IMG/VR virus record: IMGVR_UViG_3300046501_000082
Location: 28,875-92,874 of that record
Strand: one strand, 5' to 3'
From: a virus
Length of the DNA stretch: 64,000 nucleotides
This document shows, one piece after another, positions 1 through 64,000 of the stretch (positions are counted from its first letter, which is position 1; every line of letters starts with the position of its first letter). Made by a program: the position numbers and the translations under genes. The notes beneath the pieces were generated by a model. That model was given only the letters and a program-made list of their open reading frames with translations. It had not been told where the DNA came from and ran no database searches.

Positions 1-492
1 ATCATTGAAAAGCCCTAAATATAAAGTCTTACCTAGATGCTTATGATTCACAACTAAAGGGTTAGGCCCATCATTCTGCTTAGTTACCCCTAATGGGTAA
101 TCTCCACGTCTATTTATGCTCCTTAAAAACATGTTATTCACGTAGGCGGGCACAAAAATACAAGTCTCCTTGTTGTAGGATTTGTTCTGAGGTACTAATA
201 TATCCTTATCTAAGGACCAAAACTTATTTTTATACTTGAGAGTGAAGCCGTACTCTGTATTACAAAACTCTGCAAAATCCTGGTAGTCTAAAAAATCATT
301 AGACACATCTTGGTAGGTCTTGTTTTTATTCCAACAAGCTGTTCCGGGCGTAGTCCTCTGTTTCAAGTCCCTCCAAACCATACTAGATCTTGTTATATGA
401 CAATTATAAGGCTCCGGATAAAAAGTAGAAACCCACAAACCTTGTTCGTTTCTGTGCTCAGGCACATACTTAGTCCAAATAATTTTCTTCAT
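1..492 (-). CDS. Free-standing HNH-type homing endonuclease, partial (runs off window start); missing from ORF track
   Basis: Manual translation from ATG at 492 (SD GGAG): MKKIIWTKYV...FWSLDKDILVPQNKSYNKETCIFVPAYVNNMF...RGDYPLGV. It has the same LDKD..Y..C..VP..N..RGDYPLGV motifs as 50357..51532. Confidence 0.8.
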   Translation of the reverse strand, partial: MKKIIWTKYVPEHRNEQGLWVSTFYPEPYNCHITRSSMVWRDLKQRTTPGTACWNKNKTYQDVSNDFLDYQDFAEFCNTEYGFTLKYKNKFWSLDKDILVPQNKSYNKETCIFVPAYVNNMFLRSINRRGDYPLGVTKQNDGPNPLVVNHKHLGKTLYLGLFND

Positions 493-556
493 AACTTTTA
501 TTTCTCCAACGAAATTAAGCCCACGAAGTGTGAGCTTTTAATTTTGTATTATCTTC

Positions 557-766
557 TTATTCTGTAGTCTTCACAGCAACCTCAAAAGAACTCTTATCAA
601 CACCCTTCACATTCTCCTTGTATGTCCCAGCAGGTACTTGCAACTCCACCACTTTCACAGGAGTAGGGTTATCCCGTTTATATGAGAGGTAGTAATAGCC
701 TCCAATAAGAACAGCAGCTAGGATGACAGCAGTTGCGATTAGGTCAATGATTTCTGATTTGTTCAT
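557..766 (-). CDS. Small membrane protein
   Basis: N-terminal hydrophobic helix IATAVILAAVLIGGYYYL. Confidence 0.6.
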   Translation of the reverse strand: MNKSEIIDLIATAVILAAVLIGGYYYLSYKRDNPTPVKVVELQVPAGTYKENVKGVDKSSFEVAVKTTE

Positions 767-1158
767 TCATCTTCCTCCAATTCTTCTTTATTATTGTCTA
801 ACCAAATAGCAGCTTGCAACTGTGTATCAGCCCACAATACAGGTAGGTGTGTTCTTAGTTCAACAAGATTATTAATCAACACATCAAGCTTTGCAAGTCT
901 CTTTACTAAATCAGAATCTTTAGTGACAGAGAAGTCCAAGTATATCTTTTTACTACAGTCACTAATCTGAACTTCAGCTTCCATGTACAGATTCTCAGCT
1001 GAGTGCTCACTCAAATCCTCCTGCCTGTCACTTTTACCTTTTACAATAATGAATCCTGTTTCATTTACAGAGTCATTAAGGAATTCTTTATTTACAAATT
1101 TCATACTAGGTTCTCCTAGAGTGTTAAGAAATATTGGGTGTATTCTCATATCTTTCAT
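763..1158 (-). CDS. Hypothetical phage protein
   Basis: ORF coupled to neighbours in the minus-strand operon. Confidence 0.55.
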   Translation of the reverse strand: MKDMRIHPIFLNTLGEPSMKFVNKEFLNDSVNETGFIIVKGKSDRQEDLSEHSAENLYMEAEVQISDCSKKIYLDFSVTKDSDLVKRLAKLDVLINNLVELRTHLPVLWADTQLQAAIWLDNNKEELEEDE

Positions 1159-1556
1159 TCTGCCATTCCCTCACAGCATCTGCAAGCTCTTTATTCAAAG
1201 ATTTATATTGCTCACCATTAAACATGCTGAATATAAAGCATAAGTGAATGTGTTTCTCACAGCTTCCTTTCCAATATGATAGGAGAGAGAATGTTGTGGC
1301 TTCTCGTAAGTGCTGGATTTCTGTGCGGCAGTCTATGATTAAGCTTTCGGTTGTCAAAAGTCTTCTCCCCATTCTTCGTCGGACATCTCGTGCCCTTCAA
1401 CCCAACGGTTTACTAACAGTCCGTCATAGTCACTACTGAAATACCATCCAGCTTTTATCTCTTCTTCAGTTAGGCTGAGAGTTACATCATTAAATAGTTC
1501 ACTGTAGCGTTCATCTGTCATGCCACGAAAAGTGTTCATTTTAGTTCTCCACAAAG

Positions 1557-1590
1557 TAAAAAGGCTCTACATCCCGAAGGACATAGAGCC
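1557..1590 (-). terminator. Rho-independent terminator after the adhesin gene
   Basis: Minus strand GGCTCTATGTCC-TTCG-GGATGTAGAGCC-TTTTT. Confidence 0.8.
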
Positions 1591-1620
1591 AATATATCAC
1601 ATCAGATTATTGTGTCAAGC

Positions 1621-3051
1621 TTATTTTAGACGATAGGTGCCACTAACAACAGCCCCAGTCTGAGAGCCAGCAGATGTGAATGCAGCATTCAGGAACAGAG
1701 ATTCACTGACAGCACCACCAAAACCGACTGCTACAGCATGATAGCCACCCATCGTTGCACCAGACAAAGCAACCTGTGGACCAGCTTGGTAGTCTGTAGA
1801 GAACTGATGACCTGCAACTGCAAGAGCACCTACAGCAATATTACCAACTTTATTCAAATCACGTTTCAGACTTGTAATCTCAGATTGCTGACTATCCAGA
1901 CGACCACTCAAGCGAGTATCCATGTCACGGCTGTAGTCTTCAATGTTGGTGATACGTGTCTCATGGTTAGAGAGTTGTTTGGTGTTACTGCTAAGTTGAA
2001 CACTCTGTTGCTGCTGTACTTCACCAAGAGTCACAATGTTATTTGTGTTTGACTGGATCTGTGTAGTGTGCTGACTAAGTGTATTACCTTGTGCCGTTAC
2101 AACTTCATTAGTAGATTTAATATCAGAGCTATTCTTACTAATGTCAGTAGTATTTTTAGCAATAGAAACTGTGTTAGCAGCTCCAATACTCAATGCAACG
2201 TTAGCCGTACTCTGTGCGTTTTCAGCCTTAGTATTTACACTAGAAAGCTGTCCTTGCACCTGTGTATTTGTGTTAGTCTGGTTACTATTTACAAAACTTT
2301 GATTATTGTTGATGGTGGTCTGTGCAGAGTTGATAGAAGTCTGCACACTAATAGCAGTATTCACTTTATCATCAACAGCTTTAACATTGTTGTTAGTCTT
2401 AGTGAATTCAGCAGCACCTTGTGAGGCAACACTATCAATCTTATCATTCAAGCCTGTGGCAATAGCAACGCCAGCAGCCTTAGTTGCTTGAAGGTCAGCG
2501 TTAACACTTGAGACAGCACCGTTAGTTTCACGGATAGCGTTCTCTGCGCCATCAAGACGTACAGCATTGTTAATAGAACGATCATCTGTTACAGCCAATG
2601 ATTTCTCAATACCGTCTGCACGAACTGCGTTAGCATCTACTTTAGTCTCTACAGTGTCTAGACGGACTTCTGTTTTATCAACCCGTAGATTTGTGTTAGC
2701 ATTGTCAGTCTTCAATTCTGTGTAAGCTGCTGCACCTTGAGCGGCGTAAGAGTCTACTTTGTTGTTCAAGTTGGATACGTTTGTATTGGTTTGATTGAGA
2801 TTACTTTGAACCTTATCAGCAGCTTTCAAAGCACTCTCACCTACTCGGATACCGAGATTAGCAGAGTTCTGTGCATCAAATGCTTTAGTACGGGCATCAT
2901 TAGCAACATAAGCTGTGTCTGCAAGGTTGTTGTTAGCCTCCTTTAGTTGAGACTGTGTGACATGGTTGAACGGGTTTGTCAAATCAATGCCAGTGGCAAA
3001 GGCTTGTGTGGAAGCAATCGTGATAGCTACAGCGAGGATCGTTTGTTTCAT
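1621..3051 (-). CDS. Trimeric autotransporter adhesin (YadA-like): signal peptide, coiled-coil stalk, membrane anchor
   Basis: Sec signal MKQTILAVAITIASTQAFA; Asn-rich heptads and RxD motifs; C-terminal anchor pattern IAVGALAVA...GGYHAVAVGFGG...GAVVSGTYRLK. Confidence 0.8.
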   Translation of the reverse strand: MKQTILAVAITIASTQAFATGIDLTNPFNHVTQSQLKEANNNLADTAYVANDARTKAFDAQNSANLGIRVGESALKAADKVQSNLNQTNTNVSNLNNKVDSYAAQGAAAYTELKTDNANTNLRVDKTEVRLDTVETKVDANAVRADGIEKSLAVTDDRSINNAVRLDGAENAIRETNGAVSSVNADLQATKAAGVAIATGLNDKIDSVASQGAAEFTKTNNNVKAVDDKVNTAISVQTSINSAQTTINNNQSFVNSNQTNTNTQVQGQLSSVNTKAENAQSTANVALSIGAANTVSIAKNTTDISKNSSDIKSTNEVVTAQGNTLSQHTTQIQSNTNNIVTLGEVQQQQSVQLSSNTKQLSNHETRITNIEDYSRDMDTRLSGRLDSQQSEITSLKRDLNKVGNIAVGALAVAGHQFSTDYQAGPQVALSGATMGGYHAVAVGFGGAVSESLFLNAAFTSAGSQTGAVVSGTYRLK

Positions 3052-3097
3052 TTGTTTCTCCTAGGTTAATTTTACAAGCTTTGTGCTTGTGGAGTGG

Positions 3098-3131
3098 ATT
3101 ATGGGCAAAATAAAAGGCCCTGTCAAGGGCC
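3098..3131 (-). promoter_or_regulatory. nrdB terminator fused to a sigma70 promoter for the adhesin gene
   Basis: GGCCC-TTGACA-GGGCC-TTTT hairpin; TTGACA-17 nt-CATAAT. Confidence 0.8.
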
Positions 3132-3146
3132 AGTTTGAAAGTATTT

Positions 3147-4115
3147 CTATGCTGTCTTATACATTTCATAAGCTGGTGTAAAGCTACCGTCTAAGTTTGC
3201 TTTCGCATACTCAACAATACTACGCTCAAAAAATGATCCAAACGTCTTGCCCATCATTGCATCAATCCAAGGAAGAGGGTTTTCTCTAACGTTCCAGTTC
3301 TTCTTAAAGCCTAGCTGTTGAAGACGGTAATCAGCTACGTATCGAACATACTTTTTAACATCTTCTTTAACTAGGTTACTAACGCCACCCATTTTAAAGA
3401 TTCGATCAACAAAGGCATCTTCTAATTTAACAAGTTCTCGTGCTGAAGAGTAGATGTCCTTCTTAAACTCATCATTTACAATCCGAGGATGCTCATCTAA
3501 AAAGATGCGAAACAATGCAGTGTTACCTTCTACGTGAATTGACTCATCAACCATGCTCCACCGAACAATGTCACACATTCCGGGAAGCTTCCCAAGACGG
3601 TCAAAGTTCAGCAGAATAGCGAAAGATGCAAACAAACTTACACCTTCCATCATTGTCTGTTTAGCTAAATACTTTGCAAAGTCTGTATGGCTTTTACCAA
3701 TACTCTCAATCATGTACTCATGCTTTTCTTTCATTTCTACATAATCAAGAAACTCATGATAAAAGCTTTCGCCAAAACCCATTGTATCCGAGAACAAAGC
3801 ATATGCACGAATATGAGTACCTTCCCTAGCAGCAAAGCTCCCTAACATAGAACGTGCTTCGTTGTTCTTGATGTAAGGAATAATCTTGTCGTAGTAGCCC
3901 CCGCCAACATTGACATCTGACTGAGTGAACAAACGAAAGATATTAGATGTCAGGTTCTTTTCTTCAGGTAGAATCTTACCATTTTTCCACTGCTCTACAT
4001 CATTGTTCAGCTTGGCTTCATGCTCATACCAATGCACTTTCTCATGCTTAATATTAATATCCACCAAGCTGTGGTACTTTGGCGAATAAATTTCGCTGTA
4101 TTCTGTGAGGCTCAT
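3147..4115 (-). CDS. nrdB: Ribonucleotide reductase class Ia beta subunit
   Basis: FTQSD, EGTHIRAY (radical Tyr), EGVSLFASF, DESIH diiron motifs; C-terminal FFE. Confidence 0.95.
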   Translation of the reverse strand: MSLTEYSEIYSPKYHSLVDINIKHEKVHWYEHEAKLNNDVEQWKNGKILPEEKNLTSNIFRLFTQSDVNVGGGYYDKIIPYIKNNEARSMLGSFAAREGTHIRAYALFSDTMGFGESFYHEFLDYVEMKEKHEYMIESIGKSHTDFAKYLAKQTMMEGVSLFASFAILLNFDRLGKLPGMCDIVRWSMVDESIHVEGNTALFRIFLDEHPRIVNDEFKKDIYSSARELVKLEDAFVDRIFKMGGVSNLVKEDVKKYVRYVADYRLQQLGFKKNWNVRENPLPWIDAMMGKTFGSFFERSIVEYAKANLDGSFTPAYEMYKTA

Positions 4116-4134
4116 TTGTGCTCCTTAATTAATT

Positions 4135-6018
4135 TCAACCGCTGCAAGCTGCGCATTCCTCACCAACTTCTGGTGTCCAGTCTGTAATAGCCTTACGTTC
4201 AATTTCCTTAGCAACGTCCGCATTGATACCCCGTTCCATGCGAGCATAGTACATACTCTTGGAGTAAGGGGCAAGCAAAAACTTCAAGTGTACGGAGTTA
4301 AAATAACTACGATCACAGCCCGCAGGGTAGAATGTATTCAAGCTTTGGCTTTGGCAGACATACTGTGCCCGTGCATCTGACTGCTCAATAATCCAATGTT
4401 GGTCAATCTCCGCGCCTGTCTTAAACACAAGCTTATCTTTTTCTTCCATAAACTCTAGGTTTTGAACGCTGCCATTATCTTTAGCAATAAACTTTTCTTG
4501 ATCGTCAACCCAACTTACAACTTTATCTTCTGCAATCCCCAGCTTACTGGCATACTCTGTCAGCTTAGCTGTCAAGTGGGGATTCTTGACTGTGAATGTT
4601 CCTGCACGGGTTGAGTGGCTATACACATTCCCGCTCACAGGCTCAATACTAGGACTCTCACCAAGAATTACCGCGTTGTTGCTGTTAGGTGCAATAGCCA
4701 TCAATGCTGAGTTACGAAGACCTGACCCAATCATGTCAGAAGGTTCGCCACGTTCTTCTGCAAGCTTCTTGCTTTCAGCTAAAGCCTTTTCTTTAATCAG
4801 TTTGTAAATCTTATGTGTCTCTTGAATCGCGCTACCAAAACCACCACCCTCCATTGGGATACCCTTGGATTGTAGGTAGTAGTGCCAAGAAAGTGTGCCA
4901 ATTCCGATGGCTCGCTCCATCTTAGCTGAATAGGTTGCTTTACTAAGTTCTTCTGGTGCATTATCAATAAAGTATTGAAGTACATTATCCAGAAACCGGG
5001 TCAAGTCTTCTACAAGATTAGTATCTTTCCAAGCATCGAATTTAGCTAAGTTAAGGCTGCTGAGGCAGCAAACAAAGGTTCGGTCTTCATTTGTAGGAAG
5101 AGTCACTTCAATACAGATGTTGCTTCCCTTAATTTCCAAACCTTTATCTTTCTGTGTTTGTGGCAGGGCACGGTTTGCAGTATCAATTTTAAAGATGTAT
5201 GGTTCACCTTGCAAAGCACGGGCTTCAAGAATCTCTTCCCATATAGCACGAGCCTTAACAACTTCTTTGATATCCCCTGTATGTGGGCAGACCAACTCAA
5301 AGTCTTCATCATTAACAACAGCTTGTGTAAATTTATCTGTCACATTTACAGCATGGTGAAACTGAACTCGGTTATCAGCCTTACGGGCAGAATCACCACC
5401 ACTCGGAATACGGAACTTAATGTGTTCCATAATATCTGGGTGACTTACATCCATGTAATACGCACAAGCACCACGCCGTGTTTTACCTTGCTTGTAATAG
5501 CCAATGATCGCATCCATTGTTTTCATATATGGAATTGGACCCGGAGCTTTATCCGTAGTCGCACGGATGCTATTATGAAGGCCAACACCACCACCGGCAA
5601 CAGACAAAGCAGCCAGTTCAACGTTAGCTTTCATTTGCCCTTTGATGCTGTCAGGAACCTCTAGGGCAAAACAACTAATTGGCATTGCTGCTGAGTGTTC
5701 ACCTCCCCAGTAACCTTCTGAGACAGACTTATGTCGCTCGTTATTTTCAAAGTCTTTCCACTCACGATCAGGAACTTTCTGCAACCATTTACCGACTGGT
5801 GCGTTACTAAGGACTGGACTGGCAAACATGAACCAACCCTTGTGTGCAGCCTCATAAATACGTTGAGCTAGATCGTAGTCCCCATAACAGAAAGCTTCGG
5901 ATGCTCGTGCAAGTGCATCGTTAAATGTCTCACCTTTTTGAAGATAAAAACCATCAAGTAGTGCATTAGAAAAATCATTAATATATTCTGGTTGGTGTTC
6001 AAATTTTTTAATGCTCAA
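4135..6018 (-). CDS. nrdA: Ribonucleotide reductase class Ia alpha subunit (no ATP cone)
   Basis: SPVLSN, PISCF, GGGVG, SNICIE, AIAPN, QSQSLN, MYYAR, C-terminal CAAC. Confidence 0.95.
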   Translation of the reverse strand: MSIKKFEHQPEYINDFSNALLDGFYLQKGETFNDALARASEAFCYGDYDLAQRIYEAAHKGWFMFASPVLSNAPVGKWLQKVPDREWKDFENNERHKSVSEGYWGGEHSAAMPISCFALEVPDSIKGQMKANVELAALSVAGGGVGLHNSIRATTDKAPGPIPYMKTMDAIIGYYKQGKTRRGACAYYMDVSHPDIMEHIKFRIPSGGDSARKADNRVQFHHAVNVTDKFTQAVVNDEDFELVCPHTGDIKEVVKARAIWEEILEARALQGEPYIFKIDTANRALPQTQKDKGLEIKGSNICIEVTLPTNEDRTFVCCLSSLNLAKFDAWKDTNLVEDLTRFLDNVLQYFIDNAPEELSKATYSAKMERAIGIGTLSWHYYLQSKGIPMEGGGFGSAIQETHKIYKLIKEKALAESKKLAEERGEPSDMIGSGLRNSALMAIAPNSNNAVILGESPSIEPVSGNVYSHSTRAGTFTVKNPHLTAKLTEYASKLGIAEDKVVSWVDDQEKFIAKDNGSVQNLEFMEEKDKLVFKTGAEIDQHWIIEQSDARAQYVCQSQSLNTFYPAGCDRSYFNSVHLKFLLAPYSKSMYYARMERGINADVAKEIERKAITDWTPEVGEECAACSG

Positions 6019-6030
6019 AACTAAATCCCC

Positions 6031-6405
6031 TTAATTACTGTCTGACTGAATTCCATGACGCTGTGCATATTCACAGAAATCACCAGTGTTCAACATTTTA
6101 CCCATACCTTTCAGTGCAATACGCAAATCAAGACTTGAGTGTTCAACCTTATTGTCCCAACTACATCCGTCACTTTGCATCCAATCAGAATCGCATCGTT
6201 CGTGTGCTTCCCATCGCAGGCAGTTGAGTACATTACCACGAAGGTTACGATGTTGGCAAACTACCTCGTCCACACCCATTGAGTAGTCAAGTCCGTTCTG
6301 GTAAAGGTATTTATAAATCTCTGCTTTATCATCAGAGCCGAAAGCTTCTTTGAATCCATCAACCAACAACATGTCACTTAGTGAGAGACTATACCCGATA
6401 CTCAT
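6031..6405 (-). CDS. Hypothetical phage protein
   Basis: ORF with SD in operon. Confidence 0.55.
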   Translation of the reverse strand: MSIGYSLSLSDMLLVDGFKEAFGSDDKAEIYKYLYQNGLDYSMGVDEVVCQHRNLRGNVLNCLRWEAHERCDSDWMQSDGCSWDNKVEHSSLDLRIALKGMGKMLNTGDFCEYAQRHGIQSDSN

Positions 6406-7033
6406 ACTTCTTCCTCAATATTATTATAAACTGCATTAAAGCCAAGTGCTGTAAGAAGCATATCAAAGAAGTTGTAAGGATCATCTGCTTGAATGATCTC
6501 ACCATCTACAAATGTCCGCATATAACCATTAATGCCGTCATCTACACAATCAATCAGAATCTCTTTCATACATCCACCCCATCACTCAAGTCAGCCTGAA
6601 AGTATTCAAAGGCTGAAACATCATTATTAATTGCAATCTCAATATCTTCAATAGTATCCACAATATACCGACTTGATTCTGAGATAGACATACCAAGTCG
6701 TACCATATAAAGATTCTGAAGTTCTTGAATAAAGTTAGATACTGTGTAATCAATTGTTTTCATTTTATTTCTCCTCACAATACATTAAATGCTTTACGTG
6801 CTTTATCTGTTTGACTGAGAACTGGTGATGCCATACTGCGAATACTTTTCAGAAACTCTCGCATACCAACCTCATGAGGTTTCATATAGGTTTCACCAAG
6901 ATTCTTGTAAAACATCTGGATAAAAGCGTCATCACCATAGCCTGCAAGTGCATCCAAAGCACGTAGCTCAGATTCATTAACTGTGAACGATACACTCAAT
7001 TCTAGTTTTGTTTTAGCTTCAAGCTTTGCCATC

Positions 7034-7903
7034 TTATTTTTCCTCAATCATAAATTCATACCCGTTTTCCAAAACCTTACGATACTGCAACCAACTATCT
7101 TCTTTCTGGAAATTCCCACTTAGATCCCTGTCGCCATTCCTAGCACGAGCTTGGTGCTCCGTTGGACTAAAGTGTGGAGGATCTTCTTTATATGCCCCAT
7201 TCTCTGGAAGATTCAGCATACCATAAATCTTCTTAGCTTTCTCAAGAGTGTCATCAAGTTTACGATAACTAACTTGTCCTGTACAACTTGTAGAAATCAT
7301 CAAAGCATCTTGAAGACTAATACCACAACCCTTGAGCCAATAACCATCCCCAAAATAGGGCATGTGCCAATCTTCAGGACCAAGCTCTACAATACTACTT
7401 GTGTTGATAGCTTCATTAATCTGTTTAGCTAAAGCTTTAATTTCTGGTTGAGCATCTTTGTGCAAACGGAGTTTCAAGAATGCTTGCCAAGCCTCAAGTG
7501 TGCCTGTACTAACACCCTTAGTCCACATAAAAGGTTCAAGAAGGCGATTAACAATTTGTTTATGGGCACCAATTTCATCTAGATTTTCTGCCATCAAAGC
7601 AGCCTGAATCGCAGCCTGTTTCCATTCAAACTTGGCTTCATTTTTATCAACTTCATAAAGTTCTTTTTCTGCAACCATGCCGGGCTGATTCAAACCCCAA
7701 TGTACAGGCATAGCTGGGTTGTTTCGTACTTGTTCAATCATTTGTTTAACTGGCACAGCACGAGAGCTTTGAAAGTTACGACTAAGGCTACGATGAGTGT
7801 TGAATTCAGGTAGTACAAAGCGATGTAGTTCAATCTCAAGGGTGATTAGACGGCTACCCTCAAACACGCTATCTGCTATAACTTTTGCACTAGGTTGTGT
7901 CAT
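7034..7903 (-). CDS. thyX: Flavin-dependent thymidylate synthase (start refined to MTQPSAK)
   Basis: EFNTHRSLSRNFQSSRA motif, LRLHKDAQPEI, HFSPTEHQA. Confidence 0.9.
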   Translation of the reverse strand: MTQPSAKVIADSVFEGSRLITLEIELHRFVLPEFNTHRSLSRNFQSSRAVPVKQMIEQVRNNPAMPVHWGLNQPGMVAEKELYEVDKNEAKFEWKQAAIQAALMAENLDEIGAHKQIVNRLLEPFMWTKGVSTGTLEAWQAFLKLRLHKDAQPEIKALAKQINEAINTSSIVELGPEDWHMPYFGDGYWLKGCGISLQDALMISTSCTGQVSYRKLDDTLEKAKKIYGMLNLPENGAYKEDPPHFSPTEHQARARNGDRDLSGNFQKEDSWLQYRKVLENGYEFMIEEK

Positions 7904-7904
7904 T

Positions 7905-8423
7905 TCAGCGGAACTCCTTACCAACAAACTGTTCCAAATTAGGCCGTTTATGGTCAGCCAATTTCATTACTTTCCCATCTTCTGAGCGCTTGACACAATA
8001 CAGTGTTTCACCTTCATAAACAGTTTGATCAATATAACACACTGTACCCTTTTCTTCCAACGCTTCTTTACTTATCAAAGCATATGTGTAGCTAGTTGTA
8101 ATCTTACTTGTATTATTCTCACAGACCTGATCCAGAGCTTTACGGGTATCGCAACCAAAGGAGTAGAGTAGATGTTCAAGCCAAGTGTTAAGGTATTCCA
8201 CGTCGCAATAAGCGTCAAGAGCTTCTACCATATCCTCATCATCACAGGCAGTTACTAATTCGTTTGCCTCCTCTAGAATCAGCTTAGCTTGTAGCTTTAG
8301 TTGTTGCCAAACTTCATACTCATTGCCCATTGCTGGGATGTTGTTAATACCATAATTAAACTTCTTTACTTCTACCTTACTCAAAACTTTCTCCTTATTA
8401 CATATATTCAAGATTAAAAGCAT
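7905..8423 (-). CDS. MazG/PRA-PH-like nucleotide pyrophosphohydrolase
   Basis: LILEEANEL...EALDAYCD...VCENNTSK...DGKVMK. Confidence 0.75.
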   Translation of the reverse strand: MLLILNICNKEKVLSKVEVKKFNYGINNIPAMGNEYEVWQQLKLQAKLILEEANELVTACDDEDMVEALDAYCDVEYLNTWLEHLLYSFGCDTRKALDQVCENNTSKITTSYTYALISKEALEEKGTVCYIDQTVYEGETLYCVKRSEDGKVMKLADHKRPNLEQFVGKEFR

Positions 8424-8841
8424 CTACATCAAAACTGTTCCAATCTGGAAAGTCTTTACCACCAAACAAAACCCTCTTGTTAGAATCAAACTTAGAAAGA
8501 TTATCCTCTAAGTCATCAATCATTGCAACAAGACTGTCATTTAAAATCCACTTCTCGTGTGTGCCTACAAAACCAAGCATGAAAGGAAACCACCTCTTAC
8601 ACCAATATACTTTTGAGCGGTGATGATTTCCTTTAAGACGGCTCACAAACACAATATCAAAATGTTTACTAAGCTGCTCTAGTTTCTCAACAGAACCTTC
8701 CATTGGTAGAAGATTATCATACAAATCCTCAGAACGCCAGAAGTCTAATGGCTCAGACAACGACTTAGCAGCCTCTTTGTATAGTGTGATGGTGTCAACT
8801 AAAACACCATCAACATCTACTCCAATCTTTGGTTTGCTCAC
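8398..8841 (-). CDS. HAD-family 5'(3')-deoxyribonucleotidase-like protein
   Basis: DVDGVLVD motif I and MIDD motif. Confidence 0.8.
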   Translation of the reverse strand: MSKPKIGVDVDGVLVDTITLYKEAAKSLSEPLDFWRSEDLYDNLLPMEGSVEKLEQLSKHFDIVFVSRLKGNHHRSKVYWCKRWFPFMLGFVGTHEKWILNDSLVAMIDDLEDNLSKFDSNKRVLFGGKDFPDWNSFDVDAFNLEYM

Positions 8842-9605
8842 TTAGCCTTCTCCTGAGCCAAAACACGCTCTGCAAAGAATACCAACTTCTCAGCATCATA
8901 GATAGAGTTATTACCCTTCTTTTTCTTACCGTTACGATCAGCAGCAATCCGCCACACAGCTTTAAGAAGATTACCTTCAGCAAATGTCAAACCAAGAGAC
9001 TCAATAATGTCATTGGCTTCAGCGTAATAAGGTTGCTCAAGTGTTGTAGGATTGGCTACAAACACTTTGTAATAATCTACAGAGCCACCTGTATGCTCTT
9101 CTTTTCCAGACTTAGGTCCATACGTTAGGAAGGCGTAATCACTAGGGGGTACTTTATCAATCTTATCAGTCAAGTCTTTAAGTTCTTGCATCTTCTCTTT
9201 TGAAGCACTCAACAACTCTAACTCATCTTCATTGAAATACTCTGTATGCCCCAAAGACTCTACAGCATATTCATAATTACTTTGATCATTCTTTACAATA
9301 TAACCAACAAACCCTTCTGGGACTGACGGAGTGTTTTTAGTGGAGATGACGCGATCACCTACTTGGAAGCGTTTAGGTTTATCTTCAACATACAGTGTGA
9401 AGTCTGCAAAACAATTCTGCAAGCCTTTGTGGACATACTTGAGCATAACCTCTTTATCGCGCACGTCAATCCAAACACCTTTAACTTTCAAGTTTTCAAC
9501 TACAGTAAATACTGTACCTACCTCCACATCTATACTGTTAGGGCCAATTGTTACTTTCTGTCCTACTTTAAATTCTTGCATAACTCTCTCCAATACTATT
9601 TGCAC
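8838..9605 (-). CDS. DUF3310-like protein (T7 gp1.7 nucleotide-kinase-like C-terminus) with two N-terminal SH3/KOW-like repeats
   Basis: FKVGQKV and FQVGDRV repeats; GGSVDYY...DIIESLGLTFAEGNLLKAVWR...DAEK. Confidence 0.6.
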   Translation of the reverse strand: MQIVLERVMQEFKVGQKVTIGPNSIDVEVGTVFTVVENLKVKGVWIDVRDKEVMLKYVHKGLQNCFADFTLYVEDKPKRFQVGDRVISTKNTPSVPEGFVGYIVKNDQSNYEYAVESLGHTEYFNEDELELLSASKEKMQELKDLTDKIDKVPPSDYAFLTYGPKSGKEEHTGGSVDYYKVFVANPTTLEQPYYAEANDIIESLGLTFAEGNLLKAVWRIAADRNGKKKKGNNSIYDAEKLVFFAERVLAQEKAK

Positions 9606-9638
9606 AACCCTGTGCGTTAATGTCCTATGCAGCTTACA

Positions 9639-10547
9639 TCAAACGATGTTACGAAGCAAGCTTTCTTTTTTCTCTTTACTCAAAAGATTCTTATGGCCTC
9701 GACGGTATTGACCAGTCTTCAAGTTCCTATATTTATCATACTTCCCGAGGTTACTGTAAATGAACCCCTCTTTCACCCAACCACTCATATCTGTAATTTC
9801 ATCTTCATACACTTCAAATACAGGAAGTGTTGTAGACCAAGGGGCTACTAGTTCGTACAACTCTTGAAGAGACACAACATCAATAATATTGTAGTCACGC
9901 ATTTCGCGGATAGCTTCAGGATTACCTTGACAGAAGGCTTTCCAAAGCAAAAACCCAGCAAACTTACCGTGACCTGACTTCTCAGTCTTACAAAGTTTTC
10001 GTGTTAGTGCAATCAATTTATTACTAGAGAAACCAAACTCTTTCTTGCAGATTTCCAATGTATCGAGCACACGCACAGGACTGTGAGGTGGCAAACCATA
10101 AGTAATCATGAAAGATCGAATCTTTTTCATATCGAATCGACGGCCATTGTGAGCAATGATGAAATGTGCTTCGTCTAGTAGCTCATGTAGCTTCTGCAAC
10201 AATTCAAGCTCTGTATACTCACTCACGTCAAAATACATAACTTCGTCATCTTCAATCCATTTAGCTGCAAAAGAAAGAAGTGAGATATCCTCTTCAATCT
10301 GATCAACTGAGAAGTTCTGATTAAACAAACCAAAACCTTGAAGTGTCATGTACTTTGTTTCAATGTCCAGCACTAACACTCGTGGACCTTTCTTAGTAGC
10401 TTTCACCTGTTGTTTAGCATCAAATATAAACTTAAAGAAATCATTAACCTGACTCTTACTTTTACCGATGATATTAGCAATAGCTCGGCCGCTAAAACCT
10501 TTATCACGCAAGCTCAATGCTTCATTGTGCCACTCTTTACTGATCAA
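9639..10547 (-). CDS. DEDD/RNase H-like 3'-5' exonuclease with N-terminal HTH
   Basis: VLDIET, AHNGRRFD, LDTL, YNIIDV motifs. Confidence 0.85.
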   Translation of the reverse strand: MISKEWHNEALSLRDKGFSGRAIANIIGKSKSQVNDFFKFIFDAKQQVKATKKGPRVLVLDIETKYMTLQGFGLFNQNFSVDQIEEDISLLSFAAKWIEDDEVMYFDVSEYTELELLQKLHELLDEAHFIIAHNGRRFDMKKIRSFMITYGLPPHSPVRVLDTLEICKKEFGFSSNKLIALTRKLCKTEKSGHGKFAGFLLWKAFCQGNPEAIREMRDYNIIDVVSLQELYELVAPWSTTLPVFEVYEDEITDMSGWVKEGFIYSNLGKYDKYRNLKTGQYRRGHKNLLSKEKKESLLRNIV

Positions 10548-11490
10548 AATACTTCTCCTTAAATTAGTTTTTGCAAAGTTGTAATCAAATTCACAATGTC
10601 TTCTTTTTCGTAAACTGCAAATCTGATTGGGTCTTCAGTATTTGGATAATCTGCATACCGCCCAGTGAACTCAAAGTCCATACGGAAGCTCTTGTTTGAA
10701 TCCTTTTCGGCTACATCAAGTTTGTCACAGAAATCCTCATAAGAGCCCATTTCCAACGCCATCGGCTCAACTGCGGACTCTATCCAGTCTATATAATCTT
10801 TACCACAGTTACACCACTTGATCAGAAAATTTGAGCTATCAAAAGAATCCCTCCGGTATTCGGTGTAAAGAATACCCTCAAGGGTCATAAATTCTTTAAG
10901 CCCCACAATACGCATTAATTATTCCCCTTTCTTAAGTTGTAGACAAAGCTCATATAATTCGTTGTTCATAGCAATCACAATATCCAATGTCTCTTGCTTT
11001 TCATACGGCGAGAGAGTTGCAAAGGTACTTGATATAACTTCATTCCTCTCCTTCCAGTATTCAAGCTGAACATTTACTGGCACTACATCAATCGCTTCAA
11101 TTTCCTTCACAATATCTCTAGGTTTAAACTCTAAGATTGTCATAGCTTGACCTCTAGGCCATACTCCCTAAGATTTGATTACAGAACACATAATAGTAGG
11201 TAGAGAACTCAACAATAAGTTGCCACATCAAATAATCACGTTTCATTTAAATTCCTCATCAAATTTTTCATTGTCTGAACTAGCTTCGTTATATTTATTG
11301 ACCAATACGCTTCAGATAATCCGTATAGGATTCGTTAGGCCATTGTGGTGGACGATCATTGAACTGATCTACATCTGATTGCTTCCAGTTCAAAGGATTG
11401 TAAACCTTGATTTGACTAACTTCAGCACGTAATTCTTTTAGTTCTCTGTCAAGCACATCTAGCTTCTTGTAAAGCTGAATGAAATCATAA

Positions 11491-12090
11491 TCACTCATTG
11501 TGTTCTTTCCTCAATTCTTCAATGATTTGTTCACGTCTAAGCTTGGCATTACTTTTTGGTGTGATTCCACGTTCAGAAAGCCATGACTTATCCTTTTTCT
11601 GCTTGATAATGTCAATGCATTCTTTTTGACAAAGCGCCTCATTCCAACTTACTCCGTGACGTTCCATGTAGGTCTTTACTTCGTGGCAGCCCTTATGATT
11701 TTTCTTAGGGTCATCAATACAAAGTATCTGTAAATCATCATAACCAACGTCAAGACGACTGAAAATGTACTTACTAAAGTCTTCCCTAGTCTTACACTCA
11801 AACTCGCCAATGCGATGATCAACGTTAACACAATCAAGTTTGAACATCTTATGACAAATATTACACTCAAGCAACCACTTTGTTCGTGTTGACTCATCCA
11901 TGTCTGGGATGATCCTATCCTCAAGAAACACAAGTTTATGCGCTGCTGTCATCCAAGCTGAATCGATTGCTTTACGAATAATGCGTACAAGCTCAGTTTC
12001 TTTTAGGTGCCCATCTTCAGTAACTTTTTTAGCAAGAACATCCCTATTCTTTTTACGTTTATCTAAGTCAGCCTGAGAGGGAACTGTCAT
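11491..12090 (-). CDS. HNH endonuclease
   Basis: ECNIC...VDHRIG...LQILC...CHEVKT. Confidence 0.75.
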   Translation of the reverse strand: MTVPSQADLDKRKKNRDVLAKKVTEDGHLKETELVRIIRKAIDSAWMTAAHKLVFLEDRIIPDMDESTRTKWLLECNICHKMFKLDCVNVDHRIGEFECKTREDFSKYIFSRLDVGYDDLQILCIDDPKKNHKGCHEVKTYMERHGVSWNEALCQKECIDIIKQKKDKSWLSERGITPKSNAKLRREQIIEELRKEHNE

Positions 12091-12427
12091 TCCACAAACT
12101 CAGTCTTGAATGCTGCATAACGTTGTTTAGTAACGATGTGCTCAGGAATAATAACCTCTGGTACTACTTCATCATAATCCTCAACTTTAAAGTATTCAGG
12201 TGAGCTATCCCACTCAGTTCCCCAAGAATCATCCCAAGTACCGTTACGACTAACCAAAACATTCAAGAAGTCACTTGCATCCAAATCATCTTCAGCAAGA
12301 GAGTCTACATCTTCTTGACGGATAGTGTGTGAAGTTGTGATGTAGAATGAAGAGTATTTACGAAACTCTTTCTCAGACTCACCTACTTCAGAAATGTATT
12401 CCCACAGTTGCTCTTCTGTAATCTTTT

Positions 12428-13351
12428 TCATTTTAGATTCTCCACATAATCATTAAAGTTAAATACTTCACCTTCTTTACGACGCAAGTATAGGAAGAAA
12501 GCATTGTCTGCAAGGCGTTGTTGGTAGTCATCAGGCCATGACAAGGAGTAGGCTTCTATCACCCTTTCTACCATCTCTTTTTCCGTTGTACAACCACTTA
12601 GAAGCTTACTTGCAGCAACTGGCCCTGCACCATTTGTCTTGATCCCGTACTTATCTTTTGTATCTTGATGAACTACTTCCAAACCCATAATGTTATCTGC
12701 TGTGTCACCACAAATCACCTGAGTCCAGTATTCAGTGTATTGACTCTTAGCATCTTGCCAAAACACACCTTTATCAAGTTTGTTGTAGTTTAGATATTGT
12801 CCTTGTCCGTTTGCAGTGATGTCCTTATCAACGTATGCCACAACAAGGTTATCAGACGTGCCCTCACGAAGTGCGTTCCAAGCCCTAATGTTTACAAGGT
12901 CATCCGTCTCTTCACCTCGGCTGACAATACACTTTTCTTTGTACTTACGTTCCATGTATTCAAAACACTCGGCAAACAATAATGGTTTGGGTACACGCTG
13001 TGCTTTGTACTGGACAAACTGTGACTCATAAAACTTACGAAAATTCCCTTCACCTTGAATGCACACACGGTAATCATCACAACCGCTTGCCTCTACAATC
13101 GCTTCAATCTTTTGCTTGATTGTTTGAAATGCAAATTTAGGTTCACCACTCACTTCACTGATTGTTTCAAAGCTATAGTCTTTCTTGTCACGATTATTTT
13201 CTTTAGCCCAATCATTGAAAGCAGTCTTGGATTCAAACAGCTTCTTTCTGTCTTGGGCAATATTAGTGACAAGACATTTATTAGTTTGTTGCATTGACGC
13301 TGAAGCATACAGGATCGTGTCAGCATCAACTAACAGTAACTTACTCGTCAT
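12428..13351 (-). CDS. 5'-3' exonuclease (T7 gp6/FEN-like); start refined to MTSKLLLVDAD
   Basis: LLVDADTILY, NFR...YKAQR, ETDD, DKD, GDTADNIMG. Confidence 0.9.
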   Translation of the reverse strand: MTSKLLLVDADTILYASASMQQTNKCLVTNIAQDRKKLFESKTAFNDWAKENNRDKKDYSFETISEVSGEPKFAFQTIKQKIEAIVEASGCDDYRVCIQGEGNFRKFYESQFVQYKAQRVPKPLLFAECFEYMERKYKEKCIVSRGEETDDLVNIRAWNALREGTSDNLVVAYVDKDITANGQGQYLNYNKLDKGVFWQDAKSQYTEYWTQVICGDTADNIMGLEVVHQDTKDKYGIKTNGAGPVAASKLLSGCTTEKEMVERVIEAYSLSWPDDYQQRLADNAFFLYLRRKEGEVFNFNDYVENLK

Positions 13352-13601
13352 CTTCCTCCTCCCAAAGATCAAAGATGTCTTTAATTTGAGGATCATCATA
13401 ATAATCTGATTCGCAAAGATTATCCCAGTCTTGACATTCAAGAGCTTCATTGACATCTACAAGAATAGTCTTGAATTGTTTATCGCTTACTTTAGCTTCA
13501 CGAAGTGCTTCAACTAGTGTGTTAAAGATTTGTGTACCACCGCCCCATCCCATATAAACCTCCAGATATAAATAAGGGGGCTTTGCAGCCACAAATGTTA
13601 C

Positions 13602-13850
13602 TTAGCTATACGCTTCCTGAATCTGTTGAAGCTTATTTAACTCTTCAACTTTCTCTGCAAGGTTGTCTTGCTTCGCCTTAGCAGCTGCTGCTTTGATAAT
13701 GTCTGCAACTTCTTTCTTATTGAATCCGTCTGAGCAGTATTCTTCGTGGTAACTAAACTCAGTTTTAAGTTCACCCAAGTCTTCTTTGAGAACCAAAATT
13801 TCTTGGTTCAGTTGATAAGCTCGGTTAAACAGGTTCTGACGTTCTTTCAT
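13602..13850 (-). CDS. Small coiled-coil DNA-binding protein, DsbA(T4)/GapR-like (tentative)
   Basis: LKEDLGELKTE...GFNKKEVADIIK pattern. Confidence 0.4.
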   Translation of the reverse strand: MKERQNLFNRAYQLNQEILVLKEDLGELKTEFSYHEEYCSDGFNKKEVADIIKAAAAKAKQDNLAEKVEELNKLQQIQEAYS

Positions 13851-14389
13851 GATATATTCTCCATTTCTTTTAATTTGTCGGGATCACGTCCCAGTTCATT
13901 TAAGCGTTTGTGTTCTTTACCGTGACAGCTTGTACAAAGCCAAATAACATCAAGCCAGTGTTCAGGTAAATAAGACCAATGGTGTCCTTGGATTTTCTTT
14001 TCAGAAGTTCCGCAGTGCTCACAAGCTTCAGGTCTTATTAATGTACCGTTCCTTCTGGCAACCGTCATTGCGTCCCTTGCTTTATACTTTTGAGGGTTAT
14101 TCTTCCTATCTTCTTTGGAATAATCAGACCTCTTCTTTCTAAACTCCGGGTCAGAGGAATACTTTTGATTCCGTTGCTCAATAGTTCTCTTTCTTCTGTC
14201 TACTTCGTTGGGTCTGTTTCTATCGTAATTATTATAATGCTCTTTCTTATCTTTTCGGTTCTGTTTAACATCAATCTTGGTGCATTCTTTACATCTGTTT
14301 GAGTAGCCACCAAGATTTACCGGATGTTTATAGAATTCCGTAACCTCTTTTTCAACACCACATCTATAACATTTCTTCATCACAACCAA
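13847..14389 (-). CDS. HNH homing endonuclease
   Basis: N-terminal CxxC...CKEC; C-terminal CEHCG...HHWSY...VIWLCTSCH. Confidence 0.8.
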   Translation of the reverse strand: MVVMKKCYRCGVEKEVTEFYKHPVNLGGYSNRCKECTKIDVKQNRKDKKEHYNNYDRNRPNEVDRRKRTIEQRNQKYSSDPEFRKKRSDYSKEDRKNNPQKYKARDAMTVARRNGTLIRPEACEHCGTSEKKIQGHHWSYLPEHWLDVIWLCTSCHGKEHKRLNELGRDPDKLKEMENIS

Positions 14390-14421
14390 CCTTTAAAATG
14401 GACTTCCTTGTCCAATACATC

Positions 14422-15147
14422 TTAGATGATCATGAGCAACCGATCACTGATGCGCATAAAGGGCAAATCTTGTTCAAAAGAATTGTCATCAGCCACAGGA
14501 GCAGCTTTAGTCTTTGGTGCGGGCACTTCCTCTTCCACTGGCTTAGTCTCAGCCTTTTTAACTTTGTAGCTGCCCATAACGTCGTCAACAACTTCATCGG
14601 ATGAACCTTTCGATTCATATGGTACGTGTTCAATCACTTGAACAGTATCCAGAGTTACGGTGAGCTGACCTTCTACGTTTTTATATCCGAACAACTTAAG
14701 TGTACACACACTGCCGTTGCCGATGTTGTCTGTAAAAGCATTACCGTCTTTATCGATGACATTGACAGCCATTTTATTGCCCTTCTTACTAAACTCAGGC
14801 TTAGCAATGTTGAAACCCCACAAACCATCTACCAGATCATAATTACCTTTACCTTCTTCTACTTGCGAAGACAATGGAAATTTAATTTTCCGAGGAGGCT
14901 TAGATGTTTTCGTGATACCTACTTGGGAAAATGATTTGTTAACCATCACTTCATCAAGCAAGCGATCCTTAGCTTCTTCATCCACGAACACTGTAGCACT
15001 GAACTCTTTGTCCACGCTTTGATACTTCAGCTTTGGCTCATGTACGGCTGCGTAGAACACTACAGCATTCTTAATGTAAACGTTTGCTGTCTCCAAAGTG
15101 CCAGATTTAGGCAGGTCACGTACAATCACTTCTGTTTTGCTAGCCAT
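14422..15147 (-). CDS. Single-stranded DNA-binding protein (T7 gp2.5-like)
   Basis: IGNGS motif, LDTVQVIEHVPY, acidic tail ending DLPF plus extension; lies in the replication cluster. Confidence 0.7.
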   Translation of the reverse strand: MASKTEVIVRDLPKSGTLETANVYIKNAVVFYAAVHEPKLKYQSVDKEFSATVFVDEEAKDRLLDEVMVNKSFSQVGITKTSKPPRKIKFPLSSQVEEGKGNYDLVDGLWGFNIAKPEFSKKGNKMAVNVIDKDGNAFTDNIGNGSVCTLKLFGYKNVEGQLTVTLDTVQVIEHVPYESKGSSDEVVDDVMGSYKVKKAETKPVEEEVPAPKTKAAPVADDNSFEQDLPFMRISDRLLMII

Positions 15148-16574
15148 ATTTAATTTTCTCTATTTGGTGTGTATTAAGTTTTGTTCACATTATTGTGAGA
15201 TATTACCTTGCTATTTGTATCACTACAAATTCTTTTAGTGCATTGTTTCTTTCTTCTTAACCCGTGTATTCACAATAGGACTTCCTTCTTCATCACCTTC
15301 CAAATCTTCTGTGCTCGACTGAAAGTCACCATCCCCTGTAAACATCTGTGCAAACTCTGTAGCACTTTCACGCTTATAATCTTCCCAAGCAAAGAAGTCT
15401 GAAGCTGATTCAAAAGAATATTCAGTTTCATAAATCAAGGCTTGAAGAGTTTCTTTAGTTTTAACTTTTACGCCTGCCATATTAGCGTACTTGCCGTTGA
15501 GACTGCAATTGATAGACACTCTGTACAATCTTAGCCTTCGGATAACCTTGACGCTTCACCAATGCAAGTTCATCACGAGCCTCAGAACGTGTCTCAAGAT
15601 CAGTTACAATGGCTTCTTGTGCAGCAATGATGGAATAGGTGTAGATAGTTTTAGTGCCCATTTTGTTTCTCCTAGATTAAATTATTTGTTTACAGACATT
15701 GCTTTTGGATCAAAGTAACCTACAAACCAAGGATAATAATCATCGTCATTATCTGTACCGATGGATACTACCACTTCATTAGTAGTTGTGTCTACTAGAT
15801 CAAGGATCGAACAAGATTTACTTGTCCAGTCTTCTTCAGGATCACCGCTTCGAGTTCGATAAACTCCCTTAACTTCTACACCACTGAAAGGGTTTTTAAT
15901 TTCCTCCTCATCAATTTTTAGTTCGCCTAAGTAACTCCGATAACCATCACTCGGATCTTCCATGGCTACATATACAACACCATCAAGTTTAAAGCGAATA
16001 CACTGACAAGCTTCAAAGTAATCATCCCACTTTTTAATGCTCCCTGTGTACTCGTCAACACCTTGAAGCTGCATCACTCTGCCATGAAAATACTCCGTAT
16101 CCATCACTTCCCCTCCTGCACTTTATTCAAATATTCCTGAAACAGTTGTGCAGCAACCACTCCATACGAAGGCTCCCTACCATTCAACTTCTCACTAACG
16201 TGACGCATAGCTGTGTCATAAGAAGATTCGAATGAAGAGGGATCATTTGTGTACTGGTCCATCCACATGTTGAAGGCTGCTGCGTAATCAGGTACTTGCT
16301 CGCCTACATCCGTACCGTTCAGTTCATCGATAATTCTTGCAGATGTCTCCACCACATCTTGTGCAGAATTACCATAGACTACCACCTTACTGTGCCATGT
16401 ATTGCTATTTTCCTCTACGAAGTCGACACCAGCCTCAAAAATACCCGATTCGTTTTCTCCGTGAAGATCACCTTGTTTGTACATCATTTCTCTCCTCTTC
16501 TCATTAGCTAAGAACATTCTGTTCAATTAGCTTGCGGCTATTGTGAAGCAATTTTATGGGGTTGTCAAGGTTTA

Positions 16575-16835
16575 TTAATGGCAGTTATCCCATCCACTAC
16601 CAATCACATAACCTGACGTCAATTCTACGTTAAGTTTGTAATACTGTCCAGCTTCTTTTACAGATTCCGCTGCCAATTCCCCAGCACGGCACCATGAACG
16701 AAAGAAACGTCCGTCTTTTGCATGACCAACATCACTCCAGATACGGCCTTCTTCACAGAAATCTTTTGCTTCTTTCTCTGTATCAAACATCTTAAACTTA
16801 ACTAGGCTTCTTGTCAACTCTAATTGCGCTTCATC
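16575..16835 (-). CDS. DNA polymerase (family A), exon 2
   Basis: Begins DEAQLE, completing motif C (YH|DE); ends GSGWDNCH as in T7-like polymerases. Confidence 0.9.
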   Translation of the reverse strand, partial: DEAQLELTRSLVKFKMFDTEKEAKDFCEEGRIWSDVGHAKDGRFFRSWCRAGELAAESVKEAGQYYKLNVELTSGYVIGSGWDNCH

Positions 16836-17072
16836 CATTCAGTTATTGAGTTCGCTAAACTCACTCCGCTTTCACGGAGAATCAGACTATATCACAAACT
16901 CTTTCGAGTTTCCTGCCGCTTCGAGTGCGCTTGCACCCTACTCCCTTCCGGGATAGTCGTTACACGTTCCTATTTCTAGGCTTCGCTCGGGATTGGCATG
17001 GCTTTCGCTTTAGCTTTCCCCGAATTCAACAGGTTATTCAATGCACTTCACAATGCAAGGCCACAATTATTT
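16836..17072 (-). ncRNA. Group I intron (237 nt, ORF-less, IA2-like) in the DNA polymerase gene
   Basis: 5' exon ends in U; P1 CCAU/GUGG with U-G pair; core elements AAUUCGGGGAA, AAUCCCGAGC, GUAACGACUA, GAUAUAGUC; terminal G; splicing restores the frame. Confidence 0.93.
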
Positions 17073-19250
17073 ATGGTACGCAATCATTTGTTGGCAATAC
17101 TTTTTACTTTTCCAATCGTCTTTAAAGAAATCTACCGCGAACCCTTCGGCTTTAAGCTTACGATCATGAATAACCATCGCTCGCTTTGCACAAATTACAC
17201 CTGCGCTTTGAAATCCACTGTTAATCACATTGCCTTTTGAACGAATAGGAAGTTTACGTTTATCAATACCTACAAGAAACTTCTTCTGTCCTGTTGTTTC
17301 CCAGTATTGCTGCATACGTTCTTTGAGTTCTTTGAGCGGATTAGCCAAAGTCCAGAACTCATCAAAAATAATCTGTGCCGTTTCTAGGTCACAACCAACA
17401 ATTTTAGCTACCCGTGCAACTTGGGCGTTGTAACTACATCCGTACTTCACAGATTTAGCGCTATTTCGTGGGAAATCACGGCCAATAATCTCTGTAATAC
17501 GGCGGGCCAATACAGAGTGACAATCATTAGGCTTTTCAGCAGTCAGACTTACACCGTACTCCGGGCCACCTTTATAACGGTACACATAATGACTTTCAAT
17601 CTTAGCCTCAAGGCTGTCAAAATCATAACCAAGTTGTACATAGCCTTCACCAACACCAAACAAACTCCTCATTTCCTCCCCGTAAAGGGATGTATTTCGT
17701 GGAATGTTCGCCACTAAACGATGCTTGAATCTGCTGGTCCCAGCGCCGCAAGTATCTGCTGGTGTTGGAATACGTCCATCCTCACGAACGTTCGGCATAA
17801 AACCACTTTCATGCTCTTCGTCATTTTCCTCTGGATCATACCCGCCCCCCAGAATACTATTACGGCGGTGGCTGTAAGTCAAGAAGTCAGCAAGCTTTCT
17901 AGCGTGTGGAAAGCTACTTTCTAGTGCAATAAGACCGGGGCAGATCTCTTTCTCTTGTCCTACCGTCAGCGTGGGGTTGGTTAACACTTTAAAGCTTTTA
18001 GCGCACCCTTTTGCCAACAACTTAGCCTTAATGTTGTTTTTATTAAGGTTCAAGTGCTCTAGACGATATTTGCAGAAAGGACTTGCTAGTGTCTGTTCAA
18101 CATATCGTTCTACTGCTGCTTCGAACTTCTCCTGTGTCAGACGGTTCTTCTTGGCATCACAGGTAAGATCACGCTCCTTCCAAGCGGAAGGGTTCCAGTG
18201 AAACTTAGACACTAGCCATTCTTTAATGTGGGTTGTGTCTTTCAAAGTTGATGGTACTTCAGTGAGCAATGGTACAGCAGGCATTGGTAGTGGATACTCT
18301 TTACCAAAGATTGTTGCTACGTTATCTTCACTAATTGTTCCTTCGTGTTTAGCTACAAACTTCTTAATGTTTTCATTAAGTTCGCCAGACTTCTTAAACT
18401 GTTTTTCCGAAGGTGTGTAGAAATCCATGCGCGTCTTAGCCAATGGTTTTGGTGGCAAGACAGGTTCAACTTCACTGCGCAAGGCCTCAAGTTTGATGTC
18501 AAGATCACGAACCAGTTCAATTGCACGTTCTGTCTTAAAGTCAAATCCTCGGTGCTCTTGGCGAGTGATAATCTCCGCAACAGACTTTTCCAGACTGATA
18601 GCGTCTAACCAATCCCAATCACCTTTCTCAGCCTCCAGCATCTTGTAAACTTTTGTGTTCGCCAAGACATCTATGATGCAATAAAATAACATGTCCGCTG
18701 CAAAATGTTTGAAACGAATAGATTCGTGAATGTGTTTACGAAAAGAATACTTGCGCAAGCCAGCTTTCTCAGACAAAGAGTCCAAGCTATGTCCGCCCAA
18801 CCTATCCGGGTTAAGCGCTTTGCTTATTACAAGTGTATCTTCAAATAGAACAGGTTTACCGCACCAAGTATCTTGTTCAACGGTGAAGTCCATATCTTCT
18901 TCAATCTTACCAACCATCAAGTCAAAATTGATCTGGTTGTGAGCCACCACTTTATGCAGTGGGTTGTTTAGGACGTAAGCCTTAAACTCAGCAATAGATC
19001 GCTTTTCAAACTCAAGAGGTTGATAGTTTTCAAGAAGATATGTTTGCCCCTCAATTACCTCTTCGTAACGGCGACCATCAAGAATATATTCAGGACCGTC
19101 ATAAAAGGCAATAATCTTACCAGTTTGATGTTCTTCCACAACAGTACAATGAGTCTTAAAAGTCTCTTTCAGCTTGAATGGGCTGCTTGTGTAATCGATA
19201 GCCTCTTGATTCAAAAGACCTGTTGTTTCCCGGTCCCAAGTAATATCCAA
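17073..19250 (-). CDS. DNA polymerase (family A, T7 gp5-like with 3'-5' exonuclease), exon 1; probable TTG start at 19250 after SD AAGGAG
   Basis: Exo motifs DRET, HNQINFD, YCIID; motif A YDFDSLE; motif B RNSAKSVKYG. Confidence 0.93.
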
Positions 19251-19254
19251 TTTC

Positions 19255-19899
19255 TTACTCCTTTGTTCTTCCAAAATACTTAATCTCGCCAGCAGCTCTG
19301 GCATCACAGGCTTCTTCGAAGGTGTCAAAATAGCCTAAGTTAATATCTTTTCTTTCAACCCCAATACGGGCACGCCACTTCTGTTGTTTTTCAACCCATG
19401 CCACACCTGTTCTGCCAGACTTGTTGTTTTTAAAGATACCTTTATTAAAGCTTTGAACTCTCCAAGTATCCCATACGCAGTTTTCTCTAGAGTAACCAAG
19501 TTTAGGATCTTCTCGTTCTAAAGTCAAACCCTCTTTATACGAGTCACCCATATCCCTCAAGAAGTTTTCAAACTGACGCCAGTCCTCTTGATCCAAACCA
19601 GCGCCCTTTCCTCCGTACTTATCCCAATTGGGGTCGTTTGGATTGGTGCAGCGTGAAACCATTGAACCCCATACAGCATAAATCTTAGATTTCCACATGC
19701 CATGTGTTCTATAAGAGCGTTCTGCTCTAAGGCAACCACACGATTGAGAATTTCCGTCTTTAATTTGATCCGCCCTAACTACTTTTTCTTTACCACAGTC
19801 GCACAAACAATTCCAGTAGGGCCTACCATTTTTAGATTCAGCAAAACTTATGATCGTCCATCTGTTATATTTATTACCTGTCAAGTCTTCGTGAGCCAT
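19255..19899 (-). CDS. Free-standing HNH-AP2 homing endonuclease
   Basis: WNCLCDCG...SCGC, WGSMVSRC, TLERED...Y..NCVW, C-terminal AP2-like GVAW...WRARI...LGYF. Confidence 0.85.
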   Translation of the reverse strand: MAHEDLTGNKYNRWTIISFAESKNGRPYWNCLCDCGKEKVVRADQIKDGNSQSCGCLRAERSYRTHGMWKSKIYAVWGSMVSRCTNPNDPNWDKYGGKGAGLDQEDWRQFENFLRDMGDSYKEGLTLEREDPKLGYSRENCVWDTWRVQSFNKGIFKNNKSGRTGVAWVEKQQKWRARIGVERKDINLGYFDTFEEACDARAAGEIKYFGRTKE

Positions 19900-19908
19900 T
19901 ATTAGTCC

Positions 19909-21555
19909 TTAAAAATCATCTGGAACTTCCTGAGCAAGCAATACTGCCCAAGTGTTTTCATCAATAGTAAATTCATCAGCAACACCTAGGTAACTCCACG
20001 GGCGATTCTTCAGAACAGTGAGGCGAACATTACCACGGCTTCGATCTGGCATAATCTGAGGCTCCAAACCAATAATGACAAAGCTCAATTGCTCCAGCGC
20101 AGAACTCCCGCGCATCATTTCCTTTGAAACTTTAACCCAAAACGGTTTGTCTTCATTTCCTTTTGGAGCTTTGAACTGTTCAGCGGCACTCCGGTTAATA
20201 TGGCTAACCGCAATAACACAAACATCATTGGCTGCACAGAATGCAGCAAGTTCAGTCATAACAATATCAAGTTCTTTACGCTCATCTGTTACATGACTTC
20301 CTGAAATAACCATACTCAAGTGGTCAATAAGAATAAACTTACAACCTTCAACCAAGTGCATATGTTTGACTTTGTTCATAAGCTCACTTACTGGCAAACT
20401 CCCAAAGTGGCCCAACATTACCAGCAAGTCATTATCTACGATTTCATCACGAGCTTGTGTGATCTGTTCGAGTGTTGCAGATTCCAAAGGTTTGTCTTTA
20501 AACTTCAAGTAACTTACTTTCAACTTAGATGCAATCAATCGTTGCATTGTTTCTTTATTACTTTCTTCCAAGTAAATCATACCAAGCTTTTCACCAGACG
20601 CCATAAAAGAACTGGCAAAAATAGATGTAACAGTTGATTTACCAACACCCGAGGGACTGGTGAGCAAAACTAGCTCGCGCATACGAAACCCATGAAGCTT
20701 ATCCATAAGCTTAGGGAATTCATTTACATACACACCCTCTGGCCGTGGCTCAAGCAACTCTTCAATGCTGATGTCAGATGCCTTAACAATCTTTTCAGCA
20801 GAATAAGCCCGTTTACCAAACTGAATAAGTTTAGCCAAGTCTTCGGCCCGATTAGCTTGCAAGTAATCAGAAGCATCTTTGAAACCGTCTGCTGGCACCA
20901 CTGTCATTAAAGACAAACCTGAGCCAACCAATGCGCTAGCAACAGCTTCACGGGCTTCATGGCCCTTCATAACGCCCTTCTTTGTTTCTGCTGGTGTGCA
21001 GTAATCATCATCAAAGAAAATAGTTAGGCTGTCGTGGCTCTTTACATATTCTTCATTGTGAAGCAAAGCTTCTACAGCATTAGCAGTACCGAGAGGGATA
21101 GAAACAACGAGTGGCTCAAGCCCCTCAAACTTTGTACCTTTTACATTATCGACAGCCGCCTGCCATACACTAACACAGTCCCATTGGCCTTCTGTCGTAA
21201 TAAGATTAGTCCGTTTTCGATTGGTATTTTCTGCAACTTCTTGGCCAAACAATTTGTTGCCAATAGAGACACTGCCAACAGCAGTCCAGTGACCTTTCTC
21301 GTCTTTTCCTTTAGTCACATCTTGTTTAGTGTAGCCAACAACTTTACCTTTCTGGTTATAGGAAGGGAAATAGAAAGATTCTGGTGTCTTACCATCTTTT
21401 TCAGAGACAGCAACTTTAACACCAAAGCGTTCAAGAGTAGCTTTACGTACTCCACGGTCTGGTGCATCGAATGTTGCGTATTTATTTACTTCATCAACTG
21501 TTTCTTTTGTAAAAACTTCCACTTCTCTCTCCTTCAATTTTTTGAAATAACTCAC
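19909..21555 (-). CDS. DNA primase (TOPRIM)-helicase (SF4) fusion
   Basis: TEGQWD, FFDDD, KDASD; Walker A SPSGVGKS; LIDHLS, VSHINR, RGSS, KNR. Confidence 0.93.
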   Translation of the reverse strand: MSYFKKLKEREVEVFTKETVDEVNKYATFDAPDRGVRKATLERFGVKVAVSEKDGKTPESFYFPSYNQKGKVVGYTKQDVTKGKDEKGHWTAVGSVSIGNKLFGQEVAENTNRKRTNLITTEGQWDCVSVWQAAVDNVKGTKFEGLEPLVVSIPLGTANAVEALLHNEEYVKSHDSLTIFFDDDYCTPAETKKGVMKGHEAREAVASALVGSGLSLMTVVPADGFKDASDYLQANRAEDLAKLIQFGKRAYSAEKIVKASDISIEELLEPRPEGVYVNEFPKLMDKLHGFRMRELVLLTSPSGVGKSTVTSIFASSFMASGEKLGMIYLEESNKETMQRLIASKLKVSYLKFKDKPLESATLEQITQARDEIVDNDLLVMLGHFGSLPVSELMNKVKHMHLVEGCKFILIDHLSMVISGSHVTDERKELDIVMTELAAFCAANDVCVIAVSHINRSAAEQFKAPKGNEDKPFWVKVSKEMMRGSSALEQLSFVIIGLEPQIMPDRSRGNVRLTVLKNRPWSYLGVADEFTIDENTWAVLLAQEVPDDF

Positions 21556-22833
21556 AACCCCTCCTAATCACAAATTCTCAATCGCACCTATACACGCACC
21601 AACTCCTTCACTATACCCTTCAGAACGTGCATCGTCAAGAGATATCATTTATTCTGTTGTAAACCAAGTGTTGATTTTATCTGCGAATCTGGTTTCCTCA
21701 AATCAGTAGTAATTTCTGTGGAGAATAAGGCTACCACAAAAGCTAGAAAAAGGAAAAGCATACCTAATTCTTTCATCACATATCCTCGCCACATTCAGCG
21801 CAATAACCATTATATTCATCCTTTGCAGCTTCATAGCCACGAAGGAATTCTTGAGAGTTTTGTGTATAAAAATCTTCTACCAATTTCTCCACCAACTCAC
21901 CAAACAAAATCCATCAGACTCCAACAAACCCTTCTCAGCGTAAGAAATTAGCTCATCACTTGAGAATGTCGAAAGTGATGTTGTGTTTATGTTGATAGTC
22001 ATTGTTCGGACTCCAATTTTTGGATTTTACTCTTCAATTCTGCAATTTGCTCTTGTCTAACATTTTCTTTTTTAATAGTCTCCACTGAAACTTTCTTTTC
22101 TTGGAAGTATTTAATCATATCACTTTCTGGCATCATCAAGTGCTTGATTGGTATTGAAATGCCACTAGATTCTGCATAATCTTCTCTATAAGAAGTTTCT
22201 CCGCAAGAGTTATCAGCACCCCATTGTTCACTAAAATAGTCACTATCTGTATCATAGTATAATGTTTTAGTATGAGTTGTATAATCTGTCCAGTGCAATA
22301 CTGCTGTTAAAAATCCTTCTTTTGTTGGAGGTCTAACGGTCACTGCGAATTCTTTGTCCGGAACCGTAACACTATTGAACCCATTAATATACTTTCTGTA
22401 CAAATTTAAGTATGTGACAACCAAACCCGCAAGATCATAGGATAGATTACTTGCAAGTATAAAGTCTGCCTCTGTTCTTAACATCATAAAAACCCCCTAA
22501 ATTAATTAACCAAACTTATCACACTTAGTGAACAAACTCCCTACACAAAAACATCGATATCATCTATCCCTAACGTTTCCTTCACTTCCCTGTCATCGTT
22601 GATTCGTAGGCTATATTCCCCACACAACAGAGCCTTTTGCCTCAAGAATTGAGCCTCTGTCATGATGTGTTCTCCTTAAATTTAAATACGTTTCTCAACG
22701 CTAGAAATTACATCCTTGATATCCCAATAGATATCAGCGTGTTCATCTTCATCACCGCTTGTATCGAAATACTCAAAGTAATCCAAGCTTTCTTCAAGGA
22801 CTGCTTTGATGGCTTGTAGTGCTTCTGATTTGG

Positions 22834-23631
22834 TCATTGTTTATTCTCCAACAGTTTCTGAGCCTTTATGGACCACTCGGAATGTTTGTGCAAAGGTTTT
22901 GATGCCGTATGAGCTTCATTGAGTAATCCATTGGGAACGTCTTCAAGCTCCTCAATCCGAGCTTCAGCCTTCAAAGACAATTCAGCAGCTGTATGGCGGC
23001 TATAGTCTCCAAACAAGGCATGATCTTTAGGGATATTAAGCGTTGGTGTAGGGACCTTTGTGTCAATGCCGGAATAAGCTTTGAACTCATTAGAGAGCTT
23101 ACTAGCTATAGACAAATCTTCAGCATTTGCAAAATAACCATCAAGGGACCACTGGATAATTTTAATTGTTTCTTCCTTGAGAGTATAGCCAAGCCTCTTG
23201 AAATACCGAATACCCCACTTCCAAGCATTCACTTCAGAAACCAAACGTTCTTTTGTCCACTTACCTGACCAAGTTGCATTGTAAAAACTTGACGATGAAA
23301 AATACTGATGACTTTTGCAGTGACCAAGTTCATGGCAATAGGTGAGGAAGTCGCCATCGTTTTGAGGTACAGGTGCTGCAATATAGCTGAAAAGGTCTGT
23401 GCAAGCTTCCTTGTAGCTAGTCTTTGCCTGAAAGCCAATCCCGTCTTTAAGCATACGACGTGTGACATACTCAGCAAAGCTGCGACCAGCGATCTTGTAG
23501 TCTGTGTTCAGGTTGAATTTACGTTTAGGAATCTCTGGCTTCACTTCAGGAACTGTAATACTGATAATACTTTTCAGAGCAGTGCCTTTACCAAACGTGA
23601 TCGTTACGTCTTCTGGTTTGTAAGTCTTCAT
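22834..23631 (-). CDS. Putative Zn-metallopeptidase-fold protein
   Basis: CHELGH (HExxH) followed by EVNAW. Confidence 0.55.
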   Translation of the reverse strand: MKTYKPEDVTITFGKGTALKSIISITVPEVKPEIPKRKFNLNTDYKIAGRSFAEYVTRRMLKDGIGFQAKTSYKEACTDLFSYIAAPVPQNDGDFLTYCHELGHCKSHQYFSSSSFYNATWSGKWTKERLVSEVNAWKWGIRYFKRLGYTLKEETIKIIQWSLDGYFANAEDLSIASKLSNEFKAYSGIDTKVPTPTLNIPKDHALFGDYSRHTAAELSLKAEARIEELEDVPNGLLNEAHTASKPLHKHSEWSIKAQKLLENKQ

Positions 23632-23673
23632 TTTGTGTTTCTCCTTGTCGGGGTTTGTTCTTCAATAGCCCAC

Positions 23674-23820
23674 AAGATAATCCACTATCCACCCCGAGTC
23701 AAGGGGTGTGCTGAAATATTTTCAGAAGACAGTCTGAAGACGTGTGGAGAATGTCCGTAGACGAACAGGCACAAAGGTTTGAAAATAATTGTTGACAGGG
23801 GGGTTTGGGTGAGGGATGCT
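23674..23820. promoter_or_regulatory. Divergent sigma70 promoter pair at the block boundary
   Basis: Minus: TTGACT-17-TATCTT; plus: TTGACA(23792)-17-GATGCT. Confidence 0.7.
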
Positions 23821-25134
23821 TGGCTACACATTTTATTGGAAGAGGTTGCAGAGATGAGAGTTTATATTCTGTGTTCGGTTGCTGGTCACTACAAAGGCGT
23901 GTTCAAGTCACGTAAAGAGGCTGAGGAGCATGCTATTAATGAAGAAATGCTTGGTTATGAAATCTTTATGGATGTATTGAACAAATGAACACAACCAACG
24001 GTACAGATTGGGATAAATGTGGTAATGCTATGAGTAATAATACTACGATACATCACCAGCAAGAGGACGCCCCTCTGTGGCTTAGCGCTGAGGATATTCG
24101 GGAAATGTTGAAGGAATTGGAGGGTGAGGAATGATTGACTACAAATTGTTGTATGAAGAGAGCTTAAAAGAGAATGAAAAACTAAGGCTACTCCTAGGGC
24201 GTGCACATAAACGCATAGACTCTATGCGAACTCGATATAAAGGGACGGGCAGTGATTACCTAGACTGTGTTCTGGGCATTGGTGGGTTTGAGCAATATGG
24301 TCCGATTAAAGGTGTTAAGGGGTTGACAGACGATGAATAATTCTTATGATTTCATACCAGACACGTCCACCTGTTATCAGATAGACGACACAAGATTCTT
24401 TGAAATTCAAGCTGACAAAGAGTCTGTTGAGCGCTTTATTAAAGACTTAGAATTGTTTGAGAAGAAGAGTGCTGAAGAGGGGGAATGATTGTATGAATTC
24501 TGCTCACGTTCACTGCTACTCCTGTGAAAACATATCATGTTCAAAAGCTTGCTTTAGGCTGTGTGTTCGTGAGATGATGTGCCATTGAAATTAATTGATT
24601 GGAGAGAAAGGTATGGCCAGGTTTAAAGCAAAGAAGCTAATCTGGATGCTTGAAGATATTCTTGACAAAGAACAAGAACTTCAGGCGGGTATTAATGCTT
24701 GGAATGATGAGAATGAAGATCCTAGCAACCAAGCGGGTTGTGATCCATCCGACCAATATCTTTTAGGTGAAGAGGTTGAAGGTTTGTGGGAAGAATTTAA
24801 GAAAGAGGTGAATGAAGCATGAAACATATACAATCAGGCGAAGTGCGGGCTATGTATGATAGCGGTCAATTCTCTATGCAAGAGGCGAAGTACACTCTCA
24901 AGAAAGAATATGCTAATGATGCTCTGTTTGACGCCATCAATAAATGGAATGGTGGACTTCCTCAAGAGGCTTTCATGGAGCTTATCGAAGTGGTTAGCTA
25001 TTTGGTAAATAAGGAATGACTGTGATCCAGTGTGAAAAAGTGGCTTTAGGGAATGCCCTACAGGCCACGTATTCATTGACTTTGTTATCATTTTTGTACC
25101 CATATGAACAGAAGAGGAAGAAGGAGTTGGAATA

Positions 25135-26418
25135 GTGATAGAAGATGTAGAAGAGTACAGCCTTAAGAGTAGATTGTTAACCTACAATATTAATATCTCT
25201 ACATCTGTAAGGAATAAGATTAGATACATAAATAAGATAGAAGATAAAGAGTTATCTGCTGTTATCATAGTTAATCTCATATCTTGTGTTAAGAGACAGG
25301 AGAAGCTTCTGTACTCACGACATAAGGGTAATCACAGTACGTCTGTAACTAAGTACAACAGACGTGGTATACAAACACACAGACTGTTGAAATGCATTGA
25401 CACCCTTGAAGCTTTAGGCTATATTGAGAACTTCGTGGGTAAAGGTCATATAGATAAGGAAAAGAGAATTATGTCTTACATCACACCTTCTGAAGCCTTT
25501 ATTGCTGAGTTCTGTTCTAAAGATGAGGAAGTACAGAGCGCTATTGCTGCTTATAATGCCAGCCTTCAGACTATTATCTTGCGTAATGAATATGGTAAGG
25601 CTATTGACTATCAAGATAATAAGAATATTAAAGCTGCACGTAAGGTTGTAGAGAAACTAAATCGTATTAATGAGTTGCATGATATTAAAGATGGTGAAGG
25701 GAATGTCATGACTAACATCTATTCTCGTATTTTTAATAAAGATTTTGAGCATGGTGGTCGCTACTTTCATTCGGATGCTTTGAAGATTAAACACAAGAAG
25801 ACTAAGGCCCGTCTGGATATCACTATCAATGGTGAGCAGGTTGTAGAAATTGATTTTTCTAACCTTCACTACAGGCTTGCCAGTTTGATGGAACAGATAA
25901 GTATGGAGAACCTTCCACTTGATGTGTATATGGATATTCTGCCCGAGTGTTTGCAGAATGATGATCACCGTGAATTGATTAAACTTTCTATTAACATTCT
26001 GTTCAACTCTAAGACTGAAGATAGTGCTGATCGTGCAATAAACAAAGAGATTACAAAGTTTAAATCTCAAGGTTGGAATATTGATAAGAGTCTAAATACT
26101 GGTAAAAAGGTACGAGAACACATTTACATCATGACACCAGATTTTATTCCTTGTTATTGCCGGGATGATTCGTTCGGTCTTGCATTGCAGAACGCAGATT
26201 CATACCTTGCACAGCGAGTAATTGAGAAATTTGTTGACGAAATGAAGCCAATCTTGCCTATTCATGACAGTTTCGTGGTCAGGATGTCTGACGTGGGGCT
26301 TTTGGAGAATGCAATGGGAGACGCTTTTCGAGAAGAATTTGGAATTGCTTCGCTAATTCCCTTGAAAATGTCTTGGAAAGATGCTAATGTGCTTCAAGAA
26401 AGTAAAATCTTAGCGTAA
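25135..26418 (+). CDS. Minimal PolA/T7-RNAP superfamily polymerase-like protein, paralog 1
   Basis: GGRYF; motif A VEIDFSNLH; motif B RELIK; LQNADS; motif C PIHDSF. Confidence 0.7.
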   Translation: MIEDVEEYSLKSRLLTYNINISTSVRNKIRYINKIEDKELSAVIIVNLISCVKRQEKLLYSRHKGNHSTSVTKYNRRGIQTHRLLKCIDTLEALGYIENFVGKGHIDKEKRIMSYITPSEAFIAEFCSKDEEVQSAIAAYNASLQTIILRNEYGKAIDYQDNKNIKAARKVVEKLNRINELHDIKDGEGNVMTNIYSRIFNKDFEHGGRYFHSDALKIKHKKTKARLDITINGEQVVEIDFSNLHYRLASLMEQISMENLPLDVYMDILPECLQNDDHRELIKLSINILFNSKTEDSADRAINKEITKFKSQGWNIDKSLNTGKKVREHIYIMTPDFIPCYCRDDSFGLALQNADSYLAQRVIEKFVDEMKPILPIHDSFVVRMSDVGLLENAMGDAFREEFGIASLIPLKMSWKDANVLQESKILA

Positions 26419-27935
26419 TAGGAGTATTAAAATGATTAACGAATTCGGACACACAAATGATGTGAAATACTTGGAAACAGCTAACGCTTTCATTCAAGCC
26501 GCTATTGCTGATGGATGGGAGCATTCTCAAACATACCCATCAGAATCTATTGAGCGTGCATGTCGTCTCACTAAAAATGGTTTTGTCATTAGTGCAATCA
26601 CTCGTAAAGATGTTGGTAAGTGGAAGTATGAAGTTCAGTTGAGCGCTTGGGCACCAGACAAACTTTGTATTGATTTGCCTAAAGTATATAATCCTGATAC
26701 ATTCTTGAAAGCAGAAATCACTTGTGGGATTTGCAAGAAAGAAGTAGACAAAACATATCGGTATAGTTTTGCAGGCAGAGCTTGTGCAGATTGTATCCCA
26801 AAGGCTCGTAAAGAGCACGAACAAACGGGATGGTGTGATTAACATGACCTACCAAAAACAATACACCTCATTCCTGTCCACTCTGCACCAAGACACACGC
26901 CCGTGGATAACTAACCGTGACATCCCTAAAGATGGATCACAGATTTATCTTATGTGTGGCCTTGACTGGCAAGGAAATGTACAATATGATGTGGGGAGGT
27001 ATGAGGATTACACAAAGCATTGGTGGTATTTGAGTAGCCAAATTCCGGGGGAATTGAACACTGAATTTGGCAATTGTGATGAAATTATTGGTTGGAAATT
27101 TATGGAGGATAAAGAATGAAAAACTTTAAACATGAAGACCGCTACATGGTTGTAAAACTAAGCTTGCTTAGTGATGAATTTAATGAAGATGGAATGCAAC
27201 GATCTGATGTTATTTACCGTAACGCTCACTTCGGTAAAGCAATGGTTGAGTGTGTAGTTGTTGAGTCAGACTGGCCTGAATACGATAAAGTTTGGAAGAT
27301 GATTGAGCAGCGTGTCACAGGCACAACACCAAATGTTGATCAAGTGGCTTTAGATTGTATGCAACGGATTATGAGCATTCTTGATGCCGACTGGAAGAGG
27401 GGGGAAGTTCAGTTGAAAGCCCAGATTCAATGTGCGATTATTGATGCTTTGGAGATTGTTAAATGAATAAAGAAGAATACCTTGACTGGTGCAATAAAAT
27501 GGGCTACTTGACAATCACCGATTGGAATTACCAGATAGTCGGAAAGTGTCATTACTATTTTATCCTCAACCCTACGACAGATAAGTTTGCCTTGATCAAA
27601 TTCATACCAATGCGGGTGGGTACAGGATACCCTGACAGACATGAAGTGTTAGTGCAAGACTGGACAGATTTTAATGGTTATGCCGAACAGTTTCATAAAG
27701 AAACAGAGGGAGCTTGGAAATGAGTGAATTAATTGTCTTGATCGTCTGTTGTGTTTGTGTAGGCTGGACTGTGTTCGATTCCACATCTGTTACAATCGAT
27801 ACTGATGAGATTAATAAGATTGGTTCTTATTGCACCAACAATAAAGGTATTGCTAAAATTAAGTATACAACGGATGGTAATAGTCAGATTACATGTATTG
27901 ATGGTGCAATCTTTAAAGTTAAAGGAGAATAATAA

Positions 27936-28091
27936 ATGAAATTCTTTAAACGTATGTTTTGTACGCATAATTACGTAGAAGTTGAAACAGTACAACCTAT
28001 CACATTCTTCGGTATTGGCCTATTTTCACAATACAAAATGAAGTGTACGCTTTGCGGTAAAGAAAGGATTGTAGGAGCAAACGGTAAATGA
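27936..28091 (+). CDS. Small Zn-finger protein (CxH...CxxC), not in ORF track
   Basis: MKFFKRMFCTHNY...KCTLCGKERI with SD AGGAG. Confidence 0.7.
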   Translation: MKFFKRMFCTHNYVEVETVQPITFFGIGLFSQYKMKCTLCGKERIVGANGK

Positions 28092-28246
28092 AATTCCTAA
28101 AACACCTATTCTGCAAGCACACATACCAACATTATCACAACCTATTCATGCCTCTCACTGATGACTGGCCTTGTAAAGTGCAACATGTTGAGAAATGTTA
28201 TAAGTGTGGGAAAGAGAAAATTGTTACTAGGCTTATTGGAGAATAG
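28088..28246 (+). CDS. Small Zn-finger protein, tandem paralog of the preceding gene
   Basis: MKFLKHLFCKHTY...KCYKCGKEKI; ATGA overlap. Confidence 0.7.
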   Translation: MKFLKHLFCKHTYQHYHNLFMPLTDDWPCKVQHVEKCYKCGKEKIVTRLIGE

Positions 28247-31200
28247 CACGATAGAAAAGCCCTATCAATCCAAGCTAAGTGATTAGAAATGATTGCTTTA
28301 CTGGGATTTTCTTTTGCCCTACAATCAATACACAGAAACGAAATACACATTGGAATGTTGGAGAGAAGATGTTATGAACTATAACTACATTGTCATTGAT
28401 AAAGACAATTCTTGTCAGGTGGGTGGTGACTTCAGTAGCCAGCAGTCTGCTCAAAAGTTTGCAGATAGACTAAACAAACAAACCAGCACTCTAGTCTATG
28501 TGGTAGAGAAGAAATGAAGAATAATTATTGCTCAAACATCCTCTCACAGCTAACATCCGCTGGTTTCTCCATTCACAAATGCCAACAAGACTCTGTATGG
28601 CAGATAAAGGATGAGAAGGATGTCGTAATGCAGAACCGTGCATTGGGATGTCTTATGAAAAAGGCTGCACAAGAATTTAAATTGGATTGGAGTGATGTAT
28701 GAGTAAAATAAATACAACTAAAGTTTATGTTATCCGAGATAGTGTTTCTGGAGAGCTGCTGAGGTTCAGTTCTAAGTGTGGTTGGTGCTCACCTATGGCT
28801 GCAAAGAATGCTTTCAACCTTGCCATGTATTCTTATTACGACCTAGACTATTTTGGGGATCGTAAAGGATTGTTTGATAAACAAGATCAATTTACAATTG
28901 AAGAAATAACCTGAGAAAACTGGAGCTAATCAAATGACAGTTAAAAAGAAAGTGGCAACAGTAACAAAACGCTCTTCCATAGAAGACAAACTAAACGCCT
29001 TACGTTTCCAATCCCTATTAGCAGCCTGTCAAACCCCTTACGGACAGCTCTCTAATGAATGGCTTAAAGTGTTTGAGCTTATGGATATACCAGAGAAGGC
29101 TGGGAAGGAGTTGTGTGGAATGGTGGATAAAGCTATGAGTAGTGATGCGGAGAAATTGAAATGTTAGCTAGAACTGAATCATTTTGGTTTGAGGGCTTGA
29201 AGTACGCAGAAGATGATGTGCAGATTGCTAATTCTTATGGGGACACTGCACACGAAAGTTATTTTAAACCTCCTGTCTATGGTTTGGTTTCAGAGGCAAG
29301 CCAAGTAGAGTTTGAAAATGGTTATTTTGATGGTATTCAACACTACAAAAGATTAGGTTTAATCCTATGAAAACTGACACAAACAGTGTAGCCCTAGTCG
29401 AGCTATCAATTCTACGCAATCGTGTTTCTGAGGCCCTTTCTGCCTATTACAAAGCACCTCTTGGCAGCCCTTACGAGGTATACGAGATGCTGAAGAATTG
29501 TCGTAGCGAATACAAAGATGCTTGCTGTCAATTTGTTGAGAAATTGATAGACACAGAGCGTAAAGAATGTGAGAATGTGTCTGCTGAAATGAAAATTCTA
29601 TTGGAGAAGATCACATGAATAATTGGTTCAGTGTTGGAGAAGAGGTATTACTTGAAAGTAAGGGACTGCCTGAATACAATGGAAGTTATTTTATCCATGC
29701 TATTGTTGCACCCGACGAAGATTTTATTTGCAGATTGACAGGGAAAGTTTTATGGACAGATGAGGGTGTGTCCTATCTTCTTCATAAACCACTGTTTGAT
29801 AGTATTGATGGAGAGGGAGAAGCATTCTTTGCAGAGGGTTCAATTCGCAAGAAGCACAAAGGCTGTGGTGAAGACTGGAACATTATGATGAAGGGTTTGA
29901 ACACTAAAATTGTTGAGGTGGTGTAGATGCTCAATCTAGTTGCTGTTATTATTTGTGCAGTGTGCTGCGGCAATCAGTTGACTAATAAAAACTACTGGCT
30001 TGCCGGTATGAACTTTGCATTTGTACTAGTCAACTGCGTATTTGTTTATGCGGCTATGGGAGGAGCATCTTAATGGAATATCTCCTACGTGTTCAGAAAG
30101 CTATTGCAGCTACAGAGAAAGCATTCGCCCCGCAAGATGAATATGCAGAAGGGTGGGTTGAATGTGGCGGAGATTTGACATACGGAATTAGTCTAGGGTC
30201 TGGTCATGCTGTGATGCAGCAGATTAAGTATTGGATTGATCCTGTCATTGATGCAGGTAATAATCTGATTCCTGATGACGCTGGTGATAAAGCTTATTGG
30301 GATAGAATGCAAGAGATTCATAAATTTATTGAGGAGTAAATTCATGGTTAAAACATATCACGTTACAGAGAGTGGTTTGGTTGAGGGGCCAGCACTTGGA
30401 CGGATTAGTGTTGTTCTGTTGGCTGACTATGAAAAGGTTTGTGAAGAAGCTAGGCTTTTGTTGGATGAGCAAGCAGAAGAGCTATACCAACGCCGTTTTC
30501 ATGTTGCAGAGCTTGAGGCTATACTGCGAGATGAAGCTACGCGTATTCGGCTAACCAGCCTTCCGTTGAAACTTGAGTTTGCAAAAGCACGAGGGTTCAA
30601 TTCTTTGGAGGCTGTTCACGAATGGATGTCTGATGTGAGCAAGCGTATGATAGCCGTTACTCAGACAACCTAAAATAATTCCTAAAGCTTCGCCAACATC
30701 AGCCGATACGCTGAATAGAACACAACCAAACACCGAGACTGCCCGGAGGGTAACACATGAAATATCGAATCACATCCTTAGCCACAGGCAAGAAATACAA
30801 GTGTTCAAAGGATGAGCAGCTTCATTTGATGGCTGATGGCCGTCTCCTAAGCTTTTACAAAGGAGAATTTGATTGTGAATTCACACTATTAGGTGGTTAT
30901 GTGATTGAGTTTAGCTTCTCTAAGGACAGCCGTGGCAAGAATATCTGGTCAGAATGCGTTATGTATCAATGACTTGCAGATAATTTCAAAATAAACGAAA
31001 GAACTAGTAACAAAGGTGTTGACACACAGTCCGCACCTCTTTAGTATTGGCTTCAAGAGAGAACGAAGTAGAAGTGGAGTAGGCAGTGTTCTCTAAGGTA
31101 GTAGCACAATGGTGTGCATCTTACTTAAATTCTTGGAGATACGAACATGGCTGGCACTAAAAATAACGTTGTAAAAGGTCACTTTTCTACCGTCACAGGT

Positions 31201-31805
31201 AGCGACACTCGTAGAATGTTCACAGAAGATGGCACGTTCCTTGGCCTGATTGTCAAGTGTCGTGAAGGTTATCGTGTGTCTCGGTTTCAAGATGGCAAGA
31301 CACGTATCAAGAAAACCCTGCGTGAAGCCTACTCCTCAATCGCTCGCCAGAACTGAGAGGTTTGATTATGACTAACTCAATCAAGCTTCCTAAAGTCTTC
31401 TATGTCAGCCGTGATGGTCGAGACTACTTCTTTAAAGACATCCTCCCTGATTGGGTGGTTGGTGATGAGAATTACAAAGTGGTTGAGCTAGCGCCTAAGC
31501 CTGTTGAGATTAAACTCGAGGAGTTTGTAGGGCCTGTGCAGCCAACCATACAGATACCCTCACAAATCCCATCAATGAATGTTGATGAAGTGAAAGATCA
31601 ACTCAAGCTAATGAATGACCTTTTCGAGCTTGAGGAGAAAGAGATAAAGCTTCTCAAAGAACAGCTAACAGAATTCGTTGAAGCTGTCGAGGCTATACAT
31701 GAGTTTAGTAGTAAGAAAACTGAGAATTTGATGGAAGCTAAGGGATTACTTCTGCTGATAGCTGAGACGTGTGGGAATTTGTTGAAAGCTAGAGTGTGAT
31801 ATACA

Positions 31806-31830
31806 GCCCCGCAATGCGGGGCTTAGTTTT
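31806..31830 (+). terminator. Rho-independent terminator
   Basis: AGCCCCGCA-A-TGCGGGGCT inverted repeat followed by TAGTTTT. Confidence 0.75.
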
Positions 31831-31931
31831 GTGTAAAATAATTGAAGAAATATGTTGACTACCTTCTCAGACGAGCATAGAATCTAACACATAGGAAGCA
31901 GAAAGCTTCTACAGAATCTGGAGAGATTGAA

Positions 31932-32120
31932 ATGACTGAACAACTGACAGCAAACGAAAAAGCATACGACCTTGGCTATAATGACTACATTCAAGGTAAT
32001 CTTAAGATTGACTATTCAGATTGGTGTACAGAAGGCCGGGAAGGCAGTCACTCAGCATACAAAGCCGGTTATGAAGACGCTGAAAATGATGTGCCAGATA
32101 GCCACTTAGAAACTGAATAA
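31932..32120 (+). CDS. RMF-like small early protein (tentative)
   Basis: AYDLGYNDY..G...AYKAGYEDA two-helix pattern. Confidence 0.45.
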   Translation: MTEQLTANEKAYDLGYNDYIQGNLKIDYSDWCTEGREGSHSAYKAGYEDAENDVPDSHLETE

Positions 32121-32722
32121 CCTTACAGAATTCTCTTGACTCCCTGAGAGAATTCCAATAAGATTGTTTTAAGACAAAGCGGCAGCTTACTCCAAACAGA
32201 ACACACAAGGAATACAGACATGAACAAGGCAATCGGATACGACGTAATAGACAAGCAAACTGGTAAAGTGATCAAGTCTTACGGTGAAGGTAAGCGCGCA
32301 TTGGCTAGCCGATTTGCTGACAAGAAAGACCTTGCACACGGTGCTATTCGTTACCTTGTGAAACCTATTTGGAGTTGATATGGAAATCAAGCGAAGTGAG
32401 CGTGGAGTCTACCTAATTTACTCTATAAAAGGTATTAGTAAACGTACACCTAGCTTCAGATTTCTTAAAGAGGCTCTGGTTTGGTGTAAAGACAATAATA
32501 TTGAACTTTGGAGAAGATTATGACTTACGGAAAATGGATTAGTGCTTGGCATTCATATCGCTGCTCAAATGAACGATTTGGTCAAGCATTTTGCAATGAC
32601 TTTATCAGAGAGTCATGGCCTGAACTTTACTATGAAGAGGATGTAGACGTAGCTGACGCTCTTATTCAAGAGTGGTTACTTCGACACCACTATAATGCCG
32701 ATATGGTGCCGGAGAAGATCTC

Positions 32723-32929
32723 ATGAGCAGCCAATTAATGTGCAAGTGTCCCACATGTAAAAAGAATACAATCGGCATCAAGACAGGTATGTCGGCTATG
32801 GGCTGGTTTGCTCATTTGGTGATGGTGTTCTTGACCGGGTTTTTATGGTTAGTGGTGCTGGTGCCGTGTGCTTTGTTTATTAGCACTGTGAGGTGTAGTG
32901 TCTGTGGGCATGTGGCTAATCGCTTGTAG
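32723..32929 (+). CDS. LITAF-like Zn-ribbon membrane protein
   Basis: CPTC...hydrophobic hairpin...CSVC. Confidence 0.55.
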   Translation: MSSQLMCKCPTCKKNTIGIKTGMSAMGWFAHLVMVFLTGFLWLVVLVPCALFISTVRCSVCGHVANRL

Positions 32930-32986
32930 TAGTTAAGATGTAAAACCCTTGGCAATAATGCCTAACATAAAATTGGAGTAGAGACA

Positions 32987-33274
32987 ATGGAAGACAAGAT
33001 TGGTATTATTTATAGTCCGGGATTCGGGGCTGGTTGGTCTACATGGGGAGAACCTGAGCAAGCGTTAGATCAAGAACTTGCACACGCAATTGAGAACCTA
33101 CCCCGAGAAGAGTGGATTAAAATTGCTGAAAAGAACTGGCCTGATGCCTACAAAGGGGGTCTATCAGATCGTGAAGTTGAATGGGTTGAAAAGGGCACAG
33201 CTTTCAGTATTAGTGATTATGACGGGAGTGAATCAATTGAGTTTGGTAGTCGTAAGACTTGGAGCTACACATAA
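32987..33274 (+). CDS. Conserved phage hypothetical protein
   Basis: YSPGFGAGWSTW motif; strong SD. Confidence 0.65.
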   Translation: MEDKIGIIYSPGFGAGWSTWGEPEQALDQELAHAIENLPREEWIKIAEKNWPDAYKGGLSDREVEWVEKGTAFSISDYDGSESIEFGSRKTWSYT

Positions 33275-33367
33275 ACCTAATAAATATCCTAAAGAGCCCT
33301 TGCGGCTCTTTTTGTTTGCCTGTAGAATAGCTTCAACGAAACAGAAAAAGCTTTAGAGGGTACAGAC

Positions 33368-34084
33368 ATGTGGACTAGTAAGGGTAGATCAGGATACGGT
33401 GATAGCACTCTTCAAGGTGACTATGATGACTGGCAGGGTTTGAGCCGTAACGGTAGGCAGTGGAAGTCAGAAGCAACGCACCTCCCATTTAACCTTCAAG
33501 GCGCTGACTACTGGCATCTTCGTAAGCAGATTCGTCCTACTGAAGAGATTCCAAAAGAGATGCATGCTGTTAATGACACTGTGAATCTAAATCACTGTCT
33601 GCCAAATGGTAAGGCAAATTTACTTGCCTACGCAGACAAAGCTGCACCTACCAAGAAATCTTCTCTAAGCATCGAAGATAAAATCTTACCACAGGCTGCA
33701 AGAGTACGTCGTCTGACAGAACAGCTTATAGAGCTTGAACAGGCCAAGAAAGCTGGTATGGATCTTGGTAAGTATTCAAAGCTTCGTGACATCTTGATCG
33801 TAAAGAGGAATCGCGCTGAAGTGTTGCTACAAAAAGCATTGTCAGTCAAACTTGATACAACAGACGAAGACACACAAGAATTCTCGACAGAAAGCTATGA
33901 AGACAACGTAGAAAATGATAGTGCGAGTGATGACAGCTGTGAAGACTACCCTGTGTGGCTGTTGAACACAAACCCCTCCAACTGTCTGAGAAATCCACTA
34001 ATAAAAGCTTGCAAGGTGGGTAAGATATTGGTAAGATGGCACCAGAAAGCAAGAAACTACATTAACGAATTGAAGGCACTTTGA
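33368..34084 (+). CDS. Hypothetical protein
   Basis: 238-aa ORF behind its own promoter. Confidence 0.65.
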   Translation: MWTSKGRSGYGDSTLQGDYDDWQGLSRNGRQWKSEATHLPFNLQGADYWHLRKQIRPTEEIPKEMHAVNDTVNLNHCLPNGKANLLAYADKAAPTKKSSLSIEDKILPQAARVRRLTEQLIELEQAKKAGMDLGKYSKLRDILIVKRNRAEVLLQKALSVKLDTTDEDTQEFSTESYEDNVENDSASDDSCEDYPVWLLNTNPSNCLRNPLIKACKVGKILVRWHQKARNYINELKAL

Positions 34085-35571
34085 AAATGAAATACTCAGT
34101 AATGCAACTCCCATGCTCTATACAACCTGATCACAAATTGTGGTGCATTGTCGGTGAGTCAAAGAGTTGGGGTAGTGGTGTTTTGGCATGGTGCTATGAT
34201 GAAGAACATGCTGTTTATTGGTATGAGCAGATGAAGGATGATCCAGAGTTTACTAAAATTTCCTATGAAAAGTTTATTTTATGAGGAATCTAAAATGAAT
34301 CACACAAACCACAACACATTCACAGCAGCAATAGCTACAATTGAAGAATTGTATGCAGATGGCTTTACAAGTTTCAAGCTGTACAGGCAGGATATGCAGT
34401 GGTATGTTACAGGGAGTAAAGTGTGATGAAACGAATCGGGAGTAGAAATTATGGTTTGGAAGATTACACCGTATAACGGGACTTGGATAAAATCCATGGA
34501 TCCAGATGTCAGAAGGGCAGTGGATTATTTTTTAGAAGAGACAGGGCTATCACTAGAAGACATAAAGCTAATTGAAAGATCATAAGGACTTGGCCACAAA
34601 TAAATCGAAATTATTGTAAATAAGTCTTGTATGTCCGCCGAGATAAGGTAGAGTGGGTACAAGAACAGAGAAAAGCTCTCTGTCAACCAAAGAGAATATA
34701 GATATGACTACCCAACTGACCCGCGAAGAGAAAGATGCAATTCAAGCTGAAGGCTACGCAATGGCCTGCGAAGACTTGAAAAATATGTCTGTTAAGGAAT
34801 GCATCGCCAAGATTGACTCCAAGTGGCCTACAAGTGAGTTCCATGGCTACACACCTTTCAATTTCAATATGATGCTTGGTTATGCTACTCGTATAAAGGA
34901 ACAAACCAAATGAACACTAACACACAAGATACAGGCTTCTTCGAATCCCACACATTCCAACAATTCAGCAAGACAAAGCGTAACGCACAAGCTCAAGCTT
35001 CCTATACAGAAGGAAAAGATGTATACAAGAAGAGTTTGCGAGAAATGAGGAATGGGAATAAGCGTAGAGAGTGGGAGGTTGAATGACAGACTTAAGTGAA
35101 AGAGGTTTTAGGTTCATGATCAGTCCAGACAAGGTTCGTGCTCGCTGGTGCCATCCTGTAGAGATTCCTCATTTCTACGCTGACTGGGCGTGACGAATGT
35201 CACCTATCATACAGACACACCAGAAAAAGAATTTATAGAATTTCTTGAGAAAGATGTTGACGACTCTTCTGAATGTCTTTAGAATAACCTCATAGACAAG
35301 CAAACAGCTAGTCACCAAATAGAGACTTCAGTCATGACCGCTCAATACACAGCAATGTCTTTCATGAACTCCGCAGCTTTCGTACAGATTGCCTTAGAAG
35401 ATGCTTTGAAGCTTGTGGCAAAGACTAATGGTCAGACGTATGAGCTAGCTTGTGAAGCATTCCAATTGGAAGTGCCTAATGTTGTTAATCAAGTGGCTAA
35501 GCTTGTAGCTAAAGCTGCTCAGGTTTGTGCTGATGAGGCTAACAAAGGTGGTTTCTGGAAAGTTTAACAAT

Positions 35572-35600
35572 AGGCGCCTTCGGGCGCTTTCTTCTTTATT
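35572..35600 (+). terminator. Rho-independent terminator
   Basis: GGCGCC-TTCG-GGCGCT-TTCTTCTTT. Confidence 0.8.
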
Positions 35601-35875
35601 GTGTTAGGATTAGAGCATGAAAAACGTATATGAATATTGGACAACATTCCTAATTGATGGTGAGATGGAAGATTATTCTATTGAGCTTAAAGTTATATCA
35701 TTCTCAGGAGCTAAAGGAAATTCTAGGGCAGATAATCCAGACGATTATTATGGTTATGTTGATATCGAGTGGGAGGCTTTGCAAGACATCTCATTTATGA
35801 CAGAGAGTCAAATCCAAGAGATGGAAGAGTGGCTTGTTAATGAGCATATGGAATATCTGAAAGATGAGGCTTATT

Positions 35876-36034
35876 ATGATTGAGACAGTGGAACAAGCGA
35901 CCACATGGTATTGGCAAGGATTTGATGCCTTCTCTAAGATGGATGTTCCTATATGCCCCTATGCGGATGGAGATGCTAAGCGCCAATGGTGGCTTGGGTA
36001 TGACGATGCGGAGGTGGAACATGCCCAGCTTTGA
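35876..36034 (+). CDS. Ribosome modulation factor (RMF)-like peptide, not in ORF track
   Basis: MIETVEQATTWYWQGFDAFSKMDVPICPYADGDAKRQWWLGYDDAEVEHAQL aligns by eye with RMF GYQAG...CPY...RSQWLGGWREA. Confidence 0.6.
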   Translation: MIETVEQATTWYWQGFDAFSKMDVPICPYADGDAKRQWWLGYDDAEVEHAQL

Positions 36035-36314
36035 TGAGCTTTACGAGTTCTTAAAATCATACTATCTTCACTCAAGATTTGAGGGGAGAAATGGTGCTGG
36101 CTGGGATGATGATTATTCACAGATTGTCACTAAAAGTGCATACGAGTATCTAGAGTTGCACGGTATTGGCTGGATATCTATGTATGAAAGCCGAACAGCT
36201 ACAGCTATTAAATATAATCAAGAACTAGAAATACTAAATCCTGATGAGGCTCCGGGGCAGATACAAAAGAAAGCTGGAAGGTTGACATCGATCTTAGGTA
36301 GCAGCGCATGGTAA
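36021..36314 (+). CDS. Hypothetical protein (true start likely MPSFDELY)
   Basis: SD GGAGGT before ATG 36021. Confidence 0.6.
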   Translation: MPSFDELYEFLKSYYLHSRFEGRNGAGWDDDYSQIVTKSAYEYLELHGIGWISMYESRTATAIKYNQELEILNPDEAPGQIQKKAGRLTSILGSSAW

Positions 36315-37228
36315 ATTTGTGAAACTAATCTGAAACATCGCTTGCATAGGGTGTTTTCTTTATGTTATCCTGTCTCTACGGCCACTGTGGGTGCTATTCG
36401 GGGTTAGATAAAATCTATGGCAGGTCTACCTTTAATAGAAATCTTTGTGTGTACATCACTGGTGGATATAGATAAACTGATCCCATCAGAACGAAACACA
36501 CAAGGAATACAAACATGACTTTTAAAGAATACGCTTACAGCTTCCTAGCTACTATCTTGATCATCCCTGCTATCGTCTACCCTATCCTTTGCTTCATGGA
36601 ATATGTCGCTCGAATCTGTGTAAACTCTTAAAATAAACTGTTGACAGGGGTTAGAGATAACCCCATAATACGTACACACAAGCAAACAACCTTCTAGGAG
36701 AAACACCATGACAATCGCCAACGAAATCAAAGCAATCAATGTCTCTGCAAAGAAAATCCACGGGGCTGATATCTCCCTGATGGTTGCACGGGCTATTCAC
36801 TTTGGTCATGATGATAATCTTGTAATCATCAGTGGTAAGAACCACAAGGCAGCTGCTAAAGACTTTGCAAAAGTGATTGCTAACGCAACGCTTACAGAAG
36901 AGTTCCACCCTGAGATGGATTGGGGTGATGGTGAAGTGAGTCCAGCCTACACAACTACTTTGGTAAAATTCTAAAATAGTTGTTGACTGAGTGATGAAAG
37001 TCCCTCATAATCACCCCATCGAAACGACAAACCTTCTAGGAGCAACAACTATGAACTTCCAAGCCAACCAAGCAATCACACTGATCAAGACCAACATCAT
37101 CAATGACAAGAAGCTTATTGGCAAGAAAGGTGTTGTAGACTTCCAGTGTAAAGACGGTATGGTGTGGGTGAAGCTTGGCCGGAGCAGTCGGTGTGTACCA
37201 CCAGAATTTATCCAAGCAATCTAAAACA

Positions 37229-37253
37229 GAGGCCCTACGGGGCTTTTCTTTTA
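37229..37253 (+). terminator. Rho-independent terminator (possibly bidirectional)
   Basis: AGGCCC-TACG-GGGCTT-TTCTTTT. Confidence 0.75.
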
Positions 37254-38209
37254 TCTGAAATTTACTGAAAATAGCCTATTGACATGTACTTGACTCCATC
37301 AACGACTTGAAGCGATAATATAGTATCGTCTTGCCCAAACACACAATATTAAATCTTAGGCACTCTCCCTTCTCAGGAGTGGCCCAGTGAGACTATTATG
37401 GCAAAGGTGGACAGGTAGGTCAACACATAATCTCACTTATTTTAATAAAAATACCCCTTTACATCCCCAAGCGCTCAAGGCATAATCTCTACATTGAACC
37501 CAACCAAAGAGACTGCCCGGAGGGCAATACACATGAAATCTCTCATCTCTTTCTGTAAGCAATGCATCTCCTATTACAAATCCTTGACAGATAGTCAGAA
37601 GATGTATACAGACTTGGGGATTTGTGTTGCAAGCTTTGTTGTGATATGTGTTTTGTGGAGTATCAGCTGACGCTGCATCCTAACGGACAGCTAAAGCTGT
37701 GTCGTAAACGACTAGCTGAAAATAGTTGTTGACAGGGGTAGGTAGAATTGAGAGAATAGCTCATCGAAACAGCAAACCTAAAGAGTAAACACCATGAAAA
37801 CCAAATCCTACAAAGAACCTAAAGCTTTGATCGAAGCTCGTGCTCTGGTTAATACCTTACCTTTTGGTACAGAAGCTTGGGAAGCTGCGATGGCAAATGT
37901 TCGTAATCTTGTACAGGCTGAAACTGATGCTGATCAAGCTCTTCTCAATCATCGTTGCAAGTTTGATAGGGATTGATTATGAGTGTTCTAGTTCATTATC
38001 CTAGAGATGGCATCACCTACATGAAAGGTCATTGTGGAGCACACTCTGTAAGCTCATGTAAGATACTTAATATGATTACATGTCCTGTGTGTATCAAGAT
38101 GATTAAAGAATTTAATCTTAAGACTGAATAATCCTTGCACACTCCTTTCAGTCTGTTATAATTCTCTCACACCAAAGCGAAAGCTTAAACCAGAACAGAG
38201 GATATAGAG

Positions 38210-38482
38210 ATGAACTATCAAGAAGCTAAAGTCTACAAAGCCAATCTTGAAGCTATCAATGATGCAGATAGCGATGCCTTGCAAGCTTTCGATTCCCTTG
38301 GTAAATCTTCTATGGGTATGACCCCTGAGCATGTCAAAGCTATGCCTGAGTATCAAGCTGCAAAGCTTGCTTATGACGTATCATTCAACAACCTTCGCAG
38401 CTTCAATGGTCAGTTTATGAAAGTGTTCAAGAAGGAAGTACAGGCAGACCGCAGAGCTAAGTATGCAGCAATGACAAAGTAA
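38210..38482 (+). CDS. Conserved phage early hypothetical protein
   Basis: GMTPEHVK..PEY motif; own promoter and terminator. Confidence 0.65.
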   Translation: MNYQEAKVYKANLEAINDADSDALQAFDSLGKSSMGMTPEHVKAMPEYQAAKLAYDVSFNNLRSFNGQFMKVFKKEVQADRRAKYAAMTK

Positions 38483-39089
38483 AAGCTGACAATAACATTC
38501 TAGGGCGCATATCCGCCCTTTGTCTTGCCTGAAATAAATGTAAAATAAGATGAAATAGTGCTTTACAGGGGATAGGGATTATCTTAGAATAGAGCCATCA
38601 GAAGGCAAGAACCTTACAGGAGAGGCACCATGAAAACCAAACAAATTGAAATCGGCACCAAGATTAAGTTCTCCACTCAGAAAGGTTTCCGTGAAGGTGT
38701 TGTATGTGGTCGTAACTGGTTCTACAATGAGTTGGTTAGCTACATTGTTCGTTATGATGGTATGGATGTTCCTGTCTGTGCTAAGTCCTTTAAAAGTCAA
38801 CTGATTGGGTAATAAACATGTTTAGAGTTGCAGGCTTCCCTACTAGAGTCTATAGAAGCTTAGCTAGTAGGGATAAGCAAAGAGAGTTATTTGATAAGAT
38901 TCCTAAGCCTTATCTCGACTTAAATATATCTTCCTATGCCGTCCATGTGTGGCATTGTTGGTTTGAGTCGGATAAGTTGAATCTGTTCCTACACACAACA
39001 GGAGATACTCAAGAAGAAGCTGAAACATTAATGTTTCTTTTTACTGATAAAATTGAAAAAGCTAAACAATCATTTATGGAGAGTAAGTC

Positions 39090-39209
39090 ATGAACGACTA
39101 TCAAAAAGGCTATAATGCACGTCAAGATGGAGAAGAGGTTAATTTCAGTAGGTCTTCTGACTGGTTGTGTGGCTGGTATGCAGCAGAGGCTGACATGAGC
39201 AAACAATAA
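39090..39209 (+). CDS. RMF-like peptide, not in ORF track
   Basis: MNDYQKGYNARQDGEEVNFSRSSDWLCGWYAAEADMSKQ; SD GGAG; ATGA coupling. Confidence 0.55.
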   Translation: MNDYQKGYNARQDGEEVNFSRSSDWLCGWYAAEADMSKQ

Positions 39210-39509
39210 AATAATTTGATAAATCCTTCAAAGAGCGCTTGACGCTCTTTTCTTTTGTCTATAAAATAAACACATCAAGACAACAAACACCTAGAGGAAG
39301 AAGATCATGGAAATCATCAAATCTTACAAAATCACTAAATTCTGCCAGTACACAGAGGTGGAAGCTGTTGGTGACTGTGAAGGTCTGACTTATGATGCTC
39401 TTCCTGCCTACATGTCTAAAGAGGGGAACATCTGCACCACTCACACTTGGTTGGATGACAACACAGGTGAAGGTTGGGAAGTCAGAAAGTATAAAGCGAA
39501 AGGTTAACC

Positions 39510-40460
39510 CTAGCAGGAAATTATTCTAGCACCGCATTGTGGGGCTTAGTCTATTAACACTATTAATAAATACCCTCTCTACTATACTTTCTGTTGATAG
39601 TGCAAATCCCTTCCAAACCCTTTATCTGTATAGTATTAATGACTACAGTGATAGAGTCTTTTTGACTGCTTTCTAGTGTCTATCAGTGTCGGAGAGATTG
39701 ACCGGTAGGTTAAGCTCGATACACATTCCCTCCTATAACCACCCTCATCCCAGCATCACACTCCCACTTATCTGTCAACAATTATCTAATCCAATAGCTT
39801 TATATCATCACAATGTATTAAACGATAGTTTTTGTCTAAGAGATGTCAGTCGACTTGCACAGGACATACAATGTGCTAAGACACACAGACTACAGGGTAC
39901 AGTCAAGTCTTATCTTCCCATTGTCCATTAACTATGCCTATCGGGTAACATTTAACGGAAAACCAGTTCAACGAACAGTTACATTATGACTCAGTTAGTT
40001 ATGAGTGATATCTATCGATCAGTGAGTTGGTATAGGATATGCATGGAATAGTCTTAGGTGATTGGTCTAGACTGATTGATAGAGTATAGAAGTAATCTAT
40101 CATATTTGAACGGTTTATAGAGATTGTCTATGGTGGGTAGCTAGAGCATTAAGCACCTCAGCAAGATATCCAGTAATTTTGAAAGTATGAACCCTTATAA
40201 ATAAAGGCTTTCAAGGATATTTGCACACAGAAAAGTAAAGAGTCACTAATACAAGCTGACTCCCAAAATAGAAAAATGGTTGATATTTACAACTAGAAGA
40301 ACCCTTAAAGATGAAGAATAGAAGTAAGAGATAAATAAGAAAAGAGTGCTTTTTGCTCTTACTTAAAACATATTTCTATACCTACTTCCTTTAGGGCAAC
40401 ACCTCTGTAAGCCACGTAGTACAAGGGCTGAGGTGTAATTTTAGTACTTTTAAACAGAAA
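39510..40460. other. ~950-nt non-coding convergence region; candidate replication origin or genome-end region
   Basis: No credible ORF; 8 GATAG/CTATC pentamers; A-rich tract; two copies of the GCC-N11-GG motif. Confidence 0.5.
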
Positions 40461-40466
40461 TAAATA

Positions 40467-41774
40467 CTAAGTCATATTTCCACCCATCCAATCTTGGAGC
40501 AAGCCTCTCATACGACTACTGGGAATATATAGGTTTATAGGTTCATCTTTCCTAACCCTACTCCTGTAGATCCATTGTATAAGCTCACTCAAAGGATACC
40601 TATTCTGATCTGGTGCAAACTCAACACCTCTGTCTAACAAATATTTGTATGGTTCAGGATGTATGTAAGAGTTATAGATATAGGCTAACTGACTTGTTTC
40701 CATGTAGTCGTTCACAGCTTTAGTATTGTGAGCAATATGACACTTAGTATATCCAGCACCTTTGAATGTACTAAAGGCTTCTCCTAAACAAGTCCATAGC
40801 CTGTCTTCTGTGTTTGACTTGCCATAGGTACTGTTTCTAAAGTAGTTACCAAGGTTAGCCTTCACTGTAACAGCCGTAGCGCTATCTTTCGCATACCTCT
40901 TCTGGTCACTTACTGAGAAAGCAGTTTCTCGATCACCAATACGATTCATCTTTGGATTGTCAATGATGTTAATCAAATCAAAGATGTTAGATTGCATTTG
41001 AATACCTAACTTTGTTTCGTGCTGAATACCGTAGAAGTCTAGATATTTCTCAAACATAGACCCTTTGAACAAGTAGGTTAATACTTCAACCTTGTCGAAT
41101 GCTTTGATAAATTCAATAGGATATTCCCACATGAACAAGTCACGATTACCTTTCTCATCTGCAATGAGTACAAGACTGCCATTGTCACATAGAGCTTTGA
41201 TTTGCATATCCCAGCTAAAGCCAGAGCTATCTAGGTCTTTGATATCATCAATTGGATAATCTTCATTCCAACGCAAAAGCCCTAACTCATCCTCGTAGAT
41301 AACATTAGAGCCTAGTAACATCTTACGTCTGTGCATCTTACAAGGGTGTGGTCTAATACATTCAAGCTCCTCATCAATTACAAGAGTGTAGCCAGCGTCT
41401 TTTACATCCTTCACTGTTTCAGGTGTGAAGAGCTTAAGTGCAGCATGTGTTGTTACAATATCACGTCCCTCATGTACAAGCTTTGCAATGTGTTCAACCT
41501 TTGTCTTGTAACCAGAGATAGGGTGTTCAAACCTACGTCCAGATGCACTACAGCCTTCTCCTGTGTATATTATATTTCCATGATCATCTTTGCTGGGTAG
41601 TTGTTTATCTGCACTGTCTTTATCAATCACTGTGCCAGCATATCTGTGACACTCAGCCAAGAAAGGAGTAACAACAATAAATCTCCGATCTTTGTCAGAG
41701 TTATTAATCTTATCAATCATTCTCCATGATTTACCCGTTCCGGGAAGTTCATCGTACACAATTACTTTAGTCAT
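40467..41774 (-). CDS. P-loop SF2/DEAD-like helicase-related protein (possible origin-binding protein)
   Basis: PGTGKS Walker A, IVTTHA, LVIDEE Walker B, SELIQWIYRSRVR motif VI-like. Confidence 0.7.
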   Translation of the reverse strand: MTKVIVYDELPGTGKSWRMIDKINNSDKDRRFIVVTPFLAECHRYAGTVIDKDSADKQLPSKDDHGNIIYTGEGCSASGRRFEHPISGYKTKVEHIAKLVHEGRDIVTTHAALKLFTPETVKDVKDAGYTLVIDEELECIRPHPCKMHRRKMLLGSNVIYEDELGLLRWNEDYPIDDIKDLDSSGFSWDMQIKALCDNGSLVLIADEKGNRDLFMWEYPIEFIKAFDKVEVLTYLFKGSMFEKYLDFYGIQHETKLGIQMQSNIFDLINIIDNPKMNRIGDRETAFSVSDQKRYAKDSATAVTVKANLGNYFRNSTYGKSNTEDRLWTCLGEAFSTFKGAGYTKCHIAHNTKAVNDYMETSQLAYIYNSYIHPEPYKYLLDRGVEFAPDQNRYPLSELIQWIYRSRVRKDEPINLYIPSSRMRGLLQDWMGGNMT

Positions 41775-42053
41775 AATTTAGTTTACTACCCTCCTGTCGT
41801 TTACCATAATAGTATGCTTCCTCTGTTCGTTGCATAAAGATTCTGTCTAGCTCATCTGGATAGTACTGTTTCACATGCTCTGCTTTCCAACCGGTGATCT
41901 TCTCAGCCAAACGCTTCTCTGTCTCATTCATGTGTACAGTTCCTTTTTGAAACTCCCACTCAGCTCTGTAAGAGCAATGAATCGAATGCCATTTAGGTTC
42001 AGCACGGTCTATGCCACAGTTACACCACATAGATTGAATTAGTTCTTCAGTTG

Positions 42054-42602
42054 TCACAGATCCAACTCCTTAGCCATACCATAAACCATTGTCTTCACTT
42101 CCTCAGCACTAGACTGCACATCCGTACCATCTACTAATCGCATCAAGAACCCTTTAGGGTATGTAGCCTCTGTCTCAAGCCCTAAAGCAACACCAGCAAC
42201 CAACCCTGCCATATCCATTCCTGTCTGACCTCCACTTACAACCTTTGTAATAGGCCAGTGTGTATTTACAAGCTTTAATATATCATACACATACTGGTTA
42301 GCTTCTTTCTGTGTCACACCTTTCTTTTGTAAAGTGTAGATACTATTACCTGCGATGTTCACAGTGTGACAGTCATATTTCTTAAGCATCGAATATAACT
42401 TACGTGCGGGTATGGCTTCATCCCAGAAGATGATATTGAATTCTTGCTGTACAATCTTACCCTTTGCGGCCTTGTGCGTAAGACGTTCTCCTGCTGTGTT
42501 GAAGTCTACAGCAATAGCCAGCGTACACCCCTGAGCTGCATTGTGGTATGTGCGAGGTGCATAGCTTTGACTCTTGTGTTCATTTACAGTTAGAGTATTC
42601 AT
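42054..42602 (-). CDS. SLOG-superfamily (MoCo_carrier/cpYpsA-like) protein, permuted
   Basis: YAPRT..N, VNIAG, VVSGGQTGMD. Confidence 0.7.
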   Translation of the reverse strand: MNTLTVNEHKSQSYAPRTYHNAAQGCTLAIAVDFNTAGERLTHKAAKGKIVQQEFNIIFWDEAIPARKLYSMLKKYDCHTVNIAGNSIYTLQKKGVTQKEANQYVYDILKLVNTHWPITKVVSGGQTGMDMAGLVAGVALGLETEATYPKGFLMRLVDGTDVQSSAEEVKTMVYGMAKELDL

Positions 42603-43700
42603 TCCGACTCCTCCCCATAAGTTTTAAAAGATTCCCAACCCCTCTTGTTTGCCTCTTCAATCCTAATAGCTTCTAGGCTAATTGCAAGCTGTCGTATTAC
42701 ATCGTTCCCTGCAAGATTGTGGAAGAGAGAAATAGCCCCCTCAAGTCTGGACATATCTTCATCAGATAGATATTTCTTTGCAGAAGATAGCATTTCCTCA
42801 TACTTACTCACCTAGGCCACTCCGTACACGTCATTCTATTCCTTGTCAAAGCTGCTTCAAGGTTCTTCTGGTCTCTGTTCATAAACAACCTACCAAACCA
42901 CGTTGTAGGCAACCTTGTGGAAATCAATACATCTGGATACAGAACACCTCTTTCCGTATACCAGTCCACTGTATTGGCTTCATTCACTCGTGTAAGCCCT
43001 CTGTACTCTCTCATTGGAGGAGCACTGACTATCTTAAGATGAGGTACAAGCTCTTTACTGTAAGAGTAGTCACTGCATAATGGACAGTCTGGTGGTGGTT
43101 TATGGCAATTACAGATATGACAACTCATTGTTCTCTCCCCTCCAAACATCCCGCCCCAAGTCTATTCCCAAACACACTAGGAATCATGACTGTAAAATAC
43201 TGACCCTCTCTTTTCATACATGTCTCCATCACTTGTCTGTAATCATCTGAACTAGGAGAACAGCCCACCATAAAGGTTAGTGCAGCCATAATACAAATAA
43301 TCTTCATACCTTCTCCCAATACCCCGTATCACATTGTAGCTTGTGCATCCCAATCATCAAACACTCCTCACACATACCTTTTGGATACTTATCATAACAC
43401 AAATCCTCCTCAGCAACATAGTAAACTCTCTGCATATCGAATTCTGGACGAAAGGCTGTTGCCCCTGTTGATTTGTGTGTGCCACAATCCCACCCCTTTG
43501 TCCATTCTCTTGGGTAATTGTTATACACTTGAATAAGTGCCCAGCATTCGTACATTTTAGTAGCTCCTACAAGCGATACTTAGGACAGTCAGAAAGACAA
43601 TTGACCATAGTATTAGAAATCCGAATAAGTAAATCATATTTTACCTCCATTGTGCAAGTATTATGGCAGTATAGTGTGTAAAGTGAAAGAATAGTTGCAC

Positions 43701-44363
43701 TTAATTTATTTTAACAATAGTCAATTTACCACCTTTGAAGCAAGCGCCCGTATCAATGTAATGAACATTACCTAGAATCTCTGGATTATTCATCGGCGTA
43801 TGCCCAACAAACAGTTTATGTAGGCCAACTACATGAGATTTGTCTTTATACTCAACCTTAGTGCGTGCCCACATAGCGACAGCATCGAATCGTTCTTTAT
43901 TGCTTTCATACATAGATTTAAATAGATTCCAATCTCCGAGTGGGCACTCTGCATGGATAATACCTATCAATCCTCGATCAGTTTCAACTTCAATAGCGAG
44001 AGGTAGCTCTTTCATTTCTAGTGAGTAGCATTGTTGTTCAACTTCTGGTAAACCATATAGCCACATTCCTCCATTTATAGCGTGGCTCCCACAAGCATTA
44101 CTATCATTACCAGCTTCAACGGAGTCAATAACCATTTGTTCATGATTGCCACGTACAGCATGAAACCAAGGCTTACGAAGCCAATCCCAGAATTCTTCTG
44201 ATTCAGGACCACGATCTACCAAATCCCCTACAGAAAACAAGCGGTCGTTCACTTCATCAAAACCTATTTTATCAAGCTCTGTTTGCAGCAGAGTGAACAT
44301 TCCATGGATATCTCCAACCACATAGTCTGTACCTCGTGCGTTTCTCTCAAAATGTTTAATCAT
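43701..44363 (-). CDS. Calcineurin-like Ser/Thr phosphoesterase (lambda NinI-like)
   Basis: GDIHG, GDLVDRG, RGNHE, VGHT, IDTG. Confidence 0.92.
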   Translation of the reverse strand: MIKHFERNARGTDYVVGDIHGMFTLLQTELDKIGFDEVNDRLFSVGDLVDRGPESEEFWDWLRKPWFHAVRGNHEQMVIDSVEAGNDSNACGSHAINGGMWLYGLPEVEQQCYSLEMKELPLAIEVETDRGLIGIIHAECPLGDWNLFKSMYESNKERFDAVAMWARTKVEYKDKSHVVGLHKLFVGHTPMNNPEILGNVHYIDTGACFKGGKLTIVKIN

Positions 44364-45197
44364 ATCTTTCTCCTCCGTGTGTATTATATTGTACTAGGAA
44401 CTTCGAGTTGTGTAAAGGCATACAATGCCCCTCCTAAACAGAGAACGCAATTATATACCCTGTTTTCTACACTACTAACTACCTTTAGCTCTTATTTTTA
44501 AGCTCTTTCTGAACTGGATATACATGATTGTGTGATTTAATGTCCTGTACTTCCTCTAAATACAGTCCAACTAGCCCAACAGCGGACAGTTTAGGGTTGG
44601 CACTTACAAACTCTTTCAAAGTGCTGAATCCAGTTGCCTGAACAAATAGGTTAATGTCTACACCTACTTTCTTAGCAACACGTTTTACATATTTAGTCTC
44701 TGAAGCTGGTTTCCACCACAAAGGAAGCTTTACTCCCAAAGATGAAGCCAATTCCGACCATAGTGGTTTGTCCACGTATTCAGTTTTAATATTCTCTAGT
44801 GCCCATTGCTGATCAGCTTTACGCTTGATGGCTGCATTAGCTCGATCTTCATCAGTCATTCGTGTCAGATGTGCTGTGTTCATTCTTTCTCTCCAATCTC
44901 AATCAACTGTTTGATTTCATTCAAAGCATTCTTAATATGCTCATTCTCATCAATCTTCAACTCTTTAGAAATACGCTGCATACGTTTATTGATTTTGTGT
45001 AGATCTTTTAAGGATAATTTAAGGCTATCTAGTAGTTGTTTCTTAGTCATAGTCCCAACCTCTCTTTATACATTTTAATCTCTTGTTCTAACTCCACCAT
45101 CCTCTTACGTTTCTCAATGTTTAGGATGACAGCTTCAGAATGTCCTTTTGAGTCGTAATAATCAGGATGCTGTCTGATCCAATTTGCTTCCCAATCT

Positions 45198-45725
45198 TCA
45201 GTCAAGACCAAGCTCCTTCTTGGCATCCTTCACGATCTGCTGAGCTTGTGCATACAAGGTAGCATCACCTTCAGTCAGCACTTCAAGTAGCAATTCTTTC
45301 TCTTTGATATACACTCTTGCAAAGTCTTTGTCGTGTTCACAGATCGACTTGCTGTTTGAGATTAGGTCAGCAAGCTTGATTGTCTTAGCCTCTGGTGAGG
45401 CTTGTGCAGTATGTTGGCGATCAATCTCTTTACGTTTGGCACGATTACCATCTTCTGGCTTGGATACATCACTCAAATCATCTACAAGGGATGCAATCCA
45501 ACTGCCAAACTCCTTGTAAATTTCTTGATTACTAACACCGCAGTCCTCCTGCACATCATGTATAAGGGCAGCACAATGCATTGCAATATACTCAGGCTCT
45601 AAAGACCTCACAATCTGCATAACTTCAATTGGATGATTTATGTAGGGTTCAAAAGTATATTTTCTAGTCTGACCTTTGTGTTTAAGCGTTGCGAACAACA
45701 AAGCTTTTTCTACTAGTGGTTTCAT
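45198..45725 (-). CDS. HD-domain (p)ppGpp hydrolase-like protein (Mesh1/SAH-type)
   Basis: HKGQTRK..EPYINHP, AALIHDVQED, IKLADLISN. Confidence 0.8.
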   Translation of the reverse strand: MKPLVEKALLFATLKHKGQTRKYTFEPYINHPIEVMQIVRSLEPEYIAMHCAALIHDVQEDCGVSNQEIYKEFGSWIASLVDDLSDVSKPEDGNRAKRKEIDRQHTAQASPEAKTIKLADLISNSKSICEHDKDFARVYIKEKELLLEVLTEGDATLYAQAQQIVKDAKKELGLD

Positions 45726-46421
45726 CGTCTATCTCCTGTAAATTAGTAAATAAAGGATAACAAAAAGACGGCCTAGGAGCAACCCCAAGCCGTCTATATA
45801 AATTTATCATTCATCTGATTCAAATAGCAAAAATCTATTTGTCTCGTAATATTCATAAAGCATATCGGATACATCTCTGTCTGACCAATTCTATCCAATA
45901 TTTATTTCAACATGCTTTTGTGAGCCAAGCTCCATAACAGAAGTGTGCTCAAGCCAGTTCCAGCCTCCATTTTCAAATAACACTACAGTAGTCATTAGAT
46001 TTCTCCAAGATACAACGCTTGAGCTACCAAAGATGTGAATGTCACCATGTGGTTCTGGCAGATAATCTTTTTATTCTTACGGGAATATTGAAGCTTTGCA
46101 GTTTGCACAAGCTTTGCTTTATGTGCAGATAGAAGCTCATCAACACTAATCTTTTCTTTAGGAAATGAGAAATCCCAAGCTTTAGGGTTTGTATTGTGTA
46201 AATAAATAGCAGTGCTGAAGCTAATCTTACCAACTCCTTCATGAAAACCGTGTCGTACACTGTAGAATCCCGGAGCTTCATGTATGAATTCATATGGTGT
46301 ATACTTAAAACCTAGCACATTCATAAAAGCAACTACTGAGTTGACTTGACACTGCTTAGTGTCTTTAATTTTAAATTCATTTCCTTCGCTGTCGTAGCCA
46401 ATACCGATCATTTGGTTTCTC

Positions 46422-46829
46422 CTAAATCTTTAATGTTGGAATTCCGTGTTTCTTCAAATACTCAATACCATCTGAAGACCTATAATCATGCCTGTAAAAT
46501 ACTTTCTCAATCCCAGCTTCAACCAATTCTACACTACATGCAAGACATGGGCAATGGCTTACGAACAGTGTTGAACCAATACTTGTTTCTGTAGATTTCC
46601 TAAGCTTATCCAGACATGCAATCTCACTATGCCTTACTGCTTGGGTAGTTTGCCCCAATTCATCTTCACATTTGTTCGTGTGCCATCCTGCACGAGTACC
46701 GTTTGTGCCTAAAGCAATGATATTATCATTCTTGTAAAGTAAGCTACCTACTTTCAAGCGTGTGGCTTCACTAGTCTCTCCAAACCTGCACGCCATGTCC
46801 ATAAGAGCTTGTAAATATTTCTCCTTCAC
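46422..46829 (-). CDS. dCMP deaminase
   Basis: RLKVG, GTNG, HSE, PCLAC. Confidence 0.9.
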   Translation of the reverse strand: MKEKYLQALMDMACRFGETSEATRLKVGSLLYKNDNIIALGTNGTRAGWHTNKCEDELGQTTQAVRHSEIACLDKLRKSTETSIGSTLFVSHCPCLACSVELVEAGIEKVFYRHDYRSSDGIEYLKKHGIPTLKI

Positions 46830-47237
46830 TTAAATCTCCCCTTCCAAATAAACCCTAGCTGCAAATGTGACATACCTTCTAGGTCCGTCTTTGTAGTCAT
46901 ACACAATCCCATCCTTAACACAAAGTGCATGACCTCTGACCAGAATATAATACCTACCCTTATTGTGTTTCTCACAGAAAGCTCTTAGATTTATTCTTTC
47001 TGTCTTACCGTAAGGTCCGATCTTTATTTTAGCTTTCTTGCAACTATTCAAAGCATTATAGATATCTTTACTCATCATTCCTTTACGGTTTATCCGTCCG
47101 TGTCTTTTTAGCCAACTGTGAGCAGATTCATAAGAGCAATCAAATGTATTTACCCAAGCCTTCACTGTGCAATCATTGTGTTCTTTAAGAGCTTTACTTT
47201 TACTTATCAAATCCTCCGAGTATTTTATGTATTCCAT
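46830..47237 (-). CDS. Papain-fold peptidase-like protein (tentative)
   Basis: NDCTVKA...VRGHALCVKDG..YD (Cys-His-Asp). Confidence 0.45.
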   Translation of the reverse strand: MEYIKYSEDLISKSKALKEHNDCTVKAWVNTFDCSYESAHSWLKRHGRINRKGMMSKDIYNALNSCKKAKIKIGPYGKTERINLRAFCEKHNKGRYYILVRGHALCVKDGIVYDYKDGPRRYVTFAARVYLEGEI

Positions 47238-48765
47238 GAATAACTCCTAATATGTTTTCTGTCCTTTACGTGTAGCAGTTCCTGTACAACTAAGGCCACC
47301 ACTCTCCAATTTACTCTTTGTCACTTGGTTCTTTGTTGCAATAACTTTATATTTCCCCTTCGGCGGGTAGTTCAAATCCACCCACTCTTGGCACTCTTCA
47401 CGTTTACTGCTGTGAAGCATAATGATCTGAAGGGCTGTCTTCACATAGAATGCAGCACTAGGAATATAGTCATAAGCAATGAAGTCTTCGTATTCGACAA
47501 CTGAAGTACGTAACTCTTTCTTTTTAGATTCACTCGTACCCGTCATAAAGATTCTCCTGTTGTTCTAAATAGACATCAATCTTCGAATCTTCATCATCCA
47601 GAATATCTTCTTCCAACTCTTCGTAATACTTTTCAAGCTCGTCATCCAAGAACGAATCGTAATCACTCATAATCAATACTCTCTAAAATACTAGAAATCA
47701 TGTCCTCTCCAAGTTCAGTTGTAGCATCTTCTAGGTCATGAAGAATCCAAGAAGAGATATTTGCATCATAACCGTCTTCTGTGCCTGTGTTAAATGAGTT
47801 CATTCTTGTTCTTTCTCCAACTCAATTAACTGATTCAATACTACCAACATTGCATCTACATTCTCACGGGAGTATGTGACGCTGCTTTTACTCGCCTTCG
47901 CTGGATGATTGATAGCAGCATATAATTTGCAAAGCGCTTCATATTTAGAACTCATTCTTTATTCTCCACTTTCACAGGCCAAGGCCGTGCAAGAGCATAT
48001 TCTTGTGTGATGATAATTTTACCATCTACTTCTGTTTCTTTATCTTCAACGAGAACAGAGAATTGCTTAAGATCTTCAGCCTTAATTGTTTTGAGCAAAT
48101 TTGTCATTGATTTGTGATAGGTTTGGTACATAAATATTCCCCTTAGTCAATACATTGTGAAATTAGGTCTAATTCTAGCCACTCATTTGGTTCAATGCTG
48201 AATGAGGGTTCAACAGTGGCTAGGTAGTCTTCTTGGTAGTCGTTGGTTTCAAGGTTTTCCATATTTATTACCATGAACCATAGTCTGTGAGTGACACACC
48301 GATTCCAAGTTCAGGACATTCAATAGATGAAGCCTGACCAATACCACTTCCGATTGAAAATATATAGTCGAATGTCAAGACTTTCATATCTGCATCTGAA
48401 TTAGCAGCGTAGCCCATAATTTTATGGCACATAGCTTTAAAGTCTTCTGCTGACTTTACCTCTATTTCATTCAATTCAAATTTCATTAATACTCTCTCCT
48501 GTGTGTTTGTCATGTGCTGCTAAGTTTAAGCCAGCACATTGGTTTGTGCAAGTGTTATTTTAATACAAGCTCTAAATTACGAGATTTTCTATAGCAGTCC
48601 CCTGTTTCGGCAATAGGACGCACATAAAAAACCGAATCGTCAACGCCAATTTTAGCTTTAATTTTCTCATAAACCATATCAGCACCCTCTTGTGTGTACG
48701 GAATACGATACTCCTCTGTTGCCAATACCTCAAAATAAGCTTTCTGTAGCTTGTCAATTGTCATC

Positions 48766-49527
48766 TTATTTCTCCTCAATTACTTTTGGTGCCTTCTTGG
48801 CAGCGGTTGCAGACCGTTTCGCAGCATTATCAATCTTTTTCTGGTGTGCGTCAAGGGCTTTGGCTACGGCGTTTTCTACGATAGTGTCAATAGTTACCAT
48901 CTCTTCTTGTTCACCACACTCGGTGCAACCTTCTACACCGCAACCCTGTGCTTGGCGCGCTTCGTCAAAGACTTCTAACCGCTCCATGATTTCATCAGCA
49001 TTAAAGTAGTAGTCAGCACCCTTCAAAAGAGAATCAATCTCATCTGGCGTGAGGAAGTTTGAATATTCTTCACGTACCCGTGCATGTGTTTGTCGGCGTA
49101 AGAATTGGGATGCCTCAAACGTTTCAGATTCTTTGCCCCAATTGCCTCCACTTACCGTGTGGCTAAACCATTCTGCATACTTACTAACACCCCACGTATC
49201 GCACGCCAAGAATAAGAAAGTACACATTGAACCACAATCATGCTCAATAAAACCAATCGTTGTAGCTGGACACTCGTGAATAGCATTGATGATCTGATTA
49301 CCTGTACGAACCTGACCCCCGCCGCTGTTCAGCCTCAAGAAAAATTCATCAGCGGGTGAACAGGAGCGAAGAGCGTGGCACAAATCCATGTATTCTTCTG
49401 GATTACCAATCTCCCCTACCAAATAATAATCATAACGGATGTGATCATGATATTCAGTGACAAAGAGTTTGTTTGGTTCCATGAACGGCATAATCTTTGT
49501 GTCAGAGCTTGCAATAACTTTTTTCAT
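48766..49527 (-). CDS. ClpP-like serine protease
   Basis: LNSGGG, CGSMCTFLFL, FSH, YFNADE. Confidence 0.8.
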   Translation of the reverse strand: MKKVIASSDTKIMPFMEPNKLFVTEYHDHIRYDYYLVGEIGNPEEYMDLCHALRSCSPADEFFLRLNSGGGQVRTGNQIINAIHECPATTIGFIEHDCGSMCTFLFLACDTWGVSKYAEWFSHTVSGGNWGKESETFEASQFLRRQTHARVREEYSNFLTPDEIDSLLKGADYYFNADEIMERLEVFDEARQAQGCGVEGCTECGEQEEMVTIDTIVENAVAKALDAHQKKIDNAAKRSATAAKKAPKVIEEK

Positions 49528-49529
49528 AT

Positions 49530-50357
49530 TTAACCCTTCTCAAAGTAAAATGCTTTAACCAAAGCCTTCGTAAGCTTACTACGACGACCACTATCTTCAA
49601 ATGTGAAGTTTACAAAACCAATATTGTTTTCCAGTTCATAAATATCCTCGGCGTCCAGAAACTTAGGTGGATTGGTTTTAATGCTGTCAAGAAGTTGGCT
49701 CAAGTACAACAAGCCTGTTTCCTTCCTGATATCTTTTTGACGCCAGTCCCCAGTCAAGCATAGCTGAGCACCATCACCAACCCTCGTAGTCATCATTTGC
49801 ATAAGGTCAGTGTCAAACCCTTGCGACTCCTCACAGAGCACCATAACACCATCCTCAAAAGAGTATCCTCTCAGCCATTCTACGCTTTTGAACTCCACAA
49901 CTTTCTTTTCAAGCATATACGCAAGTTGTGCTTTACCAAGAAACTTACTTAGATGCTCCAAGATACTAGTAAAAATCATTGACAATTTTTCGGTTTCGGA
50001 ACCGGGGACCGCACCTATTGTTCGACCACAAGATTCGTATGGACGTACCAAAAAGAGTTTATGAATCGCTTTGTCTCGCAGTTGGTTAGCAGCGTGCCAT
50101 GCAGCAAGAATTGACTTACCACCGCCTGCCGGTCCCTGCAATGCCACAATTTTACGTCCCTCTTGCAAATAATAAGCACCAAGTTTCTGTGCTTCACCGA
50201 TAGGCGTAAAGGGCATTGCGTTAAAAACCTTTTCTTCAGCAAACTTATCCCGATTTACAGCAGAACCCCCTACTTTAGTTTTACGTGTCCGAGTACGTGG
50301 GACCGAAACTTCGATTCCGTCAACTTCTACAATCGTCTGCCGATTTTTAGCACCCAT
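49530..50357 (-). CDS. phoH: PhoH-family ATPase
   Basis: GPAGGGKS, LVRP, GAVPG, LRGYSF, EESQ, TRVG, GDWRQKD. Confidence 0.92.
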   Translation of the reverse strand: MGAKNRQTIVEVDGIEVSVPRTRTRKTKVGGSAVNRDKFAEEKVFNAMPFTPIGEAQKLGAYYLQEGRKIVALQGPAGGGKSILAAWHAANQLRDKAIHKLFLVRPYESCGRTIGAVPGSETEKLSMIFTSILEHLSKFLGKAQLAYMLEKKVVEFKSVEWLRGYSFEDGVMVLCEESQGFDTDLMQMMTTRVGDGAQLCLTGDWRQKDIRKETGLLYLSQLLDSIKTNPPKFLDAEDIYELENNIGFVNFTFEDSGRRSKLTKALVKAFYFEKG

Positions 50358-51532
50358 CAGTCTGTTACCTCAACTTTCCAATTAATAAGGGATGTGTAAA
50401 CTTGTGAATTAATTTCAGATTTGTATTTCTCTGCAATTTCTTTTACAACAGACTCTTTAGCTTCTTTGTAAACCAAGAAAGCTTGTTCAGGTGTTGCAAA
50501 CCTCCCTAAGCAAATCCTACGACCTTCACGATTAATCTGAGCAATAAATTTGCCAGACTTTGCTTCTTTATGTACACCTAGTGGATAGTCACCTCTCTTA
50601 TTACCCCGCAAAGTAAACAAATTATTAATAGCTACAGGAACATACGAGCATTTATCTGGTGAGTAAATTTTATTACCTTGCTCAATAATATCTTTATCCA
50701 AACACCAGTCTTTATTTTTAATAAACTCCGGTTGAGATTCAGACCAAGCAGCAAAGTTCTGAAAACAATGCCACACTTTATGTACAGAGCAACCAACGTA
50801 GGTAATATTCTTTTTCAAGGACTCTTCATCATAGCAACGAGTGATCATGTTAGACCAGACAGTCCATAGCTGTAGAGAGTTTGCTGGTGAATATGTGCCC
50901 TCACCAATATACCCAACACCGGCTACACTCAAACGATAAGGGTTCCTAATACCGCGTTTTGCATCATTCCTAAGGACAACCTTCTCATAACCAAAAGAGT
51001 CCAAGAACTTAATTCTACATTTAGCTCCAGCCAAAAGTTCAATAATCTCAAATGTAGATCCGTAGAAATTCTCAATAATTTGACCAACTTCAACAGCGGG
51101 CTTCCGCTTTATCCCAGTCTTCTCATACTTAATTGTCGGCAGTAATGGTGTTGCCAACCAATCACGAATTGATCCATTCTTAATCTCTTTTACTGCACTC
51201 CAAGCCTCAAATCCAGACTTAGTAAACTTAACCTTAACTTTATTTGATGTTACATACTCTACAATTTCAAAGTCAAGGCCTTTCTTATTTTTAAGGACTT
51301 CACCTATAGCTACAGCAGGACGAAGATTGTTTTTACCGTTTTCACGAATAAGCTCTTTTTGCAAGCACCGACAAGATTGAGTCTTACCAGCCAATACACT
51401 ATGCACATCAGTTGTAGTTTCATTACCACATGAGCAACTGCACACAAATTTAGGCTTCGGATTACGAACTACACCAATGATTGTCAGTCTGCCATAAACT
51501 TCTCCTATATGTTTTGAATAAAAATCTTCCAC
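50357..51532 (-). CDS. Free-standing HNH-AP2 homing endonuclease with N-terminal repeats
   Basis: CSCSCG..SCRC, WSNMITRCY, LDKDII, RGDYPLGV, LGRF. Confidence 0.85.
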   Translation of the reverse strand: MEDFYSKHIGEVYGRLTIIGVVRNPKPKFVCSCSCGNETTTDVHSVLAGKTQSCRCLQKELIRENGKNNLRPAVAIGEVLKNKKGLDFEIVEYVTSNKVKVKFTKSGFEAWSAVKEIKNGSIRDWLATPLLPTIKYEKTGIKRKPAVEVGQIIENFYGSTFEIIELLAGAKCRIKFLDSFGYEKVVLRNDAKRGIRNPYRLSVAGVGYIGEGTYSPANSLQLWTVWSNMITRCYDEESLKKNITYVGCSVHKVWHCFQNFAAWSESQPEFIKNKDWCLDKDIIEQGNKIYSPDKCSYVPVAINNLFTLRGNKRGDYPLGVHKEAKSGKFIAQINREGRRICLGRFATPEQAFLVYKEAKESVVKEIAEKYKSEINSQVYTSLINWKVEVTD

Positions 51533-53628
51533 TCTTCTCTCCTAATTTAATTTATACAACCCTTCTCACCAACAACACAACCAATATTGCATACTTTCAT
51601 CTAGAACACAAGCTTTATTCAAGAAATCACAAACTTAAATTTACTCTCCGGGCTTGTTGAGTTGAAATACATCTTGCAAGCCTCATCAATATCACATCGC
51701 TGTGAAATACTGCAAGGAACTTCATTAAATTTAAATTCAACCCATTCCAAATTTAGCTTGACAGCGAGGGTGTGAGCCTCTGTACAAGCTTCTCTGATTG
51801 AAGTACCGGAGCTAAAGCTTACTGTAAAATTCATACCTTATCACTCCCCATCATTACATAAAAAGCCTTCATAGCCACCTCATCTACACTCTCCAAAGTA
51901 AGGAAATCTGCAAATCCTCCTCTTGTAGCCTTAGAGATACTACTTAAATAAACATCTGTCAATACATTATCCCGATTAACATAGAATGTATGTGTTGACA
52001 AGTGTGTCTCACAGGATGTGTCAATTTGTATTGTTCGTGTCATTTAGGATTCCTCCAACCACCCTCAAGGAGAAGTTTATACCTATCGTGCCATACAAGC
52101 CCAGCAGTCTTACAATGAAGTGATCTGCGTTTGTATTGATTAGCTGCCTTATGGTTGGATTTTGTAGGGTAGATGCTAATTGCAAGCTCTGCATAGTGAA
52201 TAAGCTTCTCTGCTTTATCATACCATTCTTCAAGTACAGCCTTTGCACGTTCTAGGTGCCACGTTGGGATTGTCATTTCCCCTCCAATTCCTTAGCAACA
52301 TCCTGCCAAGATACGCTAGTAATATATTTCTGCATAGCCAATGAACACTCTTTCTTTGTCAAAGGTCGTCCAAGGGATTCTTTTAGGGAATTCTACACGA
52401 ATTCCCAAGATGATGGAGATGCGGTATGGGTTTTCATTTCCAAGACTCTTCGTGTTCCAGATATTCTTCTAAAGCATTCTCACACCAAGCTTGAATTTTA
52501 CTCTTTTTAGCTTTTACTACACGGCCAGCTAATGCAGCCCCATTCCCAAATCCATGAGATGTCTCCCAAATAGACTTCCAATAAGGAATCCATAGAAAGC
52601 TACTCTTAATTCTCACACGAACTTCAGCATAGGACCATCCACACTGGTGGAATGTGAACTGATATTCAACACCATCCTTAACCAGATACATTGGTTTCAT
52701 CATTCTCTCCTCAATATTACATGTGTGTTTATTAGCCTATAAACAGATGGTATCATCCAACCCATAGCTGCACAAGGGTTTTCGTCCACTGCAGTTTTGT
52801 AGGGGATATTTTGCACTAACTTGTGGCTTTCGCTTTCATTTTTACAGCTTTCTTCAGACAAGGAAAGCAAATCTCAGCAGTAGCACTCTCATAATCAGGT
52901 TCTTGACCAATCTGAACCATTTCTTCTACAGACTTACCACACTCATGGCAAACACAAGATGTCCAAGATGTATTACCAATAACCTCTTCAACCTGAGCAG
53001 GTGAAGGGTTTGGACCAAGTGCTACTAATTCTTCATGTATTTCTCTTTTGGTCCTACCACAGATACTTGCAGTGTTACAATAAGATTGGTGAGAATAGTT
53101 CCTGTACCAACGGGATTCAGCAAAAGCGGCATTGTCTAAGCGTGTGATTAGTTTCATTTTGTATACCAAATATTAGATTGCATTGTGTAAGGAGGCACAA
53201 GATACATTTGTGCATATTCATTGGCAGCCTCTTTTGTAGAGAATGCGTCAAGCTTTTGTTTAGCGTAGAATACAACAAAGCGTTTCTTGCCGTATGTGCG
53301 CTCGATGATGGATAGCTTTTTGCTCATTTTGTAGCTCCAAAATTAAGGATGCACCAGTCAACAAAATCCTTGTACTCATCTTCATCCATGTTTATTAATT
53401 CAGCACTTGACATAGCATACTGTACATCTGATTGCATGTAGTCGCCAAACCATTGTGATAGAAATTCCTCATCGTTAACAATAGTCTGATAGAGTTCCTC
53501 ATGGGTTTTAGGAGTTTTCTCTTCTGGATCATCTTGCCACTGGATAGCTGTGTCAGCATAATCTGTAGCGATTAAATGTGAGGACCACCGGTAGGTGTGT
53601 CCGAAGTTAGTCTTTACGATGAAGTCGT

Positions 53629-54027
53629 TCACAGATAGCACTCCGAGAACAGCACACCCTCTGTAAATACTTCCTTGATCTGTCCAGCAGCCTTAGCCAC
53701 AACCCAAGCTTCTTCACGACCCATGTAGACACCCCACTGATCTACAAACCCTTGGTCAGTTCCCACATCATGCTTAGAATAATCAACATTCAAATTGTCA
53801 AGAGTCATTCGCATAATTGGACAGAAATGACGATTACCTACGATCAAATGTCCATCCACAATACATGCTGCCATAGAAACAACACGCTGTACATTATCAA
53901 ATCTCTCCCACACCGGTTTAAAAGATCCGTCAGTGACTCCGTGCACCCAATGCATGTGGTTGATGTACTCTTCTGAAGCTTTAGTGATATCTTGCATTTC
54001 TTTCTCCTCATTTGGTTGATGTCCCAA
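53629..54027 (-). CDS. Conserved phage hypothetical protein
   Basis: GNRH...QGFVDQWG..MGREEAW..A..AGQ...LFSE. Confidence 0.6.
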   Translation of the reverse strand: MGHQPNEEKEMQDITKASEEYINHMHWVHGVTDGSFKPVWERFDNVQRVVSMAACIVDGHLIVGNRHFCPIMRMTLDNLNVDYSKHDVGTDQGFVDQWGVYMGREEAWVVAKAAGQIKEVFTEGVLFSECYL

Positions 54028-54130
54028 TCTTACAGCCTATCCTTGTGGAATGCAAGCATGATTTGGGGAAATTTATCAAACTATTTGTGTGAGGGGTGGG
54101 GTTGACACTGACAGAAATGTAGCGTAGTCT
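54027..54130. promoter_or_regulatory. Divergent sigma70 promoter pair
   Basis: Minus: TTGCAT-17-TAAGAT (54055-54027); plus: TTGACA(54102)-17-TAGTCT. Confidence 0.75.
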
Positions 54131-54249
54131 TGCTCATATCAGTGCTGCCTTAAAGCAGTGCATAAAAAGAATTATTTCCTGAGAGCCTTTATCTATAAGG
54201 CTTACAGCGATTTATGGTCCACTACCTAGGAGGATAAGGAATATGATGT

Positions 54250-55596
54250 ATGAGGATTGATTTATGGAGTATAGATAAGAAAGAGAGAGTACAGATACAA
54301 ACTAAGCTTACACACTTTAACATCCACTACAATCAGACTAAGCAATACAAACACATTGTAGACGAGATAATGGAGTTAGGGGCAGGGAAGAAAGAAGTTT
54401 GGTGCGTAGTAACAAATATAGCTCGTGCTCTTAAATACAGAGCTATTGGTTTATCTGTCCCTAGGCAGCGTAGTGCCTATTCCAACAACGAACAGGGGAT
54501 ATCTCAGCGTAGGATGGTTATTCTCCTTGACAAGCTTGAGGAGAATGATTACACTGATAACTTTACAGGTGGTGTTGTAGATTGGAAAGAGATGGATACA
54601 GTACAAAGTTGTATTGTGTTTAAGCAAAAGCTTCTTGACTTGTTCATTGGTGTAGATGTGAGTCAAGAGCAAGACTATTTCAATGTTGTTGAGATTAAAG
54701 ACAGGGAGACAAAAGAACTCAAGTCTAAATCCGGTGTTCGTGGTGTTAAGATTATCACGGAATACATGAATGCCTACAATCAGCAACTAATGAATACAGA
54801 AATTAGTGATGAGACAGGATTGTTATCTGTTCAACAATATAAAAGAGTCTTCTCGGACAATCTCCGACAGGGCGGAAGGATTTACAACACTGCTGGAGGT
54901 GTTCAAGTGAAGAATGAGGAAGAGCGTAGTTATATGAAGATTAATGGTGAAGAGATTGTTGAGCTAGACTTCAAGGCCATGCATCCAAGCCTTCTGTATG
55001 AGCAAGAGTATGAAGAGAACTCAGAAGATATTGATGATTGGATTAAGAACACTTGGGGTGGTGAGTATAATCCTTATGGTGCAAAGATGCCTTTTCTTAA
55101 AGTGAATGAACAGAAGGTTGAAGCGTTTAAGAATACATTTGGTCTCTCAAAGTACGATCCTATTCGCAACCTTAATAAGCATGCACTGATGGTCAGCCTG
55201 AATGCCAAGACATATCAGAAAGCCTATGTGCAAGTGACGGAGGAGTTTCGTGCTGATCAACTTGGATGGGATAACCTCACTAAAGATGCTAAGTTTTATG
55301 GTATTGAGTCAGTGGGTAACTTTCCGGGACACACAGTTTGTCAAGCTGTAGCTGCACATAATAAACCAATCGCTAAATACTTCTTTAAGGATCAAGGTAT
55401 CAAGATGCAGTATTTGGATAGCGAGATTGTTGCAGATGTGTTGAACCGGTTGCTTATGGAAGATGAAGTGTTGCTTCCTGAGCATGACAGTGTGATTGTT
55501 CGTGCAAGTATTAAAGACAAAGTGATTGGCTATATGCGTAGTGCCTATTTAGAGTTAATGGGTTCTGATAAGTTTTGTTATTTGGAGGTTAAGTGA
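54250..55596 (+). CDS. Minimal PolA/T7-RNAP superfamily polymerase-like protein, paralog 2
   Basis: GGRIY; motif A VELDFKAMH; motif B RNLNK; MQYLDS; motif C PEHDSV. Confidence 0.7.
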   Translation: MRIDLWSIDKKERVQIQTKLTHFNIHYNQTKQYKHIVDEIMELGAGKKEVWCVVTNIARALKYRAIGLSVPRQRSAYSNNEQGISQRRMVILLDKLEENDYTDNFTGGVVDWKEMDTVQSCIVFKQKLLDLFIGVDVSQEQDYFNVVEIKDRETKELKSKSGVRGVKIITEYMNAYNQQLMNTEISDETGLLSVQQYKRVFSDNLRQGGRIYNTAGGVQVKNEEERSYMKINGEEIVELDFKAMHPSLLYEQEYEENSEDIDDWIKNTWGGEYNPYGAKMPFLKVNEQKVEAFKNTFGLSKYDPIRNLNKHALMVSLNAKTYQKAYVQVTEEFRADQLGWDNLTKDAKFYGIESVGNFPGHTVCQAVAAHNKPIAKYFFKDQGIKMQYLDSEIVADVLNRLLMEDEVLLPEHDSVIVRASIKDKVIGYMRSAYLELMGSDKFCYLEVK

Positions 55597-56915
55597 AATG
55601 AACATCCCAGACGAAGTAGTTAAAATTGAAATTAGCCACAACACAATCCCAGCAAATCCTTACACAGCAACATATTGTGTATTGGTTAATGCCACAGTTG
55701 AGGAAGTGATTGAGTGCGCAGAGAAGTATCCAAAGGCGTTTGTGTTTACATTTGATACAACTCCAGTAGACAGGATAAAGCAAGATACGCTGGATTACAC
55801 ACCGCTACAGCCTGTTATTGAAGAATACATGGATGAAGATGGTGATATCATGCACCGATATGCAGAGGGTAGCTATAAACCTTGGATGGAGCGTTTAGTG
55901 CAGCGTTTGTATATTGGGAATTTCAAAGCTGAAGATCATAAGACTGCTATTGATCAGTTTGTGGAAAACAGTATTGGTAAAGATCAGGAATTAATTTATT
56001 CAAAAGGTTACAATAAATGAATGAATTGGACGAGGTATGTAAAATACAGCAAATAAGCCGTATATATTATGGCTGTGAACTCAAACCTTGTGATTGGGTT
56101 GTCTGGAATGACGAAAGACAATTATGGATTGAAACCGACGAACATTTTAGGAACAGGATAAGAAATGAAATACAAATTCCATGAACTAGAACCAAGCTAT
56201 GAGCTTTCCTCTGATGGTCGTAAATGGCCTGAAGAGGCTTGCAACAATACATGGAAGCTATTTAGAAAAGAAATCAACTGGATTGCCAAGAATCTAGACA
56301 AGGATGTTAATAAGTTTAAAGTGGACGATATGACATTTGGTGATCCTGTTGTATTTTATGATGGGAAATACTTCGGGTATCTTTTGGATGATTTCTATTA
56401 TGCAATGGATATAGACGATTGGGATAGTTATTGGTTGTTTGATAATTGAGGGTAAGAAATGAGTAACTATCAAGATTGGTATGACTCTGAGGTTGAAAAA
56501 TATAATCCAAACACAGCCGTTGCCGGTAATCTCGACAGAATTGGCAGCCTGTGTGGGATTGAAAGAAGCTCTTCTAATCAACTACTAGAAGATGATAATA
56601 GTTTCAGAAAAAGAATCTTAGAAGAAACTAGCATTATACTTGACAAATAACTGTTGCTTATGGTTTACTAACAACTTGAAATAACAACCAAGGAGTCCAC
56701 AAGAATGGGCAACGAAAACTATTGCCCTGATTGTGGGGCTGAAGAAAAAGATTGTGTATGTTTCTTTGAAGAAAGTGCTGAAGAGTTTGTTGATGGATGC
56801 TTCCGTTGGGAATACCAACATGAAGGAATTAGTCATTATGGAACACTTTTCAAGAAAGTGATGCCTGATCGTGATAGTTAAAATCAATAAATGTACACAA
56901 TCTGATAGAAATATA

Positions 56916-56943
56916 TTGACAATAAGAAATAAGTCTGTATAAT
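56916..56943 (+). promoter_or_regulatory. Consensus sigma70 promoter upstream of the ncRNA/tRNA region
   Basis: TTGACA-16-TATAAT. Confidence 0.75.
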
Positions 56944-57074
56944 AGTAAACGTGAATCATTGCACAAAAGGAGAAAATAAAATGAAAGAAGAATACGAAGG
57001 CTTCATTGATAGTTGGGAAGATTACATTGGTGCTGAAGAAATTAGTTCAGTAGAAACAATTTAAAGAACACATT

Positions 57075-57572
57075 CAATCTTGACGAGGGTTGTCTAATTC
57101 CCTTTAAGGGGCTTGAAAGAATTCTGACGAGAGTTTAAAGTCTTCCATTGTGTGACTGGGAGCAATGAATTCTGTTAAGAAAACCATAACCTCTACGCCT
57201 ATCATTGAAGCGCACCAAGAGGTTTCTTAGTTTTACAAGCCAGAGGGATACACTTTGTGTATTGCTTGAAAGGTTGGGCACTACTTAGGGCACACAGTAA
57301 AGCGATGTAGAGTCTTTATTTGTCTGTCTCCAACACAGCTTGTACTTGTTTCACCCGACATCATACAAGTCTAAATTCTTTTAAGATTGATGTCTTCAAA
57401 CTGTCAGTGTTTTCTCTCCTTCCACTGACAACTTAAAGAGTGTCTGCCCTCTCCCAGATATCTCTTCGCATTTTCCCTAGGTGCTCTCCTCACTTGGGAA
57501 AATGCTTTCTTAAGTCCTATTACCGTTTATTAACGAACTGCAATGTTTATTGCTGATAGGCTTTAAGAAATC
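57075..57572 (+). ncRNA. Putative structured non-coding RNA with CUCUCC(U) hairpin loops
   Basis: No ORF; consecutive hairpins, three with CTCTCC loops (57402-57430, 57436-57466, 57468-57505). Confidence 0.6.
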
Positions 57573-57581
57573 TATTTCAAT

Positions 57582-57653
57582 TGGCTGATAGTGAAACGGT
57601 TATCACATGTCCCTTTGACGGACACATTCTCTGTTCGAATCAGAGTCGGTCGG
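57582..57653 (+). tRNA. tRNA-Gln (UUG), CCA not encoded
   Basis: Cloverleaf: D arm GTGA/TCAC, anticodon arm TGTCC-CTTTGAC-GGACA, T arm CTCTG-TTCGAAT-CAGAG. Confidence 0.85.
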
Positions 57654-57677
57654 CCTGCCAAACAAAAGGTGTTTAAT

Positions 57678-58085
57678 ATGTCAAATAAGAAGCCCACACA
57701 AACTGATAAGTCTCGTGCTACACAGTTCGACGGAGAAAAGTCAAATCGTAACACCAAAGGCAATTCCTCTACTCGAATCCAAAAGAGTAAACTGCGTGAT
57801 CTTGCAGACAAATTGATTGAAAGACAAGAGATTGCTTTGCAACTTATCGATAAGAGTCTTAAGAGTGAAGCTGTGGACCCCGATGCAGTATCAAGCGCAA
57901 AGTGGGTTATACAAAGCATCAATTCGGTTGTGAAAAGTGCTAGCGCAGAAGAGCTTGGTTCATTCAATGCACGTCTCAAAGGCAAGCGAGATGATGAACT
58001 TGAAGAGCAGACTCCTAAAGAGATTGCTGCTGAGTTGAAACCACGTCTTAGTTTGGTGTATGTTGATCCAGATGAAGACGAGTAA
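57678..58085 (+). CDS. Putative terminase small subunit-like protein (start MSNKKPT)
   Basis: QF.G..SN.N.KG N-terminal motif resembling DUF5681/TerS-like proteins; lies upstream of terL. Confidence 0.4.
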   Translation: MSNKKPTQTDKSRATQFDGEKSNRNTKGNSSTRIQKSKLRDLADKLIERQEIALQLIDKSLKSEAVDPDAVSSAKWVIQSINSVVKSASAEELGSFNARLKGKRDDELEEQTPKEIAAELKPRLSLVYVDPDEDE

Positions 58086-58288
58086 GATTTAAAGAATCAA
58101 GCTGCAAGGCTTGGTAGCTTCACTGCCTAGTGAATGCACCCGGACGCTCTGGCGGGCGTCCACCCTAACTCGCAATAAAGATTATAAGCAGACGGGGCTG
58201 TTAGTTACCTAGAAGCCTTAGTTGTCTGTTAAGGCTATAAACCTCGCAAAGACCTCTAAAATAAAAATACAAGAATAAGAGGTGTTTC

Positions 58289-58576
58289 ATGGCAGATACT
58301 TTAGCCGACATAACCCTAACAGCCGGTGTTTGGCTGGATGTATATAATGCTTCGGGGATTGCTCCTCAAAGTGATTTGATTATTAAGAATAAGAGCACAT
58401 CTGTTGCTTACATTCAAGTTAAAGCTTCCACTCCTACAGTTAATACGGATGGTTGGCCTCTAAACCCTTTAGCGTCATCTTTGGGTGGAGACTGGACAAC
58501 TATCACGAAGGTTCCAGCAGGTAGCCGTGTATGGATTCGCGGTACTGGTAAAATCTTTGTTCAATTGTTTGACTGA
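58289..58576 (+). CDS. Putative virion structural/decoration protein
   Basis: Beta-rich small protein coupled to the fibre gene. Confidence 0.45.
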   Translation: MADTLADITLTAGVWLDVYNASGIAPQSDLIIKNKSTSVAYIQVKASTPTVNTDGWPLNPLASSLGGDWTTITKVPAGSRVWIRGTGKIFVQLFD

Positions 58577-58586
58577 GGGGTAGACT

Positions 58587-60812
58587 ATGAGTATTATCCC
58601 GAGTAAGAACAAAGTAACAATCATTGAAGGCGAAGACAACGATCTTTCCCAATGGCCAGCCAACCAGTTACCTTATAAAACAGACGAAGGTATGATTGAA
58701 GGCTCTGGTCTTCGTATCCTATCATCTGGCACTCTCCTAGCTCCTGTGGGCTTTGCTGTAGAAAGTGGGTCGATTGACTTTGGTGATGTTCTACGTCTAT
58801 CTGAGTCAGCAGGCTTTCTAGCCTTTGAGAATATGGTTGATAGAGAGAAGTATCAACTTCTTGATTACGCAGTGCCTCGTACAGCTCCATCATCCAAACC
58901 TTATTATTTCAAACTGATTGAAGCTGAAAGAAAAGCTTTGAATACAGATGGTGATTCTGTAGTAACAACAAATCCTCTTTCTTTTGAATACCGTACCCTT
59001 CTAACAGCTCGTACAAACTCTATTACTTTCAAAGCTACAGCAGCAATGACTAATGTCAGGTTGCGTATCAGAGATAAGGATTCAGACGTTGCTGTCAAAT
59101 ACTTTCCCTCTAAATCTGCTTGGGTTGAAGGTGTAGGTGGTACGGGGTTTACTGTTGGGGATAATGTTCTAGACTTTCAAGATACAGCCTTGATCTTTCA
59201 AGCCGGTACAGACATTATCTTTGATATAGTTGCTGACAATGTATCACTTTCAGCTAGTGCTGGTATTCCTAAGTTCTCAGCAATGGTTCAAGAGGGTGTA
59301 TTTGTTGGTGTAGCTGATGTTACAGAAATTGCAAACATTCAAAGTCAAGTGGATGATCTGGATAGTGGATTCTCTGGTATATATGCTGATTTAACTGGCA
59401 TTCCAGCGATGTTTACACCAAGTCCTCACCAGCACTCTATCTCTGACGTTATCGATCTAGAAGACACTATTTCTTCACTGTCTGATGCCATTGAGAGCGC
59501 TAATGGAAGCCTAGATGACTTAGCTGTTGTGGCAACCACTGGTGATTATCAGGATCTGCTAAATAAGCCTTCTATCCCAACTGTAAGCTATCCTGTCACT
59601 TCTATTAATACCAAAACGGGTAGTGTTGTCCTCACAGCAGCAGACGTAGGGGCTATTGGTGTTGGTGAGGGTATTAATTACTCTCAGATTACAAATCCTC
59701 CAACTATTCCAGTAGCACCAACTAACACGTCTCAGCTTATTAATGACAGTGGCTATATCAGTTCTGTTACATATCCTGTGATAAGTGTTAACGGTAAGAC
59801 TGGCAGCGTAGTCTTGACATCTGGTGATGTAGGGGCAGCCTCGTTAGCTCACAGCCATCCTATCAGCGATATTGCAGGACTACAGGCAAGTCTTGATAGT
59901 AAAGCATTAGCCTCATCTCTTGCAGATTATGCAACCAATATCTATGTTACAAATGGATTATCCCTTAAGCTTAATACGCCTAGTGGTAACACTAACCAGT
60001 ATATCCGTGGTGATGGAACGTTAGCATTATTTCCAGCTATCCCTGTGTCAAGCGTAAATGGAAAGACTGGTGTAGTAGTTCTCAATCCTACAGATATTGG
60101 TGCAGCAGCATTCGGGCACACTCATGTTATTTCTGAAGTGGTTGGCCTACAAGCTACCTTGGATGGTAAAGCTTCAGCAAGTGATTTGTCTGGATATGCT
60201 ACAACTACTGCTCTGACCACAGGATTGGCTGGGAAGTTTAATAATCCGACAGGTACAACTGCTCAGTATGTAAGCGGAAATGGATCACTGGTAACATTCC
60301 CTGCAATACCAACTGTTCCAACAAACATAAGCGCTTTTACTAATGATAGTGGATATGTCAATCAGGCTGGGGCAAGAAGCTCTATTAGTTTGACAACTAC
60401 AGGGTCAGGAGCAGCAACTTATAACTCCAGCACTGGTGTATTAAACGTTCCAGCACCGACTACAAGAACTTATGCAAACCCTGCACGTACACTGAACTCT
60501 GCTTTTCAGATAAGTGCTACAAGGGATGCTATGGTCAGCTATGCTGTAGATATTACAGTGAGTGCTTTAATAGTAGGTGGTACATCAGGAAGAGTCTGGT
60601 TAGAGTATGCTAACGAAGTTGGATTTACAACAGGGGTTACAGTTGTGACTTCCTCTGGTGCTTCTACTAGTGGTGTTCTTAACGTAACCGTTCTTGGTAC
60701 AGCTAATCTTACAGGGCTGATCCCTACGGGTAAGTTTGTAAGACTTAGGACACAGAACGTTACAGGTACTCCTACATATAGCTTTCAATCTTCGCAGGAA
60801 GTTGTTGTTTAG
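58587..60812 (+). CDS. Fibre-like virion protein with phage tail repeats
   Basis: 3x V.S[IV]N.KTG.VVL...D[IV]GA, 3x H.H.IS[DE][VI]..L, 2x NDSGY repeats. Confidence 0.7.
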   Translation: MSIIPSKNKVTIIEGEDNDLSQWPANQLPYKTDEGMIEGSGLRILSSGTLLAPVGFAVESGSIDFGDVLRLSESAGFLAFENMVDREKYQLLDYAVPRTAPSSKPYYFKLIEAERKALNTDGDSVVTTNPLSFEYRTLLTARTNSITFKATAAMTNVRLRIRDKDSDVAVKYFPSKSAWVEGVGGTGFTVGDNVLDFQDTALIFQAGTDIIFDIVADNVSLSASAGIPKFSAMVQEGVFVGVADVTEIANIQSQVDDLDSGFSGIYADLTGIPAMFTPSPHQHSISDVIDLEDTISSLSDAIESANGSLDDLAVVATTGDYQDLLNKPSIPTVSYPVTSINTKTGSVVLTAADVGAIGVGEGINYSQITNPPTIPVAPTNTSQLINDSGYISSVTYPVISVNGKTGSVVLTSGDVGAASLAHSHPISDIAGLQASLDSKALASSLADYATNIYVTNGLSLKLNTPSGNTNQYIRGDGTLALFPAIPVSSVNGKTGVVVLNPTDIGAAAFGHTHVISEVVGLQATLDGKASASDLSGYATTTALTTGLAGKFNNPTGTTAQYVSGNGSLVTFPAIPTVPTNISAFTNDSGYVNQAGARSSISLTTTGSGAATYNSSTGVLNVPAPTTRTYANPARTLNSAFQISATRDAMVSYAVDITVSALIVGGTSGRVWLEYANEVGFTTGVTVVTSSGASTSGVLNVTVLGTANLTGLIPTGKFVRLRTQNVTGTPTYSFQSSQEVVV

Positions 60813-60917
60813 GCTTAAGTTTTAAAGATGATTTATAGAGGATATTCATGGACGAATATCTTTTAGTAAGTTATTTTAATTATATTTTTAGAAAAGCTTG
60901 ACAGCGGTGATAAATGT

Positions 60918-61310
60918 TTGATACACTTCATCCTCAAGATTAAGAACAGAGGAGAATTTAAAGTGAGTAATAAATATATTGCATATGTAACTGGTAGTGA
61001 TGCTATTGGTTATTCGTTTATGAAGAATGTTGTAGAGCTTGCTCAGAAAGGGGCAACTCTTCAGGAAGGTAAAGTTCCTTGTCTACGTTTTCCTCATTCA
61101 GCTTTCATGGAATTTGAAACTGATGAGTTGATGGAAGATAAACCGGGATTTAGGTATCAGATTGTTTGTGAAAATCTTACACGCGAGCAGCTTGACGATC
61201 TTGAGTGGGAAGCTTTTAAAAAGCAACTTAAACGTCAGTTCGGTATTGGTGGGAGAAACCGAGAGCAGATGACTCGTGAGTATTTGAAAGCTTCTGGTCA
61301 GGAAGAATAA
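60918..61310 (+). CDS. Hypothetical phage protein (likely GTG start near 60963)
   Basis: SD GAGGAG precedes GTG. Confidence 0.6.
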   Translation: MIHFILKIKNRGEFKVSNKYIAYVTGSDAIGYSFMKNVVELAQKGATLQEGKVPCLRFPHSAFMEFETDELMEDKPGFRYQIVCENLTREQLDDLEWEAFKKQLKRQFGIGGRNREQMTREYLKASGQEE

Positions 61311-61343
61311 AACAATTTAATTAACTAGCATGGGAGAATTCAC

Positions 61344-62099
61344 ATGGCTAACAAAGTTGGAAACTATCGCAAAACTTATGATCAGTTCTATGAGTCGAAT
61401 GGCTACGGCACACTTGAGGTGCTAGGACGGGCTGAGGGAAGTAAGAAGTTGCGTGTTAGGTTTGTTAACACCGGGTACGAAACAATTGCCGAAGCGGGTA
61501 ATGTGCTTGCTGGAAAGGTAAGAGATTTTAGTGTACCCCGGGCAAATACACATGATTGGCAAGCTTGGGATGAAGACTTTACCAATAATGCCGGATTCAG
61601 CGGTAAGATCATCAGTAAGAAAGCCAGTAAGTGTGTTGTGCAGTTTAATGAGACTGGGTATACAACAACCGTAGAAATTCATAATGTTCGTAAGGGTAAG
61701 ATTTCAGATCCTTATAGCAAGACATTCTTGGATATCGGTTACTTGGGTGAATACGAACTTCTACCTTATTGGAAACAAGCTAAACAGCTTTGGTCTAATA
61801 TGATGAAACGTTGTTATAACCCAAAAGATTATATGGGCTATTTTGGTCGTTGCTTTGTTGATGCCCGTTGGCACTGTTTTGCAAACTTTCTTACTGACAT
61901 TTCTAAACTTGAAAACTTTGAGATGTGGCTTAATGCCAGTGAGACAGGACTTAAATACAATCTTGATAAAGATTTAAAAGTTCCAGATAACAAAGTGTAC
62001 TCACGAGAGCTTTGCATGTTTGTGACTGAGTATGAAAATAAGTCAGCAGGAGCAGTTAATGCCCGTGCATTAGATAAGGTAAACGGTAGATATGTCTGA
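61344..62099 (+). CDS. Free-standing HNH-type homing endonuclease overlapping the terL start
   Basis: WSNMMKRCY, W.CFANF, LDKD...YSRELCMFV...N; two N-terminal repeats. Confidence 0.85.
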   Translation: MANKVGNYRKTYDQFYESNGYGTLEVLGRAEGSKKLRVRFVNTGYETIAEAGNVLAGKVRDFSVPRANTHDWQAWDEDFTNNAGFSGKIISKKASKCVVQFNETGYTTTVEIHNVRKGKISDPYSKTFLDIGYLGEYELLPYWKQAKQLWSNMMKRCYNPKDYMGYFGRCFVDARWHCFANFLTDISKLENFEMWLNASETGLKYNLDKDLKVPDNKVYSRELCMFVTEYENKSAGAVNARALDKVNGRYV

Positions 62100-62190
62100 C
62101 GATAATGTTGTATCGCCAGCCAGCCCCAAGCAAGCAGCCTTTCTCAAGGCTGTTTCAGAAAATGATATAGTCCTCTTCGGAGGCGCGGCT
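62092..62190 (+). CDS. terL: Terminase large subunit exon 1 (not in ORF track)
   Basis: MSDDNVVSPASPKQAAFL...VLFGGAA; joins GSGKS to form Walker A. Confidence 0.9.
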
Positions 62191-62423
62191 TAACACTATG
62201 GGTCGCGTAAAACCCCTCTAATTGCTGGAACTCTCAAAGAGACAATCAGCAGCGAAGGCTTAGAAATAAGTAACGTTCAGAGACTATCGAAAAGACACTT
62301 TAAAGTGGAACTTAGTAGAGTAGGTTGCAAGTGCAATCGAAACGGGGGGCAACTTAATAGTTGAAGATATAGTCCGATTCTTTCAGCAATGGAAGGAAGT
62401 TTAACGAACTTCATAAGTATTTG
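62191..62423 (+). ncRNA. Group I intron 1 in terL (233 nt, ORF-less)
   Basis: P1 GCGGCU/GGUCGC with U-G; AAUUGCUGGAA, AAUCAGCAGC, UCAGAGACUA, GAUAUAGUCC; terminal G. Confidence 0.93.
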
Positions 62424-63641
62424 GGTAGTGGTAAAAGTTATCTGGGGGTAATGGCTTTTCTTCAGTGGGCACAAGATCCCGCTATGGAAAAGTTTCGTGG
62501 AGTTATTCTGCGAAGGACGATGGTCCAAGTGACAGGCCCCGGCGGTCCGGCTGAGACTGGACAAGAGATTTACCAACAGTTTGGTGCTCAGTTTAAAATT
62601 AAAGACAGTAAATTTATTTTTCCGAATAAAGCTACTATTGTTTGTAAGGGCTGTGAGCAAGAGAAAGATAAGCATAACTTCCAAGGCTGGCAAGTTAGTG
62701 CATTTCTAGTTGACGAGGCTCAGCAGTTCGAAGAAAGTCAAGTGCTTTATTTCATCTCGCGGATGCGTACAGCAGCACCAATGAAGCCTGTGATGATGAT
62801 GACGGCGAACCCTGATTATAACAGCTACCTCCGTAAGTGGCTAGAAGATGCAGGGTATTTGGATGAACGTGGCCTCCCTCGTAAAGATCGTGATGGTAAA
62901 CGTATGTGGTTCATCCGTATAGACAACCAAATGGTCTGGAATGAATCAAAGGAAGAGTTACTTGCGACCTACGGTGAAAACTGTGGTCCTATGTCATTCG
63001 TTTTCCTGCCTGCAAATTGTCACGATAATCCAGTTTTGCTTCGACGTGATCCATCCTACGCCCATAAACTTATGAATATGCCTCGCGTAGAAATGGAACG
63101 CCTTTACCTCGGCTCGTGGTATGCGAAAGAATCTACAAGTGGCTTCTTTAAGAAAGAGTTTTGTACTCCCGTAAAACTACACGAACAGAATATCGTCTCT
63201 TACTGCCGTGCGTGGGATATCGCCGGAAGTTTGCCCAGTGAGGCTATGCCAAATCCTGATGCAACAGCTGGCGTCTTGATAGCTAAGACAAAATCTGGAA
63301 GATATATTGTTGTGGATGTAGTTAGGTTCAAAGCTAGGTTTGGTGAAGTCATGCAACGTATGATTGAAACTGCCAAATCAGATCCTGAAGGAACTCAGAT
63401 TCTTCTACCTCAAGAGCCTGGCCAAGCCGGAAAAGCAGCAGGTCAAATGATGATTAAAGAACTCCTTGAAGAAGGGTTCTATGCTCGCATGCGTCCAACT
63501 AACAAGTCTAAGGTAGTTCGTTTCCAACCCTTCGCAGCAGCAGCCGAAGCTGGCCTTGTTGACTATGTAGAAGATGCTTGGAACGATGTTTACTTCGACG
63601 AGTTGGAGCAATTTGACGGAAGTCGAAAAAATAAAGACGAT
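62424..63641 (+). CDS. terL: Terminase large subunit exon 2
   Basis: GSGKS, VDEAQQF, TANP, AWDIA nuclease motif, ends KNKDD. Confidence 0.93.
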
Positions 63642-63900
63642 TTACTAATCTTGGTCGTCTATAAACCCATTGAATTCGGTGGACATCTCATTAGAGACAA
63701 TACCGAGCGAAGCTAGAGAAATCTAGAACGTGTAACGACTATCGAAAACACACAGTAATGTGGAAGTGAGTAGAGTAGGGTCAAGTGACCCGAAGCGGTG
63801 GGCAAACAATTTTGTTTGAAGATATAGTCTCCTCTATATAGTGATATATAGCAGTCCCAATGGACTGAATAAGAATTAACGACTCTTATTTAAGATGATG
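63642..63900 (+). ncRNA. Group I intron 2 in terL (259 nt, ORF-less)
   Basis: P1 GACGAU/GUCGUC with U-G; GAAUUCGGUGG, AAUACCGAGC, GUAACGACUA, GAUAUAGUCU; terminal G. Confidence 0.93.
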
Positions 63901-64000
63901 CAGGTTGATGCAACAAGTGATGCTTTCATTACACTCGCACAGAAAATTATGATTCCAAACTTCACCTCCGGTTTAATCTCAGCAAACCTGACTAGACCAA
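63901..64000 (+). CDS. terL: Terminase large subunit exon 3, partial (runs off window)
   Basis: QVDATSDAF completes the DD|QVDA nuclease motif. Confidence 0.9.

Follow-up and report, generated by a model that had tools for sequence, protein, structure and literature searches.

Introduction

The divPolA2 family of phage proteins was described by Yutin, Tolstoy, Mutz, Wolf, Krupovic and Koonin (2024, Virol J 21:200, 'Two novel phage PolAs', PMC11348598), who reported two to three paralogs per genome, an active palm, the absence of thumb and exonuclease, and a globular N-terminal domain for which no similarity could be detected. The genes were placed in variable early regions, and the function proposed for their products was that of a repair DNA polymerase (DNAP) or of an RNA polymerase (RNAP) (PMC11348598). 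Later use of the name divPolA2 was not found in the literature searched. The family is uncharacterised, and its existence, its paralogy and the RNAP hypothesis are already in print; the uncharacterised and supposedly novel system that a first-pass annotation had proposed for the DNA studied here belongs to it. A group for comparison is formed by the TV-Pols, which were predicted to prime DNA synthesis, an activity shown for CcPol-MP, and these enzymes are helicase-associated (Iyer 2008, PMC2579912; Bebel 2020; Rice 2023, PMC10061031).

Here we analyse two divPolA2 genes in a window of 64,000 nucleotides, the term denoting the whole stretch of DNA under study, and a conserved ~33-bp element found beside such genes. 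The reading that we favour, with a probability of roughly 45%, is that divPolA2 is a site-specific initiator polymerase, either a primase or a small RNAP, which would be docked by a winged helix at its cognate site, make a primer or short RNA there, and in addition autoregulate its own gene.

Results

Two divPolA2 paralogs beside a complete replisome

The window belongs to a phage genome that is complete at 92.9 kb and has direct terminal repeats, the nearest isolate being Pseudomonas phage vB_PsaM_M1. The two plus-strand open reading frames that the first-pass annotation had singled out as distant paralogs are both present with the sizes given there, paralog A at 25135-26418 (427 aa, GTG start) and paralog B at 54250-55596 (448 aa), and their relationship holds over the full length in BLASTP (23% identity end to end, E=1e-15). 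Both match phrog_4756, a PHROG of unknown function (A, E=3e-56; B, E=7e-77), and a profile search of the whole 92.9-kb genome returned exactly two divPolA2 copies. The published divPolA2 exemplar AUR84708 aligns with B at E=9e-9 over 307 aa, with A at E=1e-5 and with the family profile at E=1e-38, while all 115 Rheinheimera barbavirus records are matched by A (E=5e-5) and by B (E=1e-10). Like the described family, A and B combine a palm with an N-terminal domain, have neither a canonical thumb nor a 3'-5' exonuclease, the absence of the latter having been remarked on before, and occur as paralogs in a genome that encodes a regular DNAP besides. Judged from sequence, A and B are two anciently diverged divPolA2 members.

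The family is very large, comprising 11,602 clusters (50% identity, E≤0.001); sequenced phages account for 239 records, and two members carry the source names 'DNA polymerase' and 'DNA polymerase I'. Pfam gave no match for A or B at E≤1, DNA_pol_A (PF00476) included, PDB sequence searches with A, B and the family profile remained without significant matches, and a search of sequencing runs with these sequences returned word shares of ≤0.08 only.

Also encoded in this genome are a PolA replicase on the minus strand (17067-19328), a gp4-like primase-helicase on the same strand (19909-21555), RNR, ThyX and PhoH. The expectation that A and B exist in addition to a replicative polymerase is thereby borne out and, because a full replisome of PolA and gp4-like primase-helicase is present, divPolA2 is not the replicase. 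The gp4-like protein had been taken for a ZBD-less primase, and its PHROG match, which begins only at position 103 of 801, is consistent with that description.

Several further features were recorded in the same sequence. Three group I introns (Rfam, 74-86 bits) lie at 62129-62396 (plus), 63586-63851 (plus) and 16863-17083 (minus); the first two flank or interrupt the large terminase region and include an 87-nt repeat, D2, at 62238 and 63693, and the third interrupts the PolA gene. The gene at 50357-51532 (minus), beside PhoH and a ClpP-like protease, encodes a probable homing endonuclease of 391 aa, of the HNH type and with a weak AP2 domain. A single tRNA gene (57582-57653, plus; Rfam, 48 bits) is found downstream of the B block.

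Catalytic core and fold

In an alignment of 53 diverse homologs (about 20-95% identity; numbering of B), residues G209, R210, R226, D240, Y276, R306, K310, S391, H412 and D413 are invariant in 53/53 sequences, and H245 (51/53), N318 (52/53) and S414 (49/53) are nearly so; the catalytic columns are likewise invariant in A. The motifs listed by the first-pass annotation, GGR[FY]Y, VExD[FY]..[LM]H, RxxxK, LQ..DS and LP.HDS, occur in both paralogs and fall on these invariant or near-invariant columns. The same alignment confirms the Asn eight residues after the motif B Lys (N318), the N-terminal helix [IL]D.LE..Y..NF.G and the conservation of the two catalytic Asp residues, D240 and D413.

With the alignment as input, AlphaFold2 modelled B at very high confidence (pLDDT 95.3, pTM 0.89) and placed palm and fingers at residues ~144-448. 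When compared with the PDB by Foldseek, the model matched more than 100 family A DNAPs at E ~1e-5, PolA DNAPs being the top structural matches, which supports the proposed right-hand core of the PolA/T7-RNAP type. The core has a palm-fingers fold with the motif A Asp, the motif B RxxxK and the motif C HD, and also resembles the T7-like single-subunit RNAP in fold. The pair of metal-binding Asp residues, the hairpin Arg and the RxxxK motif of the fingers are retained, and the core is devoid of an exonuclease and of a canonical thumb.

PolA enzymes carry a motif A of the form DYSQIELR with the steric-gate Glu at D+5, a Tyr in motif B and HDE in motif C, and T7 RNAP likewise has a motif B Tyr, with HDSF as motif C. 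In divPolA2, correspondences set by motif alignment and not by superposition indicate that motif A, D[FY]S.[LM]H.R, parallels DYSQIELR with a His at the steric-gate Glu position (51/53), and that LQ..DS parallels the PolA Q..AAD. In motif B an Asn (52/53) stands in place of the Tyr of both PolA and T7 RNAP, and motif C, HDS[FV], matches the T7-type RNAP and not the PolA HDE, with Ser at the Glu position in 49/53 homologs. Since both glutamates typical of DNAPs are replaced, the pattern suggests that divPolA2 is not a strictly dNTP-only enzyme. The active site thus appears, from its motifs, to be a mosaic, with a fit neither to standard DNAPs nor to standard RNAPs of the T7 type.

These data bear on the possibility that divPolA2 is a specialised DNA-dependent DNAP for repair, gap filling or lesion bypass, the winged helix serving only to tether the enzyme or to autoregulate its gene. 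This is one of the two options of Yutin et al. (PMC11348598), and the identity of the best structural matches, the parallels of motif A and LQ..DS to PolA and the source names of the two members mentioned above agree with it. However, such an enzyme would have neither thumb nor exonuclease, its Glu residues at the steric gate and in motif C would both be replaced, and a sequence-specific-looking winged helix with a cognate site would be unusual for a repair polymerase; the copy number of one to three and the location of the genes in early blocks of small ORFs are further points against a specialised DNAP. We regard this reading as unlikely.

A winged-helix-like N-terminal domain

Residues ~40-140 of B were matched by Foldseek to winged-helix domains only. 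When this domain was folded separately (pLDDT 85.8), all top matches were winged helices of the MarR, PadR, CodY or TFE type; the topology looked for was alpha1-beta1-alpha2-alpha3-beta2-beta3, and the structural matches were of weak score. In the model, the divPolA2 N-domain looks like a winged helix of the MarR/PadR kind, so that the helix-turn-wing-like N-terminus suggested by the first-pass annotation finds support at the level of weakly scoring matches.

Paralog loss and copy number

A maximum-likelihood tree separates a B-clade, which is joined by ORF100 of phage ICP1 (99/95), from a diverse A-clade (98/99) that includes paralog A. Both types are carried by the window genome, G002 and G004, B alone by M1 and G003, and B together with a decayed A by G001, while some other genomes have two A-type copies, the overall copy number being 1-3. 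The decayed A-type copy (L067/L068, G001:C1:58397-58872, minus strand) is matched by the profile in N- and C-terminal fragments only, which shows ongoing paralog loss. Because A is missing or decayed in relatives, A is dispensable and the A/B pair is not obligate. These copy numbers also led to the rejection of an obligate A/B heterodimer.

Position and promoters of the divPolA2 genes

The two genes had been noted to lie near the starts of plus-strand blocks, which is the case: B comes first after a divergent junction, and A follows ~1.3 kb, or several small ORFs, into its block. In 6/6 B-clade relatives B likewise leads the plus-strand genes that follow a minus-strand block, and this synteny is held across 51-94% identity. 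The genes downstream of A and B are unrelated, and none belongs to any PHROG.

A sigma70-like promoter of B at 54102-54130 (plus) consists of the -35 box TTGACA (54102-54107), a 17-nt spacer and the -10 box TAGTCT (54125-54130), and its TTGACA box is conserved in an alignment of 7 relatives. A TTGACA -35 box also heads the early block of A (23792-23797, plus); it belongs to repeat family D5, with further copies near 36639 and 37727. Given the conserved -35 box upstream of B and the similar promoter heading the block of A, both genes are most likely expressed early, by the host polymerase.

Two further observations concern the plus strand. A 22-nt element, AT-rich plus TTGACAGGGG, is present three times on the plus strand (23780-23801, 36629-36650 and 37717-37738), probably as strong early promoters with an upstream element. 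The predicted B transcript starts with a 5'-terminal hairpin (54139-54165, plus) that has equivalents in loci L004, L001 and L006, where the stem sequence differs and pairing is kept; the hairpin may be an mRNA-stabilising structure.

The distribution of promoters speaks against divPolA2 being a general phage transcriptase, a mini single-subunit RNAP for middle or late genes with paralogs devoted to different gene classes. A search for T7-style multi-copy promoters by k-mer enrichment in intergenic regions recovered nothing beyond RBS strings and a small number of GGGGTTGACA-type boxes, with no long multi-copy motif among them, and consensus sigma70-like promoters occur in late regions too. 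Moreover, the conserved site described below is limited to two to three copies in a genome and follows the polymerase genes themselves, and relatives manage with B alone. A role as general transcriptase is in our judgement quite unlikely.

A ~33-bp quasi-palindromic element

The leaders of both clades have in common an element of ~33 nt with 64% mean column identity (alignment A6), although the proteins are only ~20-40% identical; an element of this kind beside divPolA2 genes is unreported in the literature searched. Its centre of 7-9 nt, often containing CCACG, stands between a GCC(T)T arm and a GG(C)(Y) arm, which are flanked on the outside by CT..AG and T..AG, respectively, and its dyad symmetry is evident from the 75.7% of cells that pair, compared with 28-56% when the partners are slid. 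The copy of B (54178-54210, plus; PWM 15.5 bits) lies between promoter and Shine-Dalgarno sequence and is kept in B-clade leaders; next to it, by the Shine-Dalgarno sequence, there is a second conserved box (54211-54233, plus) in which TGGT..ACTAYCT is invariant (alignment A2). Upstream of A there is a partial, inverted element comprising the 3' half only (25040-25087, minus; PWM 4.8 bits), within a hairpin predicted by folding at 25040-25068, and the sister lineages L010, L015 and L040 show the same inverted arrangement.

The best genome-wide match to the PWM, which was built without the window's own rows, is an orphan: a canonical A-type element at 40402-40434 (minus) with no divPolA2 gene behind it, scoring 29.5 bits where shuffle maxima had a mean of 12.3 and a largest value of 23.2. 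It is conserved at the same place in G005. The first-pass annotation had reported a shared cis motif, which is real and proves stronger and more general than noted there; its plus-strand reading of 40389-40418 did not stand and was replaced by the canonical element on the minus strand. That the orphan might be the leader of a recently deleted third paralog was also considered and discarded, as no coding remnant is present and the neighbouring YonV-like gene adjoins divPolA2 in 0/46 loci. A second copy of the B-leader core palindrome at 40193-40209 (minus), present in G005 too, repeats the 16 specified bases of 54184-54200, a pattern chosen post hoc; in M1 and G001 a second copy of the B-leader hairpin was not found.

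To quantify the association, 24 loci not used for the PWM were searched over ~22 kb each, and in 20 of them the single best match fell within 220 nt upstream of the polymerase gene, with a chance expectation of ~1% per locus; some loci come from close relatives, so the independent lineages are fewer. No fewer than seven distinct sublineages show the association. In G002 two genes have two sites, and in G003, which carries B alone, this gene has its site and a 37.5-bit orphan is present besides; near ICP1 ORF100 and in Vibrio phage 1.063.O no PWM site was found. The element occurs in either orientation, being on the opposite strand in several lineages, and this speaks for a site acting at the DNA level more than for an element of an RNA leader. 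RNAalifold predicted no structure on the cross-clade element alignment. With the hairpin given by hand, pairing was well above slid controls and covariation was not above shuffles, because the arms are conserved in sequence; an RNA structure backed by covariation was dropped for this lack of excess covariation. Among B-clade-only leaders, compensatory changes in 3/10 pairs are suggestive, and Rfam holds no family for the B leader or element.

The joint movement of gene and site could also mean that the pair is a cassette, mainly selfish or regulatory in nature. It would then be a winged-helix factor that autoregulates its gene and carries a polymerase domain as an accessory, or else a mobile module of initiator and origin, along the lines of the TV-Pols, that is gained and lost by phage genomes. 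Gene and site travel together in either orientation, and the copy number of 1-3, the decayed copy in G001, the orphan sites and the variable early regions are in keeping with a cassette. Yet very diverse homologs all keep the catalytic residues unchanged, B remains syntenic over the identity range given above, and no integrase or transposase is found nearby. We consider a cassette of this kind quite unlikely.

The YonV-like neighbour of the orphan sites

The orphan in the window adjoins the gene of a YonV-family P-loop, SF2-helicase-like protein with Walker A and B motifs (40467-41774, minus; phrog_2467), whose clusters carry YonV_C, with DEAD/ResIII on a minority of members. In the window and in G005 the orphan starts 33 nt downstream of the YonV-like stop, and in G003 it lies upstream of a 32%-identical YonV-like homolog (E=8e-68), 66 nt from its start; orphan sites adjoin YonV-like genes in these three genomes, two of them independent. 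A module of three co-occurring genes, A, B and the gene at 40467, had been proposed. The distributions hardly overlap, with 56 records of YonV-like homologs, in SPbeta, Acinetobacter and Fusobacterium phages, against 239 phage records for divPolA2, and the YonV-like gene is absent from relatives G001, G006 and G007. An obligatory module of this kind is weakly supported, and A is dispensable in relatives; the orphan sites beside the YonV-like gene speak for a link. The YonV-like gene and the orphan site therefore form a local association, not a conserved three-gene module, and the protein is no established partner of divPolA2.

ICP1 ORF100 and the mapped replication origin

ICP1 ORF100 (555 aa) is a divPolA2 homolog with winged-helix and polymerase parts and intact catalytic residues. 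In ICP1_2006_E it occupies 58,951-60,618, and an early bidirectional replication peak at 8 min was located in this phage 'near the 60kb position' (Barth et al.). ORF100 coincides with the mapped early replication origin of ICP1 at kb-scale resolution; finer mapping of this origin was not found in later papers of the literature searched. ICP1 has no obvious RNAP for T7-style origin priming (Barth et al.), and reviews of this phage state that no phage RNAP is predicted and that the control of transcription and origin firing is not understood.

An acyl-carrier-protein-like gene is located just upstream of the divPolA2 homolog both in ICP1 (ORF97; L003 4315-4635) and in Vibrio phage 1.063.O (NVP1063O_042; L002 26886-27200), and it may reflect synteny or a functional neighbour.

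Discussion

In the scheme that we prefer, that of a site-specific initiator polymerase, the host RNAP would read both early genes from sigma70-like promoters, and the winged helix would dock the enzyme on a cognate ~33-bp quasi-palindromic site, either beside the genes or at orphan copies. Once docked, the enzyme would use its catalytic core for de novo, template-directed synthesis from that site and yield a primer or short RNA, which would mark or open a replication start for the T7-type replisome of PolA and gp4-like primase-helicase. This phage replisome comes without a T7-type RNAP. Binding at the site in its own leader would also autoregulate the divPolA2 gene. Homology, fold, conserved residues, gene position and the presence of the site beside the genes are shown here; the binding of the site by the winged helix, a de novo start of synthesis, the use of NTPs or dNTPs and a part in replication are inferred. 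We count in favour of site-specific initiation the HDS[FV] motif C, the steric-gate His, the winged helix, the site in 20/24 loci and the presence of a full replisome, as well as the lack of a multi-copy phage promoter, the one-to-one relation of sites and genes in G002, the orphans and the position of ICP1 ORF100. A more far-reaching version, in which divPolA2 would be a new functional class of winged-helix-guided single-subunit polymerases acting as origin-specific initiators at cognate ~33-bp sites in many marine, soil and vibrio phages including ICP1, where the early theta origin falls together with ORF100, with paralogs defining separate initiation sites, is tentative, and we lean towards doubting it.

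The winged-helix assignment, the early-gene promoters, the 33-bp site with its orphan copies and the coincidence with the ICP1 origin are new here. A defined 33-bp site and a candidate DNA-binding domain provide a concrete substrate for EMSA, priming and transcription assays, and together make the question of RNAP, primase or repair DNAP ready for the bench; the occurrence of divPolA2 in ICP1 places the family in a model phage. If site-specific de novo initiation is true, these would be the smallest right-hand polymerases of that kind, and they would bear on the origin of RNA versus DNA polymerase activities in the PolA/T7 lineage.

Compared with divPolA2 as published, for which the N-domain had no similarity and no cis element was reported, the proteins described here have a winged-helix-like N-domain and a 33-bp site, and the window genome pairs divPolA2 with a PolA and not with a PolB, in contrast to the divPolA2 of Yutin et al. 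(2024). T7-like and mitochondrial single-subunit RNAPs are about twice the size of divPolA2, which lacks the N-terminal promoter-opening domain, the specificity loop and the thumb of T7 RNAP and has a winged-helix-like N-domain instead; its motif B has Asn for Tyr, its motif A is PolA-like, and it gives no Pfam RNA_pol match. With TV-Pol and CcPol-MP it shares a minimal PolA core without nuclease, encoded on mobile or viral genomes beside a regular replisome. However, TV-Pols keep a two-helix thumb and a D5-like helicase or all-helical N-domain, neither of which is seen in divPolA2 here, and CcPol requires an OB-fold partner encoded directly downstream, which is not seen for A or B; the family profile (A1) had no match in the genome of phage Ma-LMM01, which is said to carry a TV-Pol. 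Finally, ColE2 Rep and RSF1010 RepB' are origin-specific plasmid primases or initiators. Their catalytic folds are unrelated to that of divPolA2, and the likeness lies in the concept alone, in which a DNA-binding domain steers a primer-making enzyme to a site near or away from its own gene.

Follow-up and report, generated by a model that had tools for sequence, protein, structure and literature searches.

Three adjacent hairpins in a phage genome are the central part of a conserved RNA structure of approximately 225 nt (57348-57570, about 223 nt in the window). The RNA represents an uncatalogued family without an entry in Rfam 15, carried by a clade of uncultured phages of approximately 90 kb beside their tRNA genes. 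The window, i.e., the whole stretch of 64,000 nt that was analysed, covers the final 64 kb of an IMG/VR virus record of 92,874 bp with direct terminal repeats. The three hairpins (P1-P3) were found at 57402-57505 with exactly the sequence and positions given in a preliminary description of this DNA. The unit that it delimited is real and constitutes the core of the RNA, but is incomplete, as a further hairpin (P0) and a branched element (P4) were missing from it. The module is ordered as a leader, P0, P1-P3 and the branched P4 (Table 1), and we assign it the above limits because the models for P0-P3 and for P4 match contiguously. Between 57065 and 57581 no gene was called, and only short open reading frames of 33-48 aa are present on either strand.

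Table 1. Coordinates of the RNA module and of neighbouring features in the window
Feature	Positions	Strand	Description
Sigma-70 promoter	56916-56943	+	Consensus TTGACA-16 nt-TATAAT, 12/12 positions
Leader ORF (27 codons)	56981-57064	+	MKEEYEGF...; SD GGAGAAAA; between promoter and RNA region
Leader of the module	57348-57356	+	GUUUCACC(C), single-stranded; 5' boundary of module; near-invariant in members
P0 hairpin	57357-57394	+	Stem GACATCA/TGATGTC; A/U-rich loop of about 24 nt
P1 hairpin	57402-57430	+	29 nt, 8 bp; stem TGTCAGTG/CACTGACA; loop TTTTCTCTCCTTC as DNA, UUUUCUCUCCUUC as RNA
P2 hairpin	57436-57466	+	31 nt, one bulge; loop CCCTCTCC as DNA, CCCUCUCC as RNA
P3 hairpin	57468-57505	+	38 nt, 15 bp, one bulge; loop CUCUCCU
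P4	57506-57570	+	Long AU-rich stem UUUCUUAAG.../...CUUUAAGAAA; encloses two small hairpins
tRNA-Gln (UUG)	57582-57655	+	ARAGORN; Rfam tRNA 48.4 bits; 11 nt after P4
135-aa basic protein gene	57678-58085	+	Conserved downstream neighbour of module

Folded as RNA, the segment 57395-57515 reaches -39.9 kcal/mol, compared with -18.9 ± 3.0 kcal/mol for dinucleotide shuffles (z = -7.0), and none of 200 shuffles folds as stably. The loops of P1, P2 and P3 in the window are all pure pyrimidine, with lengths of 13, 8 and 7 nt, respectively, and the hairpins are joined by linkers of 5 nt (P1-P2) and 1 nt (P2-P3). The base of P2 is conserved as (U)UAAAGA/UCUUU. Directly 3' of P3 the window reads UUUCUU, and P3 together with this run could possibly act as a leaky intrinsic terminator or mark a 3' end. 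The small hairpins enclosed by P4 are joined by a conserved UAUU-G junction; across the relatives P4 takes the form UUUCUUAAG.../...CUUAAGAAA, AU-rich and branching into two small hairpins, with a base (UUUCU/AGAAA) that is conserved in sequence. A dispersed element was considered and rejected, since CU-loop hairpins elsewhere in the genome occur at chance level (17 pyrimidine-loop hairpins in the whole 92.9-kb genome, with 16.2 expected from shuffles). In the genome-wide scan no pyrimidine-loop hairpin beyond P1-P3 contains the word CTCTCC and all the others are solitary, so that the cluster has no counterpart in the genome and is not a dispersed repeat.

Relatives of the 135-aa protein encoded downstream of the module were found in 13 viral contigs, all of which have the module upstream, and a pattern scan of IMG/VR DNA, with chance matches removed by folding, led to 14 further contigs. 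A covariance model of P0-P3 (R1) matches all 13 protein-defined and all pattern-defined relatives, giving 27 contigs including the window, every one of them viral, and a second model (R2) matches P4 directly 3' of P3 in every member. The module is present once in this genome; when five complete relatives were searched whole, two showed one match each and three showed none at the threshold used. Most relatives have three hairpins between P0 and P4, while two members have two (L010, L012) and three have four (L015, L064, L081). P3 extends to about 60 nt in some relatives, longer than in the window, and is always directly followed by UUUCU.

The comparative support for the structure is extensive. 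In the R1 alignment (27 distinct rows) compensatory double changes occur at each of the 38 modelled pairs, and 92.7% of cells hold standard pairs, compared with 38-45% when the 3' partners are slid by one to three columns, and none of 500 shuffles reaches any of the observed covariation measures; fitting of this alignment to the model inflates the covariation figures somewhat, and the stems are visibly unlike one another in the raw sequences. Compensatory changes were observed for 7/7 pairs of P0 (93.9% of cells paired), and covariation for 9/9 pairs of P1 (94.1%), 11/11 of P2 (89.5%) and 11/11 of P3 (94.7%). P4 is paired in 95.5% of cells over 22 distinct sequences, and its mid-stem positions show compensatory changes. 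For this element RNAalifold, run on a MAFFT alignment, returned no structure owing to a register shift of one column, which the covariance model resolved. Altogether, we regard it as almost certain that the structured RNA is real. As covariation of this kind is near the strongest support that comparison can give, and as the family is absent from Rfam, a family model is merited whatever the function of the RNA.

Comparison of individual members further showed that parts of the module have been combined differently in different phages. P0 is identical in the window and one relative (L051), whereas their P1-P3 differ; P1 is common to the latter and another relative (L078); and two further members (L024 and L074) have P0-P3 in common but differ in P4. 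Because hairpin modules are exchanged between phages, these combinations suggest that each hairpin is an independent unit. Among cultured phages, blastn gave no match to the module of the window or to that of a relative, and tblastn gave none to the 135-aa neighbour. A pattern scan of 185,579 bacterial and archaeal species genomes, which would recover only about one-third of the known members, returned 27 matches compared with approximately 19 expected by chance; none was confirmed by R1, and no prophage or host copy was seen in that scan.

A G-U or U-G pair turns into an A-C mismatch when the other strand is read, and the alignments therefore also allowed us to determine which strand is the RNA. 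P0-P3 contain 83 G-U/U-G cells versus 18 A-C/C-A cells, and P4 contains 34 G-U pairs versus 8 A-C mismatches. The P4 model scores 73-87 bits on the forward strand versus 29-37 bits on the reverse for the eight seed sequences, and for the other members only the forward strand occurs among the P4 matches listed. In addition, each of the 27 copies points the same way as the tRNAs and the downstream gene. Because G-U pairs outnumber A-C mismatches and the module shares the orientation of the tRNAs, we conclude with near certainty that the RNA is the plus strand. This bears on an earlier suggestion that a minus-strand transcript, whose loops would read AGGAGAG, sponges CsrA/RsmA as RsmY/Z do. Such a transcript would indeed place GGA, the binding motif of CsrA, in hairpin loops, but GGA is found in the loops of the minus strand only, and the consensus matches include no promoter on the minus strand that faces the module. 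Together with the wobble asymmetry, the shared orientation and the forward scores of P4, this renders a minus-strand sponge extremely unlikely.

We then compared 60 loops, taken from 20 distinct canonical members. Each loop has a pyrimidine run of 6 to 18 nt, the P1 loop is pure pyrimidine in every member, and the loops are unpaired in the minimum free energy folds of all members. Although the stems are unrelated between phages, the loops retain a common word, with CUCC in 58, UCUCC in 56 and CUCUCC in 48 of the 60 loops. The combination of variable stems and fixed loops that the preliminary description expected to see in related phages is thus borne out by both the pairs and the loops. The core of the 16S anti-SD, CCUCC, occurs in only 8 of the 60 loops, and neither the GAUCA nor the CCUCCUUA context that flanks it in the 16S tail occurs in any. 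As UCUCC is so much more frequent than CCUCC, the selected word is (C)UCUCC, the complement of GGAGA(G), and not a copy of the ribosomal tail. The same counts make it very unlikely that the RNA mimics the 3' tail of 16S rRNA to decoy a factor acting on the anti-SD, thereby protecting or reprogramming ribosomes. Candidates for such a factor would be RMF, biogenesis factors of the Era or KsgA type, or a toxin or defence nuclease that cleaves the anti-SD. The loops do share the sense of the anti-SD and are exposed as single strands, and phages are known to use RNA decoys of the pseudo-ToxI type against RNA-targeting defence, which sets a precedent; the rarity of the true core and the lack of its flanks nevertheless speak against a 16S decoy, and the proposal that RMF is decoyed found no support.

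When the window and eight relatives were searched against Rfam at permissive thresholds, only tRNAs and sub-threshold ar14 matches were obtained; ROOL, GOLLD, hammerhead and sX13 gave no match there, with none for ROOL or GOLLD at E values up to 1-10. The top match of 57396-57507 is ar14 (RF02344), with 19.8 bits and an E value of 0.089 in a 301-nt search, below the gathering threshold of 58.8 bits. The alignment runs from end to end over the three hairpins and the U tail, with P3 on the terminator hairpin of ar14. The best-scoring relative (L013) reaches 23.4 bits (E 3.1), and in a 3.5-kb search of the window ar14 gave no match at E values up to 1.

The ar14 or cuckoo RNAs consist of two to four adjacent hairpins with identical anti-SD loops of sequence CCUCCUCCC and highly variable stems (PMC4615179). 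The family includes NfeR1 of Sinorhizobium, in which three redundant anti-SD CCUCCUCCC loops silence ntrB at its translation initiation region (PMC10746234), and CcsR1-4/RSs0680a-d of Rhodobacter; the CcsR RNAs share a transcript with a small ORF, from which RNase E frees them by cutting at GUUUCC-like sites (PMC8034643). The phage RNA has the architecture described for cuckoo RNAs, i.e., two to four adjacent hairpins of at least 6 bp and 24-50 nt with linkers of at most 10 nt and no multiloop (PMC4615179), and resembles them further in its single pyrimidine, anti-SD-like loop word, in its freely varying stems and in the U run after the last hairpin. In contrast, cuckoo RNAs carry CCUCCUCCC or a listed variant in every loop of 9-27 nt, whereas the phage loop word, compared here with CCUCCUCCC itself, is (C)UCUCC. 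The known cuckoo RNAs also reside on chromosomes of Alphaproteobacteria (Rhizobiales and Rhodobacterales), often with a DUF1127 ORF, whereas the carriers here are lytic-type phages in which the RNA is embedded in a tRNA cluster. Moreover, the phage RNA has a conserved P0, a branched P4 and the GUUUCACC leader in addition, and its scores of 19.8-23.4 bits lie far under the ar14 threshold. The phage RNA therefore shares the cuckoo design, but homology to ar14 is unproven and convergence is at least as likely. By analogy, the multivalent anti-SD RNA envisaged in the preliminary description has a tested bacterial precedent in NfeR1 and the cuckoo RNAs (PMC10746234, PMC4615179), which also provide the best sub-threshold Rfam match. 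The phage RNA extends to viruses a design known from alphaproteobacterial chromosomes, and would tie it to tRNA processing.

Other small RNAs that block ribosome-binding sites resemble the phage RNA in having several C/U-rich single-stranded sites, among them LhrC of Listeria (three CU-rich sites), RNAIII of Staphylococcus (UCCC loops), sX13 of Xanthomonas and RepG of Helicobacter. In RNAs of this type, C/U-rich sites, mostly hairpin loops, pair with G-rich SD regions (PMC4132741; PMC4615179). Unlike the phage RNA, they are host-encoded, are unrelated to it in sequence, use the motifs UCCC or CCCC and gave no Rfam match here.

The position of the module beside tRNA genes invites a looser parallel, by description only, with phage T4. 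The tRNA cluster of T4 also encodes the species 1 and species 2 RNAs (rnaC/rnaD), stable non-tRNA RNAs that are freed by tRNA-processing enzymes. To our knowledge, these RNAs are still without a known function, and hairpins with pyrimidine loops are not a described feature of theirs. ROOL and GOLLD are likewise structured non-coding RNAs of phages and prophages that often lie beside tRNA genes, with complex folds of approximately 580-800 nt; unlike the phage RNA, they are much larger and both are in Rfam.

The immediate context of the module was as previously noted, with a promoter on the strand of the hairpins and a tRNA downstream. Over 56903-56955, the block that holds the promoter, L002 and L011/L051 show 81-88% identity, and this promoter most likely drives the RNA cluster. 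In five relatives (L002, L009, L043, L051 and L053) no base separates the module from the CCA end of a preceding tRNA called by ARAGORN; in L024 it starts 9 nt after such a tRNA, and L014 and L046 have before it a sequence that ends in CCA but is not called as a tRNA by ARAGORN. The content between the module and the next gene varies and consists of a tRNA, homing-endonuclease-like ORFs or, in L011, 3 kb of genes. As the module adjoins tRNAs, 3' and 5' processing of these tRNAs would define the ends of the RNA, and the earlier idea that tRNA processing releases the hairpins gains plausibility from the five relatives in which the module abuts a tRNA end. We envisage that the RNA would be transcribed on the gene strand from the sigma-70 promoter, within a poly-RNA transcript that also contains the tRNAs, and excised by tRNA-processing enzymes, probably together with RNase E; in the window, the RNase P cut at the 5' end of the tRNA-Gln would free the 3' end of the RNA. 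The GUUUC of the leader is similar to sites cut by RNase E; the one mapped to the 5' end of CcsR1 reads GUUUCC (PMC8034643).

The same arrangement could be read as that of a cis element for processing, termination or stability of the transcript of tRNAs and late genes, without any target in trans. P3 with UUUCU would then serve as a leaky terminator, GUUUC as an RNase E site and P4 as a hairpin that is protective or of the RNase III type, and the hairpins would punctuate a poly-RNA precursor or modify RNA polymerase in a put-like antitermination. In every case the module is indeed preceded by a strong promoter or tRNAs and followed by genes on the same strand, and it abuts tRNA ends exactly; the constant UUUCU after P3 and the sequence conservation at the base of P4 are also compatible with a function in cis. 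However, processing signals leave unexplained why three loops keep an invariant word while their stems vary freely, the next gene follows the module at varying distance and with varying sequence in between, and P3 is not called by a simple terminator scan. We therefore consider a purely cis-acting element quite improbable.

We next turned to the ribosome-binding sites of the phage, to which the loops offer a single-stranded, complementary seed as in anti-SD small RNAs. On crudely called gene starts, the GGAG core is present at 76 of 171 genes, and GGAGA is the commonest SD extension (41 of approximately 171 genes), whereas GGAGAG precedes only about 9-11. The assertion that GGAGAG SDs are frequent in this phage was thus overstated and applies to GGAGA, although the individual sites cited for it (near 16495, 24601, 44890, 51540 and 52708) are present. 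AGGAGAG occurs 12 times in the genome, twice as the antisense of the loops of the RNA itself, and 9 of the other 10 sites lie just upstream of a start codon, among them all the cited examples and the primase site. Loop 1 does match the primase SD over 10 nt at 21526-21535, as had been reported, but across five genomes this site is not conserved as a target.

GGAGA SDs are unevenly distributed between gene classes, being present at 28 of the 68 genes in the clusters for replication and nucleotide metabolism (non-structural; 41%) versus 6 of the 37 genes of the structural block (16%; Fisher p = 0.009). The predicted pairing to CCUCUCCU is -8.5 kcal/mol for non-structural versus -6.5 kcal/mol for structural genes (p = 1e-4), and that to a generic 16S tail is similar in the two classes (-7.6 to -8.1 versus -7.6 kcal/mol). 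In four complete relatives with orthologous classes, GGAGA is found at 24-46% of non-structural versus 4-21% of structural genes, bearing in mind that the genes of the five genomes are homologous and that these comparisons of SD bias are not independent. Pairing with the 16S tail, too, is better for the non-structural genes of these relatives, and the difference between loop and 16S pairing has p values of 0.06-0.26; it is significant in this genome only (p = 3e-4). The class bias is thus partly explained by the generally stronger SDs of non-structural genes. A CopraRNA-style comparison of predicted loop pairing across five complete genomes yielded no recurrent top-ranked ortholog group, the best group having a mean percentile of 0.18, about chance. 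These predictions fit a broad pairing biased toward a class of SDs and give no indication of a specific conserved phage target.

Our tentative interpretation, which we would place somewhat short of probable, is that the phage RNA is processed and lowers translation by pairing of its loops with GGAGA-type ribosome-binding sites. The three all-pyrimidine loops, with their core of UCUCC/CUCUCC, would act as redundant anti-SD seeds that pair with (A)GGAGA(G) sites and reduce translation of the respective mRNAs. As the loop word matches GGAGA better than does the ribosomal CCUCC, the RNA should compete best at the GGAGA subclass of SDs, which in this phage would mean genes for replication and nucleotide metabolism more than structural genes; host mRNAs are equally possible targets. 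With pyrimidine loops that mirror ribosome-binding sites, the RNA may well damp translation. It is tempting to extend this to a multivalent 'counter-ribosome' RNA of lytic phages, stable and released from the tRNA precursor. Its three UCUCC loops would out-compete the 16S tail at GGAGA sites and act on translation globally as a switch made of RNA alone, with replication-phase genes, host genes or both turned down and structural genes favoured without any protein factor, but this extension appears rather doubtful to us.

Some features of the RNA count against an anti-SD model. A pyrimidine seed of 5-7 nt is unspecific, the conserved P0 and P4 have no role in such a model, and the range of loop lengths, always of pure pyrimidine, would equally fit a protein that binds pyrimidine tracts. 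The RNA could accordingly be a sponge or decoy in which the tracts titrate a binder of C/U-rich single-stranded RNA and P0 and P4 add affinity or stability. Ribosomal protein S1, a cold-shock protein, Rho (through YC dinucleotides), Hfq or a phage protein, e.g., the 135-aa neighbour, are candidates for the titrated protein. Variation of the pyrimidine runs is expected if the tract itself is selected, and the failure of a conserved mRNA target to emerge points in the same direction, as does the constant presence of the gene for the 135-aa basic protein downstream; in the cuckoo system, the small co-transcribed protein CcaF1 binds the RNA (PMC8034643). On the other hand, it is the word UCUCC, and not mere pyrimidine content, that is kept in the loops, this word is the exact complement of the commonest SD form of the phage, and the neighbours of the module have no detected RNA-binding domain. 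The 135-aa protein has no Pfam or PHROG family; in a protein atlas it falls into viral clusters without a name, and the only lead, a weak one, is DUF5681, which 10% of one of these clusters carry. On balance we find a protein sponge unlikely.

If the RNA does pair with ribosome-binding sites, the difference between its UCUCC and the ribosomal CCUCC predicts selectivity for one subclass of these sites. The take-over of host translation by phages is known mainly through proteins and tRNAs, and an RNA with anti-SD loops would add an RNA-only layer to it.

Several observations concern the wider surroundings of the module. The start of the leader ORF is kept in L038 (88% identity over 56980-57028) and in L005 (as MNEEYEGF*), and the ORF belongs to no Pfam family. 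Hammerhead-like words (CUGACGAG) in the upstream spacer were discarded as they lack Rfam support. The candidate YadA-like autotransporter at 1621-3051 has no Pfam match and gives no clue to the host envelope, and the sequencing runs listed for the window sequence include no RNA run, the DNA runs all having small word shares. The RNR, ThyX, 5'-3' exonuclease and PhoH genes form clusters on the minus strand, and the terminase is encoded, along with a tail-fibre-like protein, in the plus-strand block 3' of the RNA. By their large terminase, the nearest cultured phages are Felix-O1-like Pseudomonas myoviruses, with 47% identity.

Within the module, single hairpins have been swapped as cassettes among phages (the related viral contigs L051, L078, L044, L024 and L074, together with the window), which implies that recombination within the module is frequent. 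The exchanges include copies that are identical in the 5' hairpin P0 and differ in the pyrimidine-loop hairpins P1-P3, copies identical in P1 and differing in all other parts, and copies identical in P0-P3 and differing in the branched 3' stem P4. Architectural variants of the module were found as well, three contigs carrying four pyrimidine-loop hairpins and two carrying only two (see table). The covariance model of P0-P3 gave a weak extra match in L078 (53-214, + strand; 17.3 bits, E 0.058), approximately 4.2 kb 5' of the true module copy there; this match lacks pyrimidine tracts in its loops and is therefore probably due to chance.

Features of the window and of related viral contigs
Feature	Sequence	Position	Strand	Remark
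Four pyrimidine-loop hairpins	L015	4724-5019		Other 5' domain replaces P0
Four pyrimidine-loop hairpins	L064	153-446		Other 5' domain replaces P0
Four pyrimidine-loop hairpins	L081	4364-4660		Other 5' domain replaces P0
Two pyrimidine-loop hairpins only	L010	3763-3902		Different conserved hairpin, ACACATACCA...GGTATGTG, 5' of them
Two pyrimidine-loop hairpins only	L012	3739-3894		Different conserved hairpin, ACACATACCA...GGTATGTG, 5' of them
tRNA-like sequence	L003	3876-3955		Just 3' of P4
tRNA-like sequence	L009	3868-3950		Just 3' of P4
tRNA-like sequence	L007	about 3780-3880		Just 3' of P4
27-codon ORF (MKEEYEGFIDSW...)	Window	56981-57064	+	Right after consensus promoter; strong GGAGAAAA SD
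HNH endonuclease gene	Window	61344-62099		Just upstream of terminase ORF 62421-63716

The tRNA-like sequences that follow P4 in three relatives were not called by ARAGORN and gave sub-threshold Rfam scores (tRNA-Sec, 33.9 bits; tRNA, 26.4 bits), and possibly represent phage tRNAs that are atypical or in decay. On the 5' side, a non-coding stretch of about 280 nt (window 57065-57347) separates the module from the leader ORF and looks like a mosaic of further small RNA modules or tRNA remnants. Window 57067-57171 shares 89.6% identity with L014 3109-3213, a block 5' of the tRNA-Asn of L014, and window 57319-57347 matches L014 3080-3108, so that the order of the two blocks is permuted. In other relatives this position is taken by different conserved blocks, one common to L003 and L007 and another to L005 and L012.

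The start of the leader ORF is kept in L038 and also in L005, where the ORF is shortened to 8 codons (MNEEYEGF*). No Pfam family matched the window ORF. Its product could be a leader peptide, or else a small protein whose gene shares a transcript with the module RNA; such co-transcription would recall the CcaF1-CcsR arrangement of Rhodobacter, in which a small protein is co-transcribed with cuckoo-family RNAs.

Elsewhere in the window, the 476-aa protein at 1621-3051 (- strand), a candidate YadA-like trimeric autotransporter, matched nothing in Pfam at an E-value limit of 0.001, and the YadA-like reading therefore does not support a diderm host. The large terminase ORF covers only positions 176-588 of the phrog_979 profile, and in the region 60963-63716 the terminase gene appears to be split by a homing-endonuclease-bearing insertion, as an intron or an intein-less split.
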